This document shows positions 1 to 64,000 of a stretch of 64,000 nt of DNA, piece by piece (within the stretch, counting starts at the first letter, position 1; every line of letters starts with the position of its first letter). Both the position numbers and the translations under genes were made by a program. Source of the stretch: Styela clava (taxonomy: Eukaryota); contig NC_135259.1 in NCBI RefSeq assembly GCF_964204865.1, positions 19,840,001 through 19,904,000 of the forward strand. The letters are read 5' to 3'. The notes under the pieces were generated by a model. It saw only the letters and a list, made by a program, of their open reading frames with translations. It had not been told where the DNA came from and ran no database searches.

Positions 1-487
1 CATTCATCATTTTGGACGCAGTTTCCGGGCATTAATTTCAAAAATTTCATGGTTCTGGTGACCTTTATTTTGCATAACCATGTATGAATACTAGCAAAAA
101 ATGTAACGACGCACGCAAGGACGCGGTTTGATTTAATTAATAACTATTAAACAATATGAACCATGAATTTCAATTACCCTTTCGATGTCGCAACACCCAC
201 CATCAAAGAACACAGTGTGATCAATATGTCATCATATAATGTTTTCATGACCCAAGAAGATAACATGTTATTATCTCCGCCACATTCGATTTTTAATTTA
301 AAAACTAGAATTACGTGACATTCTTAGTCAATATTGAGAATTAAAAGCATCGGGTTTGCCAAAAAAGTTCCAAGATGTATAATATAGTATAAATATAACT
401 TTATATATGTATTCCTGCATAGCGATGAATTTGTGAACAACGGTGCTCAGGGATAGTGCATGATTGCCACCAGGTAAAGTCATGTTG

Positions 488-611
488 ATAATAAATGAAG
501 CACAACCGGTGTTAGCAAAACGAATTAATTTGCCGACGTTTTCTGTATAGAAATTCGAAACGTCGGCAAATTACATCGTTTTGCTAACACCGGTTGTGCT
601 TCATTTATTAT
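488..611. repeat. Near-perfect inverted repeat (about 54-bp arms, about 15-nt loop)
   Basis: ATAATAAATGAAGCACAACCGGTGTTAGCAAAACGA..TAATTTGCCGACGTTT is mirrored by AAACGTCGGCAAATTA..TCGTTTTGCTAACACCGGTTGTGCTTCATTTATTAT. Confidence 0.9.
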
Positions 612-724
612 TAAGGTGATCAGGAATAGTAGTTTCATTTATAGACCTTGTCTTATACAATAGAATACGCGTTGGTTGTTTCAAAATTAAACCATCTTTT
701 TACAACGGGAGAGACACTCTAGAG

Positions 725-1030
725 CTGACATGAGCAAACTACGGCCCGCCGAAAGTTACGGGCCTAATCCGACCTGCTGAGTAATTCAATCTGAACCGTC
801 TGATGCTGCCACAACCAAACTGAAACCAAATTTTGATGTTTCAGTCAGAATTAGCTAAAGGAATTTGTTGAGATTGCGATTAAATTCAGTTTTGGCACGA
901 TATTTATTGTTTTCCCTTTTGCTTTTGTGACAATGAAAATATTGCTTATAAAATGTACCCTTTTGCGTCACACTTACATGGCCCGCCAGTCTGAGTGGGC
1001 AACATTTTTATGCCCAGGCCCAACAAGATT
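725..1030 (-). mobile_element. hAT-like MITE family B (partial copy)
   Basis: Reverse complement of the elements at 46393-46667 and 49308-49602; another copy at ~35580-35840. Confidence 0.7.
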
Positions 1031-1197
1031 TACTCACCTAACCTAATTACTCATTCCCTATTGTTGAGGAAATTTCCTCGCGACTGCTCGTCCCGAAAAA
1101 TCATATTTACTGAAAAATTTCGATACGCTTGTCCAGCTAGTGCACTTTCTTAATATTTATTTATCTTAAAAAGAAGCAGTCGGAAAATGCTACTCAC

Positions 1198-3067
1198 AAC
1201 CCATCCACCTCCATCAGTTACAAGATCGCAGTAAACTTCGACAGATTTGTCTTCGGATTCGGGATATATATAAAATACTCCACCGGCGGTGTTTTGACTT
1301 TTCGCAAAGTGGCGGTTTACAGATGTGCAATCCTTCGGGAAAGCTATAAAACATTGCAAGTTCATACTGTTATAGTAGAATATTCAGTCAAGAATTACAC
1401 CCAGATTATCGGCGTGAAATGAGATTTGGACACTACTTTACATCCTATATAGTACCAGAGTGGTCAAAGGTTGAGAAATTGGCGGTCCGCAAAAACTTTT
1501 GAGGATGTCTCGAGGGCCGCAGTCGGAGAAAACCGAAAAGTGATCAAAACATCGCGACTTTACTCACATTACATATATTTAAGAATGAGAGTTTACCGTT
1601 CTAATCTGTTTTTTAAGAAAGATATATAAAGCTATTAGTTATTTTGAAATTGCTTCCCAGAAATACTGTGGTATTTTCGGTATCTTGTTTCGTGTTTGGT
1701 TTTATAATGTCGCTTCGAATTATATTCTTTCGTGACATATATTACTTGAAAACACCCAAGACACTGTGGTTTAACGTTGTTGTGGGTTAGGAAATACGTT
1801 TACCTCGGTCACCTTTTTTACTCATTGAATGATGAATTGTTAAATTTGATAAATTTTATTACTTGTAGCGTGAGCAGACCTGGTGCTATCGTCAAAGAAC
1901 AACCAAGTCCGCCTAAGTTGGTACTCCGGACCCAGCTGAAAAAAAATGGATCGCACGGTGCTAAGTCAGCTCTGCGGTTCGTCACTGCTGTCTCGTGGCC
2001 AACGCTTGGAAAAGAGGAGTGTTTTTACTAAAATAAAGGCACATAACGTCGCCGCAAATGAGGTTTTACTTGACGCGAGCTCAATGCACAAAGTTTAAAT
2101 AAAAATTAGAGCTGTAATTAACATATCGAAATGCATTATTAAAGATGTCATTTAAAAGCGGTTGTAAATTTTGTGACTCAATTCCATTGTTCAAATCATG
2201 TTCAATCTGTTATTCAAAATCTAGGCAAATACGTACAAAACATGGTCTATTGATACTTTTCGCATTACCTCGCACGGTAGACAACAGAAGTTCTACGGAA
2301 TGATTCAAACGTGACATTTTGTCAAGAGATTCCATTTGTCTCAACGACTGGTTTCTTTGATGTTCGAATTGCCCTTTCAAACTTCTCATCTCACTCTGAA
2401 GCTGTTAATATAAATTATTCGTTTTCAGTGTTTACATGTAGATTGGAGAAATCGGATAATTTTGGTTCTCAACGACAAAAATCCGAATGATTCTGAGAAC
2501 AGTGAAACGTTAAATATATTAATGGAATATTTGGGTTAGATATGGGAGTTCGGGTAAATATTAGTATATTCGAAATAAAAAGATAAACAGCATTTCCTTC
2601 TCACCCTTTTCAAATGGTATGAATGTTTTGCTGTTACTATTTGTGATTTATTCTGCATTGGGAATATGTATAGTTTCAACAAAATTGTAACCATATTAAT
2701 AAAACAGACGGTATTGTTGATTATGCAAATACATTTGCACTTTCCGGTATATAGAATGACCACGGATACATTTTTCTGACCTGTATGATGATCACAAGGC
2801 CGAAAACAACAAGCCCAACAACTATTGATGAAAATATTGCCAGAGCAATGAGTCCTCTTCTTGCTGTTGTGTCTTTATTACCTGAAATAATAACAGAATT
2901 TACTCGTTGTGCGCAATATAGATCGTGGTCAAACTATATATTTAGTAAAACATACCTTCACTCTTTACTGACTGCGGCGAGATGGGGATTTCATAGAGAT
3001 TCGTATCCGATACCACTGTCCTTACTTGCGGGAGATTTCTACGAAATTCTGTCTGTGCGACTGACAT
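1198..3067 (-). CDS. FReD-A: type II transmembrane fibrinogen-C-domain protein (FIBCD1/ficolin-like), 3' part runs off the left window edge
   Basis: Phase-consistent GT-AG exons: 3067-2956 (MSVAQTEF...TNLYEIP...KSE), 2881-2781 (TM GLIALAIFSSIVVGLVVFGLVIIIQ), 2401-2269 (stalk LQSEMRSLKGQF...LNHSVELLLSTVR), 1343-1198 (AFPKDC...VYCDLVTDGGGWV, start of FReD). The TM exon (101 nt) and first FReD exon (146 nt) match paralog B in size. Remaining FReD exons were not found in 1-1197. Confidence 0.85.
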
Positions 3068-4283
3068 CTTGGTAACTTACTGATTGCAAAATGTGATTGC
3101 GTGGCATACTTTATGGAAATACGTATAGAAGGTCCACTTGACGAATATCAAAACATGATTAATATTATTTTTTGGGGGGTCATGAAAACAACATGCGATG
3201 AGATATCTAGCACATTGTATACTTTGATCGTGGGTGCCACGACATCGAAAGGCTACTTGGAATCCATGGTTCAGATCGTTTTATAGTATTTCACCATAGT
3301 ATTTCAAACCGCGTCATTCCGTACCTAAATATTTTTTTTTGTAATTGAACCCTGACTATGTGGAAACATTCGAATATCAGTACACAACTAACCAGTGGTT
3401 CATGATCTTTTCTGAACCAACCAAATAAAATAGTTATATCAATGTTTTCAGATTTTTTTCGGGAATCGTCTAAAATTTTGATGCGTTTCTTTAGGAAGAG
3501 CCATTCAAATGCTAATTTCACGTGCTCAAATTTGAAAGTTTTAATATTCTAAACATTCCTTAAGCACAGAAATCAGCTAATCAATGAAGTATTCGAATGG
3601 GGATTTAGGATCCGTATCCACATCTATTCCTTAATGTTAAGCAGCCCTGTAGCCCACAATCCTCGGGCCATCCAAAGCTATTTATTCTTATTCTCAATAA
3701 TTGTTCGCTCCCAAATTCTATTACGTGATGAAAAGATTACTTGGAGTCTCTTCAACAATACATCTAGCGCCAATAATCTGTGATCTCGTTACAAATATGT
3801 ACGAATTTACAGTCGTGATACGTCACCAACGATCACAGGAATACATAAAAACGACACGGTAGTGCATACGACAGGTCTGGCGGGTGAGGGAAGAAGGTGG
3901 TTATCAGTAGTTTATTTTTATCCCAAACTAAAACACACTTTATAAATAAACAATGCAAAAAAATAAATAAAATGGGTTTTCAGGATGAAGGGAGGCGCGA
4001 GACACCATTACTGGTTACGAGCAGCGACACCTGTGATCCCAGTCTAACAGTAAAAGATAAATCAAACAGTAACAGATGGCGACGACTTAGATATACCCAG
4101 AAGGCGCCCTATCCAAAGAGAAATGGATTACGACTCCGGAACATTACAACAATGGAACATTATTTGGTAAGTAACAATATGGATATATTTTTATAAATTT
4201 ATTCGGGAGCTCCGTAAATAATAGTCAACTTCTTCACAGTCTCTATAACACCAAAAGTTTGATAACGAATGTTTTAAATGAAG

Positions 4284-4587
4284 CAGGGGTGGGCAAGTTC
4301 TCTAATAGGCGGGCCAGATGTGGGAAAATGAAGTCCTCGGCGGGCCGGAATATAACATGAATAGTATTCAATATCTTGATCAGATATTTATTTGCAAATG
4401 CAAGAAAAGAATATTATGAATCGCGTTTAAAGTAAAGTTTAAACTTTACAAAAAATAAAGACCTAAAAATACATAATGAATTTATCATAATGTACTAAAA
4501 GTGTGATAATGTAATATCATAATGTACTGATGTACAGTCAGCGGGCCGGTCAAAATCTCGTTGCGGGCCGTATGTTGCCCACCCTTG
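4284..4587. mobile_element. hAT-like MITE with CAGGGGTGGGCAA termini
   Basis: TIRs CAGGGGTGGGCAA / TTGCCCACCCTTG with subterminal GCGGGCCG repeats; TSD degenerate. Confidence 0.7.
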
Positions 4588-4828
4588 TTTTAAAGTGTCC
4601 GTAGTCTGACCACCAAATCACCGAGATATGATCACGGCACCGTGCGCTATTTTTAATTTTATTGATGCCAAACAAAACTTCGAAATGAAAAACGAATCCT
4701 ATAGAGCCGACAGAATTATTTGAAATAAATAAAAGTATTAGCCTGACAAAAATCTTTAGCCACTGAAAATTCAAAAGCAATTCATCGAGTAGTCAAAGAG
4801 ATAACCTTTCTTTCAAAACAACAACATA

Positions 4829-5320
4829 ATGGACCTTTCCCCGAGCATCGACTTCCTCGTTTACTTCATGACATTGACCAATCAGCAAGACGCAAATACC
4901 AATACTCCCTTTTCCAATCCGCCCAGACACTTTTCTCACTCAGACAGATTTTCAAGCTTGGTTGTAAACATTACCTCGTTTTTGGACTCCATTCTATTCG
5001 TTAGTTTTCAGTTTTGTTTCGGAAATTTGAATATAAACAGATAATTCAATGATCACTCAGTCTTCTTAGGATTTTTAATTTAATTGCAGTCATAAAAAAT
5101 TAGTGTAGAAATAGCTGTGATAGACAGGGCTAAAACTCTTTACCGGTACTTTTAAAAAACAGATTGTTGTATGCGATAAATCACAATGATGGTTTGAAAC
5201 ACATACCCCATTTTACAGGCGCCAACTCGCAAAACTACTCTTAAAATAAACCCCGAAAATTTTGCAGTGGTAAAGTATAGGCAGAATTTTTCGGGAGTCA
5301 AAGGTCGGGAAAAGGTCCAT
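4829..5320. mobile_element. About 500-bp TIR element (family G), nested in another dispersed repeat
   Basis: Termini ATGGACCTTT / AAAGGTCCAT; near-identical reverse-complement copy at 22742-23243. Confidence 0.85.
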
Positions 5321-5660
5321 AGTAAAACAATCCATAGGTCCATTTCGTGTCCAATAGAACTGCAATTGTGGCAATAGACTGCGTTTAATCAGAAGTTCCG
5401 TTTGTTTGAACAAAGTAAAGGTCAGGCAATACGATCGTTACAGAGCATTTTTCATTGGAACTCTTATGGACGTTCTTCAGCAAGTATGGGAACAACAAAC
5501 CCTAAGATGCCAATGAAAGATTAGTTCCTTTTTCAAGATTTCAAGGTTCTTCGTAAGATAACACAACAGAATAAATGTCAGGTATTCCATAAAAATATTG
5601 CAATGACATAGCAAATTGCAATCTTTCAATGAAGCCTTTGTATTTCAGTTAATCGGGAAA

Positions 5661-8600
5661 CTACGTTTTTTTTCGAAACTTCATCTCTGTGAACTTTAGC
5701 GAATGATAGCTCCTCCATTTAATCCAAGTAACGGATGTCTCATTATACCGCCCGTCCTGGTAATATACCCCATTCAGATTGGAGAGAAAACACTTATTGT
5801 ACCACCAAGCACCACTCCAACCGATTGCACAGCTACGGGAATATTTGTCATTGTCAGAATCTTTCGTACTAAACTGCATATTGTTATGATACGTCAATGA
5901 ATCTCCGGCTGTTCCAGAGTATTCTCCAACTAGTAATGTATAGTTTTCGCTTGCAGATGCGATAGAGAAATACCTGAATCATAATGATAAATCTTAAACA
6001 AAATGACATTGCTGACAAGTTACACGACCATATTGATGATAGGATAGGATTTAGAATTTGGATATTTATCCCTATGAAAAAGGAAAGCCGATAATACGGC
6101 TCAACCATATGCGAACCACGGCCTTCCGTCCGGGTACCAATCCATGTTGGTGATGGGATTAATTAGCCAGTTATTTGTCTTCGGAAGCATGGAATTGATG
6201 GTGGAGGAAATCGACCAGCGGTTAAGTGAACCACCCTACCGGTCAGTAAATATTGTCACAGCATAAATAAACTACAAATACCATAGTCATTGATTAATGA
6301 CATATGTATATACTCATCAATGAGAATAATCTTCGTATATTAAAAATGGTTAATTATATCTTGCTACTTACCCATATTTTGCATAAGCAGTGGTTCCATT
6401 GAAATCTTCCAAATCAACTCTCAGCTCGTAACTTCCATTTTTAGTCAGTTGATAGATTGTTTCTAGGCCTGAATATGGAGATGTAGACAGTGGCGTATCT
6501 AGGGTGTGGCAGCCATGGCTCGTGTCATGGGCGCCGCATGCACAGGGGCGCAAAAAAGGCGAAAAGTTTTAATCGTAAAATATAATAAAATAATTTTAAA
6601 TCGGAAATAACTGGAACTCGTATTTTGACCAACATAATAACGTACAAGTATCTCAATTCAACAACAGCCGTTGAAAATTTCCAGTCATCGATCAAGGGGG
6701 CGCTTTATTTTCAAACTTTGCCATGGGCGTCATTTTACGTAGATACGCCACTGAGTGCAGAGCATATGAATTTCTCTTGCATTGCATTGCTTGCATACAC
6801 GAACTCAAGCGGTTGTAATTTTTCTGTTATTTACCCACAGAAATCGCAAACTATTATAAAGCATGAAAGTTTATGATGAAATTCAGGTGTTTAATTATTA
6901 CCATTTATACGCATTCGGACCCTAATATCTCTGAACTCTCTGCCTTAAAGTTTCATTTATATAACAAGCAAAAGAGCAGCCAGTACAGACTGCAAACGGG
7001 GCACCAGGGGGCCCATTTGCCAAACTTCATTTTTATCATTTAACGTGTTAGTAAATCGAGAAGTTGGAATTCACTGAAATCGTAAATATTTGAGAGTTTT
7101 TTTCGCGCTTAGTAAAACGTCTTGTACCTTCTCATATTTTGTCATGAAAATGACATTTTCCAAATTTAATTTATTGTCCTTTCCCTTTAGGAAGATGAGA
7201 GAAGGACCCCTATCCCCCCACCCGGTTATTTGAACTTTTGTGTGAACCTCGAGCATTTTCGTGGGCAAGATAAGAAATCTCAATAAAGCATTCTACACAG
7301 CTGATGACAAGAATAACAACTGGATTGCATGGAAATGAACGAAACATCCATCGAATTTTGCTGCATACCCACACCATTATATTAATGAATTATTACAATT
7401 TGAGGATCCTAACCCTCACGCGGCTACGTCATCTGAAAATTACGTCACAGTGACGTAATAAGGCCCTTCAAAGTTTACGGATGGTCGTCTGACTAAAACG
7501 CACAGACGTTGATCCAAAATCGAGCGAGCTATTTCTCTCGTTTTCTCGTCATAACGATACGGATAGTAGAGAGATCGCTGGCGTTAGTGAGTTAATTATA
7601 GTACAGCACAGATGCTAATTCGGACGATCGTATCTATACTTTGGCAAGCTCTGTGACGTCGAAGTGACGTAATTTTCGGACGACGTAGTCAGGTGGTTAA
7701 GAATATTGAGTGCAAAAATCAATATGCTACACGCACTAGAAGTACTTGCGGGCGCGTACTTCGGGAAACCTAAATTTGTTCCTCAATGGTCGAAGCTCCA
7801 AAAAATAGTTAAATTTGGAAAATTCTAGTCTTTTCTCGAAGCGAAAAGCGCTTTACCCACCCAACCACATTTCTTTATTATTTTTTCCGAATCCATTGGC
7901 ATAGTCGTTCCATTCTCTGTAAAAGTCTTCTGTTCCGTCCATTCGTCTTTGGAATATCTTAGAAATATTGATCATAGAGGCTTATCCAAAAAATAGAATC
8001 CATAAATTACCTAGTTACTTTTATTAAATTGTTTGATTTTGAACTTTTCTTAAGTATGATTCTAAGTACTTGGATAAATGTGACATACTGTCCATCCGCC
8101 TCCATCCGTTAAAAGATCGCAGTAAACTTTAACCGGTTTGTTTCTTGATTCCGGATATATATCAAAGACTCCACCGCTGGTGTTTTGACTTTTTGCATAA
8201 TTACGATTTACAGTTGTGCAATCCTCCGGAAAACCTGCCAGAATTTATATACAGTACTGTAAAGACGCTCAAATAACGTACAGCTCAAATTGATATTACA
8301 AAAATATTGAGGATCAATCCTTAACGTACCTAGTAGCGTTGGTATCTTCAATTGTTGATGGGAACGATTCAGACTTGACACATCTATAATAGATTGATTT
8401 AATCGTATTTGCTGTTCGTTGAGCTGTGAGCGAACTGCCTCTAAGTCTGCAAAATGATTGCAATATTTCATCATATTGCTGATTGAATTTGGTTTTTGTT
8501 ATTTCTAATTCGTTGGAATACGAGCAATTCATATGAATAAGAACAATTTGAAATAATTTCACCAGTTAATTTTTTTACTATAATCTTTCTGCATTGCGGT

Positions 8601-11600
8601 ACAACTGCGAGAGCGAAGCTCAAATATATGGACACGAAGTCCAAAACGCCATACGGTATGTAATCTGTCAGAGCAGACTACCGGTACCATCAGTCAACGC
8701 GGAAGACAGCCATCATGAAAGCGTATTCCCACGAAAAATACAATCTTGAACCACTGAAAATTCCAAAGCAATTTGTCCTGTTGTTGAGGAGAAAAGCAAT
8801 TTTTTCATAACGATAAGAAGAAAAATACCAACAACATAATAACAAAACTATCCATATGTCTACTTTGCGTCCAATAATAACAATAAAATATTAGCAAAAC
8901 GATCCCAAGATCCAATAATACCAGGAATGAAAATTACCGTGTTTCACCAACGTTGCAATTTGCTGAACAGAATGATTCATGGAATTTCCAAGTGTTCGTG
9001 AAACATCTTCAAGAGATTTATTGAATTGCCCCGCCAGTTTTGAATACATGTCAGACCCTGTAAAAAACGCAAATATACGTCAATACGTTGTATTAGATAG
9101 CAGTAATTTCATTACAGTATTTATATGTATTTCATAGGATGGTCTGTCAAATACATAACTCATTTTATATGTGTTACAGATAGTGTTATCGCTAATAGCA
9201 AAATATTAACCACCCACTAAATTTTGGAACCTCCCTCCCAAATAGCCATATTTCAGAATTCCCACGCGATTTAATACAATAAATAAAATATCAACAGTAT
9301 TTACTCTACTTATTATATCTGATTCAAATCTTGCAAGATTTTGGTGTTTAAATATTGAAATATAATATATTCCGTTACCTTGCATTACTGAACGTGAAAG
9401 TTGCTTCTGGGAAAGATTCAGATACAAAATGCTTTCGATGGTGTTGTTGATTTGGGATTTATGTTCAGTCAGTTGTGTGTACAAGAAATCGAAATCTGTT
9501 AGATTATTCGAAATTATGAATTTCTAAACAATTCGTGTCAAAGACATGCAAAAACTTTACTCATGAGATTGCATGAATGTACCGCCAAACAGATGTACCG
9601 ATGTATTGGAATCGGCTCAAGGTAGACCGATATTTCGGATATGTTTAGCTTTTCAATCTGATTCAGAATGTTTCAAAAAATAGGTTAGAATACGGATGTT
9701 GCAATTAGTTTTTGCGCGGAGGGATCATGTTCGCGGTATTTGCCTCCATCAATTTCCTATTATCTGATATATCTCTTTTTCCATCTGAAACAATGTGCAC
9801 TATGAATATTGCTCACAGTCTATTGTTTTAATCCGTCTGTCCTGCACACTTAAGATAATAATTACATAGTATCACAAATATCGGCTTTTTTTAAATATTG
9901 GTCTCGGCGATAAAAGCGGTTCGGTACATTTCTAGTATGAACCAAACGGGGGCGACCTGTGTGTCTATACTAATATAACACGGTTCGGTTGTATTTATGG
10001 ATGACTCGCTACTGTTGTACTTGTAGATGTAACTGACTCCATGTATATCTGCCAAAGTTTAATTTAAACAGTAGGCCTACATACAAGCAAGTTTACATGA
10101 AATTTTGGAGATGTATTCCAAGGTAACATTATGCTGCGAATTTTCCTGAAGATAGCTGTATGATCATCCAAATTTAGTTGTTATATACCTCAAGACAAAT
10201 CTATTAGGTATTCAAAATAATGTTTTTTCAAGATTTATGAACCATCGCAAAGTAAAATTGATAGACAAAGTGATAGACTTGGTTTACCTCTTGTTTTCTG
10301 GTCATAAAATTGCTCAATGGAAAAATTATCCTGAGGAGTCTGCTTCATTCCCTTTATTTCGTTCTGCATCTGTTCAAAATGGGACTGTTTTTGTGAGTTT
10401 ATTAAGTTTTTCACTTTTCAAAAATATTTCTTTTTGTGCCGAAGGTACCCCCCCCCCCCACAATACAGTGTGGTCTAGTCCGATATATTCGGCTAAGTGG
10501 GACCGTTGGGCATTCGCTAAACTTCATAGAAAGTAAGGTATACGAGCACGTAACAGTGTCTCTAAAAAGGCAATAGCGACTCATTCATTGTATGTGCGAT
10601 TCATGAAATATCTCGTAAACGCTTGAAGCACGGTTACGTACATCTCTCAAAATCTAACGCCTGGGCACGTAAGTTCTCTCGAAATCTTACGCACGGTCAC
10701 GTACATTCTCCCGAAATCATACGCACGGTCACGTACATTCTCTCGAAATCATACGCACGATCACGTACATTCTCTCGAAATCGTACGCACGATCACCGTT
10801 GAACAAAATCCCTTCTTGGTCACTCAGTCATATCACTTGCCTCGCGGAGCTGGTGAGCAGGTTTTGAAAGGATCGGTCGGCCTTCTCTGCCTTAATTTCA
10901 GGGATTGGTAGATTATCTGTATTTTTGAATTTAGTTCTTGTAACAGATAATCTACCAATCCCTGAAATGCTCATACCAAGTCACGTATTGTGAATCACCC
11001 GTGTATCACACAATGCAATAAGCGAATTGTCTTACGGCACCGATCAAAAATATCACCTTAACGAGTCTATTCAGACGAGTTTCCATCCCATTGTGGTCAC
11101 GTGACCAAACGTCGATGATGTTAAAAAATAAGAAAAAGCATTAGGAAATAATGGGATACAAAGCCTCTTTCGGGCCATGGAAACAGGTTTCGCGGGCCGG
11201 ACAGTGTCCCGCGAACCGTTTATTGCACCCCTCTGTTGAAGATGGAACAATTAAAATGCAAAACTTATTACTGTTTCATTAAATATTAGCTGTATTCCAC
11301 TTACCTGTCTGATCATAAAAATATTAAAAGTGGCGAGTGCGACAATCATTGCCAAAAGTATTATTAAAGTCACCACTTCATTTCTGATCTTTGTGTTTTT
11401 GTTCTCTGAAAAGATATGAAATGCATAGGATATTGTAAGTATAATATCAAATATTCCTACAAATTTCACTGAAAGTTTTCATTTTTCACAAAGTAACGGT
11501 ACGTAATGTTCATCTCATCGAGAATTTTGTAAAAAAATGATGCAAGGCAGCTGTATGCATTTATTGAAGCATTGAAAGATGTCGTAATCGCGACTACGTA

Positions 11601-11914
11601 AAACCTAAAATAAAAGTAAATATACCCTTACTCTATATGGCGTCTTTGCCTAGTGAAGGAATAAAACCTGACAGACGCAGGAAGTCAAATACCCATACAA
11701 ATTATAATGGAAATTTCAAATATTAGCGCTATGCTTTCATAATGTGAACGAATGACAGCTTATACCTAACTCCTGAAATACCTTTGCGTTTCTTTGGTTG
11801 AACTTGAACACATGTCATTTCATAAACATTGTCATATGCTGGTAAAGTGTTGTTTTTATCCGGATTTGAATCATCCGGAATGTCACAGTAGAATTCTGTT
11901 TCAGCAGTAGACAT
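5661..11914 (-). CDS. FReD-B: intact type II transmembrane fibrinogen-C-domain protein, 10 exons, 440 aa
   Basis: Exons 11914-11782, 11405-11305 (TM), 10369-10288, 9495-9379, 9057-8938, 8446-8330, 8234-8089, 7957-7861, 6468-6372, 5973-5661. Total 1323 nt, all GT-AG, open frame. FReD hallmarks: [21 protein letters not shown], GFG...EMWLGLE, YELRVDLEDF, FSTKDSDND, GAWWYNKC..SNLNG. Confidence 0.93.
6040..6245 (-). mobile_element. tRNA-derived SINE, 3' fragment
   Basis: Matches the 3' half of the copies at 48105-48423 and 61438-61728 (GAAGCCGATAA..CGGCT.AACCATATG.CGAACCACGGC; GACCAGCGGTTA.GTGAACCACCCTAC). Confidence 0.7.
6488..6753. mobile_element. MITE family C (TIR CAGTGGCGTATCTA)
   Basis: 14-bp perfect TIR; lies about 20 bp from the exon-9 acceptor of FReD-B and is absent from the same intron of FReD-C. 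Confidence 0.85.
7410..7750. mobile_element. Internal fragment of TIR element family F, without the nested G element
   Basis: Collinear with 22585-22740 plus 23244-23442; internally palindromic. Confidence 0.75.
8590..8885 (+). repeat. Dispersed repeat family H (about 300 bp)
   Basis: Core AATCTT.AACCACTGAAAATT.CAAAGCAATT...GTGTCCAATAAT recurs at ~4660-4828/5321-5360, 16140-16370 and 25440-25635, and reversed at 47680-47960 and 50850-51110. Confidence 0.65.
10628..10795. repeat. 32-bp minisatellite (about 5 units) in FReD-B intron 2
   Basis: Unit TCTCGAAATC(A/T)TACGCACG(A/G)TCACGTACATTC; only about 2-3 units at the paralogous site 22350-22425. Confidence 0.85.
10895..10968. repeat. Perfect 26-bp-arm hairpin with a 22-nt loop
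   Basis: ATTTCAGGGATTGGTAGATTATCTGT (10895-10920) / ACAGATAATCTACCAATCCCTGAAAT (10943-10968). Confidence 0.9.
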
Positions 11915-12661
11915 CTTGACAGGTCGGTCGGTTTTTCCAAACGACTCGTTCCAAATGTTCGATATCTTTTTTTATACAGGTATAACTGCGGTTTGATATT
12001 CTTTAGTCATGAGTAAATGCATTAGAGTGGTGTAATCACCTTATAGAACATAAAATGTCTTATAAGCATTTAATAAACAAATAAGTTAGCATGTTGTGGG
12101 TGATATCTGTTACTCGTCTGTTTGGGACCATAATGTATTCCTGCATCTCAAATACTAACGAACAAGCACAAGAGTTGTCGATATCATTGTTGCCAAAATA
12201 TATGACTACATGATTATTAGGTTATTAATGAGGGATTTGTGGGTGTCACAGAATCTGCGTCATCAATATTTTATATGTTTTTTGGAATTACTCACTGTGT
12301 GGTCAATTAAATAGAATGAACATAGAATAAATTAAGTATGCATGTTTTGATAGGATTCCTAATATATGCACAATCATCCAAAATGTTGAATCATTAGAAT
12401 GTGGGATAATGGGCTTGTCTATTTCTACGCATATATTTATCGCATGATACATAAAACAGGTCTTATCGACTGGCGGTCCGACTCCGGACTTTTCGAGTAT
12501 TCGATTCGGACTCTACCTAATTCTTTATTTTGGATCATTGGCCCCACTTTGGATATGTGGAGGTTTTCTTTAATTAACTGACTTATATATTTTTAAAGAT
12601 TATTTTATAGTTTCTTCATATTTGCACCTGAATATATATGGAACGAACGGTACGCCATAAT

Positions 12662-13140
12662 TTGGGTTACCATACGTCCCGATTTAAGCGGGGCAGTCCC
12701 ACTTTTCGACGTCTTGTCCCGGCTTCCTGACCGGTCAGCCAGAAGTCCCGCTTTGGCGCTCAGCCAGTCAAAATAATACACGAACATTACCAATTAGCAA
12801 TTTTTCGAAACTGTTGTTGCTGTTTAACGTACCGGCAGCCTACTTACTGAAGGTGGATGCATGGTTTGATTGTTTCGTTGTTTTGATTGCTACAATTTTT
12901 TACGTGTAAGCCCCGTACGTCAAAGGGGTGCTTAACGTTAACGTAAGTTCCTTTATAATTTTCGAACTGAAACCGATATTTAGACAGACAGCGCACAAAC
13001 TCTCGATGACAATATGGACAACTAAGACAGCCGGGATGATTTTAAATGTAGGCCCCTAATGTAAAATCGGTAAATTCAAAGTTTAAAAGATGGTCTTTGG
13101 AGGCGTCCCGCGTTGAGGTCACAAAAATATGGTAACCCTA
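12662..13140. mobile_element. Non-autonomous hAT element family D (TAGGGTTACCAT termini)
   Basis: TIRs T(T/A)GGGTTACCAT / ATGGTAACCCTA; perfect 8-bp TSD GCCATAAT (12654-12661 and 13141-13148). Confidence 0.9.
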
Positions 13141-13622
13141 GCCATAATAAACAATGCGAATAGCGCTATCTTAATTAGCGAAGGAAGTTCGCGTTTAAGG
13201 ATGTTAAAATAAAAATTCTGGAAAGACTGGACCCCAGTAATTTTAAATTTTGTATAATGATCTTTGGTAAATATAAGTGAGTAGCCCTGACAAAGTGTTT
13301 GATTGAATATTCAAGTCCTCTGACCGCGATCATGATTGCTACTAAAGATGTATCGATACAACTTTTTTACCGGTTCGATACCTTCAAAATAGCCCGATAC
13401 CGATATTTCAAATTTTCGGCATTCAAAGAATTTATAATTATCATTGTTTTTTAGAGTATCGAACAGACGATATATTATTTACAGTAAACTTTATTTTAAC
13501 TATAAGAACAGAGTTATCCCAGAACATAATAATGCGCAACTTAAAATCCGTATTTATATTTCAAATGCATAGCAACTGAACTCACTGCGGCTCACTATAA
13601 AAATGTTTGAATTACGTGGAGG

Positions 13623-13871
13623 CAGTGGCGTAAATAGGATGTGGCAGCCATGGCTGTTTAGACAGGGACGCAAAAACGGCGAGAAGTTTTAATCGTAATA
13701 TGTTTCAATAAAATAATTTCAAATTGGAGACAACTGAAACATGCATTTTGACTTAAATAATAACGTACTGGTATAGCATATCAATAACAGTCATTAATCG
13801 TCAACCAACTATCAAGGGAGCCGCATTTTTCAACTTTGCCATGGCCGCCATTTTACGTTGATACGGCACTG
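13623..13871. mobile_element. MITE family C
   Basis: Homologous to 6488-6753; TSD CGTGGAGG/CTTGGAGG (7/8 match). Confidence 0.85.
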
Positions 13872-15696
13872 CTTGGAGGTAAATTGAGTACTTCAGAATA
13901 TACTAGACCAGCGGTTCTTGACCGGGAGGTAGAGGTGGCCACAATGCCAGTCGCAAAATTAATTTTATCTTTTCCTTTACAAGAAAAATCCCCGTTTTCC
14001 CTAGTTTCATTGCTTGGTAGATAAGGTTATTTCACAGGGTGTTTTACGATCAGTCACAACATTTTTTATCTGTGGAATTATTACTAGAAAATTTTTTATT
14101 TCTATTTTCAATAAATGCGATGTATCCATGGCACAACTATCAAATCCTAAGGTATCGAATTAGAAATACTCAACCTGATGTCAAAAACCCCCATATTGAT
14201 TCATAACGCATCATATCCTTTATTTGTTCTGTGCGATTTCGGTTATTACTAAAATTACTGAGATTACATTAACGCTGAGATCGCATTCCAAGGTGGCATC
14301 CATGAATTAATTCTTGCGGTTATTTGCCATTGGTATAAATTAAGGCGCGCTCTACATATATAGTGTCTCAAATATAGAGGGTTTGCATAATAACGCTTCC
14401 CCTACTGGTTTGCATCGGTGGATGGAAATTTCATTAGGGGCGCTGCTTTAGCGAGGAAACTATAAGTTGGTGCTACTTCGGTATGCGATCTCAGTGTTGT
14501 AAAACTACTTCATACTTGAGCTCGCTTGTTAACGTCATCTCAATCGCATAAAGGCATTCTCATAGAATTCGTGTCCTAACTCTGAGCGTGTCATCGCTGG
14601 GCTAGGGTAAAGTTAATGAATGAGATCGCGTACCAAAGCGGCACCCATAAGTTAATTCTCGTGACGTTACTTCCAACCCTAGAAATTAAGGTGCGCGTTT
14701 ACATGTATTGCGTTTCATAGATAGAAGGTTTGCATGATAACGCTACCCCTACTGGTTTGCATTGGTGAATGGAAATTTTATTGGGTACATTGGTTTAGCG
14801 AGGAAAGTATAAATTGGCGCCAATTCGCCTTACTATATGTTATTTGTAGGCAATTGTAGCTTATTATTGTTAGCTAGTTATTTTTGAGGTGGGCGCGAGA
14901 CTTGACAAATTATAAAAAGGGGGCGCAGTTCGAGAACCTCTTCGAGAGTCACTCTCATCAATACATTCTTACAGAATTCACCGTGTCGTCGTTTGGATTA
15001 GGGTTAGGTTAATGCTAAAATCACACAACCGATAAGATCTACTAGCTACCAGTGCTATCATATGCTATTTAAGCAGCAATTAGAAATCACAGAAAAACTC
15101 GCTTTATATTGATAGCATCTCCTCGATAGATGAACACACAATTTGATAATAACTACGCTAACATTTTTTGATTTACATCGATGACTCAGACGAGTAGTTG
15201 GAAATTTGGTATCCGCTGCTTGCCTACCATATATGCAGCAATCGGAAATTATATGAAGACGTGTTTTACATTAATAGCATTTCGTAGATGGATATTGAAA
15301 CACTTGTCTTTTATGATAACTATCACGCTGTCTTTTTTTTGGTTCACATTGGTAACTTCGACGAGTAGATGGAAATTTGATCAGCGAGACATTAACTCAG
15401 CAATGTAGACATACCTTATATCAGTCATCCGTTAAAACGAGTCGTTATAGTTAAACATTGTTAACCGTTGGAAAGCTTTGCAAGCACAGGAAGACTAAAA
15501 CGTCGAATAGGATTTAACTTCGAAGCATGACTAAGCGAGCTTTTTCAGATATTTCTATACAACGCTCATTCACAATTAAGTGACAACAACATGGGCTGTG
15601 ACAGAGCTCACCACACCACCCTCAAAGAATGATTTCAAACAATAAAATTATCTATCAATTTTATTAGGATTGGAGTGACTCTATTTAGAGTGACCC

Positions 15697-15998
15697 GTAG
15701 CGATTCTCAAACGGTGGTGCTCCCCACAAGGTGGGCGTAGACAATTTTTGAGGGGACGTGAAGCTAATTAAAAATAAAAATATTTGTTAGATTTTATCTT
15801 GCCCTCCTTATTTTGGATATTTACATTTTTTTATTTTGGATATTTACATATCATCCCCGCATTTTTTGAATAAAACATACCTCGGCCTTACTATGTAATA
15901 TTTGTAGCTTATTGTTAGCTAGTTATGTTTGAGGTGGGGCGCGAGACTTGGAAAAATTCTAAAAATGGGACGTGGCTTAAAAAGTTTGAGAACCACTG
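15697..15998. mobile_element. hAT-like MITE family E (CAGTGGTTCTCAAAC termini)
   Basis: Ends TAGCGATTCTCAAAC / GTTTGAGAACCACTG; same family as 41681-41901, ~39900-40073, ~26180-26445 and the partial copies at 32564 and 33247. Confidence 0.8.
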
Positions 15999-18900
15999 AA
16001 TTAGACTGACGTGAATGTTGTGAGGGAGATTTTGGTAAGACAAAAAAAATAATAATAAATTCAGGAGAATGAAAAAGTAAATTCATAATAATTCGAGAAA
16101 TCTTTGCATTGCTGCCTGTTATTCATAAAAACACTTTATAATGAGAACAAGAAAGCTATGCCCAAATATATGCGCGCGAAAAAGTAATAGCATTCTCGCA
16201 AAAAATGCAATCTTAAAATTTCAAAGCAATTGGTTCAGTAGATAAAGAAAAATGCAATATTCTCATAACTATAAGAAAAAAAATACCAAAATCCAAAATA
16301 TACTCGTATAGCAACAATAGTAATGCATGAATAGAAAAAAGATTCATAGGATCATTTCGTGTCCAATAATAAATAGCAGAAATGCTACATCGAACAAATA
16401 ATCATATGAATCATTGAACTGATGACTCAGTCAACAACTTCCGATCTGGAAGTAATATAAATGTGTGATTATACTAGCGAAGGTTTGTACAAAATATCAG
16501 GCATGATAATACAGACTCAATAGTAAGTATTCAATTTCACCAGAAGGTTAATTATTTTAATATTGTTTATCTATACTATGTGACGACAATAATATCATAT
16601 TGTTATATCACAGAATGATTCATGATAAGCTTTCGTTGGTCAATGCATAACTTGATACAAAGAAAACAACAATAACCAATGCAATATTCCAGTTATATTA
16701 TTCATAGTTCTTTGTTTCAATGGGGAATTTCATAAGAAAAAGGTAGCCGAAAATATAATAGAAAGTGTGATCCAACGCAACAACAACTTAGCTTAGAGAG
16801 TTATGACTATAGCAGTAAATACAATTATGAAAAACAGATTGAGGGTAGTCTTCGCTAAGTGAAGAAGTTTCTGTTGCACAGGTATCGAGCGAAGTTATGT
16901 CAGCCCATATCTCAAACAGTGCTTTCTATATATTTTCAGCAGAGCTCCATACTTGGTGAATGTTAAAATGTCTAAAAAATTAGACATAGGTGACACCAAT
17001 CATCACATTATTAAATCATTAATTTGATGCTTTTGGAGTCCAAAAATATCCAAGTTTTCGAAGAACGCGAAATAACACAACGGACTTTTGGTATATAAAA
17101 TATTGCAATGACATTACAAATTGAATTGTTTCTTTGGATGCAGCAATGTTATTGAGGAGTTATGGTCTCTTCCGTAATTTCATCTCACTGAACTTCAGAG
17201 ATTGGCGATTTAATATCCAGGAATTCCAATTAACGGATCGTGCACTATCTCGCCCGCCCTGGTAATATATCCCATTCAAGTTCGAGGAAAAACACTTATT
17301 GTACCACCAAGCCCCACTGTAATTGATTGCGCAGCTACTGGGATATTTGTCATTGTCAGAATCTTTCGTACTAAACTGCATATTGTTATGATACGTCAAT
17401 GAATCACCGGCTGTTCCAGAATATTCTCCAACTAACAATGTATAATTTTCGCTTGCAGATGAGATTGAAAAATTCCTGGAATAAAAAAATCTCAACCATA
17501 TTGATGATACAAATGCACGTTGCCGTGTGAATCGGCGTAGCGGGATTTTATAACATATGACTCAAATTATGCAAAGGTGTACAGGAATCTTCAATTTTTC
17601 ATCAATGAATATGATTGCACTATGAAGAAACGAGAAATACTACGATGATGGAATCACAACGTATATTCAAAATTTAATCGACGGGGATGAATCCATATGC
17701 AATCATTGTCTATTTATAACGGCAAATTAAATTTTATTACTTACCCATATTTAGCATATACAGTGTTTCCATTAAAATCTTCCAAATCAACTCTTAGTTC
17801 GTAACTTCCGTTTTTAGTCAGTTGATGGATTGTTTCCAACCCTGAATGTGTTGAATGAACACAGTTGAATTACTGAGAGCATGCATGAAGTCAAGCGGGT
17901 TGTAATATTCGAAGATTGTTCATGATTCGCAAACTTCAATTATATGTGAATGAACAACACTTCAGGACACTGTGTGTAATCTTCTGAATATGCTGCTATA
18001 TCCTATTAGTAATTGTAATCTAATTACATACCTAATCTAAGGCACTGCGCCAAAAAAATCTGTAGCCGTCTGACACAATATATTATTGATTGGACATTTT
18101 GTTCGTTTTTTTTTCTGATGTTGAAATGAGCTTCACATACCTAGCCAAATTTCTTTATCTGTTTCTCCGAAACCATCAACATAGTCATTCCAGCCTCTGT
18201 AAAAGTTTTCTGTTCCGTCCATTCGCCTTTGAAAGACCTTAGAAATATTTAATATGCATATTCTAATTTGCATAATATTCCGCTAGGCTGCCTTTTGCTT
18301 GTTTGTTACTTTTCAATATTAAAAGTGTTTCTGTTTCTAATGAATAACCAATCCGAAATGTTGAGTCTTGTTATCCAACAAGTACTGTACAATAAACGAA
18401 CCATAACATTATCCGCAAAATGTTATTGAAGTAGATAATATGTTTCGGTCATGGACTCATGGCCAACCAAGTCAATTGAAAAATTTCCAGTGCTTGTTAT
18501 ATACCAAGGGGTAGTTGAGTAAATGTAACATACTGTCCATCCACCTCCATCGGTTTCGAGGTCGCAATAGACTTCAACAGGTTTGTAATCTGATACCGGA
18601 TATATATCAGACTCCACCGGTGGTGTTTCGACTTTTTGCATAGGAACGATTCACAGTCCTGCAATCCTTCGGGAAACCTGTTGAAAAGTGAAAAAGTTAC
18701 ATAGTATTGCAACGGCTGAATCATCATAATTACTTCGTGTGTCAATGTGACTGTGTGCTAGTGATAAAAAAAAAAAATCTTAAAGTTATGAACACCAAAT
18801 ACATCCGTCTTCGATGTAAAAGATTCTATACTTTATAAAATTATACATAGCAGATATCAGTTATCCCCAGCAAACCTTTAGCGTCATTTCTACAATATAT

Positions 18901-19136
18901 GCCCATAATTTTAAATTGAATTTTCAAAATATATTCTGATGTAATACTCAACCTACGTTCGTTTATTGCCAATATCTTCAATTGTTGGTGAGAACGATTC
19001 AGACTTGACACATCTTGAATACATTGATTTAATCGGATTTGTTGTTCATTAAATTTGGACTGAAATGCCTCTGAATCTGTAACAAACTCGTAATATTTTG
19101 ATACATTATAGCAGTGATTCCGATTTTGGGTATTCC

Positions 19137-19602
19137 CAGGGTTACCATGATGTGATCAAAGACCAAAGCTGTGATTTTTTCAACTTTAAATTTACCGATT
19201 TTACATTAGGGGCCTACATTTGAAACCATCCAGTCTGTTTTCATTGACCATATTGTCATTGAGAGTTCAGGCGCTGTCTGTCTAAATATCGATTTCAGTT
19301 CGAAAAATAGAAAGGAATTTACGTTAACGTTAAGCACCCTTTTGGCGTACGGGGTTTACACGTAACAAATTGTGGCAAATATCCGCTAACAAAACAACGA
19401 CACAAACAAAACCACGCATCCACATTCAGTGAGTAGGCCCGTACGCCGCACAGCATCGAAAACATGCTAATTGGTAATGATCGTGTATTATGCTGACTGG
19501 CTGAACGCCAAAGCGGGACTTGTGGCTGACCGGTCGGGACGCCGGGACAAGACGTTGAAAAGTGGGACTGTCCCGCCTAAAACGGGACGTGTGGTGAGCC
19601 TA
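19137..19602. mobile_element. Non-autonomous hAT element family D (reverse orientation)
   Basis: Reverse complement of 12662-13140; a third, partial copy lies at ~36800-37108. Confidence 0.85.
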
Positions 19603-20770
19603 GGACCTAGGTATTCCTAATACGTTCGATAGTAAATACGAGCTATGGACATTCACTTCAAAGCTTAACCTGAAGATCTGAAATCATCAAAACCACTGAT
19701 TTTTATTTCAGTGCACTAACTACGAATGACTGACATATAGTTGAATCATCAGCAAAACGTGTTCCCTAATTCTACAATATTGGCACTCAAACTATGGTTA
19801 ATATTTTGGGAATCATCTCCCATTTAATATGTAACCTACCTTGTCTCTCAGATGTCACCAATTGTTGGTGAGAACTATTCAAACTTGAAATGTCTTCTAC
19901 AGATCGATTTATTTGGTTTTGCTGTGCATTAAGTTTGGAATAAATCACTTCAGCGTCTGTAAAAATTACAATCTGCGATTATATCTCAATTCCAATATCA
20001 GGAAAAGATTACAGGCTTAGTGGAGTGATCTCACATTGTGATTATTTTCAGATATGGCATGGGCGCTATTGCTAACCAAATTGGATTTTCACAAATTTAT
20101 ATAATATGGGGGGTCCATAAAGTCCTAAACATTTTTTTAAGTTGGAAAGTTTAAGTTGGAAAAAAAAATTAATTTATCGATACCATATATTGTTTTGGCC
20201 CTCACAGATGTATCAAATGAAGTAAAAATACTTGAAATCAAAATTGAATAAAAACCAACAAACCTTAAGATATATTGAGCACGACTTCATAACAAATTGA
20301 AATTGTAAAGGTACTTCATGGACACCCCATATAGCACTACGTGCCGTCATTACTGTACTTATACTCAGTAGTTGATTTATGGAATGCGCGGAAACCAATA
20401 CTGGTTACTCATATTGGTTAGTAAGGTAAGGATTCAAACTATTCACGAATATTCCATGTATTTTCAAAACAGTTTTTAACGCGAAAACATGTTCAGAACA
20501 TTACCGAGATATAAAAATAGGCAAATCTACTGCGCGACATTTTTTGCAGATGGCTGGTTGTATAAGCAAATTATTTGGAACGTTGCAAGTTGCTGAACAG
20601 AATGATTCATGGAGTTTTCTAGTGTTCGCGACACATCGTCAAAATATTTATTGAATTGTCCCGCCAGTTTTGAATACATATCAGACCCTGTGAAAAACGC
20701 AAATTTACGTTGGCATTTGTATCAGACAACAATGTCACATGCTGCATGTCGACAAACAAAATCTTTGCCT

Positions 20771-21059
20771 CGGTGGTGTAGCGCATCCATCAATGCGTTA
20801 GGGATACGCTTGCCACCGTACCTCTGATTAACCTGCGTGGGTTCGCAGGTTCGAATCACATACGGGGATGGCTATGTGCGAGTGGGTTGCTGGACTCCTC
20901 GTCGGTCGGTTACGGATTCCGAAAACAAACAAATACTTGGCTAACTAATCCCATACCCGACTTGGACTGGTATTCGGACGAGAGATCATAGTTAGCTATA
21001 TGATTATAAACCGTCTTATAGGCTACCCTTTCATCCAGGATAAATATGTAAATCCTATC
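20771..21059 (+). mobile_element. tRNA-derived SINE
   Basis: Pol III B-box GGTTCGAATC; body shared with 40558-40820, 48105-48423 and 61438-61728; 3' end TAAATATGTAAAT(C/A)CTAT. Confidence 0.75.
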
Positions 21060-22509
21060 ATTGTTGCGTATGTTAGCCAGTTCAAGCTCATAATTAGAAG
21101 CATGGTCAAGACTATATTTATGAAAATCGACTACGAATCTTATGGCCTCAAACAAGTAACGCTAGATCTGTGTAAATACCAGCCATGGTAGCGTAGAAAA
21201 TAAAATTTTTCATTTCGCAAATGTTTTTTATTTAGGCTCAATAACCCTGAACTAATACCAATGAGATTGATCGTATTCGCATGCGTCAACTAAGGCGCCG
21301 AGATCTACAAATAGGATTTTATCTTTGCAAATATTCCAGAATTACCACACGCTTTAATACAGTCTCTACTTATTATATATATCTAATTCAAATTGTGCAA
21401 GATTTTGATGTTTCTAAATATAATATATTCTGTTACCTAGCTTCTGGGAACGATTCAGATACAAAATGGTTTTCATGGTGTTGTTGAGTTGAGATTCATG
21501 TCCAGTCAGTTGTGTGTACAAGGAATCGAAATCTGCTATAATATTTGAAATTAGTAACTTCAAAACAATTCGTGTCAAAATTATTTGGGTCTGGTCCTTC
21601 CAGAAATGATATTTCGGCATCCCTAAACGAGCACTTCCTCGACCGACTAATGATTAGTAGCAAATTAAAATTGTTTATTATGGTGTTATAGTTCTTTTCG
21701 TATATATTCAAAACTATGAAAGTCATTTTATAATAGGAAATTCAAAAAATGGGGCTAATGATCCAAAATAAATAATTAGGTGCGGTCCAAATCCAATACT
21801 CGAAAGGTCCGGATCCGGACCGCGGTCTGCCAGTTGAGTAGCCCTGCCCTATACTTCAAGACAATCTACTTGGTATTCGAACTAATGTTTCTTTTAGATT
21901 TATGAACTCTCGCAGTGCAAAATTTATAGACTTATTAGGTATTCAAAATAATGTTTTTTCAAGATTTATGAACCATCGCAAAGTAAAATTGATAGACAAA
22001 GTGATAGACTTGGTTTACCTCTTGTTTTCTGGTCATAAAATTGCTCAATGGAAGAATTGTCCTGTTGAGTCTGCTTCATTCCCATTATTTCGTTCTGCAT
22101 CTGTTTAAAATGGGGCAATTTTTGTGAATTTATTAAGTTTTTTTACAATTGTTAAAAATCATTTTATTTTATGGCGCGAGTTAACAACACCATACTACAT
22201 TGGGGTCTAGTCCGATATTCAGTTGAGTGAGACCTATAGGTGCATTCTTTAAACTTCGTACAGAGTGAAGTTTACGAGTACGTAACAATGTCTCTAAATG
22301 CAATAGTGATTCATTGTACGTGTAATTCATGAAATATCTCATAAACACTTGACGCACGGTCACGTACATCCTCTCGAAATCTCACGCACGGCCACATACA
22401 TTCTCTCGAAATCTTAGGCACGATCGACGTTGAACAGAACCACTTCTTGGTCACTCAACCGTATCGCTTGTGGCCTGGAACCTGGCGAAACGTAAAATTA
22501 TGGCGAAGC

Positions 22510-23463
22510 GGGTCTGGTATAGTTTAGTACCACATGCACTTCTAGTTGGCCTGGCTCAACTATTTTTGCATATGTCAATCCTAACCTCTACCTGACTACG
22601 TCACCGAAAAATTACGTCATTTCGACGACACAGTGGCGTAATAAGGCCCACCAAAGTATGCGGAAGGTAGTCCAAAACGCGCAGACGATCATCCGAAATC
22701 GAGCAAGCTATTTCTCTCGTTTTTTCGTCACAACGATCCCAATGGACCTTTCCCCGACCTTTGACCCCCGGAAAATTCTTTCTATACTTTACCATTGCAA
22801 CATTTTCGGGGCTATTTTAAGAGTGCTTTTTCGAGTTGGCGCCTGTAAAATGGGGTATGTATTTCAAACCATCATTATGATTCATCGCATACAACAATCT
22901 GTTTTTTAAAAGTACCGGTAAAGAATTTCAGGCTAGTCTATCACAGCTATTTCTACACTAATTTTTATTACTGCAATTAAATTAAAACTCCTAGGAAGAC
23001 AGAGTGATCATTGAATTATCTGATTTTTATTTAAGTTTCCGAAACACAACTCAAAATTAACGAATAGAGTTCAAAAACGCGAAAACGAGGTAATGTTTAC
23101 AACCGCGCTTGAAAATCTGTCTGAGTGAGAAAAGTGTCTGAGCGGATGCGAAAAGGGGGCATTGTTACGTCACTTTTTGCATCTTACTGATTGGCCAAGG
23201 TCACGAAGTAAACAAGGAAGTCGATGCTCGGGGAAAGGTCCATAGGAGAGAGATCGCCGGCGTTAGCGAGTTCGTTATCAGCGGCGCAGATGCCATTTTG
23301 GGCGATCGTAATTATACTTTGACAAACGCTATGACGTGATGATGACGTCGTAGTGACGTAATTTTTGGATGGCATAGTCAGGTGGGGGTTAGGAATAACA
23401 TATGCAAAATTCGTTATGCTATGCCTACTGGAAGTACTTGTGGTACCAAACTATACTAGACCC
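22510..23463. mobile_element. TIR element family F with an 8-bp TSD, carrying nested element G (22742-23243)
   Basis: TIR GGGTCT(G/A)GTATAGTTT(A/G)GTACCACA; perfect TSD GGCGAAGC (22502-22509 and 23464-23471); absent from the paralogous FReD-B intron. Confidence 0.9.
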
Positions 23464-26400
23464 GGCGAAGCTAACAGCAAGGCTTCAGCCATTCATAATC
23501 AACCAAAATTTTCACTAATAGACATTCTGATGTTTTACTGGTAGATTTTTTTATCACAATAGGGCACCGATGAGAAATATCACGTTATCGAGTCTTTTTC
23601 GGACGAATTTCCCTCCCAATGTGGTCACCACACGTCTAATACGTCCCCACACGCTACAAATAAGAAAAAAAGCATTAAAAAATAATGTGATACCAAGACT
23701 CTGAGGGGCAATAGGTATCGGTTTCGTCGGACAGAGTCCCGCAAATCGTACTATGCCCTGATAAAGATAGACCAATAAAAATACAAAACCTATTACTGTT
23801 CCATTAAATATTAGCTGTATTCCACTTACCTGTCTGATCATAACAATATTAAAAGTGGCGAGTGCGACAATCATTGCCAAAAGTATTATTAAAGTTATCA
23901 CTTCATTTCTGATCTTTGTGTTTCTGCTCTCTGAAAAGATTTGAAATGTATTGTAAGAATAATGTCAAATATTCCGACAAATTTTACTTAGTTTTCCATT
24001 TTTTACAAAGTAAAACATGAAAAATAAACGGTATGCAATGTTTATCTCTTTTAGAATTTTGTAAAAATATGATGCAAGGCAACAATATGCATTTATCAAA
24101 ACATTGAAATATGCCGGAAACGAGACTACATAACCGAAACCTAAAATAAAAGTCAAAATACCCTTGCTCTATGGCGCCTCTGCTTCCATAAAATGAATAT
24201 AAATGACATAGCTAATAAACGAGCAAGAAGTCATAATGGAAGTTTTAAAAATTGAACACCGCCTTCATAGAGTGAACGTATGACATCTTATAAATAATTC
24301 CTGAAATACCTTTGCGCTTCTTTGGTTGAACTTGAACACACGTCATTTCATAAACGTTGTCATACGTTGGTAAAGTGTTGTTTCTTTCTGGATTTGGATT
24401 ATCTGGAATGTCACAGTAAAATTCTGTCTCAGCCGTAGACATCTTGACTGGTCGCTCGATTCTCGCAAACGATTCTTCCAGATGATTAAAATCTAATTTT
24501 ATACAGCTATAACTGTGGTGTAATATTCCGTAGTCATGTGATGAGTAAATGCATTTAAGCAGAATATTCAACTCATCAAACATAACATGTCTTATAAGCA
24601 TTTAATAAACAAATAAGTTAGGATGTTGTGAGTGGTATATGTTACTCGTCAGTTCGGAACAAAAATGTATTCCTGCATCTCAAATACTAACGAACAAGCA
24701 CAAGATTGTAGTCAAAATATATGACTGTATGGGTATTAAGTCATTAACGAGGAATTTGTGAGTGTTTACAAAAATTGTGTCATCAATGTTTTAGTTGTTT
24801 TTTGGAATTACTCACTGTTTGATCAATTAAATAGAGGTAACATAGAATTTAATAGGTATGCATGTTTTGATAGCATTCCTAATCGATGAGTAATCATTAA
24901 ATATGTTTGAGTCAGTGGAATGTTCAGTTGGTTCTTGTCTATTTCAACGTAGATATTTATCGCATAACAAACAAAGTTTGTGATTAAATATTCATGTCTT
25001 CGTACCGCGCTGGTGATTGGGATTTGTACCGACACAAATTTTTTACGGTCCGATACCTACAAAAAGGTGACGATACCGATATTTCGAATTTCCGACAAAC
25101 CAATATTATGCATTTAGCATTGTTTTTGAGAGTACCGGACGTGCTGAATATTATTTACAGTAAACATTATTTCATCTAGAAGAACAGAGTCATCACAGAA
25201 CACAAAAACACACAACTTTAAATACGTGATTCAAATGCATAATAACTGAACTCACTATGGCTTATTAAAACGCTTGAATTAATTGCATTTAACGTTGGTT
25301 ATGCAAAGATATACCAAGTTATACTTCATTATATTCTAGAAGAAATCAAAGAGTTGAATATATCGGAAACACTGATCCAGACTCATACATTTATCGATAT
25401 CGACAAAATGGTGGATATTGCCGATACGCCACGCTCACTAGAAGCTATTGTGGTACGAAACTTACGTAGAGCCACATAATTTTGATGACGTCATAGCGAA
25501 AAAAAAGTTTACCACTAAAAATTTCAAAGCAATTTGTCCAGTAATCAAAAAGAAAAGCGATTTCTTCAAAACGTGTCAAAGAACAACAAGACTAAGAACA
25601 ACAAAACGATCGCTATGTCCACTACGTGTCCAACTAGCCCCTGGCAGCAGAAATTCTTGGCATGTCGCTGGTCTGACATGGGCCAGGGTGTTTGTTTTAT
25701 CATCGTAGCAGACAAGAATTGTCTTGACCGAATATACTCAATAATATTGTGTATTATTCCACGATCAGTCACGGAAATTTTTATCTGTGAAAATATTACC
25801 ATTTTTATTTCGATTTTAATAAAAATGTACTGTATTCAAGACACGACTATAAAGTCCTAAGCTAAGGTATTGAATTAGAAATACATTTAACCCGATGTCA
25901 AAAACTCCCATAATGATTCATAACGCATCATATCCTTTCTTTGTTCTGTGCGAAAGCAGACATTCATGTCTTGCGATATTGTCATAATGCTTCGAATACT
26001 AGAAATGAAAACGCCCTATACGTCGATAGAATCTTATAGGTGGTTGGACACTCGCTCTTTATAATACGGCTTGATGGAGATTTCATTAGATGCGTCAGTT
26101 TAGAGAGAAATGCATAAATTTGCTTCGGTATGCGGTCTCAGTGTCGTAAAACTATGCTGTTACCTGATCTCACTCGCAACGGTGGGGCGCACCGCACGTA
26201 TACAATTATTTGAGGGGGCGTGAAGCGAATTATAAATAGGAATATTAGTTAGATTTGAACTTGCTTGCCCTTTTTGGATATTCATATATCTTTATTGTTT
26301 AGAGATTGTAGGGAGCTGTTGTGCTTGTTTTCATTATCTGTTATATTACTTTTGCCTTACTATCTGTCATTTGTATCTTATTGTCAGCTAGGTATTTTTA

Positions 26401-28572
26401 AAGTGTAGTGCGAGACTTGACAAATTCTAAAAAGGGGGAGACCGTTAACTGATATCTCAGGTAAAAATCATCTTTATAATGTACAATTTCTTCAAAAATG
26501 ATTACGTCATCGCAAATTTATCTCCTGTGGCGTTTAATTCAAAAGAATATCTCACTAACTGTCTTGGTAAGGACCCAATAAATGTGAAAAATAATAAGTA
26601 TCAAGATTGCTGATTATTGAAATGTGACAATGATAAATTCAGTATTAGTTTTCGGCGTCATCCAACAAGTGCGCGGTTGATGCTGTTATTCTTTTTGATA
26701 TCTCAGAGTAGAATTTGCATGTCGAACACTGAAAATTTTTCACATAAATTGCATTTAATAACGGGTTCGGATTTTACTGAAATACTTCAATATGTCCTAC
26801 CCACGCTGAATATTCCGTTGTGAATAATTTTGAGCGAACCATTATGGCGTAACAAGCTAAAATTATACATTATTGCGTCAAACGTCACGATGCGGTTAAC
26901 CAGTTAATTTTACCCGGTTAACGGGTTAAAGGGTTTTTCCTGAATTTCCCAGCCCTAATAGCGATACATTTGTTTGAAAATGACTTATTCTGAGTCATCA
27001 ATTGAAACAAGTGGTTAGACATTGTTACTATGTTACCGTTAAAAAGCTTTGCAAGCACAAGAAGACTAGAGGGTCAAATAAGGTTTAAAACATGACTAAT
27101 AGTTTCAGATATTCCTATACGACGCTTATTCAAACCGTCTGCTCCAAACACGGTTGTATAGGCGTAGCGAGGAAGAGGTCATGTCCGGAATTTTTTTTTG
27201 CGGCATTTGCAATAAGACATAAATTCATACGCTTTTTCCAACCGCGATTTTGCTCTATTGTTGCAGAATTTACTGAAAATCGAACGTTTCCTGGCTTAAT
27301 ATTAATAATCCTCTCAAATGAACCAAACGAGATAGATATATGCCTGAGTTAACTTCGACAGCAAAGTAAGTCTGTAGAACGGTTCTTCAAGATATTGTTA
27401 GACAATATCAGTGGCTACAAAAACGTTTCAGTAATAAATCAGGCATGTGTTGGACTTCAAAGATAAAAATTTTCAAACTGTTGTATTCAATATTATGAAC
27501 AAATCGGCTGTTTTTGGGGATCTCTATTAAAAACGAATGTGAATAAAAAATTATTTACCAGCTCAGGGTGGTATATCAAGCAAGCATTGTGGTATTTTCA
27601 CTCCCATATTCAGTCAAAAATCTATTTGAATTGGTAAGCTTTCTTTTCAAACTCAGGTTTACAAAATAATAACTGCAGATTGATTGATCACCGGATTTTA
27701 CCAAATTTGGGATATAGCAGGGTAATTACTAACTTTTCTGACATATAGGCAACTTTTTTTGTAATACTGTTTAAGATGGTAGCAAAAAACACCTGGCAGG
27801 AATTATATTGTTCAGACATAACATTAATTTTCAGTTATCAGGCATAAACCAACCTAGGATAATAAATTCCTCATTTGATTTTTAGTTTTCTATGAAGCCT
27901 ATTTTGTTATCAAATATATTCCCGACTAAAAAAAAGAAAGCCAGCAGTTAACAATTTAGACTAGCCCAGTATATTATTCAACTTTGCTAGTTGCCTCAGC
28001 TAGCAATATTACTAGTAATTTCAGTGACATTAGTGATGTAACAATATGTCAAAAGATTTATCTGGTTATTTTTTATGGCGAAACAACACCACAGATAATG
28101 AAGCGGCGGGCCACATGTGGCCCACGGGCCTGGCTTTGGACCAACCAGTACTAGCTAATGTCTCTCAACTCAGATTTTGAGCCATGTCTCAACATTTTTC
28201 GCTCCTTCGTACCAATATAAACTTTGGATAAACGACGAGAGCTTATGTTACGACTCGAAAGTAATTAATGGTTGATTTCATGGAGGCCTGTTCAAAACGG
28301 ATGCAAATTGAAAATTATTTACTAGCTAATATTTTTCATCTCATCCATAAGTCTTGCTGCACACTAACTCAAATGTATTTATGTAACGTTTCGTCTGAAC
28401 GGGATCAGACTTCTTCAGACAAGCATTTTTCAGAAAATGCATTTTTTAAATTTCAGATTTCATGCCATATCTTAATATTTTTCGTGCCGTCGTTCGATAT
28501 TGACTGTTCATATTACATCAGTGGGAAATTATAGTAACAGTGTATAATTCCTAGTGGAAAAAAAGAGAACAC

Positions 28573-31500
28573 ATGACAATGACGGCGAAAGTGGAAACTA
28601 TCTTGATTGTATTAATACTTGTGGTTTTCTGTCTTAAACAAGGTAATGAGAAGTTTATTTTTTCACCATATACTGAGTATTGAAGTTATTTAATTCACAT
28701 GTACTGGCATTAATTATAAAACTCAATTTCGTTCGTTAACTTTAGAATTAACTGGTGGAAAACCATGATTTGTTCACCGCAATTATCTACAGGTAGAATA
28801 CATATATATTTACATAATTTCTAATAGTTTAAGCGGCGATTTTGTCCTCCAAAAATGAATAACTGCTGTCCTAACGTTATTCCTGAATTTTGCTAAGATT
28901 TTAAGTCGAAATCACAATTATGTGCCGGCGAAAGGTCCATGGGCATTTTCGTTGAACTCTTCCAAATCAAAATAAGCCACTAAAAAGCCATCTTAATTTT
29001 TTTATTCAAATGTTCTCTGAATCCTATGCTATTCGTTATTCACAATTTCCGTTTTATTTACATTAAATATAAACACTTTTTTTGTCACCCTCCTATCAGT
29101 TAAGGTCTTCCCGCACCGGTCCATATATTTGAGCATTGCTCTCTATTTCGATAATTAAATCCGAACCGGAAAGTATTACGCCCTCAGATACCAATATATA
29201 ACTTCTTTCCTCAAGATCAAATATTACACCGCAGTCAAATATAAAAAAAGTGGCGTTTTGTATGACAATATTGATCAAATAAAGGCATTGAGTCGTTTGA
29301 TAAACTATTCTGTGTTTTTTAAGCTGTTAAATACGTGACCCGTGTCATACATATGATAAAGCCAAGAATTTATAACAACAAAAATCAGGATATTATTTCA
29401 CATATATATAAAGTCATATAATCCATAACATTTATGTATAGTTCGATCATGCTCTTTTGTTGCTATTTTGATTTAAATTGCGAATGTCGCTCGAACGTGT
29501 GTGTTCATAGTGACTATTTCAAAAGATACTTGGTTGCAGGAATGTCTGGAACCGTGGAAAGCAAGTGTTATCTTTCTGAGGAAGAGAGAAGACCAGAGGG
29601 CCAAAGTGGCAAATTTCGGATAACCGCTTTTCCCGAAGAATTCCCAAAGACGTGCATCTGGGAACCACAGTTCAATGCCTCGTCAAGCTACTTTTTGCGT
29701 ATATGTGGGCGGCAATTGCGAGACGTGCAATGCCCTACGACTAACTGTACAATAACGCCAGTAGAATCAATACATGACGGTAAGTAAATGTAAACGCCTA
29801 ATCTTGATAAAATTGCGTCGTTTTGAATTTATAGGGTTCCAAAAGTTCTAACAGCTCTACCTGCGAGCCCTACAGTAAATGACCCAAGAAAGAAATTTTT
29901 GAAAATTAACGTCGATGCGACTCGACTCGTCACACGGGTTTCGCTAGTACAGACCAGGGTTTCGCAGGTTCACATTTAAATTGAAGAGTCTACGTCAGGT
30001 GTGTGCAACCTGCGGCACACAGAGAAAATTGTGCGGCCCGTGAAGAAGTGCCAATTTTAAATGGCCTGCGAAATGATTTTTCAATTCAGTTTAATCTAGT
30101 ACGTGCGAGTAATTCTAATCCCTCTGCGTCGAAAAGCCTGTACCCTGAGTCCAATTTATTATCTATGCCTATGACGTTACAATGTCTCAACAGCTAACTT
30201 GTGCGAAGCGAACAACACATGTCATAAAATCAATAATCGAAACTTTTGTGTCTATAACTACTAGGAAGGCCTATCTTAAATACAGGTGCCGCCCGCGATT
30301 TCACCCAGTTATTTGTTTCTGGCCCTACTGTAATAAAGGTTGCACAACTCTGGGCTACGTTATTGTTCTTATTTTCTCAGATATAATCAATATAATATAT
30401 TGAACCTGTCGTTAGTGAATTCGATTCAAAAGAGTCTTCAAATATTGAAACTCTTTCTCCTATTCGCTGGTAGTTCAGGTTCTCCTCTTCCGCAAGTCGA
30501 TTAGTTTGGGTGAGGGCGTATGAAAAAATTTCATTTTATTATTTGAAAACAACATGTACATATTGATCGTTTGGTAAATTGGATTGATGAAAAAAAACGC
30601 ATTGAATTTTTTTTTTTATTGTATCGGTTCCTCCAGACATGGAATCCATCACCCAGTTAGTACGCTGAGCGTCCAAACACAAATTCAAAAACATGTTTTA
30701 GCAATTGATAACTAGGAAAAACTTTTCATACGTACAAATTGCATTGCAAATATATGACTTCAATACACAAAATCATAGGTTTCATCTCGACCCTTGGCGA
30801 ACAGAAAAAAAAACAAGATGGCGGCAGTTCGAAATTTTCGTCGACCGATCTTTTCAGCAAACTTAGTGTTTAGTTGGCAGCCTGGACTTTACCGCTACCG
30901 ATGCGCGACTTTCGTGTCCATATGTTTGAGAATTTCTCACTTGTTGCAGGTTCCGCAGCAGGTTCCAGTGTTGATCCAACTTGTTTTGTTTTAACAACTG
31001 ACGACTGTTATGTGCCGGGCTCCGGAAACCGGAAAATGGTTTCCTCTTTGCCTACGAGTATAAAATTAACTATGAAAATAGATCTTGGCATTGAATCATT
31101 TAAGTACAGTTATTCAAAATGCGACAATGAAGGTAAAACAAAATTAAACTTGTTTTTCATAGCACTAAGATTGAAAAATTTATTTTCAGGTTTCGATAAT
31201 CTAGAACTTTTTCCAAGCCTATCTTGTGATCTCAGTCTTCGTAATTATTATTTATATCTAATGAAGTTTTTCATGAGTCGGTGGGTAACGGCAGCAGTGC
31301 TTTAACTATAATTACCGTTTCTTTCAATCAGATAGTATAACCCTGGATGTCGCTGCTCTAACCAGATCTGTTTACGCGCGGCTTCCATTTCCAAAAGACT
31401 GTACAATTATCTTTTAGTTTCGAATATTGTACATGATTGATTTTCACTGATAGGAAAAAAATAAACTTGGCTGGGAGCTACTTAACGGCCATCTCACTGA

Positions 31501-32500
31501 TTTATATAACAGGGCCAGAACCACCAACTACCCAAGTGCAGTCAACCTATGAGGCGACGAGCATGCCTCAACCGACGAATTATATTCAAAATACTCGTGA
31601 TTCAACAAAAAGTGTACCAAGCACTCCCATCCCCATTTCAGCATCAACTCCGCCGGAAACACACTGGTCCGATACAACTACGTACAATCTTTCTGTGACG
31701 ACTCACACTTCTCAGCAAGGCAGTAATACTTTGATTAGCACGATACTTCCAATTGTAATCGCCGTAGTCGTGGCCGCATTGCTGGGAGGACTTCTGTTTA
31801 TTTGGTGTCGCTACAGGCAAGTACATGATAACACATTATTTTGAATAACTTGATCACAGGTGCTTATGCAGTTTGTTGAGGGAAATAACTTAGACACGTA
31901 GAACCAAGTTTATTCTTCGTCCTGCTCTAGGGAAACCATTCCCGAAGTCAGGTTTGCAAATTGCTTTCTACAGTTGGGTTCGGAGTCGCATTTAAAAGCT
32001 TCCAGGATAGCTATGCCTGCGGAGTTCGGCATTACAAATAATGTGTAATGATCGTCGAAACGCCGACTAACGTTACTGTAAACAAATATTTATTTCCCCG
32101 CAGCGGCATATCCAATAAAATAAATAAATAATTTGAAGGTATTAGTCGTTTTAATAAGACATTAGATTGATTAGAACCTGGTGCAAATGGTTGAGCATTT
32201 GTAGCAGAAATTGATTTCATCAAACTAATGAAAAATAATAAATCGCAAATGGACCAACATGTATGTATTTCTAAATTCTTCAACAATAATCACGATTAAC
32301 AACACGTAATTGAATACTTAATTTTTAGGAAGAAAAAACAAAAATCGTCAGTTGGAAGTGAACAAGCTACTCATAGAACAGGCGATGAAAGACACATGAC
32401 TGAAAATGTGATTTACGAGAGTTCTTCTCCACACACAAATGATAATCAACCTGCAGCAATGATGGTTGATAATATCATTTATGGGCAGACGATCGTGTAA
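28573..32500 (+). CDS. Receptor-1: uncharacterised type I single-pass membrane protein (signal peptide, Cys-rich CUB-like ectodomain, S/T stalk, TM, Tyr-motif tail), 322 aa
   Basis: Exons 28573-28642 (MTMTAKVETILIVLILVVFCLKQ), 29540-29779, 30950-31132, 31513-31816 (S/T-rich + TM ILPIVIAVVVAALLGGLLFIWC), 32329-32500 (ENVIYESS...DNIIYGQTIV*). Total 969 nt, in frame. Intron 4 is GC-AG. Every exon has a counterpart in the paralog at 37.9-41.7 kb. Confidence 0.88.
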
Positions 32501-33911
32501 TACTTAGAAAGACAGGCAATAAAAACTGAAACTTGCCTTTGAGCCAAACACAGTTATTTAGAACAGTGGTTATCAAACGGTTAGGGGACATAAAGCTAGT
32601 TAAAAATAAAACTTGTTAGATTCAATCTTGCCCGCCTTGTTTTGGATATTCACATTTCTTTATTTTGGATATTTACGTTTAGTATATTTAAGTTCCATCC
32701 ACGTATTTTCAACTTGTTTTTCTTATTCGTAATTTCTTATGAAACTCTGTAACAAATTAATCTCTATTTATCTATTAACAGAAAGTATATATGAATTACC
32801 AAAAGTTTCACTGATTTCGCTTTCCTGGGAAATATGAATTATGGCTGTGCCTTCATTTTAGATATCGCTCTTTGTCGCCTCATTGTGGTGCATTATAATT
32901 GTGCAAGTTTATTTCTTGTATGCGCCCTTTCGGGTTTTTGTCGAGTTAAGTGACGAAGTCTATTATTATCCTGTTATATTATTGATTTCCCGCGCAGTTG
33001 ATATTGTATTTTTATTACGCAAACAATTTTGTGGCAAATTTGATTCCATATATATTTTTAGGATTTTGATTGTTCACCGCCTGCATAAAATGAACTTCCT
33101 TTGCGAGACTTATTTGAAAGTCGACCTCGCCTATTTACGCAAACTAGTATGTCCCGTTGACAACATAGTAGTGAGAACTTATATACTTAGAAAGACAGGC
33201 AATAAAAACTAAAGCTTGCCGTTGAGCCAAACATAGTTACTTAGAACAGTGTTTCTCAAACGGTTAGGGGACGTAAAGCTAATTAAAAATAAAAGTTTTG
33301 TTGGATTCGATCTTGCCCGCCTTGTTTTGGATATTTCCATTTTTTTTATTTTGAATTTTTACGTTTCATTTTCAACGTGTTTTTCAAATAAAACATACTT
33401 TAAGTATAGCATATACCCTAAGTTTAGTATATTTAAGTTCCATCAACTTGTTTTTTTTATTCGTAATTTCTTATGAAACTCTGTAACAAATTAATCTCTA
33501 TTTATCTATTAACAGGAAGTATATATGAATTACCAAAAGTTTCACTGATTTCGCTTTCCTGGGAAATGTGAATAATGGCTGTGCCTTAATTTTAGTTATC
33601 GCTCTTTGTCGCCTCATTGTGGTGCATTATAATTGTGCAAGTTTATCTCTTGTATGCGCCCTTTCGAATTTTTGTCGAGTTAAGTGACGAGGTCTATTAT
33701 TATCCTGTTATATTATTGATTTCCCGTGCAGTTGATATTGTATTTTAATCACGCAAACAATTTTGTGGCAAATTTGATTCCATATAATTGTTTAGGATTT
33801 TTGGCGTTCACCGCTTGCATAAAGTGAACTTCCTTTGCGAGACCTATTTGAAAGTCGACTCTGCCTATTACGAAACTAGTATGTCCCGTTGATGACATAG
33901 TAGTGAGAACT
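32501..33911 (+). repeat. Tandem duplication (about 680 and 730 bp) starting immediately after the Receptor-1 stop codon
   Basis: Copy 1 is 32501-33179 and copy 2 is 33184-33911; both start TACTTAGAAAGACAGGCAATAAAAACT and end ACATAGTAGTGAGAACT, and are highly similar throughout. Confidence 0.92.
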
Positions 33912-34500
33912 CGTCGCCGTAATTTTGCATTAGATGAAAGGCAATAAGTCAGTAAGTAGTTTATTTTATCAAAAATCGAAAGTACACAGCAGCGTCACCC
34001 GTGAGGGAGTGATTCTAACAAATCATACTGAGAAAGCAATTATAGCGTTCTATGCACTTTTTTTGAACCGTATGCTAGTTCTACGGGTCGATGTATTTGG
34101 CAAATGATGCAGTGGTTTAAATACATATCAATATCTTTAAATAATATCGTTGCATTATTAGATATTTAATTTTAGAAATTAAGCTTAAATAATTAATCCG
34201 TATTTGTGATACAAATGATTGTGATTTGTACCAAAGTACCAAAGTTTCAGGAATCTTAAGACGCTTCACATAAAATTTATGTTCTCTCTACAGTTTGTTC
34301 CAAATGACCCGGTTTTTGGGTACTCCCGAAGTATGTGAACCAGTCTTAACTCTAAGCAAATTATGAGTGCAAAAGTGCTTCGCAGTCCAAAAAAAGTGCG
34401 AAAGAGCTTTTGCCGATTTTAACAAGTTAGGTGCCCCAGCTTTTGTTTTAACTCATTTAAAACAGCATAAATCCTCGAAAAAGCGCTCCCTCCGTTAACC

Positions 34501-34690
34501 AAGATGGCGGACACCGGAACGTAGTATGTGTACCAGGTTAGGGTTAGGCCATAATTTTAAGTACAAATACTACGGGAGTCACTTCGCTAGTCTCCGAACT
34601 CGTAATAGAACTAAAATTGGAAAAACACATACTACGTTCCGTTGTCCGCCATCTTGGTACGCATACTTCAGGACCAGGAGTACCCCAAAT
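34501..34690. mobile_element. Dispersed MITE-like family J containing GGTTAGGGTTAGG
   Basis: Shared motifs GTATGTGTACC, TACTACGGGAGT and CCGAACTCGTAATAGAAC; related copies at ~39525-39735, 50420-50540, 56526-56740, 59111-59253 and 63124-63342. Confidence 0.7.
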
Positions 34691-36482
34691 TGTTTTACCT
34701 GAGCCGTGGACAACAACACGACTAGGGGTCGAAATTTAGTAGTTGTTGTTCGTTGAATTAACTAAAAATGCTGCATTTGACGCATGCCAATATTTCTGTT
34801 TTATCATCGTACCAGACATGAATTGTCTTGACCAAGTTTCCGCTACAATTTCCCGACGGGTAACTATAACAATATAGATACCAATCATGGGAATTTTTAC
34901 CAGTTTAATTACCTATTCCTAGGAACTCTTTGCAATATTCACAACACGACTTTGCTATATAACTCCAAGCTATTGAATAAGAAATACATTAGCGTAATGT
35001 CAAAAACTACCATATTGATTCATAACGCATCATATCCCTTCTGTGTCCCGAGCGAAAGCAGGAATCCGTCTTTTACCACAGTGTCGCATTGTTTGGAATA
35101 AAAAAGATTAAATCGGGCTGTACAGCGACAGAACCTCATAGATAGATGGACGCCATAATTTTTGTTTCGCATCGATAGATGGAGATTTGATCATGTGTAC
35201 TGGTTTATCGAGGAAAGCATGAATTGGTGCCACTTTGATATGCGATATTACACAAACGCTGAGATCGAATACCAAAGTAGCACCAATAAATTAATTCTTG
35301 TGTGATGTCACATTGTTTCGAATACTAGAAATCGGTGCTCTTATTACGTACTGTAGTTTGCGTCTAATAAACGGATACTTGCTCCTATATTAATTTTCGC
35401 GGTAATATTTTTGACTTGATGATTAAACGAGTACTTGAAAAATTGGTCAGATGTATTAGTTCAGTATCCGCTGCTATTACACGATTTCCATGCACCTGCC
35501 AGAAATTATAGGAAGACTCGCTTTACAACTATAGCATCTCATGGATAGTTTTTGAACCAGGGGCCAAATATTTTGCCCACCTAGTCTGTCTGGCTATGTA
35601 AGGGTGACGTAAACAGTTACATTTTATGAGCAATATTTACAGTGTTACAGAGTAAAGATTGAAAACAATATGCCTCGTGCAAAAACTGAATTTAACCGCA
35701 ATTTCAACAGATTTCATGGGTTATTTTTAGCTGAAACATTGAAATTTAGTTTCAGTTTGGTTGCGGCAGCATCAGGCGGGCTAGATTGAATTACCCAACG
35801 GGTCGGATTTGGCCCGCGGGCGTACTTTGCCCATGTTTGTAGTTGGACACTCTCATTTAAAACGTTATTTTCTTTTTGTTTGTATTGATAAATTGGACGA
35901 ATAGATGTGAATTTGGTCAGGCGCACTGGTTTAGTATCATTATGCTCTCTATAATACGATATATATGCACTTGCCAGAAATCATAGGAATTGATAGAATA
36001 CAGTGTATCAATATTATAACACTCGCTTTTTATAATACCATTTTACACACTACCATTTTGAAAGAATTGTTTGAAAGAGCAGATCGAAATTTGATTGGGT
36101 GCACTGGTTAGCAAAACATTTGGCAATGTGTAACTGTAGACATAGCTTATTTAGAGTCATCCATTAACGCGAGCGGTTAGATATCGTTAATATGTTAGCC
36201 TGTGTGCGTTATATCCGCTTATGAAAGATTTGTAAGCGCAGATAGTTCAGGAAGAGTAACAAAACGTCAAATAGGGTTTGAAGCAGGAATTCTGTAGCTG
36301 GAGTGCACAAACCCCCCAGGGAATTAATTTTGAATAAAAATACTTGATTTTTTATTCAATTATTGATTTAAATTACGAACCGTAATTTGTAAGAACATCC
36401 GTCTAACCATGTGTGATTGTTAGCCTATCAGTGATAGATGATGCATGCCTGATAAAATTCGTGATTTTCAATTTTCCGTGTG

Positions 36483-36699
36483 CAGAGGCGTATGTAGGGT
36501 GTGGCAGGCATGGCCAGGGGCGCCGTTTGGACGGGGGCGCAAAAACAGATAAAAGTTTCAATTGTAGAATGTTTCGATGAAATAAATTCAAATTGTAAAT
36601 AATTTAAAATTCGTATTTTTAGTTAAACAATGCCACACAAGTATCTAAAATTGATGCTCGATGATCAAGGGCGCGCAATTTTACGTAGATACGCCACTG
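36483..36699. mobile_element. MITE family C
   Basis: Homologous to 6488-6753; TSD TCCGTGTG/CCCGTGTG (7/8 match); short derivative at 58401-58452. Confidence 0.85.
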
Positions 36700-37675
36700 C
36701 CCGTGTGATTGTTTAATCATCTTTTCATTGCAATATCACACTATGCTTTTATGAAACACTGGTATGCGTTTTATTGTATAATTTGGGCCCAAGCTCAATA
36801 TTGGTTTCAGTTTCAAAAATAAAAAGGAATCCACGTTAACATTAAGCACCCCCTTGGCGTAAGGGCCTTACACGTAGAAAATTGTAGCAATTATCCGCTA
36901 TAAAACAACGAAACAAACTAAACCACACATCCACCTTCAGTAAGTAAGCTACCGGTACGCTACGATAATATACTAATTAATAATGTTCGTGTAATATGCT
37001 GGCTGGCTGAACGCCAAAGTGGGGATTTTGGGTGACCGGTCGGGTCGCCGGGAGAAGACGTTGAAAAGTGGGACAGTCCCGCCTAAAACCGGGCATATGT
37101 TAAGCCTAGATATAAGAGGCCATTGATCTTAAACAATATGTAAAAAGATACCAATATTCGGAAGGACCGGAATTTTACCGATTCGGCGTTGCCCCCCGCA
37201 CCCAATTTATTTCAGCCTATGAGTGTCATGTCACGCGCCAGGGTGATTGCTTTAAATATACAATGGGTGTGTAAGGATTGAATGCCTAACTACGGAATGA
37301 ACCACTGTTTAATATTTTCTTGGATTTAAATTTTTAAGCATAACAGATTCGTTTTGTTGGAACTTCACACTCCTCGAACAACACTGTAGTCGGAGTTCTA
37401 CTTTAACAGAAATTGATCCAGGCTTGTTATAATTGTTTCCAAACGTGATTTTGCCTTCTAAGAGACGGGAACTGAATTTGGAGTCCAAATATTTAACAAC
37501 TCAAAATCGTGTCATGTGTCAGAATTCAAAGATAGAAATATTTGAACTGCAGTGAGTGCTGTTGTCCAGTACGTATGAAAGATGGCAGCTTTCAAAGAGC
37601 AGCATTCAAAGTGAACTCGAATCAAAAATTATTTATAATTCCCAATTTTATGAGTTTGAAGAGCGAAATCTCATG

Positions 37676-37852
37676 CAGGGTGGGCCAGGAGTAACAGTTA
37701 TGTAACTATTAAATAATAAATTAATTTAACAGTAATGTTAATCTACTTCTAACCCACCCTGGTATATTACAATACGGAATAAATGTTACGATAGGAAGCA
37801 ATTTTTTTATTAGATTTTATATATAAGATAGAACTACTTCTGGTCCACCCTG
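37676..37852. mobile_element. Tc1/mariner-like MITE (CAGGGTGG...CCACCCTG-TA) just upstream of Receptor-2
   Basis: Termini CAGGGTGGGCCAGGAGTA / TACTTCTGGTCCACCCTG followed by TA. Confidence 0.6.
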
Positions 37853-37933
37853 TAAAATCGCAGTGTGTACTTATATAGGTAGTTCTATCTTATATATAAA
37901 ATCTAGTTGAAAAATTATGAACGCATCACTGTG

Positions 37934-40900
37934 ATGGCTACTAAAGTAAAAATTATGTTCATATTCTTGATACTTGTGATCTACAGTCTTAAACAAGGTA
38001 AACCAGTCAGTCTATTTCTTCGTTTTAAAGTTAATTAATCTAATTACTATATAAAGTTTCATGCACTCGCATAAATTATAGGACACAATTTCGTTCGGTA
38101 ACTTTTGAATTCACTGCGGAGAAACCGTGCGTTGTTGCCCGCAACTAAATTCCGCGTGAATACATGAAAACGTACACATATTTTTAATAGTAACACCCAG
38201 GCGTTCAACCAGTGATTTTGTTCTTATGAAAGGGGGATGATTATGCTTCACTAATGTTATTCCTGAATTTTGCTAAGATTTAAGTTAAAGTTCGTTACAC
38301 TGTTCCAAAACAACTTTTTTTACAAAGTTTGTGAATTAATGTAACGCGATGTTGGAGAAGCGAATTTTACTACGTACGGAGAGATTCGAAAACCTTCATA
38401 AACTTATTAGATATTTGCTACTCGTTATTCACAAAAAAATCGTTTAATTTTAATCAAAAAAGGACACTTTTTTCATCACGCTCTTCCGACGATATTTTCT
38501 GTGAGCTGGGGTCTCAGCTAGGACCTTATCGCACGGGTACCTATGCGCGATTTTCGTGTCTATATAAACGAGCATTTCTCTCTATTTCGATAATGAAATC
38601 AAAAGCGGAAGTGAGGCTGGGCACATCGAATATCAAATTATTCAAATTAATTTGGACGAAAATTTGGAATTATCGCCGTCTAGTTTTTTTTGTCCGCCAA
38701 AGGCCGATTTGAAACCCTCAACTTTTATATTGAAGCCATATTTTTAAAAGTCAATTCTGACGAGAGGCCCATAATATCTGATTCCAATTGTGGAAGTAGT
38801 GTTGAACGTGTAATACTGGAAATATTTCAAAGAGGAAATGTTTGTTTGCAGGAATTTCTGGAAACGTAAGAAGTAAGTGTCATCTTTCTGAAAATGAAAG
38901 AAAACCAAAGGGCAAAAGTGGCATGTTTCGGATAAACACGCTTAAAGAATTTCCAAAGACGTGCACTTGGGAAACACAATTCAACGCCTCGTCCGGATAT
39001 TCCTTGCGTATTTGTGGTTTGTGTGTGAACGTGAAATACAACGTAACTGATTGTCATTTAACACCAAAAGCAGATCCAGGTAAGAAAACTTAAGTACCCA
39101 ATGTAGATAAAATTAAATTCGTTTTTGCCTGTTTATTGAGGTTTCAACTACATCGACTCCAAGACATTTATCAAACCATCCAAGGTTTATGTGAACTTTT
39201 GAAAATAAATTCAAAGTCAACTTCAGACTTTGTAATTGAGATTCCGGACCCGCTGTTTAATGCCTAATTAACTGTTTGAATTACAAGTTGATTTTTGTTC
39301 GCCTTAAACTCTAGACGACTGTAACAAATGGGTACCACAGCTGACAACTAGCGATATATTTGGCGTTTCGAAAGTAATGTACTAGATTTATGTTCTTAAC
39401 CTGTTCTTCAAATTTTTAATCCCGTCTCTTCTATTCGGTGATCGCTTAGGTCTTCTCCACCGGAAATTGATTTGATCAAGTTAGGGTTTGTAACATTGCT
39501 TGAGGCAAGCGTATGAAAAAAACGGTGTTCCAGAAGTATGTGTACCAGGATGGGGGTAACTAATTTTGTTCGCCTACTTTACATCAAGTTGTTTAAAGGG
39601 ACGGAAGCCTTTGGACGGGGGATATATTCAATTAGCTAACACAGACAGTCTCCGAACTCGTAATAGAACTAAAATATAGAAAATCGAAATAAAATTATGG
39701 CCTAATCTTAACTCGGTCCACATACTACGGGAGTAACAAAAATCTTGTTTTCATCATTTGTAAACATGGATCGCTTGCTTAATGTCGTTGGTGTGATTGC
39801 TGTTTCTTTTTCCTGCATTTCAAATATACAGTTCTTGAAGATGAATGGAGTCACTAAAGAGCTTTTTTTAATTTTCGGAGACCCGATATTTTGCTCCAAG
39901 TTTTGATTGCCATTCTATTCACGTATTTTCAACGTGTTTTCTTATATAAAACATACTTTTGCCTTACTATCTGTTATTTATAGCTTATTGCCAGCTAGTT
40001 ATTTTTGAGGTGGGACGCGAGACTTGACAATTTCTAAAAATGGGGCGCGGCTTGAAAAGTTTGAGAAGCACTGCATTAGACTCTAATTATTTGAGAATTG
40101 CGATCTTGTTTCAGGTTGCGATGATGATTCCTTTTGCTTTGTTTTCACGACTGGATGTTTCTCCAGCAGTCATGTGGGCGTGGTTGACCGGATAAAAGTT
40201 TCGTCTTTGCCGAAGAATATAAGTTTAACTATGTATGAATATATCGATATTGAGGCAATAAATTACAGTTATTCAAAATGCGACACTGAAGGTAAAAATT
40301 AAATTTATTTCTCATAGCACTAAGATTAAAGAATTTATTTTTGGATTTCAATAATCTAAAACTTTCTCGCCTCGTCTATCTCGTGATCTGATGCTCTGTA
40401 ATAAATATTTATAGCTAGTAAGCAATGTTTCATAAGTCGGCAAAAGCACACCATACTCGCCTACAATAACAGTAGTTGTGTAACTAAAATTCCTGATATT
40501 TCCAATACATATAAGAGCCTTGAGTGTTACAGCTGGACACCCAGATTTGATTCCGGCGCGGCGGTGTGGCTTATCGTGCAAAGCGTTAGGGGTACGCTTG
40601 ACACCGCACTTCTGTTTACTCTGCATGGGTTTGCAGGTTCGATTCCCATGCGGTGATACCGTAGTTATGTGTGAGAGGATTGCTGGACTCCACGTCGCCG
40701 TAGGGTGGTTCACGTAAGCGCTGGTCGGGGACGGCTTCGTCCACCATCAGGTCCACGCTTCGAAAAACAAATAACTAACTAATACCATATCCGACATGGA
40801 ATGGTCCCTATCCCCGCGGCTTCGCTTGCGCAGTATAACGGTGTACTATTCTCTCTATTCCAAAATTTGTATTTGATTGACTTTTTACTGCATGGAAAAA

Positions 40901-41671
40901 ACTTGGCATGACTCGCAGCTTCTCAACGGTTGTTTTAACTATTTACATAATTAACTGGGCCAGAACCACAAACTACTCAAGTGCAATTAACCTATGAGAC
41001 AACGAGCGCGCCCTAATACGAAGCAACGGATTATATTCAAAATGCACATGGTTCAACAAGAAGTAAACCGAGCACAAATATATACGTTCCAGGGCCAACT
41101 TCGCCGAAAACACACTGGACCGATACAGCTACAAACGCTTATAACATGACGACTCACACCCACACTTCTCAGGGCAAAAATGCTTCGCTGGGCACAATAC
41201 TCCCAATTGTAATTGCCGTGGTCGTAGCCGTATTGCTGGGAGGACTTTTGTTCGTTTGGTGCCGCTTCAGGCAAGTAGAAAAATTATTTAGATTAACTTG
41301 ATCACAGGCTCCCATGTAATTATGTTGGGTGAAATATCTTCAATGAAAGTGCCTCAAGTTCAAATCTCAACACTGCGCAGCTCGAGAGATATATCCCCAA
41401 GATCAGGGTCGCAAAATCAGTTCCCGTCATATTGATAAACAGACTTCTGGAGCACCCATACTCCTACAATTCCAACGTAATTAAATACTTTATTTTTAGG
41501 AAGAAAATACAAAATTTGTCAGCCAAAAGTACACCAAGCCCAGAGAGAACAGATGGTGAAAACACCATGACCGAAAATGTAATCTACGAGAGTTCGTTTC
41601 CACACACAAATGATAATGAACCTGCAGCAATGCTGGTTGACAATATCATTTATGGACAGACGGTTGTGTAA
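37934..41671 (+). CDS. Receptor-2: paralog of Receptor-1, about 272 aa if the downstream exon-4 acceptor is used
   Basis: Exons 37934-37997, 38852-39079, 40115-40291, 41093-41270, 41500-41671 (ENVIYESS...DNIIYGQTVV*). The ancestral exon-4 acceptor is AG->TG at 40956-40957 and an in-frame TAA lies at 41014-41016; an in-frame acceptor ttccag|GG at 41092/41093 bypasses both. Could alternatively be a pseudogene. Confidence 0.75.
40558..40820 (+). mobile_element. tRNA-derived SINE in Receptor-2 intron 3
   Basis: A-box-like TGGCTTATCGTG and B-box GGTTCGATTCC; absent from the matching intron of Receptor-1. Confidence 0.75.
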
Positions 41672-41680
41672 TACTTAGAA

Positions 41681-41901
41681 CAATAGTTCTCAAACGTGGG
41701 GGCGCGCACACTCTATGGGAGTGGAAAATTTTTAGAGGGCGTAAAGCTAATTAAAAATATTTGTTAAATTTGATGTTGGCCTCTTATTTTGGATATTTAC
41801 GTTTCGTTCACGTATTTTTTTAATAAAACATACTTTTGCCTTACAATCTGTTATTTGTAACTTATTGTTGAAGGCGCGGCTTAAAAGTTTGAGAACCATT
41901 G
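41681..41901. mobile_element. hAT-like MITE family E in the Receptor-2 3' UTR
   Basis: TIRs CAATAGTTCTCAAAC / GTTTGAGAACCATTG; perfect 8-bp TSD ACTTAGAA (41673-41680 and 41902-41909); the empty site is visible in Receptor-1 (32502-32509). Confidence 0.92.
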
Positions 41902-44229
41902 ACTTAGAAAGATAGGCGATACAACTGAAACTTGCCTTTGAACCAAACAAAAATGGTTTTCGTTATTTTAAATTCAAATTTCTTTCATTACGTTACTTAC
42001 AATATTATCTAGAGAAAATAAAATACGAAAATAAATATGTTCTTTAAATTAACAGTAGTACCATAAAATGCGCTTGCTCAACTTCGTTTTAAAATATAGG
42101 TGATGGACGTGCCTTCATTTTATTTATTGCTCTTTGTCGCCTCATTGTGGTGATTTGTTATTGCGCAAGTTTATCTCGTGGTTGAGCCATTTTAGGTTTT
42201 TATTCAGTTGAGTGACAGGATCTAATATTATCCTTATCCTGCTATTCTTTTCCCGTGTGGTTCATATTTTATTTTAAATATTAACCATCCACTAACCTGT
42301 TTTTAGTATTATTGGTCGAATAAATCGATTAGTTGGGTCTTATTTTGTGTGAAAAATATTTTAGATTTCACGCTGCACATCTTGCCCAGTGTTGCCATTT
42401 GCTTATTATTCAATTTTCACTGTAAATGTATGTTGGTATTTGAGTTGGTAATGAGTGAACACTGTCTGGGGCAAGTTATTCCGTGCTCCGTATTCGTAAG
42501 TTAATCTGCAATTTAGAGTCATCCTCTTTTAAAGTGTAATCAAGTACCGCTATACTGACTGTATCCAATATTTAGGATTTGTTACGTTATTACTAGTGTC
42601 TATGACTGATTGTTTAACTGTGATTGTATAAATTTCCACAGACTGGGAAGTTAAATTAAGACATGCTATATTTTACATTGCAGTTTAGACACTTCACTAT
42701 GATTCTTCTGATTTTATTCTGTCATTCGAGAACAGTTTTACAGTAAATTACACATCAAGTTGATATGTTTGCGTTTGCTTATAACAACATTGTGTTGAGC
42801 AGTTTTGGGGTTTTAGTGAGTGAGTTGAACGACACAAACGATCACGACCCAATAATGAACAAGACTCGTAGCACCGGGAAATCCTGCATTATTATACGAA
42901 AAGTAAATTCACTGTGAATGTTCCATGTGCAAATATTGTTGTAAAGTGTTATTAAATATACTGTATGTCATTGGGTAGATTGAGGAATTTTGTTTACTTT
43001 TTTGAACAACTTTCATCCTAATTTCTCTAACCTCAATGATTGACTTGGACATTTAATATCAAATTTTGTCCCTAAAAATCACTTGTACCAGACGCCCAGT
43101 TGATGGCATGAAACCAAAAATATCTCTTTATAATACCATCCTACATATAGTGGATGTGATGAAAAAAAGTCTACCTCACTATGTGGTATAGAACTCGACT
43201 ATTTTTACCGAAGGTCCGCATACAAATGCAACAGTACGACTTAACCGGAATACCGGTAGGTGCTCGCCACTAATACAGTCTGATAATACTGTAATAAATA
43301 GTTCAGAAGATCCAGTGTGCTGCAAAGACACACAAATAGGTTCGAAGTTCACGATGCAAACAAAAGACTTTATTAAAATAGTGTAAAATCCACGATTAAA
43401 GCAGATAGAATAGAAGAGCGACAAAGTACGGTCCTTACTCAGCGACAGCAAAAGCAAAGAGAGCGAACGCTGCGACTGCAGCCAGTTCGCATATGCAGTG
43501 GTGGTTGGAGTCGAGTAACAGAATCTAATCTAACTATAGGCCGAATTATGGATAGGACTCCACACACCATTGCATATGCAATACTAGATAAGAAATATAT
43601 ATAAAATATAAAACAATGAAAAATAGGACAATCCAGTCCCGCCACACAAAACGTCAAACATATTTACGTCCGGACTTTCTAGAAATTATATTTAGGCATC
43701 TTTAAACACGCAATTCCTCGACCGACTAATGATAAGCTTGTCAAGATTGTTAGTTGTAGCGTTATAGTTCTTTTCATATATATTTTTAAGTCTATAAAAG
43801 TGATTTTATAAAAGAAAACTTCAAAAATGGGGCTAATGATCCAAAATAAAGAATTAGACGCGGTCCGAATCGAATACCCGAAAGGTCTTCCGTCGACGAC
43901 TCGACATAGTCTAGGTGTGGAGGCATTAGGCTGGATCCCAGACTTGTCGTCTTGATCTAAAAAAAAGGTAGATTCAAGATTAGGATGAGGGGCGATAATT
44001 CCATGGCGCATGATTACAAATATATGCCGATTTAATGAACCTAAATTTAAGGCGTGTGCCAGATATCAGAAGTTTATCTTTGTCAAAAACTTGTAATCAG
44101 AGGTTTTTATGCTATGATGACATGCTATATCGGACAAGGCTAAAACATTTGTGATTTACATTAGATATACATTCATTTGGTAACTAATCAAACGCAATTA
44201 TGCGTTATGTTGTCTTATTGTTATTGCAG

Positions 44230-44380
44230 ATTAATCTTATCAGATAAGAATACAGTCGTTTATCTAAAATCTAGAGTCGTAACTCTAACTCTATTTTTAT
44301 CTATTAATAATACTGACGTTCCATTAGCTTTATCGACTAAATGGCATTGATAAGTAAACATACCCATATAAATACACCAG
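44230..44380 (+). promoter_or_regulatory. Putative Not proximal promoter (TATA, Fox and GATA motifs)
   Basis: TATAAATA at 44367-44374; TAAGTAAACA (forkhead-type) at ~44351-44360; palindromic CTTATCAGATAAG at ~44236-44248; further TTTATC/GATAA motifs nearby. Confidence 0.45.
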
Positions 44381-44433
44381 TTATTCTGCTACATTTCATT
44401 ACAATTTGCAAATACAATATCAAGCTTTACAAG

Positions 44434-45426
44434 ATGATTTCCTACCGCCATCCTTACCAAGCGCTGTCAAATGCTCAATGGACGCCGTTTATTCGTTTCA
44501 ATTACACAGGCGGTTCAGATTTAGAAAAAGTTACAATAAATAAGAGAAAATTTTCATCAGATGAAGGTTCGGATTTTATGCAAGCTGCAGTTGTAAATAA
44601 AGAGAGACAAAGTGCCGAAATTTTCGACTCTGTCAAGAATCCCGAACAAATGGCAAAATTTAACAACCGAGGAAGGAAAACGAAAACTACTGTTTTTACT
44701 ATAGATGCATTACTGGGACATTCGACCGAAAGTCCAAGCAAAAAAAGAAAAGTTCAATTTACACAGACAACAAAAAGCAAGGATGATTCAATTGATTCGG
44801 GTGTCTCATCCTCTGGAGAAAACGACGAATCGATTATTGCTAGTGCGGATGCAAATGACAGTGGAATTTGTGACAATGATTCACGGCAAGAACCGGATCA
44901 AATTAAGTTTGTGACATCAGACTTACCTCAACCCAAAGTAAGAAGTAATCGGCAATTACCGCCTCCGGAAACATACAATCGTTTATATATGCCTATCAAC
45001 GATGCATATCATTTATATCCCGGATTAAACAAAGTTGTGCAGCAAAATTGGATGCATCACCAACAATATGCGATACCGTATGCACCGATCGAGACAATGG
45101 CTTTCGTTGGGCAATGTAATAATATTCAATCAAATGTATCTTATTCACCGAATCTTAGACCTCAAAAAACACAAATGACTAAACGAGCAAGAACGGTATT
45201 CACTCAAAAGCAACTAGGACGTTTAGAAGCTGAATTCAACAATCAGCAATACATGGTTGGAAATGAAAGGCGAGCACTTGCTAAGAAGCTCAGACTCACA
45301 GATGCTCAAGTTAAAGTTTGGTTTCAAAATAGAAGAATTAAGTACAGGAATGACAAGAAGCGTGAACCAGTGGAAGAAACCAACAAACTAGACGTTCCCA
45401 AACGCGAAGCAATCGAAAAATGCTAA
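44434..45426 (+). CDS. Not: Not/Noto-class (notochord) homeobox transcription factor, single coding exon
   Basis: Homeodomain 45178-45357 [57 protein letters not shown]; QQYMVG.ER and [12 protein letters not shown] are Not-class signatures. eh1 motif FTIDALLG at 44695-44718. The ORF opens at 44341, but a TATA at 44367 favours the ATG at 44434. Confidence 0.88.
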
Positions 45427-45501
45427 TATTACCTATGTAACCTATGTTTATAATTTTAAGTTCCGTGTTTTTGTAATAATTGTTTCTTAAAAGTTTCACG
45501 A

Positions 45502-45534
45502 AATAAAGTTTTGAATATAGAACACTCAAATAAA
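45502..45534 (+). terminator. Candidate polyadenylation signals of Not
   Basis: AATAAA at 45502-45507 and 45529-45534, 76-103 nt after the stop, followed by GT/T-rich sequence. Confidence 0.5.
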
Positions 45535-46392
45535 CGATCTATTGAATATTTGATTGTGCTCGTTGTTTTTTCATGAATAGAAGGTGACCAATTGCAAAAT
45601 GCTCAACAATAGGCAGAACCGTAAAAACTGGGATGTAGGCTCTACAGCCTACATGATTCTTTTATCTTGAGGCATACAAAAAGAAAGACGTTCCACCACG
45701 CCCAAAGAAATCCGTTGTAATAAATAGCCCGTGAGTCTTTCAAACTTATTTTCGCCATGCCCCCTTTCCCCTCCCAGACCTAATTCGATTATTACCCCTT
45801 TAACCTTTCTAAAAATATATGCGGCCCGCCAAGCCTCGCGAGCAACAAAAGGTTGCCGAGCTCTGCGTTATGAACCGTGGAGTATCTACGTAAAATGCGC
45901 CTCCTTGATTGCTGACTGACAATTTTTAACGAATATGTTTGAATCGAGAGTATCATTGAGATGCTTGTAAGTTATTATTTGAGTAAAAATACGAGTTCCA
46001 ATAAGTTCTAATTTGAAATTACTCTATTGAAACATTTTACGATCAAAACTTTTCGCCATTTTTGCGCTCTGGCTATCATAACCCACATACGCCACCGGGC
46101 ACTGATAATATCATCTACAAATACAGCCCTCCTTATGCATAAAACAATTTTATTTGTTCAATATTTAATGGATCCTTTGCTAGTGTTATGCTCAAGTCGC
46201 ACTCCCGTTTGTGTGCACTCTAAGTAGTTTATTATATTATGTGTTAATTATTATTATTTTAATATTAAAGAAAATGGAGAATATTAGTAGTCCTATAGCC
46301 GATAGCAAATACGAAGTGAAATCCTCCCCCAAAACGGAAGAATCTCTCCATGAAGAGGAATGCATCTCCAGTTGGGAAAGGTTGACTTAAAC

Positions 46393-46667
46393 CGGGGGTG
46401 GGCAACCTTTTCGAATTGGGGCCATGAAACTTGCCCATCAAGACTGGCGGGCCACGTATGTGTGACGTGAAAGTTTACATTTTATTAACAATATTTACCG
46501 TATTACAAAATCAATCTTTAACCGCAATCTCAATAAATTCTTTGAGCTATTTTTTTGCTAAAACATCAAAATTTGGTTTTAGTTTGGTTGAGACAGCATC
46601 AGGCGGGCTCGATTGAATTAAACAACGGGTCGGATTTGGCCCGCGGGCCGTAATTTGCCAATGTCAG
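46393..46667 (+). mobile_element. hAT-like MITE family B
   Basis: TSD ACTTAAAC/ACTTAGAC (7/8 match); homologous to 49308-49602. Confidence 0.8.
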
Positions 46668-47216
46668 ACTTAGACTCTCATACATTGTCGAGACTTCTAT
46701 TTATATCAGTTGAAGGGTGGTATCCGGTCAATTTTTAAAACCAGAAACTCAGATTTGATGACGCAAAATGCACATGTGTCCTTGTTTTACAGATTATTTT
46801 CGGTTGGAGATATATTGTCATTGTATGCCCTCTCAGTTCAAGGTTACAGCGGTGACGCGGCGATTCGTTTTCTTCGAGCAATCAAGCAACGTTTTGTACA
46901 ATCGCAATGCCGCTGGGCTACGAATGCAAAGACGCCACTATATACGATGGAGCGTGGTGGTATAGACATGGTCAAGTTTATTTTTTTTCATCCTATAAAA
47001 AATAACATACGAAATTTACAATATACAAAATTGAAAACACATTTTTACCGAGAAAGGGAAGTCGCGGAAAACCAGGATAGGTTATCGAGCAAACACCCAA
47101 GGTTTAATATCTAATTTAATTTCTAGGATCGGTTATTAAGTTTACGGAACACTTTTAATATAGATGAGCATGACTTTGACAGCTGAGCCACATATAGCAC
47201 CCAATAGACATAAAGG

Positions 47217-47395
47217 CAGTGGTGGGATTCAGCCGGTTCGCACCGGTTCTTTAGAACCGTCTCACGGAATTTTATGAGATCAGCGAACCGGTTAGGAATA
47301 CTGGTTAATCTTACTGACTTTTTGTAACAGAACCTGGTAAAAAATATGACTTTTGTGATGGAACCGACTGACAAAAGAATTGAATCCCACCACTG
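47217..47395. mobile_element. hAT-like MITE (TIR CAGTGGTGGGATTCA)
   Basis: 15-bp perfect TIR; perfect 8-bp TSD CATAAAGG; truncated reverse copy at ~61028-61170. Confidence 0.92.
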
Positions 47396-48104
47396 CATAA
47401 AGGGTATATGAAACGACCATATATGGTACATGGCAACATCTCTAATCGAACCAACCAGATAACTGGTAGTTCGTACGAGTCACATCTCACCGGGATATAT
47501 CGCGGATTTACCGAGTTCAGGTGGGCCGGGAACCAATTGGCTAGCGTTTACAAGTGATTCTCTTAAAGCCGCAGAGATGAAGTTCAAGTGCTGAAGTGTT
47601 CTCTGTCAGATCGGTTCATAGGTCTTGTTTATATTGGATCGACATTCCGGTATTTGGTTAGTCATGTATATATTTTAAAGATTAAACTATTCATTATTGG
47701 ACACGGAGTGGATCTATGGATCGATCGTTTTGCTGTTGTTCTTGTTACCTTATGAAAAAATCGCTTTTCTCATTCCCTAATGGACCAATATTATGGATTT
47801 AAAATTTTCAGTGGTTAAAGATTGTATATTTTGATAGAAGGCTATCACTTTTATATATTCCTACATTTTCTATGAATCCTATGAGATCTGGGAATTGATG
47901 ATATTATATTTTGTTTTGCATTCCGTGTCCATATATTTGAGTATCACTCTCTTGTTCTTTATTAATAATATTTTTATCACGAATTTCTGTATTCTTCAAA
48001 TCACTTATACTCTTATAGTAATAAATTGCACTGTCTGTTTGGTTTTAGGTTAGGTTTAGGTTAAATACTTTAAGAGCTACCCAATTCGTATTGTTATAGT
48101 AGGA

Positions 48105-48423
48105 TAGTATAGTATTTACATATTTACCCCGCGGGAGAGGAACCGATAAGACGGCTTAACCATATGACGAACCACGGCTTCTCGTCCGGTTACCATTCCA
48201 TGTTGGGTATGGGATTAGTTGGTGATTTGCCTGAATTTGACGGTAAAGGAAGCCGTAACCGACCAGCGGTTACGTGAACCACCCTACGGCGGCGAGGAGT
48301 CAAGCAATCCTCTCGCACATAACCATCCCCGCATGGGATTCGAACCCGCGAACCCACGCAGGGTAATCAGAGGTGCGGCGAGCGTATTCCTAACGCGTAG
48401 CACGATCAGCCACATCACCGCGC
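48105..48423 (-). mobile_element. tRNA-derived SINE, near full length
   Basis: On the minus strand: TGGCTGATCGTG (A-box-like) and GGTTCGAATCC (B-box), followed by the family body and a short (ACTAT)n-like tail. Confidence 0.8.
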
Positions 48424-48572
48424 ATTCTTATATTATTCTGAGCAATAAATAGCACATCAAATATGTAGATTTCCTGTGATATATAATATTGATTCACAAA
48501 AAGGAAATTTGTGTTTTTACATTGTTATGAATGATCTTTGGTTCGTTGGTGCGTGATTTATCTTAGTCCAAT

Positions 48573-48706
48573 TAGGGTTGCCATCCGTCCAGTTTTCCCC
48601 GAACATTTCAGGAGTATTTGTATTAAATATAACGGCCGGGATAAATACTTCAAAAACGAAAAGATGTCCGGGATTTGCTGTCAACCAGGAAGAGATGGCA
48701 ACCCTC
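48573..48706. mobile_element. Small hAT-like MITE (TAGGGTTGCCATC termini)
   Basis: TIR AGGGTTGCCATC / GATGGCAACCCT. Confidence 0.7.
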
Positions 48707-49307
48707 ATGGTGTTTCAACCTTTATTAAGTAAAAATAATGACTCTTGACCGTACAGTACGCCATTTGTACGACTGATCAACTGTTATAGTTATATTTTGT
48801 TACGCCATAAGCTAATTCTATCCCGAACAGAATCAAACAGCGTATATATGTTAAAACCACGCAATAATCTATGCTAAACTGCATGCACTAGCTTTATTTC
48901 GTATATAAGTGGTAACTTGGATCTCTATTTTTTTGGATGGATCGAACATAAGATCTCCAGGTAGAATTACATTTATATAAAAAATGAAAACTTTAAATAC
49001 TAACCCATTTGCCTATACGTGTACCAGAAGACAAATAAAACCTTCTCCGAGACCTCCAGTCAGCAAAATTTAGTACCTCATACGTAGCTGGTATGCCGTA
49101 ACTTCGCTCAGAGATCAATTTCTCCGCAAAAGTCAGTTACAACAATACTATCATCTCTTGAAAGTCACTTCCTAGATCTAGAGACCTCACCACCGTCAGG
49201 TTGGGAGGACATAAATTACGAAAGATACCAGAACACCGAAATTTGTATGTTAGGCGAAACGCGAATTCATATTCCGAGTACTACCTTCGAGTTTCTAGTT
49301 TAAAGAG

Positions 49308-49602
49308 CAGCGCTGGGCAAGGCTTTTGGACCAGAGGCCAAAAATTTTGCTCATCTAGATTGGCGGGCCATGTCAGTGTAACGTAAGGAGTTAATATTTG
49401 CAGTATTAAAAAAGAAAAGTGGAAAACAATAAGCCCAGTGCCAAAACTTAATTTAATCACAGTCTCAACAAATTCTTTGAGCTATTTTTCAGCTAAAACA
49501 TCAAAATTTGGTTTCAGTTTGGGGGTGGTAGCATCAGGCGGACCAGATTGAATTACCCAACGGGCCGGATTTGGCCCGCGGGTCGTAGTTTGTTCATGTC
49601 AG
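49308..49602 (+). mobile_element. hAT-like MITE family B
   Basis: Homologous to 46393-46667 and, reversed, to 725-1030. Confidence 0.8.
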
Positions 49603-52600
49603 GTCTAGAGTCTAGTCTAGACTAGACTACAATCTTCAGACCTTAGATTAGATTATTTGCTAGAATAGGCTATTGCTATTGCCTCAAGACAAGATATTTG
49701 AAAAATAATACCTGAATCATACAAGTTCACTTATCTTCGAAATTATCTTTCAGTGTGAAGAATACTTCCATAATATTCCGTATTAGACAGAGAGTTTGAT
49801 CGCCAGCGCGTATTAGCATTTTCTCGTCAATTGAATGACGTGGCATCATTGAATTATGACGTCACACTCCATCTTGTCGTTGTATGTCACAAATCACAGG
49901 TGCCAAAAATAGCACGAGTATTTCGTAATGGACCTTGGTCATTCAAAGCCCATCCTACGCGCAAAAATAAAAAGGGGTAAACCAAACAATTGTAACATTA
50001 GCCATTATGGGGAATGTGATCACCATGGCGGGAATTTGCATTTTTTGTGATTTCTACTTTCGTTGTAAACGTGGACCGTTTTGAATATAGAGTAATTTTT
50101 AGATGTTTTTCGATATTTTTATGACAATAGACATGGTCAAGATTTTTTATAATCGTACATAAAAATTTTAATGGGCGTGGTGTTTCCGCTGACGTCTCTC
50201 CTCCTGGACCATGACAGTCTGCGAAAACGGTTGTAGTTTATGAATTATGCGCGCCAACTGCGGCGCTAATGTAGTCTTGGGTAATGGGTACTGGGCGCGT
50301 TTAACATTGACAGTCTATAAGTATAATCTATTCTCAACCGCCGGTCCGCAGCAACCTTGCAGCCGGCCCGCCAAATATATTCCAGTATTATTATATTATA
50401 TGCAAATTCCAAAATATAATTCTTCTGGTGCTCTCGAAGTATGTGTACTAAATGACGCACAACCCGAACATAGTATGTGTGTGCCGGGTTAGGGTTCAGG
50501 TTGTGCGTCATCTTGGTACACATACTTCCGAAGCGCCGAAATTTGTAATTACCAAGTTTGACTGTAACAGGTGGTCTGCCCGAAGGCCGCAAAACACGGG
50601 TTTCTAAGGGAACTGATGTTCTAAAAGTTGCTATGTGTGATACGGAAAGTTTTTAGAAATCGAAACCGGATGTGTGACATGTCAGGAATCAGGATGTCAA
50701 AGGTGGCGTGGCGATTGGAACCTGGCAGCTAGGACAATTAAATCATTCGGCACGTTTTTGATCAAATGATTGCGTCGGTGGTTTTGCATGCTTTGGCCAA
50801 GTTTTAGTTGTTTCCGAAATTTAGACATGAATTATATGATTTGTTGGTTATTGGACACGTCAGTGGACAACGATGTAATGTTGTTGTTGTTTTTTTCTCC
50901 TTCGTCATGATAAAATCCCTTTCCTCTTCGAATACTGGAACCAAGTGATTTTCAGTGGTTGAAGATTGATTTTTTCGCCAGAAGGCTATTACTTTTACTT
51001 ATTTAAAAAATTTCTGTGGACTTCAAAAGATTCGTTTTTTATGCGTCAGAATGAAAAATAGCGACACCTTGTGACGTGTCTATATCTTTGATCATAGCTC
51101 TTTTGTTTCGTAATACAATGAGTTTAATTTGGTCCAAGTAATCGAAATGAATTCCTGAAAAAATTCCAGATTAGTTTAAAATAAGCTCTAGCATTATTAA
51201 TTGAAGACAAGCTGATGAACATTTCAGATGCTGATTATGAAACATCTATAGCAGTTTGTAACCGCAACTCGCAAAAGTAGCATCAAAAATAGGGTAAGGA
51301 TTGTCTGGGGTTAGAAGTCTGTGTAAAGTCTATTGATCGTCTTTTTTATTGTAAAAAGCGATGAACCTGTTCAAGAGGTTTGGAACTGACTCTTTAATAT
51401 TTTGCCTAATTTTATTATGAAATATTTACGATTGTACGACGTGTTGTGCGCAAAAAAATAATATCTGATTTGCACACATGAGGTCGCCAATGAGTAAAAC
51501 CGCGGTTGCTATTTGAACATACGTCACAAACGGTCGCAACAGCAAGCCTCGTTTTGGAATCACGCTTTCGTCGGATTTCCTCGATTTTGTTCGTTTTGTT
51601 TCGGTTCCATTTTGAATTGTGGGTGAGTTTAAATTTTGATTGTTCCCTCTAATGCGGGATTTATTCATAGATGACATTTTAGTTGTAAATTCCAATTCTC
51701 GTTGCTTTGTAAATTATCGGCTGTAAGCAGATTACGAAATTAGGAACCGGGAATAATTCGCGCTATCTACGATTAGTATTTCGAAATTCAGTAATTATTC
51801 GAATTACTTTATTAGTTTAGCATAGTGGCGTTTGTATGTTTAGATCGCAAAGCATTGTTGCAGGTATAGTCGATAAGCTTCGGATTCAATGTCGTGCATA
51901 TTACTTTAGAAAAGCAGACCAAAACTGAATTTTTCTTTCAGTCCTGTGTGCTGGCAGTCGTGTCTTGTATTTTTTGGTAGTTCTACTGTGGTACGGTACC
52001 ATGCGACAATGGTGGAGTTTGAATTAAATTAGCTAGGCTAGACTATCTATTAAATTTCTCTTTTTGGTTCTGTAGTTTTTGGAATGCCCAATGGTTACGT
52101 TTAACATTTTACGGACGGACCAAGCCATTCCAGTAATCGTGTGAATGGAACGAAAAATAGTCTACTCTTCTGTAATTGATGATTAAGGTCTGAAGGTTGA
52201 AGTAATCTCTGAATCTCCCATTACCAGATTACTGTGTTACAGTACTTTTTCAAATTAGCGTAAATGATCAGACTTTAAATCATGTGCTCATGCTAATGGG
52301 TTTGCTTACATTTAAGAACGTCTTAATTCAATTAAACATGACACTCATATGCAGATAGTATACCAGTCTAGTATTTCAGTACACAGACCTAGTGAGTGTT
52401 TTAGAATATTTTACCACCATCTGACCATCATTGTGCATCCGTCCCCATTGAATTATTCTTGCATAGACTGTTTTTATACCCCCATGATTTTTTGTCTGTC
52501 TTTTTTTCTTCCGATTTTATCATATCTCAGTGATTGTGTGCTCTAATTAGTTTCAATATTTTTAGGTCAGCGAACATGTACTACTTCTTTTATCAATACC

Positions 52601-52895
52601 TTTCCATCTAAAATTTGTATGTTTCAAACCTCACTTGAGGTTATGTTTGCTCTATAATCTGGTCTGGTTCTATAATCAGTTTTTATCAATTACTTTATCG
52701 GGTATTATGCTGGTTATGGAGTCGAAATAAACTTATACATATTATCATATGATATTATCATATACCTGTTTTCGAATATTATCTAGTTTAACAATATTCT
52801 AAAACTTGATAAGTACTCGGTCAAAAACTTAATATTGGTGCATTATCATTTTAGTTTATAAGTTTTAATATCACACTCATCTGTCTAAGAAAAAT

Positions 52896-54052
52896 ATGGA
52901 AGATTCCGGCAAAAAAGCGAGACTTTTCATCAAGCCTACAGACTCTGATTACGTGAGACTAGCAAAGCAAGGGGGAGAAAAGGATTTGTTAGTTTCGCAA
53001 GATATTGTAAAGTCCGAAGCAGCAAAACCTTACTCAAAATGTGAATGGTTCGACCATATTCATAATGAGGAAGAGGATGCCAGAAATAGAAGGTGATCAT
53101 TTTATTAAAACCTCTTATTACCCTACATCGGTTCACTTGATTATTATTTTGTGACATGGCGGTTTCTATGAAACGGATTGTTATATTTGGTGAATGGAAA
53201 AGCCGCTCTTTTAGCGATAGGCATAAATTCATTCTGTGGTAGAAATTTCAAATATAAAGACATCGAGCAACAATACTGATACCTGAATATTTACTGCTGT
53301 TTTTACCATTTTTGCTAAATTGTGTCGGTATAAATTTCATGCACGACAAAAAAAAATATCTGAACTTGTCGACGCATCGTGCCAAGCAATAGGTATATGC
53401 TTGCTATATCAATGGGAGTTATATATTTAAAAATGCCTGGATTAAGCACTAAAATCAACTACCGTATATATTTGCATAGATAACTTTTTTTTTCTTTTTG
53501 TAGGGCTTAATATAATCAAAATATGTTTATCGACACCCGTGAGCGATAATAAGTGCATGTACGCAAGCGCAGACCATATGATTTCCATGAATAACCAACT
53601 CGCTACAAACCTGTATATCATTGTTCTGACTTGGTGGCGATTTGCACTTATGTCGAGCGGATATTTTATTTTTTAAATGTACGGACAAAATTGTGACCTA
53701 TCTGCGAGTATGTACGGTACGCCTCATATTTTATTCAACTACTTCATATAATTTACTGGCCGTGAAAGTATTTGTAGAGATGACATACATTTTCAGTCTA
53801 ATACCACAAACTAACTGATACATCTCTTACAGGACCAGTAATCAGGTTGCGGATAAGAAAGTCCATGATGCACAGGAGAACGACTCAACTCAGCAAACAG
53901 CTCGTGAAGAAGGGAATAAAATAAAAGAAAAATATACAAGAGGGGGTGCCCCATTTCACACTGATAATATGTCTGTTTGGGAACGCAAGGCAAAGGCCCC
54001 AGAAACACCAGAGCAAAGAGCTGCTCGCCAGGCGAGAAACCCAATTTACTGA
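52896..54052 (+). CDS. C7orf57: C7orf57-like protein, 2 coding exons, 138 aa
   Basis: Exons 52896-53092 and 53833-54052 (phase 2, GT-AG, 417 nt). Motifs IKPTDSDYVRLAKQGGEKDLL, PYS..EWFDH and APFHTDNMSVWER resemble, from memory, C7orf57 blocks (IKETDSEYVKLAKQGG.PDLL; GPF..D..TVWQR). Long T-rich downstream region is consistent with a 3' UTR. Confidence 0.75.
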
Positions 54053-57000
54053 AGAGTAAGGGGAGTACGAAAAAAAAAGTTCGCAGGCATGAACTGAACA
54101 CATTTCTTTCACCATAGAATTCACTTTTTGAAATATAGAAGAACAAAATTCTCGCTTCTTCAAAAAAGGTGCTTTTAGCTGATGGTGCATTTTTAATTTG
54201 AAAAAAAAAAATTAAAACGACTGTTTGTTTAAATTTCAACCAGTGTTATATATTACATTAGTCTCTGTGGTTTGTCATTCCATTTTATTTGTCAAATGTA
54301 AAAACGTAATTGTCATGATTTTCTTTTCATTTTTTTTTTGTAATTCTGTGTCATATTTTAGGTTTCAAAATGGAATTTTTGTAACAAAATAGTCAAACTA
54401 TTATTCCGATTATCCGACAGGTTTTATTAGTAGTCAAAATAATTTGACTCCTTGCACCTCTTAAATTCTTCCCGATATCAGAATTTAAACTTTTCGATTT
54501 TAAAATTTGTATTCTGAGTTCTTCATAATTGAGCCTAAAATGTGATCCGGAAGAACACTGTTTTTTTTATTCCAATTTTTCAGTTTTTATGGAAGTATTT
54601 TGAAAAAACAATCTGTAAAAGGTGACTGATTTTGCACCTAAATTTTATTTTTCCATTTTTGTGATATCAACCTATTTTTAAAAGGAATAGATTTTTGTCA
54701 CTGTGTCGAAATACTATTTTCATGTAACTTTTTGTTGTTTTTTGGTTGATTTTTAGCTAAGATTCTTCATTTTTTTGAAATCAGTTTTAACTAAGTTTTT
54801 GTGAATATAGCACAGCATTCAATATGCTAAGTTCTGGGATTCGGGTTGATTTTTAGGTAAAATTCATCACATTTTTTTGAGCTTGGACAGTATAAGAATG
54901 GCTTATGAATAATTGTTTTGAATAAGAATGGCACCATTCCAAATTTAGGAAATACAAAGAATTGAAACGTGTGGAATTTATATCAAATTTACATGTTACG
55001 ATTTATATATAATGTTACAAAAGACTTGTTTTAGAATGGCTATCGTAGTTGCTTGGTGTAAATGTAAAGCTTGATTTTGAAACGATTCCCCTCCAGATTT
55101 TTAAAGTTTGAAGATATAATTTTTAGGGATTTCTTAAACTATAAAAGACTTCTGTAAAGGTTGTAATGCCAGAATAGCAATACGATTTAATTCTTGCTAC
55201 CTCCTTTCCAGGGTGCTCTGTTTTACCTAAATCTGATATTTTTTATAAAACCCTTAGGGAATAGTCTGTTCGTAAGATGTAAGATATTTAGCGTTGAGAC
55301 TGGTACGCACGTGCTGCATTAAATTGAGACTGTACAGCTCATTTAGTTTATTAGAAAATTTAAAACTCAGTCAACTTCAACAATTTTGCTCGTGTACTAA
55401 TACAAGTTTTTATCAATTTTTTTGAAGGCTATCAACAGAGCTGTCTATATATCTTAAAAAGCCATGTTAGGAAAATATAGAGATGTTTTTGAAGTTTTAT
55501 TTTAACTAAAATTCCACTTTGGAAGCGAAAGGTTTCGTTAGCTTGCTTGTAACGATATATCTGTGTGTAAAAGGTACCAGAATGGTTTCATTTACCAGTA
55601 TATATGGTATGTGTCTCATTTAAAAGCATTTTTTACTTGAAAATAGTAGTAACTGCTCACATAACTGTATATCCAACTTTCTGGGAGCCAGCTGAAAGCC
55701 GATTGTTGAGTCTTGATTTTGCTGTTTATGTCTTCAAAAAAAAAATTTCGTATTATGGCTGTAATTTGATTATTTTGCATTTATGTAAATAGGTTCCCTT
55801 ATGAGATTTATAAATTCATTTGCGAAAATTCGATTTGTTGAGAGTATTCCCGCTACTAAGCGCCAACTCTCCTGTATTTAGGAAATTTATGTAATAATAT
55901 CAGAAAGGACCCTTGCTAGACTTTAGGCACCATGTGTTTACTCTTTTGTCCATGTTATTTACAGTAATTCATTTGCAACTGAATGAGTGCTGATGAGAGA
56001 ATTTATAAACAGGGACATTTTGCATTTATGTGTGATGAAAAATATAATGGGGCCCAGTCATAGGATGTTATGTTTTGATTATATTTTTGTTTTTAAAAAA
56101 GCTTTTAATGTTTTACCATAGCCCTGTTTATTCCAACTAAAGAACTAAATGTACATAAATTTCTTTTGTTGATTTTACGTTTCGTTTTAGGCTGATTTTG
56201 AACACTATTTAGAATTCACTTTTCAGACTCACTAATAAAATAATTTAGCTGAATTTGTGCTGAATTTTTTTCAACGAAAGGCATCAATGTAGCTGAGATG
56301 ATACTTAGTGATTTCTAAGAATTTTGGTCACGAGAGGAGGTTCAGGTTGTTGGACAACATAAAGCGGTTTTGTGCAGAGAAAGTTTCTAAGCCTTCGCCT
56401 AATTGCTAACAGCGTTCTAATAGTATTTGTAAGTCCCACTGACACACTAAGAATTGTGCATGGATTTGAAGTGCAAAATGTCAGCTGATACCTGTTGTAA
56501 TGACTTGGGTGACTGATGCAATCTTTGGTACTCCCGTAGTGTGTGTGTTAGGGTCGGGCTATAGTTTTATTCCGATTTTCCTTATTTTAGTTCTATTACG
56601 AGCTCGGGGACTGTCTGTGTTAGCCAAGTGAATATGTCCCCTGCCCATAGGTTTCAGTCCCTTTACACAACTTAATGTAAAGTTGGCGAACAAAAGTAGT
56701 TACTACATATATATGGGTACACACACTTCTGAAGGGCCCAATTTTCTTGTGATTCTGGCTTGGTTTCAAAATCCGACCGGCACTTCATCCAGAGTGACTG
56801 GATTCTTTGGTTATTTTTCACTGTTTTCGTTGCATATATAGACCGCAGAACTAAAAGGTTTCGGAAAGTTAAATCGTAGATTATGATAAAAGGGCGTTGA
56901 TCGATCGATTACACCCGCTTGGAAAAGAAAAATATCCGCCGTCTCGTGAATGAAATGAACTGTATTTCCCTATCATTCACATACATCATACAGGGTGTCC

Positions 57001-59474
57001 ATTGATGTTGATGCCAAAACAATATATGGCATCGATAAATTCCCTTTGCAATTTAAAAAATAAATTAGGACTTTATGGACACCCTAAATATAACGAGTCA
57101 TCGAAACAAATCTAGAAGCGATGCTCATCCCGTTTTTATTGTAGACGTCTGTGAGGTTGTGAGGTTGATGAATAATAGAGCATGTGGTGGCAATTCCGAC
57201 TTTTTTAAGGATCAATCGACAGCTTGTCGCCTCGTTGGGGAATTGGAACGAGACAAGGATGTCTGATGTTTCGCTATATTACTTCGACTTCAACAGATTT
57301 TTATGTCAGAGCATAACAAAATCTAGTGTCGACTATCGCTTCGCCGACAATACCACACGCTAATGAATGTCGCCATAAGGTTTGATTTATTCTCTGTCGT
57401 TTTTAATTATCTATTCTAAACCTTTCCAAACTTTTAAGCTCGCGATCCCTTCCAATATGAGATTTATGTTTTGCAATAGTTTTATTAATTGTGTTTCGAA
57501 TCAAAAGTACAGCCCCGATCTTAATAATTTTTTCAAACATTCCAATTTTTAACTGAATAGTCGCTTTACCCCGTGACGCACAAGTGTGGTGTACTAGAGG
57601 TTAACGATTTAAACTTAGCAATGATGACATAACGGGTTATATGCTCACCACCACCCAGGTTCATATGATAGCTCTTTACGTTGCAGTCAGGGATGGATCA
57701 TAGGAGCTGCCGCCCGGTGCACGTTGCAGATATCTGAGTTTGATCTTATTCAATACATGTTGTTTTGTTTGATGATTATTTCACTCTTACTTGACCTTTA
57801 ATTCATTTATTATTATGTATAACAACATCTACAACTTATTTATCCCCCGAATTATTTTTGAAGTTAAGTATATATAAGGGGCATAATTATCAGAAACTCG
57901 CCCTGGACAGCATAAAAGTTCGGCATTCACTGGTCACAGTGGGTGCTTGCTTGTAGAGAGCTTTGGTTGGAGTGACAGTGTGATGACACCTAGTATTTGA
58001 GAGTGGGCACTGATGATTTCAGAATCGAATATATTTTTCGAAATTCCCGAGTGAACCGATTCGAATATTTTACTATTAGATTCGAAATGCCAGCCCTACT
58101 TGTGATATAAGGTTTCCAGTCGAGTTTTATACAGTGTACTTAGCTTCCGCAGCTGAACAAACATTTCTTCTTTGCACTATAAGCCAACAAGACCGTTATA
58201 ATAATCTAGTCAGTTAAGACGTATTATATTAATTATTAATTAAGTTTAAACCGGAGGTGTGATATACATGTTGTTCCTAAAGTCATAAAAAATTTAATTG
58301 CCAAAGGAAATTTTAGATACCATGTATAGTTTGTTGACCCGCCCTCACAGCTGTGTTAAATTAATTAACAAAACTTTTGAGATCCCACATGCGTGTTACG
58401 CAGTGGTGTCTGGGTATGGCAGCCGTGGCTTGTTGTTTGCCATGGGCGCAATTTTACGCACATGCGACACTGCGGTTATGCGTCAAATTTCTGTCTTCAC
58501 GCACAGAAGGTATTCCGAAGTAGACAATGATTGCACAACACTGAAAGGTTTCCCCAGAGTATGACAATTCACTGAGCGAAAATCGGACGTGCTTTATCGA
58601 TTTATTGCATTTGTTTAAAGCCCGCGCTGTGTATACTTGTATACTGTGTATACAATAGATGGATATGTGGTCCCGCCGTTTAAATGGTTTTCGCTTAAGA
58701 CGGCATTAGTCTGCCATATAAACAAGCATGTTAGGGATAGGGAGCATTTTATGTTCCTATTGACAATTTAATTCCTATTTGGCCGCATAAACAGTGGGTT
58801 TAATTTTTATGGCACCCGCGTGGGATTGTACTTTGCATTGTGTTGTGACTCGTTTTTTGAATCAGTGGTTCTCAACCCTCGGTCCGCCAAATATATTTCG
58901 AAATTATATCTCAATTGCAAAATACAAAACATTGATGCCCTACCGAGTCATATTGTGAGTTTTAACTACTGATGCGTCCTACGCCCATTTTACACCCTGA
59001 ACCAGGGGGTGGTTTTGGGGGACGGACTCCCCCCCTCCCCCTTTGAAATGTAAATAAGTGAAAGCATTTTTCTGTATCATACACAGCAATTTTTTGTAAG
59101 CTGATACAAATGCTACGGGAGTCACTTGACTAGTCCCCGAACTCGTAATAGAACGAAAATAAGAAAAATTGAAATAAAATTATGGCCTAATTCTAACCTG
59201 ATACACATACTACGTACCGGTGTCCGCCACCTTTGTTCCCATACTACGGGAGTATCCCCTTTGTCGTAATTACATTCGATTTGTTTTGTGTTATTGACAT
59301 TTCGGGTTGATTTTAAAGGATCACCGGTCCGAAGAATTAATTTTGAAATCTTACCGGTCTGCAGACTAACAAAGTTTGAAAAGCACTTCCCTAATTGGCT
59401 TCCAATGTCTCCAGCGTAAATGAAAACGGTAATAATTGTGCTTGTTTCTGTTACATTGCGACAGGTATTTATCA

Positions 59475-59980
59475 TAGGGATGGCGGAATCGAGTGCGGAT
59501 TCGATTACAGAATCGATGCTCCGCGGAATGCATTGGAATCGATTCTCGAGCTTAAAACTTGGATTGCAGACAATGTATAACGCTTTGTGGCATTCCCTCG
59601 CATATATGTATAAACTGCTTTACTGCTATGCTGAGTTGCTACGACGTCGCACAAACTTCACTATATATAATATATATGTATATATTCCGTTGAAAGGCTT
59701 TTACGTTTATTTTTTTTTTAATCGCTATGGGCTCTGAGAGATTCGTTTTTTTGTGCGATTTTATCTCCTGTGACAAATTGGATACCCATACTACTTAGTT
59801 GCGGCCTTCTTGTCCGTCCATATATTCGAACATCGTTCTCTTGTTTGACTTCATATGGCATATTGCTTAGTTGGGTATGTTTTCTCGGTGGGATATGTCG
59901 GGGAATCGAGAATCGCAATCGAAATTTTACGAATTGGATAAGAATCGAATATTTGTAAGTAATCATACCTGGCATCCTTA
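59475..59980. mobile_element. Probable non-autonomous hAT element rich in GAATCG subterminal repeats
   Basis: Ends TAGGGATGGC / GGCATCCTTA, flanked by TTTATCA on both sides. Confidence 0.55.
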
Positions 59981-61437
59981 TTTATCAATACCTGCCCATT
60001 TGAAATCTGTACGCGTCAAACTTTACTTGAGGTTTTGTTTGCTCTCTTCCGATCCTATAAACAGTTTTATTTATTTTGTTTTCATCAGTTATTTTATCGT
60101 CTATTACGCTGATTATGGAGCAGAGATATACTTATACTAAGATTTTTTTAAATACATTTTAGTTTTACAAAATGAATATTTTTGGGGATCATTAATACAA
60201 GCTTGGCGATCTCTAAAACGAACGTAACAAGACGTAGCCTGAATATTGAAAATGATTTTAATATAAGCCCTTCCCTTAACTTGAAATAATTTCTAGTCGA
60301 TAGCGCGAAATTTTTTGATCTAGTCGATAACAAGAAATCTCCCCTGCACGCTTCAAATGATTGGTCATTTTTGAATAATCTATGGTTAGCAGTTTTTTTT
60401 AAAATAAAAACGTATTATTTATATATGAGGTATTATTTATATATATCGGTTTTCATATTTTATGTATTTGGAAATCTCGTAATTTTCTACTTTGTAGTTT
60501 TGTTTTTGATAAATGAAAATAAAAGACATCTCTCTAAAATAAGCCCTAGTGATATTTTTCGAAGGAAAATTGAAATAATAAGCTGTCTTATTTTCGGCGA
60601 AACACGATAGATAAATAGGCCGCAATTCTTATACAAATTCGCATCCCATGCCGACAGGGTCCTTGTTTGTCCTCTTTTCACGTGCGCTGGTCAATAGAAC
60701 TATAGTAAATAGCCGTGTGATGCTAAACGCAACAATGTTTTTCATTGTTCGCAAACAAATGTTGACAAGTTATACATATTCTTCGTCATAAAGATCGAGT
60801 ATTGTTCAATTGTTGTTTCAATACACATCGAGTGCCGATAAATTGATTAAATCGCGCGAGGCCTAAAGCAGCCTGAACAATCGCGAACCTTTGCTGTAGG
60901 TGGTTGTAACATTATAATGCTTATTTAGGATCTTTTGTACAAAGCCCTCGCAAAATAATCAAATTATCGAGTTAGGTTTAAGAATGAAGATTGCACTGGA
61001 AATTCAAATTTTCCAGTCATTTCTAACCAGTGGTGGGATTCAAATTTTTTGTCAGTCGGTTCCATCACAAAAGTCATATTTTTCACCCGGTTCTGTTACA
61101 AACAGAATATTGACAGTAATCAGTAATGCAAACCGATTCGCTGATCTCACAACTGTTTCTAACCCCTTACCGGATTATTACTACTTTGTTATTTTAAAAC
61201 ATGGAGGGCTTGTTTTTTTCAAATATCATGTTTTTGCATTAGTGACGGGGGTTTGTACGAAAGATCCAAATCGCGAAATTCGCAGTAGGTGGTTGAATCA
61301 TTATAATGCTTATTTATTCAACGTGAAGACGACCTATTGATTGTTTCGCCAAATTGCTGTTGACGTGAAAAAATCGCTTGTCTTTGCGACTATCGGACTA
61401 ATCCACTTTAGATTTCGGTTCTCAAATATAGATAGGA

Positions 61438-61728
61438 TTTTACAAATTTATCCCGGGGAGAGGGAAGCCACGGTCTCTCGTCCGGTTACCAGTTCATGTC
61501 GGATTATAAGCCAGTTATTTGTTTAAGATGCATGGACTTGATGGTGTAGAAAGCCATAACCGACCAGCGGTTACGTGAACCACCGCCACCTTACGGGAGG
61601 TGAAAAGTTCGGAAATCTGTTCGCACATAATTATCAACCACGGGATTCGAACCTGCGAACCCAAAAAGGGTACTCATAGATGCGGTGACTATCGTATTTC
61701 TGAAGCTCGGCACAATCACTCACACCAC
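61438..61728 (-). mobile_element. tRNA-derived SINE
   Basis: GGGATTCGAACC (reverse B-box) and family body shared with 48105-48423. Confidence 0.7.
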
Positions 61729-63607
61729 CAGGTCAACCATTGACTAAGAGTCTATTTCATTTACTTTTTTCAAATTTCATTCAGGCCCGATACTCCACCC
61801 AACTTTTGCTGTTTCATTTTAATTCATAGAAACACTTTTTATGACGTATGGGACACTTTATTTCTTCAAACTTGATCACGTTTTGGGTGTCTGAATCGAA
61901 AATTGATGAATCATAGTGAATGTGTATTATAGCACTTTATGATGCGTAAATTAGATTATTTATGACATAATAAACGTATAATCGCCATAATAAAACACTC
62001 AATCGAAGTAAATTATCTGTTCAGCAGGGAAAGGTACGCTCGACTTTTATTTGTCCAGAGGCTTTGGAGGGTAAATAGGCACACGCCGCCATTTAGGATG
62101 CTTGAATGAGAAAATTAAATTAGTAAATTACACTTTCCGACCCTCGACGCGTCTGAAGAGCCACAAAAGCCTAATGTGGCATAAATCAGTTAAATCAATT
62201 GATTTGAGATGTAAATATTCCGTAATATACCTGGGTATCAATTTTGCTACGCACTTTGCCGATAGAAGGCCAATGATTTATTAGGTTAGCTTGACATTTA
62301 TAGCCATATTTAAATCACAGTGTGTATGCGCAGAAATATATTCATTCGTTATGTAGTGAAAACTCAAGGTTGGTTTTACACGTCGTTTTGATAATACACA
62401 CGCGTACGCCATGTAAAATATTCATTAGACTGTCAATGAATGAATGATTGTGAACTTCTGTCAGCGTGACGCAAAATCTGAATACAAATAATGATTCTCG
62501 TTTTTTATGAATGATAGGTGTAATATAAATATTTGCCATTCGGCTTGCGATTAGCACAGGATTTTTTCATATTCATCGCGGGAGTCAGAAATTCCACGAT
62601 AGAAGAAGTCATAACTGACCTGCTGCTACGTGTACTATCGCACATTTGTAATTTACGTCAGCAATAATCTTGACTCTTGTGCATGTATGGGGGAAAAATG
62701 GGTGCCCGTTATTACCCCCGTATTATTATTATCATCATACATACGGTAGCGGAGTACACTGTACACCCCAATCTGATCTGAGTTTAATAAGCACATAATA
62801 GATCGCAATGTCAAATGTTCTTATATTGAAAAGTTAAGAAAATCACATATTTTCATAGAATCCAACATGCTATTAATACAAAGGGGTTAAATAGCATTAA
62901 AATCCATACGCAGATTCGCTACACATGCATTCGTCTTCAACATTATTGTCAGCCTACCTATATTTTCACCATTACGAGACGAATGAGCATACATACATTC
63001 AACAACTCACGAGGGCGATAGGCCCAACAATTAGGGGCGTGTCAAACTTTTCTGTTACCCCACGTTCGGAATAATGATGCCCCTTATATATACCTTCAAA
63101 AATATTTCGGTGAGTAAACAAATTGGCGCTTCGGAAGTATGTGTACCAATATGGAGGTAACTAATCTTGTTCTCCTACTTTACATCAAGTTGTGTAAAGG
63201 GACTGAAACCTATGGACAGGGGGGGGGGGGGGGTCCACTTGGCTAACACTGACAGTCCCCGAGCTCGTACGAGAACTGAAATAAGGAAAATCGGAATAAA
63301 ATCATGGCCTAACCCTAACCTGGTACACAGACTACGGGAGTAATAACAAATTATAAATGTTGTTATGCATGATAATAAATAATTTGAAGGTCAAGTAAGA
63401 GTGAAATGTTTGTATTTTTATTATTTAAATTATCAAACCCACCCCTATAACGTGCTGCCCGGGGCGACTGCCCCTGTGGCTCCACCATAGACACGCTCCT
63501 ACCAACAATCCTCCCGCACATAATCATACCGATATTGGATTCGAACATAATAATTCACGCCGGTAAAATAAGCGATGTAGATGGTAAACGAGCAGTATGT
63601 TCCACAG

Positions 63608-63794
63608 GGTTCCATTACATTTGAACCCACGTACATTTGAACCCATGACAATTGCACCTGTATGCTATTGCACCTATGGAATTTTTTTTGTTTCACGGAT
63701 AGTTAAACTCATACTAACCCTAACCCATGGGTTTTAGCATCCGCATATAGATTGAACCCGTGGATATACGCATGGGTTCAAATGTACGGTCACC
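63608..63794. mobile_element. Mutator-like MITE with a 9-bp TSD
   Basis: TIR GGT.....TACATTTGAACCCA; perfect TSD GTTCCACAG (63599-63607 and 63795-63803); internal CTAACCCTAACCC. Confidence 0.85.
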
Positions 63795-64000
63795 GTTCCA
63801 CAGCTGTTTATTTCAGGGATGGTGTTTTCAAATTCAGGGGTGGTGGATATTTTGTTAGTAGCGATAAAACTATAACTTATAAAATGTGTTATGTATTTGT
63901 CTGAACATCTGCACCGACAGTAGAGCCAATTTTTGAATATTTGAATACAATTTTATTTACGTTAAGAATTAAAGTATGGAGTCGTATTCGAAATTTAGTG

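What the first reader, a model, noticed from the sequence alone, without database searches (positions are those of the whole stretch)
28573..41671. Unrecognised type I receptor family: variable CUB-like ectodomain, nearly invariant signalling tail
Seen: the last 34 aa are 30/34 identical between paralogs (MTENVIYESS.PHTNDN.PAAM.VDNIIYGQT.V*). The 8-9-Cys ectodomain is much more divergent, with indels clustered at the exon 2/3 junction (RQLRDVQCPTTNCTITPVESIHDGSAAGSSVDPTC vs LCVNVKYNVTDCHLTPKADPGCDDDSFC). Known: NxxY is a PTB/SH2-docking or endocytic motif, and C-terminal T-x-V is a class I PDZ ligand. Inference: C...SGxFRI...EFPKTCxW recalls the CUB N-terminal pattern (C..G.I.SP.YP..YP.N..C.W), so this may be a highly divergent single-CUB signalling receptor.
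Basis: partly seen in the sequence, partly recalled or inferred. Interest (0 to 1): 0.7.

Follow-up and report, generated by a model that had tools for sequence, protein, structure and literature searches.

The report
Sea-squirt CUB-like receptors with Dok-docking tails
Two neighbouring, spliced sea-squirt genes encode cell-surface proteins with a conserved inner tail whose two tyrosine sites closely resemble a site in the animal's own Dok signalling adaptor, so they likely signal by recruiting Dok, and they likely belong to a scattered, undescribed family of receptors with a degenerate CUB-type outer domain.

Summary
The window is Styela clava. Two tandem 5-exon genes (LOC120346446, 322 aa; LOC120345380, 272 aa) encode type I membrane proteins, and spliced contigs support both. 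Gene B has lost its old exon-4 acceptor and has a stop behind it, but splices in frame past both and is intact with a shorter stalk. The tail is 30/34 identical through purifying selection (dN/dS 0.11), not conversion. The ectodomain is only moderately divergent (55%, dN/dS 0.49); the juxtamembrane stretch is the most variable part. Both tail tyrosines sit in NxxY motifs almost identical to the PH-PTB linker motif of the genome's own Dok adaptor, the kind of site Dok PTB domains bind in mammals. The second motif also ends at least 16 other CUB-type receptor genes on six contigs with the same exon plan. AlphaFold failed, and the direct CUB signal of this pair is weak, so CUB is likely but not shown. 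Best reading: kinase-less receptors working like CD200R (phosphotyrosine to Dok), with unknown ligand. I found nothing in print, but this scan has already noted similar ascidian families.

The parts
28573..28642 (+). Gene A exon 1 coding part: signal peptide (transcript contigs start at 28456/28457)
29540..29779 (+). Gene A exon 2: N-terminal half of the Cys-rich, likely CUB-type ectodomain
30950..31132 (+). Gene A exon 3: C-terminal half of the ectodomain, ending in the family-type Phi-x-Y-x-Y-x-x-C and a phase-1 donor
31513..31816 (+). Gene A exon 4: Ser/Thr-rich stalk (77 aa, 39% S+T) and transmembrane helix (31743-31808); GC donor, phase 2
32329..32500 (+). Gene A exon 5: cytoplasmic tail; variable juxtamembrane part, then the conserved last 34 aa
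32396..32419 (+). Gene A tail motif 1 MTENVIYE (Tyr295), closest to the Dok linker motif LTDNVIYQ
32462..32485 (+). Gene A tail motif 2 MVDNIIYG (Tyr317), shared in type with many other S. clava receptor tails
32489..32497 (+). Gene A C-terminal T-I-V, possible class I PDZ ligand (untested)
   Evidence: consensus [S/T]-x-Phi in PMC9006456
37934..37997 (+). Gene B exon 1 coding part: signal peptide
   Evidence: equals RefSeq P0004
38852..39079 (+). Gene B exon 2: N-terminal half of ectodomain
40115..40291 (+). Gene B exon 3: C-terminal half of ectodomain
40956..41092 (+). Former 5' part of gene B exon 4, now intron: acceptor reads TG instead of AG (40956-57), in-frame TAA at 41014-41016, 76% identical to gene A exon 4
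41093..41270 (+). Gene B exon 4 as spliced: short stalk (35 aa) and transmembrane helix (41197-41262); GC donor, phase 2
   Evidence: (joints 40289-41091 cut +2 and 41268-41498)
41500..41671 (+). Gene B exon 5: cytoplasmic tail with motif 1 (41567-41590), motif 2 (41633-41656) and C-terminal T-V-V

Best explanation
These are two intact, spliced, kinase-less single-pass receptors whose conserved tail likely works as a double phosphotyrosine dock for the PTB domain of the sea squirt's Dok adaptor, under an outer domain that is likely a degenerate CUB domain. Shown: gene structure, splicing, topology by hydropathy, purifying selection on TM and tail, and the near-identity of both tail motifs to the Dok linker motif. 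Inferred: a ligand (unknown) clusters the receptors through the ectodomain held out on a mucin stalk; a Src-family kinase would phosphorylate Tyr295 and Tyr317 (acid at -4, Ile at -1, Glu/Gly at +1; kinase preference recalled); the Dok PTB would bind N-x-I-pY as mammalian Dok PTBs bind Dok's own linker tyrosine; Dok would then be phosphorylated on its YxxP sites and recruit RasGAP/Nck-type effectors, damping Ras-MAPK as CD200R does. The pair is likely an outlying branch of a dispersed S. clava family of CUB-stalk-TM receptors that end in M-V-[DE]-N-x-L-Y.
For: Tail dN/dS is 0.11 (pN 0.05, pS 0.34), and pS does not differ from the ectodomain's 0.43 (p 0.46), so this is constraint, not conversion. 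S. clava has a PH+PTB Dok (best PDB match Dok1 PTB, E 5e-17) with linker motif LTDNVIYQ 10 residues before the PTB and two YxxP sites. The tail motifs score 32 and 26-28 against it. The best score was reached by 1 (A) and 0 (B) of 20000 shuffles, both scores together by 0, and by 0 (score 32) and 2 (score 26) of 62239 background 8-mers. T-[DE]-N-V-I-Y-[EQ] occurs 4 times in the 377-Mb genome: A, B, Dok and one apparently non-coding place; the control pattern occurs twice. Dok1 Y146 and Dok2 Y139 bind Dok PTB domains, and CD200R signals through NPxY-Dok2-RasGAP without an ITIM (PMC7915401; PMC13613202; passages). No ITIM or YxxPhi is in either tail. M-V-[DE]-N-x-Phi-Y has 39 hits against 15 for the control. 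7 of 7 such loci chosen for inspection have a TM exon upstream, and 4 C6 genes pass the Pfam CUB cut-off. The family's N-half profile finds cubilin (E 7e-14) and neuropilins. An exon-3 signature with a phase-1 donor picks 16 of 7695 frames: 14 in motif-led loci plus both window genes. Intron phases match. Atlas features point to CUB-clan clusters for both paralogs (0.85-0.86, leads only).
Against: No binding, phosphorylation, ligand, cell type or effect was measured. The Dok match was noticed after the fact, and its background was mostly ectodomain and non-coding frames, not receptor tails. The motifs lack the proline of NPxY and could serve other PTB or FERM proteins (talin-type, IRS-type and SNX17-type domains are also in the genome). 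A direct sequence link of this pair's ectodomain to the wider family is not significant: hhalign E 0.37 and 0.34; 28 and 11 of 1000 shuffles reach the exon-3 scores, and 31 and 874 of 1000 the whole-domain scores; iterative searches did not pull the exons in. The exon-3 signature was written with both sets in view. Against a S. clava CUB profile the pair scores 21, true CUBs 69-183 and Ig/fn3 controls up to 19. Both AlphaFold models had pLDDT 37.
Confidence: 0.5

Rival explanations
1. The tail is a trafficking address, not a signalling dock. Unphosphorylated NxxY binds SNX17 (or Dab/Numb-type adaptors) and T-x-V binds SNX27 or another PDZ scaffold, so the proteins are endocytic or recycled cargo receptors or surface mucins.
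For: SNX17 recognises NPxY/NxxY cargo and SNX27 binds [S/T]-x-Phi ends (PMC9006456 passages). Both motifs are conserved in A and B. A weak SNX17 FERM match exists in the genome (E 8e-4). Motif 2 has a hydrophobic residue at -5.
Against: This does not explain the 6-of-8-residue identity of motif 1 with Dok's linker site, or the multiplication of the motif up to five times in related tails. T-x-V is absent from the other motif-bearing tails whose end is printed.
Confidence: 0.25
2. The tail docks a different PTB/FERM protein (Shc, IRS/FRS2-type, talin or kindlin), giving activating or adhesion-linked output as in integrin beta tails or RET (both recalled).
For: Two NxxY motifs 22 residues apart recall the paired motifs of integrin beta tails. 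IRS-type and talin-type PTB folds are present in the genome (talin identity recalled).
Against: No proline at -2. The closest in-genome look-alike of motif 1 is in Dok itself.
Confidence: 0.15
3. The pair are rapidly diversifying self/non-self or pathogen-recognition receptors with a hypervariable ectodomain, like Botryllus FF/FcoR or Hydractinia Alr.
For: Tandem duplicates next to a cluster of membrane fibrinogen-domain genes; indels at the exon 2/3 junction. One RNA contig of B carries two replacement changes in exon 3 (depth 4, may be errors). The wider family is very divergent.
Against: Ectodomain dN/dS 0.49, with pN below pS (p 0.003). A's ectodomain is identical in the window, P0001 and the X6 contig. 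Only two close copies exist in the genome. No ITIM or hemITAM, unlike FcoR and Alr.
Confidence: 0.1

Closest known systems
CD200R1 (vertebrate inhibitory receptor; PMC7915401 and PMC13613202, passages)
   Same: Kinase-less type I receptor with a short tail, no ITIM, and a tyrosine in an N-x-x-Y motif that recruits Dok
   Different: CD200R has two Ig domains and NPxY; here one likely CUB domain, a mucin stalk, two proline-less N-x-I-Y motifs and a T-x-V end. No sequence homology found.
Dok1/Dok2 linker tyrosine (Y146/Y139) as PTB ligand (PMC7915401, passage)
   Same: The S. clava Dok has a linker tyrosine motif just before its PTB that is nearly identical to tail motif 1
   Different: That the S. 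clava linker is the counterpart of Y146 is inferred from position; the mammalian flanking sequence was not seen in a call.
CUB-domain receptors (cubilin, neuropilin; CDCP1, DCBLD and NETO recalled)
   Same: N-terminal C...G.F/I...P..F/YP...C.W pattern; the related family's profile finds cubilin and neuropilin CUBs
   Different: Single, strongly degenerate domain with 8-9 Cys and an extra Cys after the last strand; below every Pfam CUB-clan cut-off.
Botryllus FcoR/fester family (PMC12582321) and Hydractinia Alr (PMC9546547), passages
   Same: Clustered, divergent invertebrate type I receptors with tyrosine motifs in the tail
   Different: Those are Ig-superfamily receptors with ITIM/hemITAM/ITAM or YxxPhi motifs. 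NPxY, Dok and PTB occur 0 times in PMC12582321, and NPxY 0 times in PMC9546547.
S. clava CUB-stalk-TM genes with MV[DE]NxLY tails (found here: L133-L137, L152-L156, L159-L160, L175, L177, L178)
   Same: Ectodomain split over two exons, the same exon-3 end signature, phase-1 and phase-2 introns, stalk+TM exon, and the same class of tail motif
   Different: The ectodomain of this pair is not significantly linked to them by profile comparison.

Membership tests
CUB domain (PF00431 clan) | Profile match over the curated cut-off | tested here: not met
   No CUB-clan family listed at E<=10 for exons, whole proteins or ectodomains
CUB domain (PF00431 clan) | N-terminal C..G.I.SP.YP..Y....C.W motif | tested here: met
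   Weakly: hhalign 21.2 over 35 columns; 2 of 949 column and 16 of 821 block shuffles reach it; fn3 profile 15.9, Ig 11.6
CUB domain (PF00431 clan) | C-terminal half (D-Y-L-E-I..G, F-x-S-D, G-F-x-A-x-Y strands) | tested here: inconclusive
   No significant match (176 of 300 shuffles); only the terminal Phi-x-Y-x-Y strand resembles it
CUB domain (PF00431 clan) | Jelly-roll beta-sandwich fold | tested here: inconclusive
   AlphaFold pLDDT 37 twice; fold searches on that model give only generic sandwiches, Z<=4.5; Atlas models TM 0.42-0.43 to CUB proteins, under the bar
CD200R-type Dok-recruiting receptors | Two Ig domains binding CD200 | tested here: not met
   No Ig match; works-like claim only
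CD200R-type Dok-recruiting receptors | Tail tyrosine in N-x-x-Y, no ITIM, no kinase | tested here: met
   Two N-x-I-Y motifs, no ITIM or YxxPhi; proline of NPxY absent
CD200R-type Dok-recruiting receptors | Phosphorylation-dependent Dok binding and RasGAP-mediated inhibition | not testable with these tools
   Needs pull-down and cell assays; a Dok gene is present
ITIM/ITAM immune receptors (FcoR, Alr) | ITIM, ITAM, hemITAM or YxxPhi in the tail | tested here: not met
ITIM/ITAM immune receptors (FcoR, Alr) | High allelic polymorphism or positive selection of the ectodomain | tested here: inconclusive
   dN/dS 0.49 between paralogs; A unchanged in three sources; one low-depth B contig with two replacements; no population sample
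S. clava CUB-stalk-TM family with MV[DE]NxLY tails (undescribed) | Exon plan, intron phases and exon-3 end signature | tested here: met
   Phase-1 donor after the terminal Cys in 10 of 10 exons (2 of them ours); phase-2 donor after the TM in 8 of 10 (2 ours; 2 not found by the scan); signature
S. clava CUB-stalk-TM family with MV[DE]NxLY tails (undescribed) | Significant ectodomain sequence homology | tested here: inconclusive
   E 0.37 and 0.34; shuffle p 0.01-0.03 for exon 3 only
Class I PDZ ligands / SNX17 cargo | C-terminal [S/T]-x-Phi; Phi-x-N-x-x-Y | tested here: met
   Pattern only; binding not tested

The most novel reading that the evidence does not exclude
Ascidians have an undescribed, genome-wide family of single-CUB receptors that all signal by presenting copies of Dok's own oligomerisation site: an ITIM-free, CD200R-like checkpoint system built on CUB instead of Ig domains in the closest relatives of vertebrates. 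This pair is its most divergent branch, with stalk length retuned by a splice-acceptor shift.
Probability: 0.3. Interest if true: 0.7.

Novelty: new variant of a known kind. Interest (0 to 1): 0.47.

Why it matters
Tyrosine-based immune signalling in invertebrate chordates has been read mostly through ITIM and ITAM motifs. A large receptor class wired to Dok through PTB sites would add a third route and suggest that CD200R-type inhibition predates vertebrates or arose twice. The match to the species' own Dok linker gives one concrete, cheap binding test. The B gene also shows that a stop codon and a lost acceptor in genomic sequence need not mean a pseudogene. The ligand and cell type are unknown, and the pair itself is a two-gene, species-restricted branch.

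Tried and rejected
Gene B as pseudogene or secreted decoy: rejected; a spliced contig joins exon 3 to 41093, past the stop, and RefSeq P0004/P0005 agree. Gene conversion as the cause of the tail identity: rejected. More close paralogs: none in G000 or in 10 kb on either side; P0003 has no locus of its own in G000, so it is read as an allele of A. Homologs elsewhere: only P0001 and P0004; tail-only search 1 of 1 candidate; none in metagenome contigs; no informative PDB sequence match (5 weak TM/stalk hits at E 0.8-2.5; none). AlphaFold on the full-length and ectodomain two-sequence alignments failed, so the fold searches say nothing. Complex prediction of Dok PTB with the unphosphorylated tail: no answer, score 0.01 against a mark of 0.34, controls not folded; no evidence either way. 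Sequencing-run search: no RNA holder listed; the runs laid are RNA by guess only. Exon 2 against the family N-half profile: not significant (90 of 150 shuffles). The C17 hit of P0003 (E 0.007) is a stalk/TM composition match to a different protein. Literature: 0 papers hold the accessions; searches on ascidian CUB/NPxY receptors listed nothing on this family (listings only); one search found nothing and one unrelated paper on the Dok PTB consensus, which stays recalled. Three primary Dok/CD200R papers were not held. No supplements were read, so expression tables could mention these genes unseen.
Full report
Identity and gene models. The window lies in Styela clava (named protein hit; G000:C13:19840001-19904000). 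I built two five-exon genes on the + strand. Gene A (322 aa) is LOC120346446 and gene B (272 aa) is LOC120345380, both 'uncharacterized'. One 1222-nt contig of run X6 covers all five exons of A spliced, with no other letters. Intron 4 has a GC donor in both genes. The contig joints at 31814/32327 (X6, X1) and 41268/41498 (X1) fit that donor, whereas the RefSeq models P0002 and P0005 differ by one K-to-Q at this junction. Each protein has a hydrophobic N-terminus, a 135-141-residue domain with 8 or 9 cysteines, a Ser/Thr-rich stalk, one transmembrane helix and a 59-residue tail.

Gene B looked broken: the acceptor matching A's exon 4 reads TG, and a TAA follows at 41014. A contig of run X1 splices exon 3 to 41093, in frame and past the stop, giving exactly RefSeq P0004. 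B is therefore intact, with a stalk of 35 residues against 77 in A. The dropped piece is still 76% identical to A's exon.

Divergence by region (Nei-Gojobori on 267 aligned codons): ectodomain 72/131 identical, dN/dS 0.49; stalk 18/33, 0.53; TM 20/22, 0.08; juxtamembrane 10/25, 1.5 (interval of pN/pS 0.7-4.9); last 34 residues 30/34, 0.11. Synonymous divergence in the tail (0.34) does not differ from that in the ectodomain (0.43), so the tail is held by selection, not homogenised. The ectodomain is also under purifying selection (p 0.003). The presumed allele P0003 differs from the window's gene A at 7 of 141 residues, 5 of them juxtamembrane and none in TM or tail (the eighth listed difference is the RefSeq junction residue).

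Relatives by sequence. Only the two paralogs were found among 1.84 billion representatives and in word-based searches, and only two copies in G000. No Pfam family reaches its cut-off. No paper holds the accessions.

The CUB question. A profile of 22 S. clava CUB domains aligns to the N-terminal motif over 35 columns with score 21.2, reached by 2 of 949 column shuffles and 16 of 821 block shuffles. Real fn3 and Ig domains reach 16.9 (48 tested) and length-matched chimeras 18.9 (60 tested), while four left-out true CUBs score 69-183. The exon-3 half does not match. Atlas features list CUB-clan clusters first among named families for both proteins, at 0.86 and 0.85, which the tool calls leads only. 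AlphaFold failed twice (pLDDT 37), so fold searches are uninformative. Direct evidence for CUB is thus weak.

The tail. Both tyrosines sit in [ML]-x-[DE]-N-x-I-Y-[EG]; there is no ITIM or YxxPhi. The genome holds a single-frame PH+PTB adaptor closest to Dok1, whose linker reads LTDNVIYQ ten residues before the PTB. Mammalian Dok1 and Dok2 dimerise through PTB binding to Y146 and Y139, and CD200R inhibits through NPxY, Dok2 and RasGAP without an ITIM (PMC7915401, passages; PMC13613202, passages). The two tail motifs score 32 and 26-28 against the Dok linker. At most 1 of 20000 shuffles reached the first score and none reached both; 0 and 2 of 62239 background 8-mers reached the two scores. T-[DE]-N-V-I-Y-[EQ] occurs four times in the genome: genes A and B, Dok, and one short apparently non-coding frame; the control pattern occurs twice. 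This match was noticed after the fact and the pattern was written from both motifs, so it is a strong lead, not proof of binding.

A wider family. The pattern M-V-[DE]-N-x-Phi-Y has 39 hits against 15 for its control. Of the 30 hits returned as loci, many lie in last-exon-like frames; all 7 that I chose to extend upstream have a TM exon. In 47 fetched 10-kb stretches plus the two flanks and the window (7695 frames and as many reversed decoys), a profile of ten C-half exons finds 16 frames above the best decoy, 6 of them not seeded, on contigs C2, C3, C6, C13, C14 and C19. Four C6 genes pass the Pfam CUB cut-off. The family's N-half profile matches the CUB profile at 97% probability and finds cubilin, neuropilin and MASP CUBs in the PDB. 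Genes A and B share the exon plan, the intron phases and an exon-3 signature that, with a phase-1 donor, picks 16 of 7695 frames: 14 in motif-led loci and these two (written post hoc; the pattern alone hits 19 real and 7 decoy frames). Profile comparisons do not link their ectodomain to the family significantly. I put membership, and with it the CUB fold, at about 0.75-0.8.

Mechanism. Most likely these are kinase-less receptors in which ligand-driven clustering would let a Src-family kinase (preference recalled) phosphorylate two tyrosines that dock Dok, with RasGAP-type damping downstream (confidence 0.5). Rivals are a trafficking tail for SNX17/SNX27 (PMC9006456, passages; 0.25), docking of another PTB/FERM protein (0.15), and hypervariable allorecognition (0.1). 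Botryllus FcoR and Hydractinia Alr differ in fold and motif class (PMC12582321 and PMC9546547, passages).

Novelty. It works like CD200R but is not a member. My searches found no description in print (open-access listings only). Earlier notes of this scan describe similar CUB-stalk-TM receptors with tyrosine tails in other sea squirts and in this genome; these are unchecked and not independent support, and they lower the surprise. What is added here is the validated gene pair, the selection analysis, the Dok-linker match and the map of relatives on six contigs. Verdict: new variant of a known kind, interest 0.47.

Noticed in passing
window 1153-24442, minus strand; continues in L038: Tandem array of fibrinogen-domain genes. 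At least three have a type II membrane layout, with tyrosine motifs in the cytoplasmic N-terminus (YDNV/VYEM, NLYEI). The nearest starts about 4 kb upstream of gene A, head to head.
   Followed up: partly
window 44341-45423 +: Single open frame with a homeodomain (Pfam E 6e-21), 2.7 kb after gene B; it looks like a Not/Noto gene (recalled, not tested).
   Followed up: no
window 28441-28457: Contigs of two studies begin at 28456 and 28457, exactly at a T-rich AG acceptor-like site, hinting at a trans-spliced leader or an upstream exon; contigs cannot prove a start.
   Followed up: no
window 31817 and 41271: Conserved GC donor of intron 4 in both paralogs; the RefSeq models P0002 and P0005 differ by one K-to-Q here, consistent with a nearby GT donor that the contigs do not support.
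   Followed up: yes
window 32709-33742: 734-base tandem duplication (96% identical over 300 nt) just downstream of gene A.
   Followed up: no
window 37810-37905: Short inverted-repeat element just upstream of gene B's start codon, seen by eye.
   Followed up: no
window 52869-53093 +: Exon matching DUF5524 at the Pfam cut-off.
   Followed up: no
L090 1075-2382 (G000:C17:1391102): Dok1/2/3-like adaptor encoded in one uninterrupted frame, with a linker NxxY and two YxxP sites.
   Followed up: partly
L136, L152, L153, L155 (G000:C6:19.85-20.07 Mb): Cluster of Pfam-recognisable CUB receptors whose tails carry one to five copies of a roughly 31-residue repeat with V-x-N-V-L-Y-G, i.e. copy-number variation of the docking site.
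   Followed up: partly
L133 (G000:C13:19.71 Mb): A family member about 165 kb from gene A on the same contig; its C-half exon is clear, its N-half exon was not found.
   Followed up: partly
L037 1483-2547 and 4133-5494, minus strand (G000:C17:7.21 Mb): Two tandem single-exon type I membrane genes with an unassigned ectodomain (looks LamG-like, recalled), Thr-rich stalk and short tyrosine tail.
   Followed up: no
window 32330-32395 and P0003: The juxtamembrane stretch varies most both between paralogs (10/25 identical) and between presumed alleles (5 changes in 25), while TM and tail stay fixed; unexplained.
   Followed up: partly
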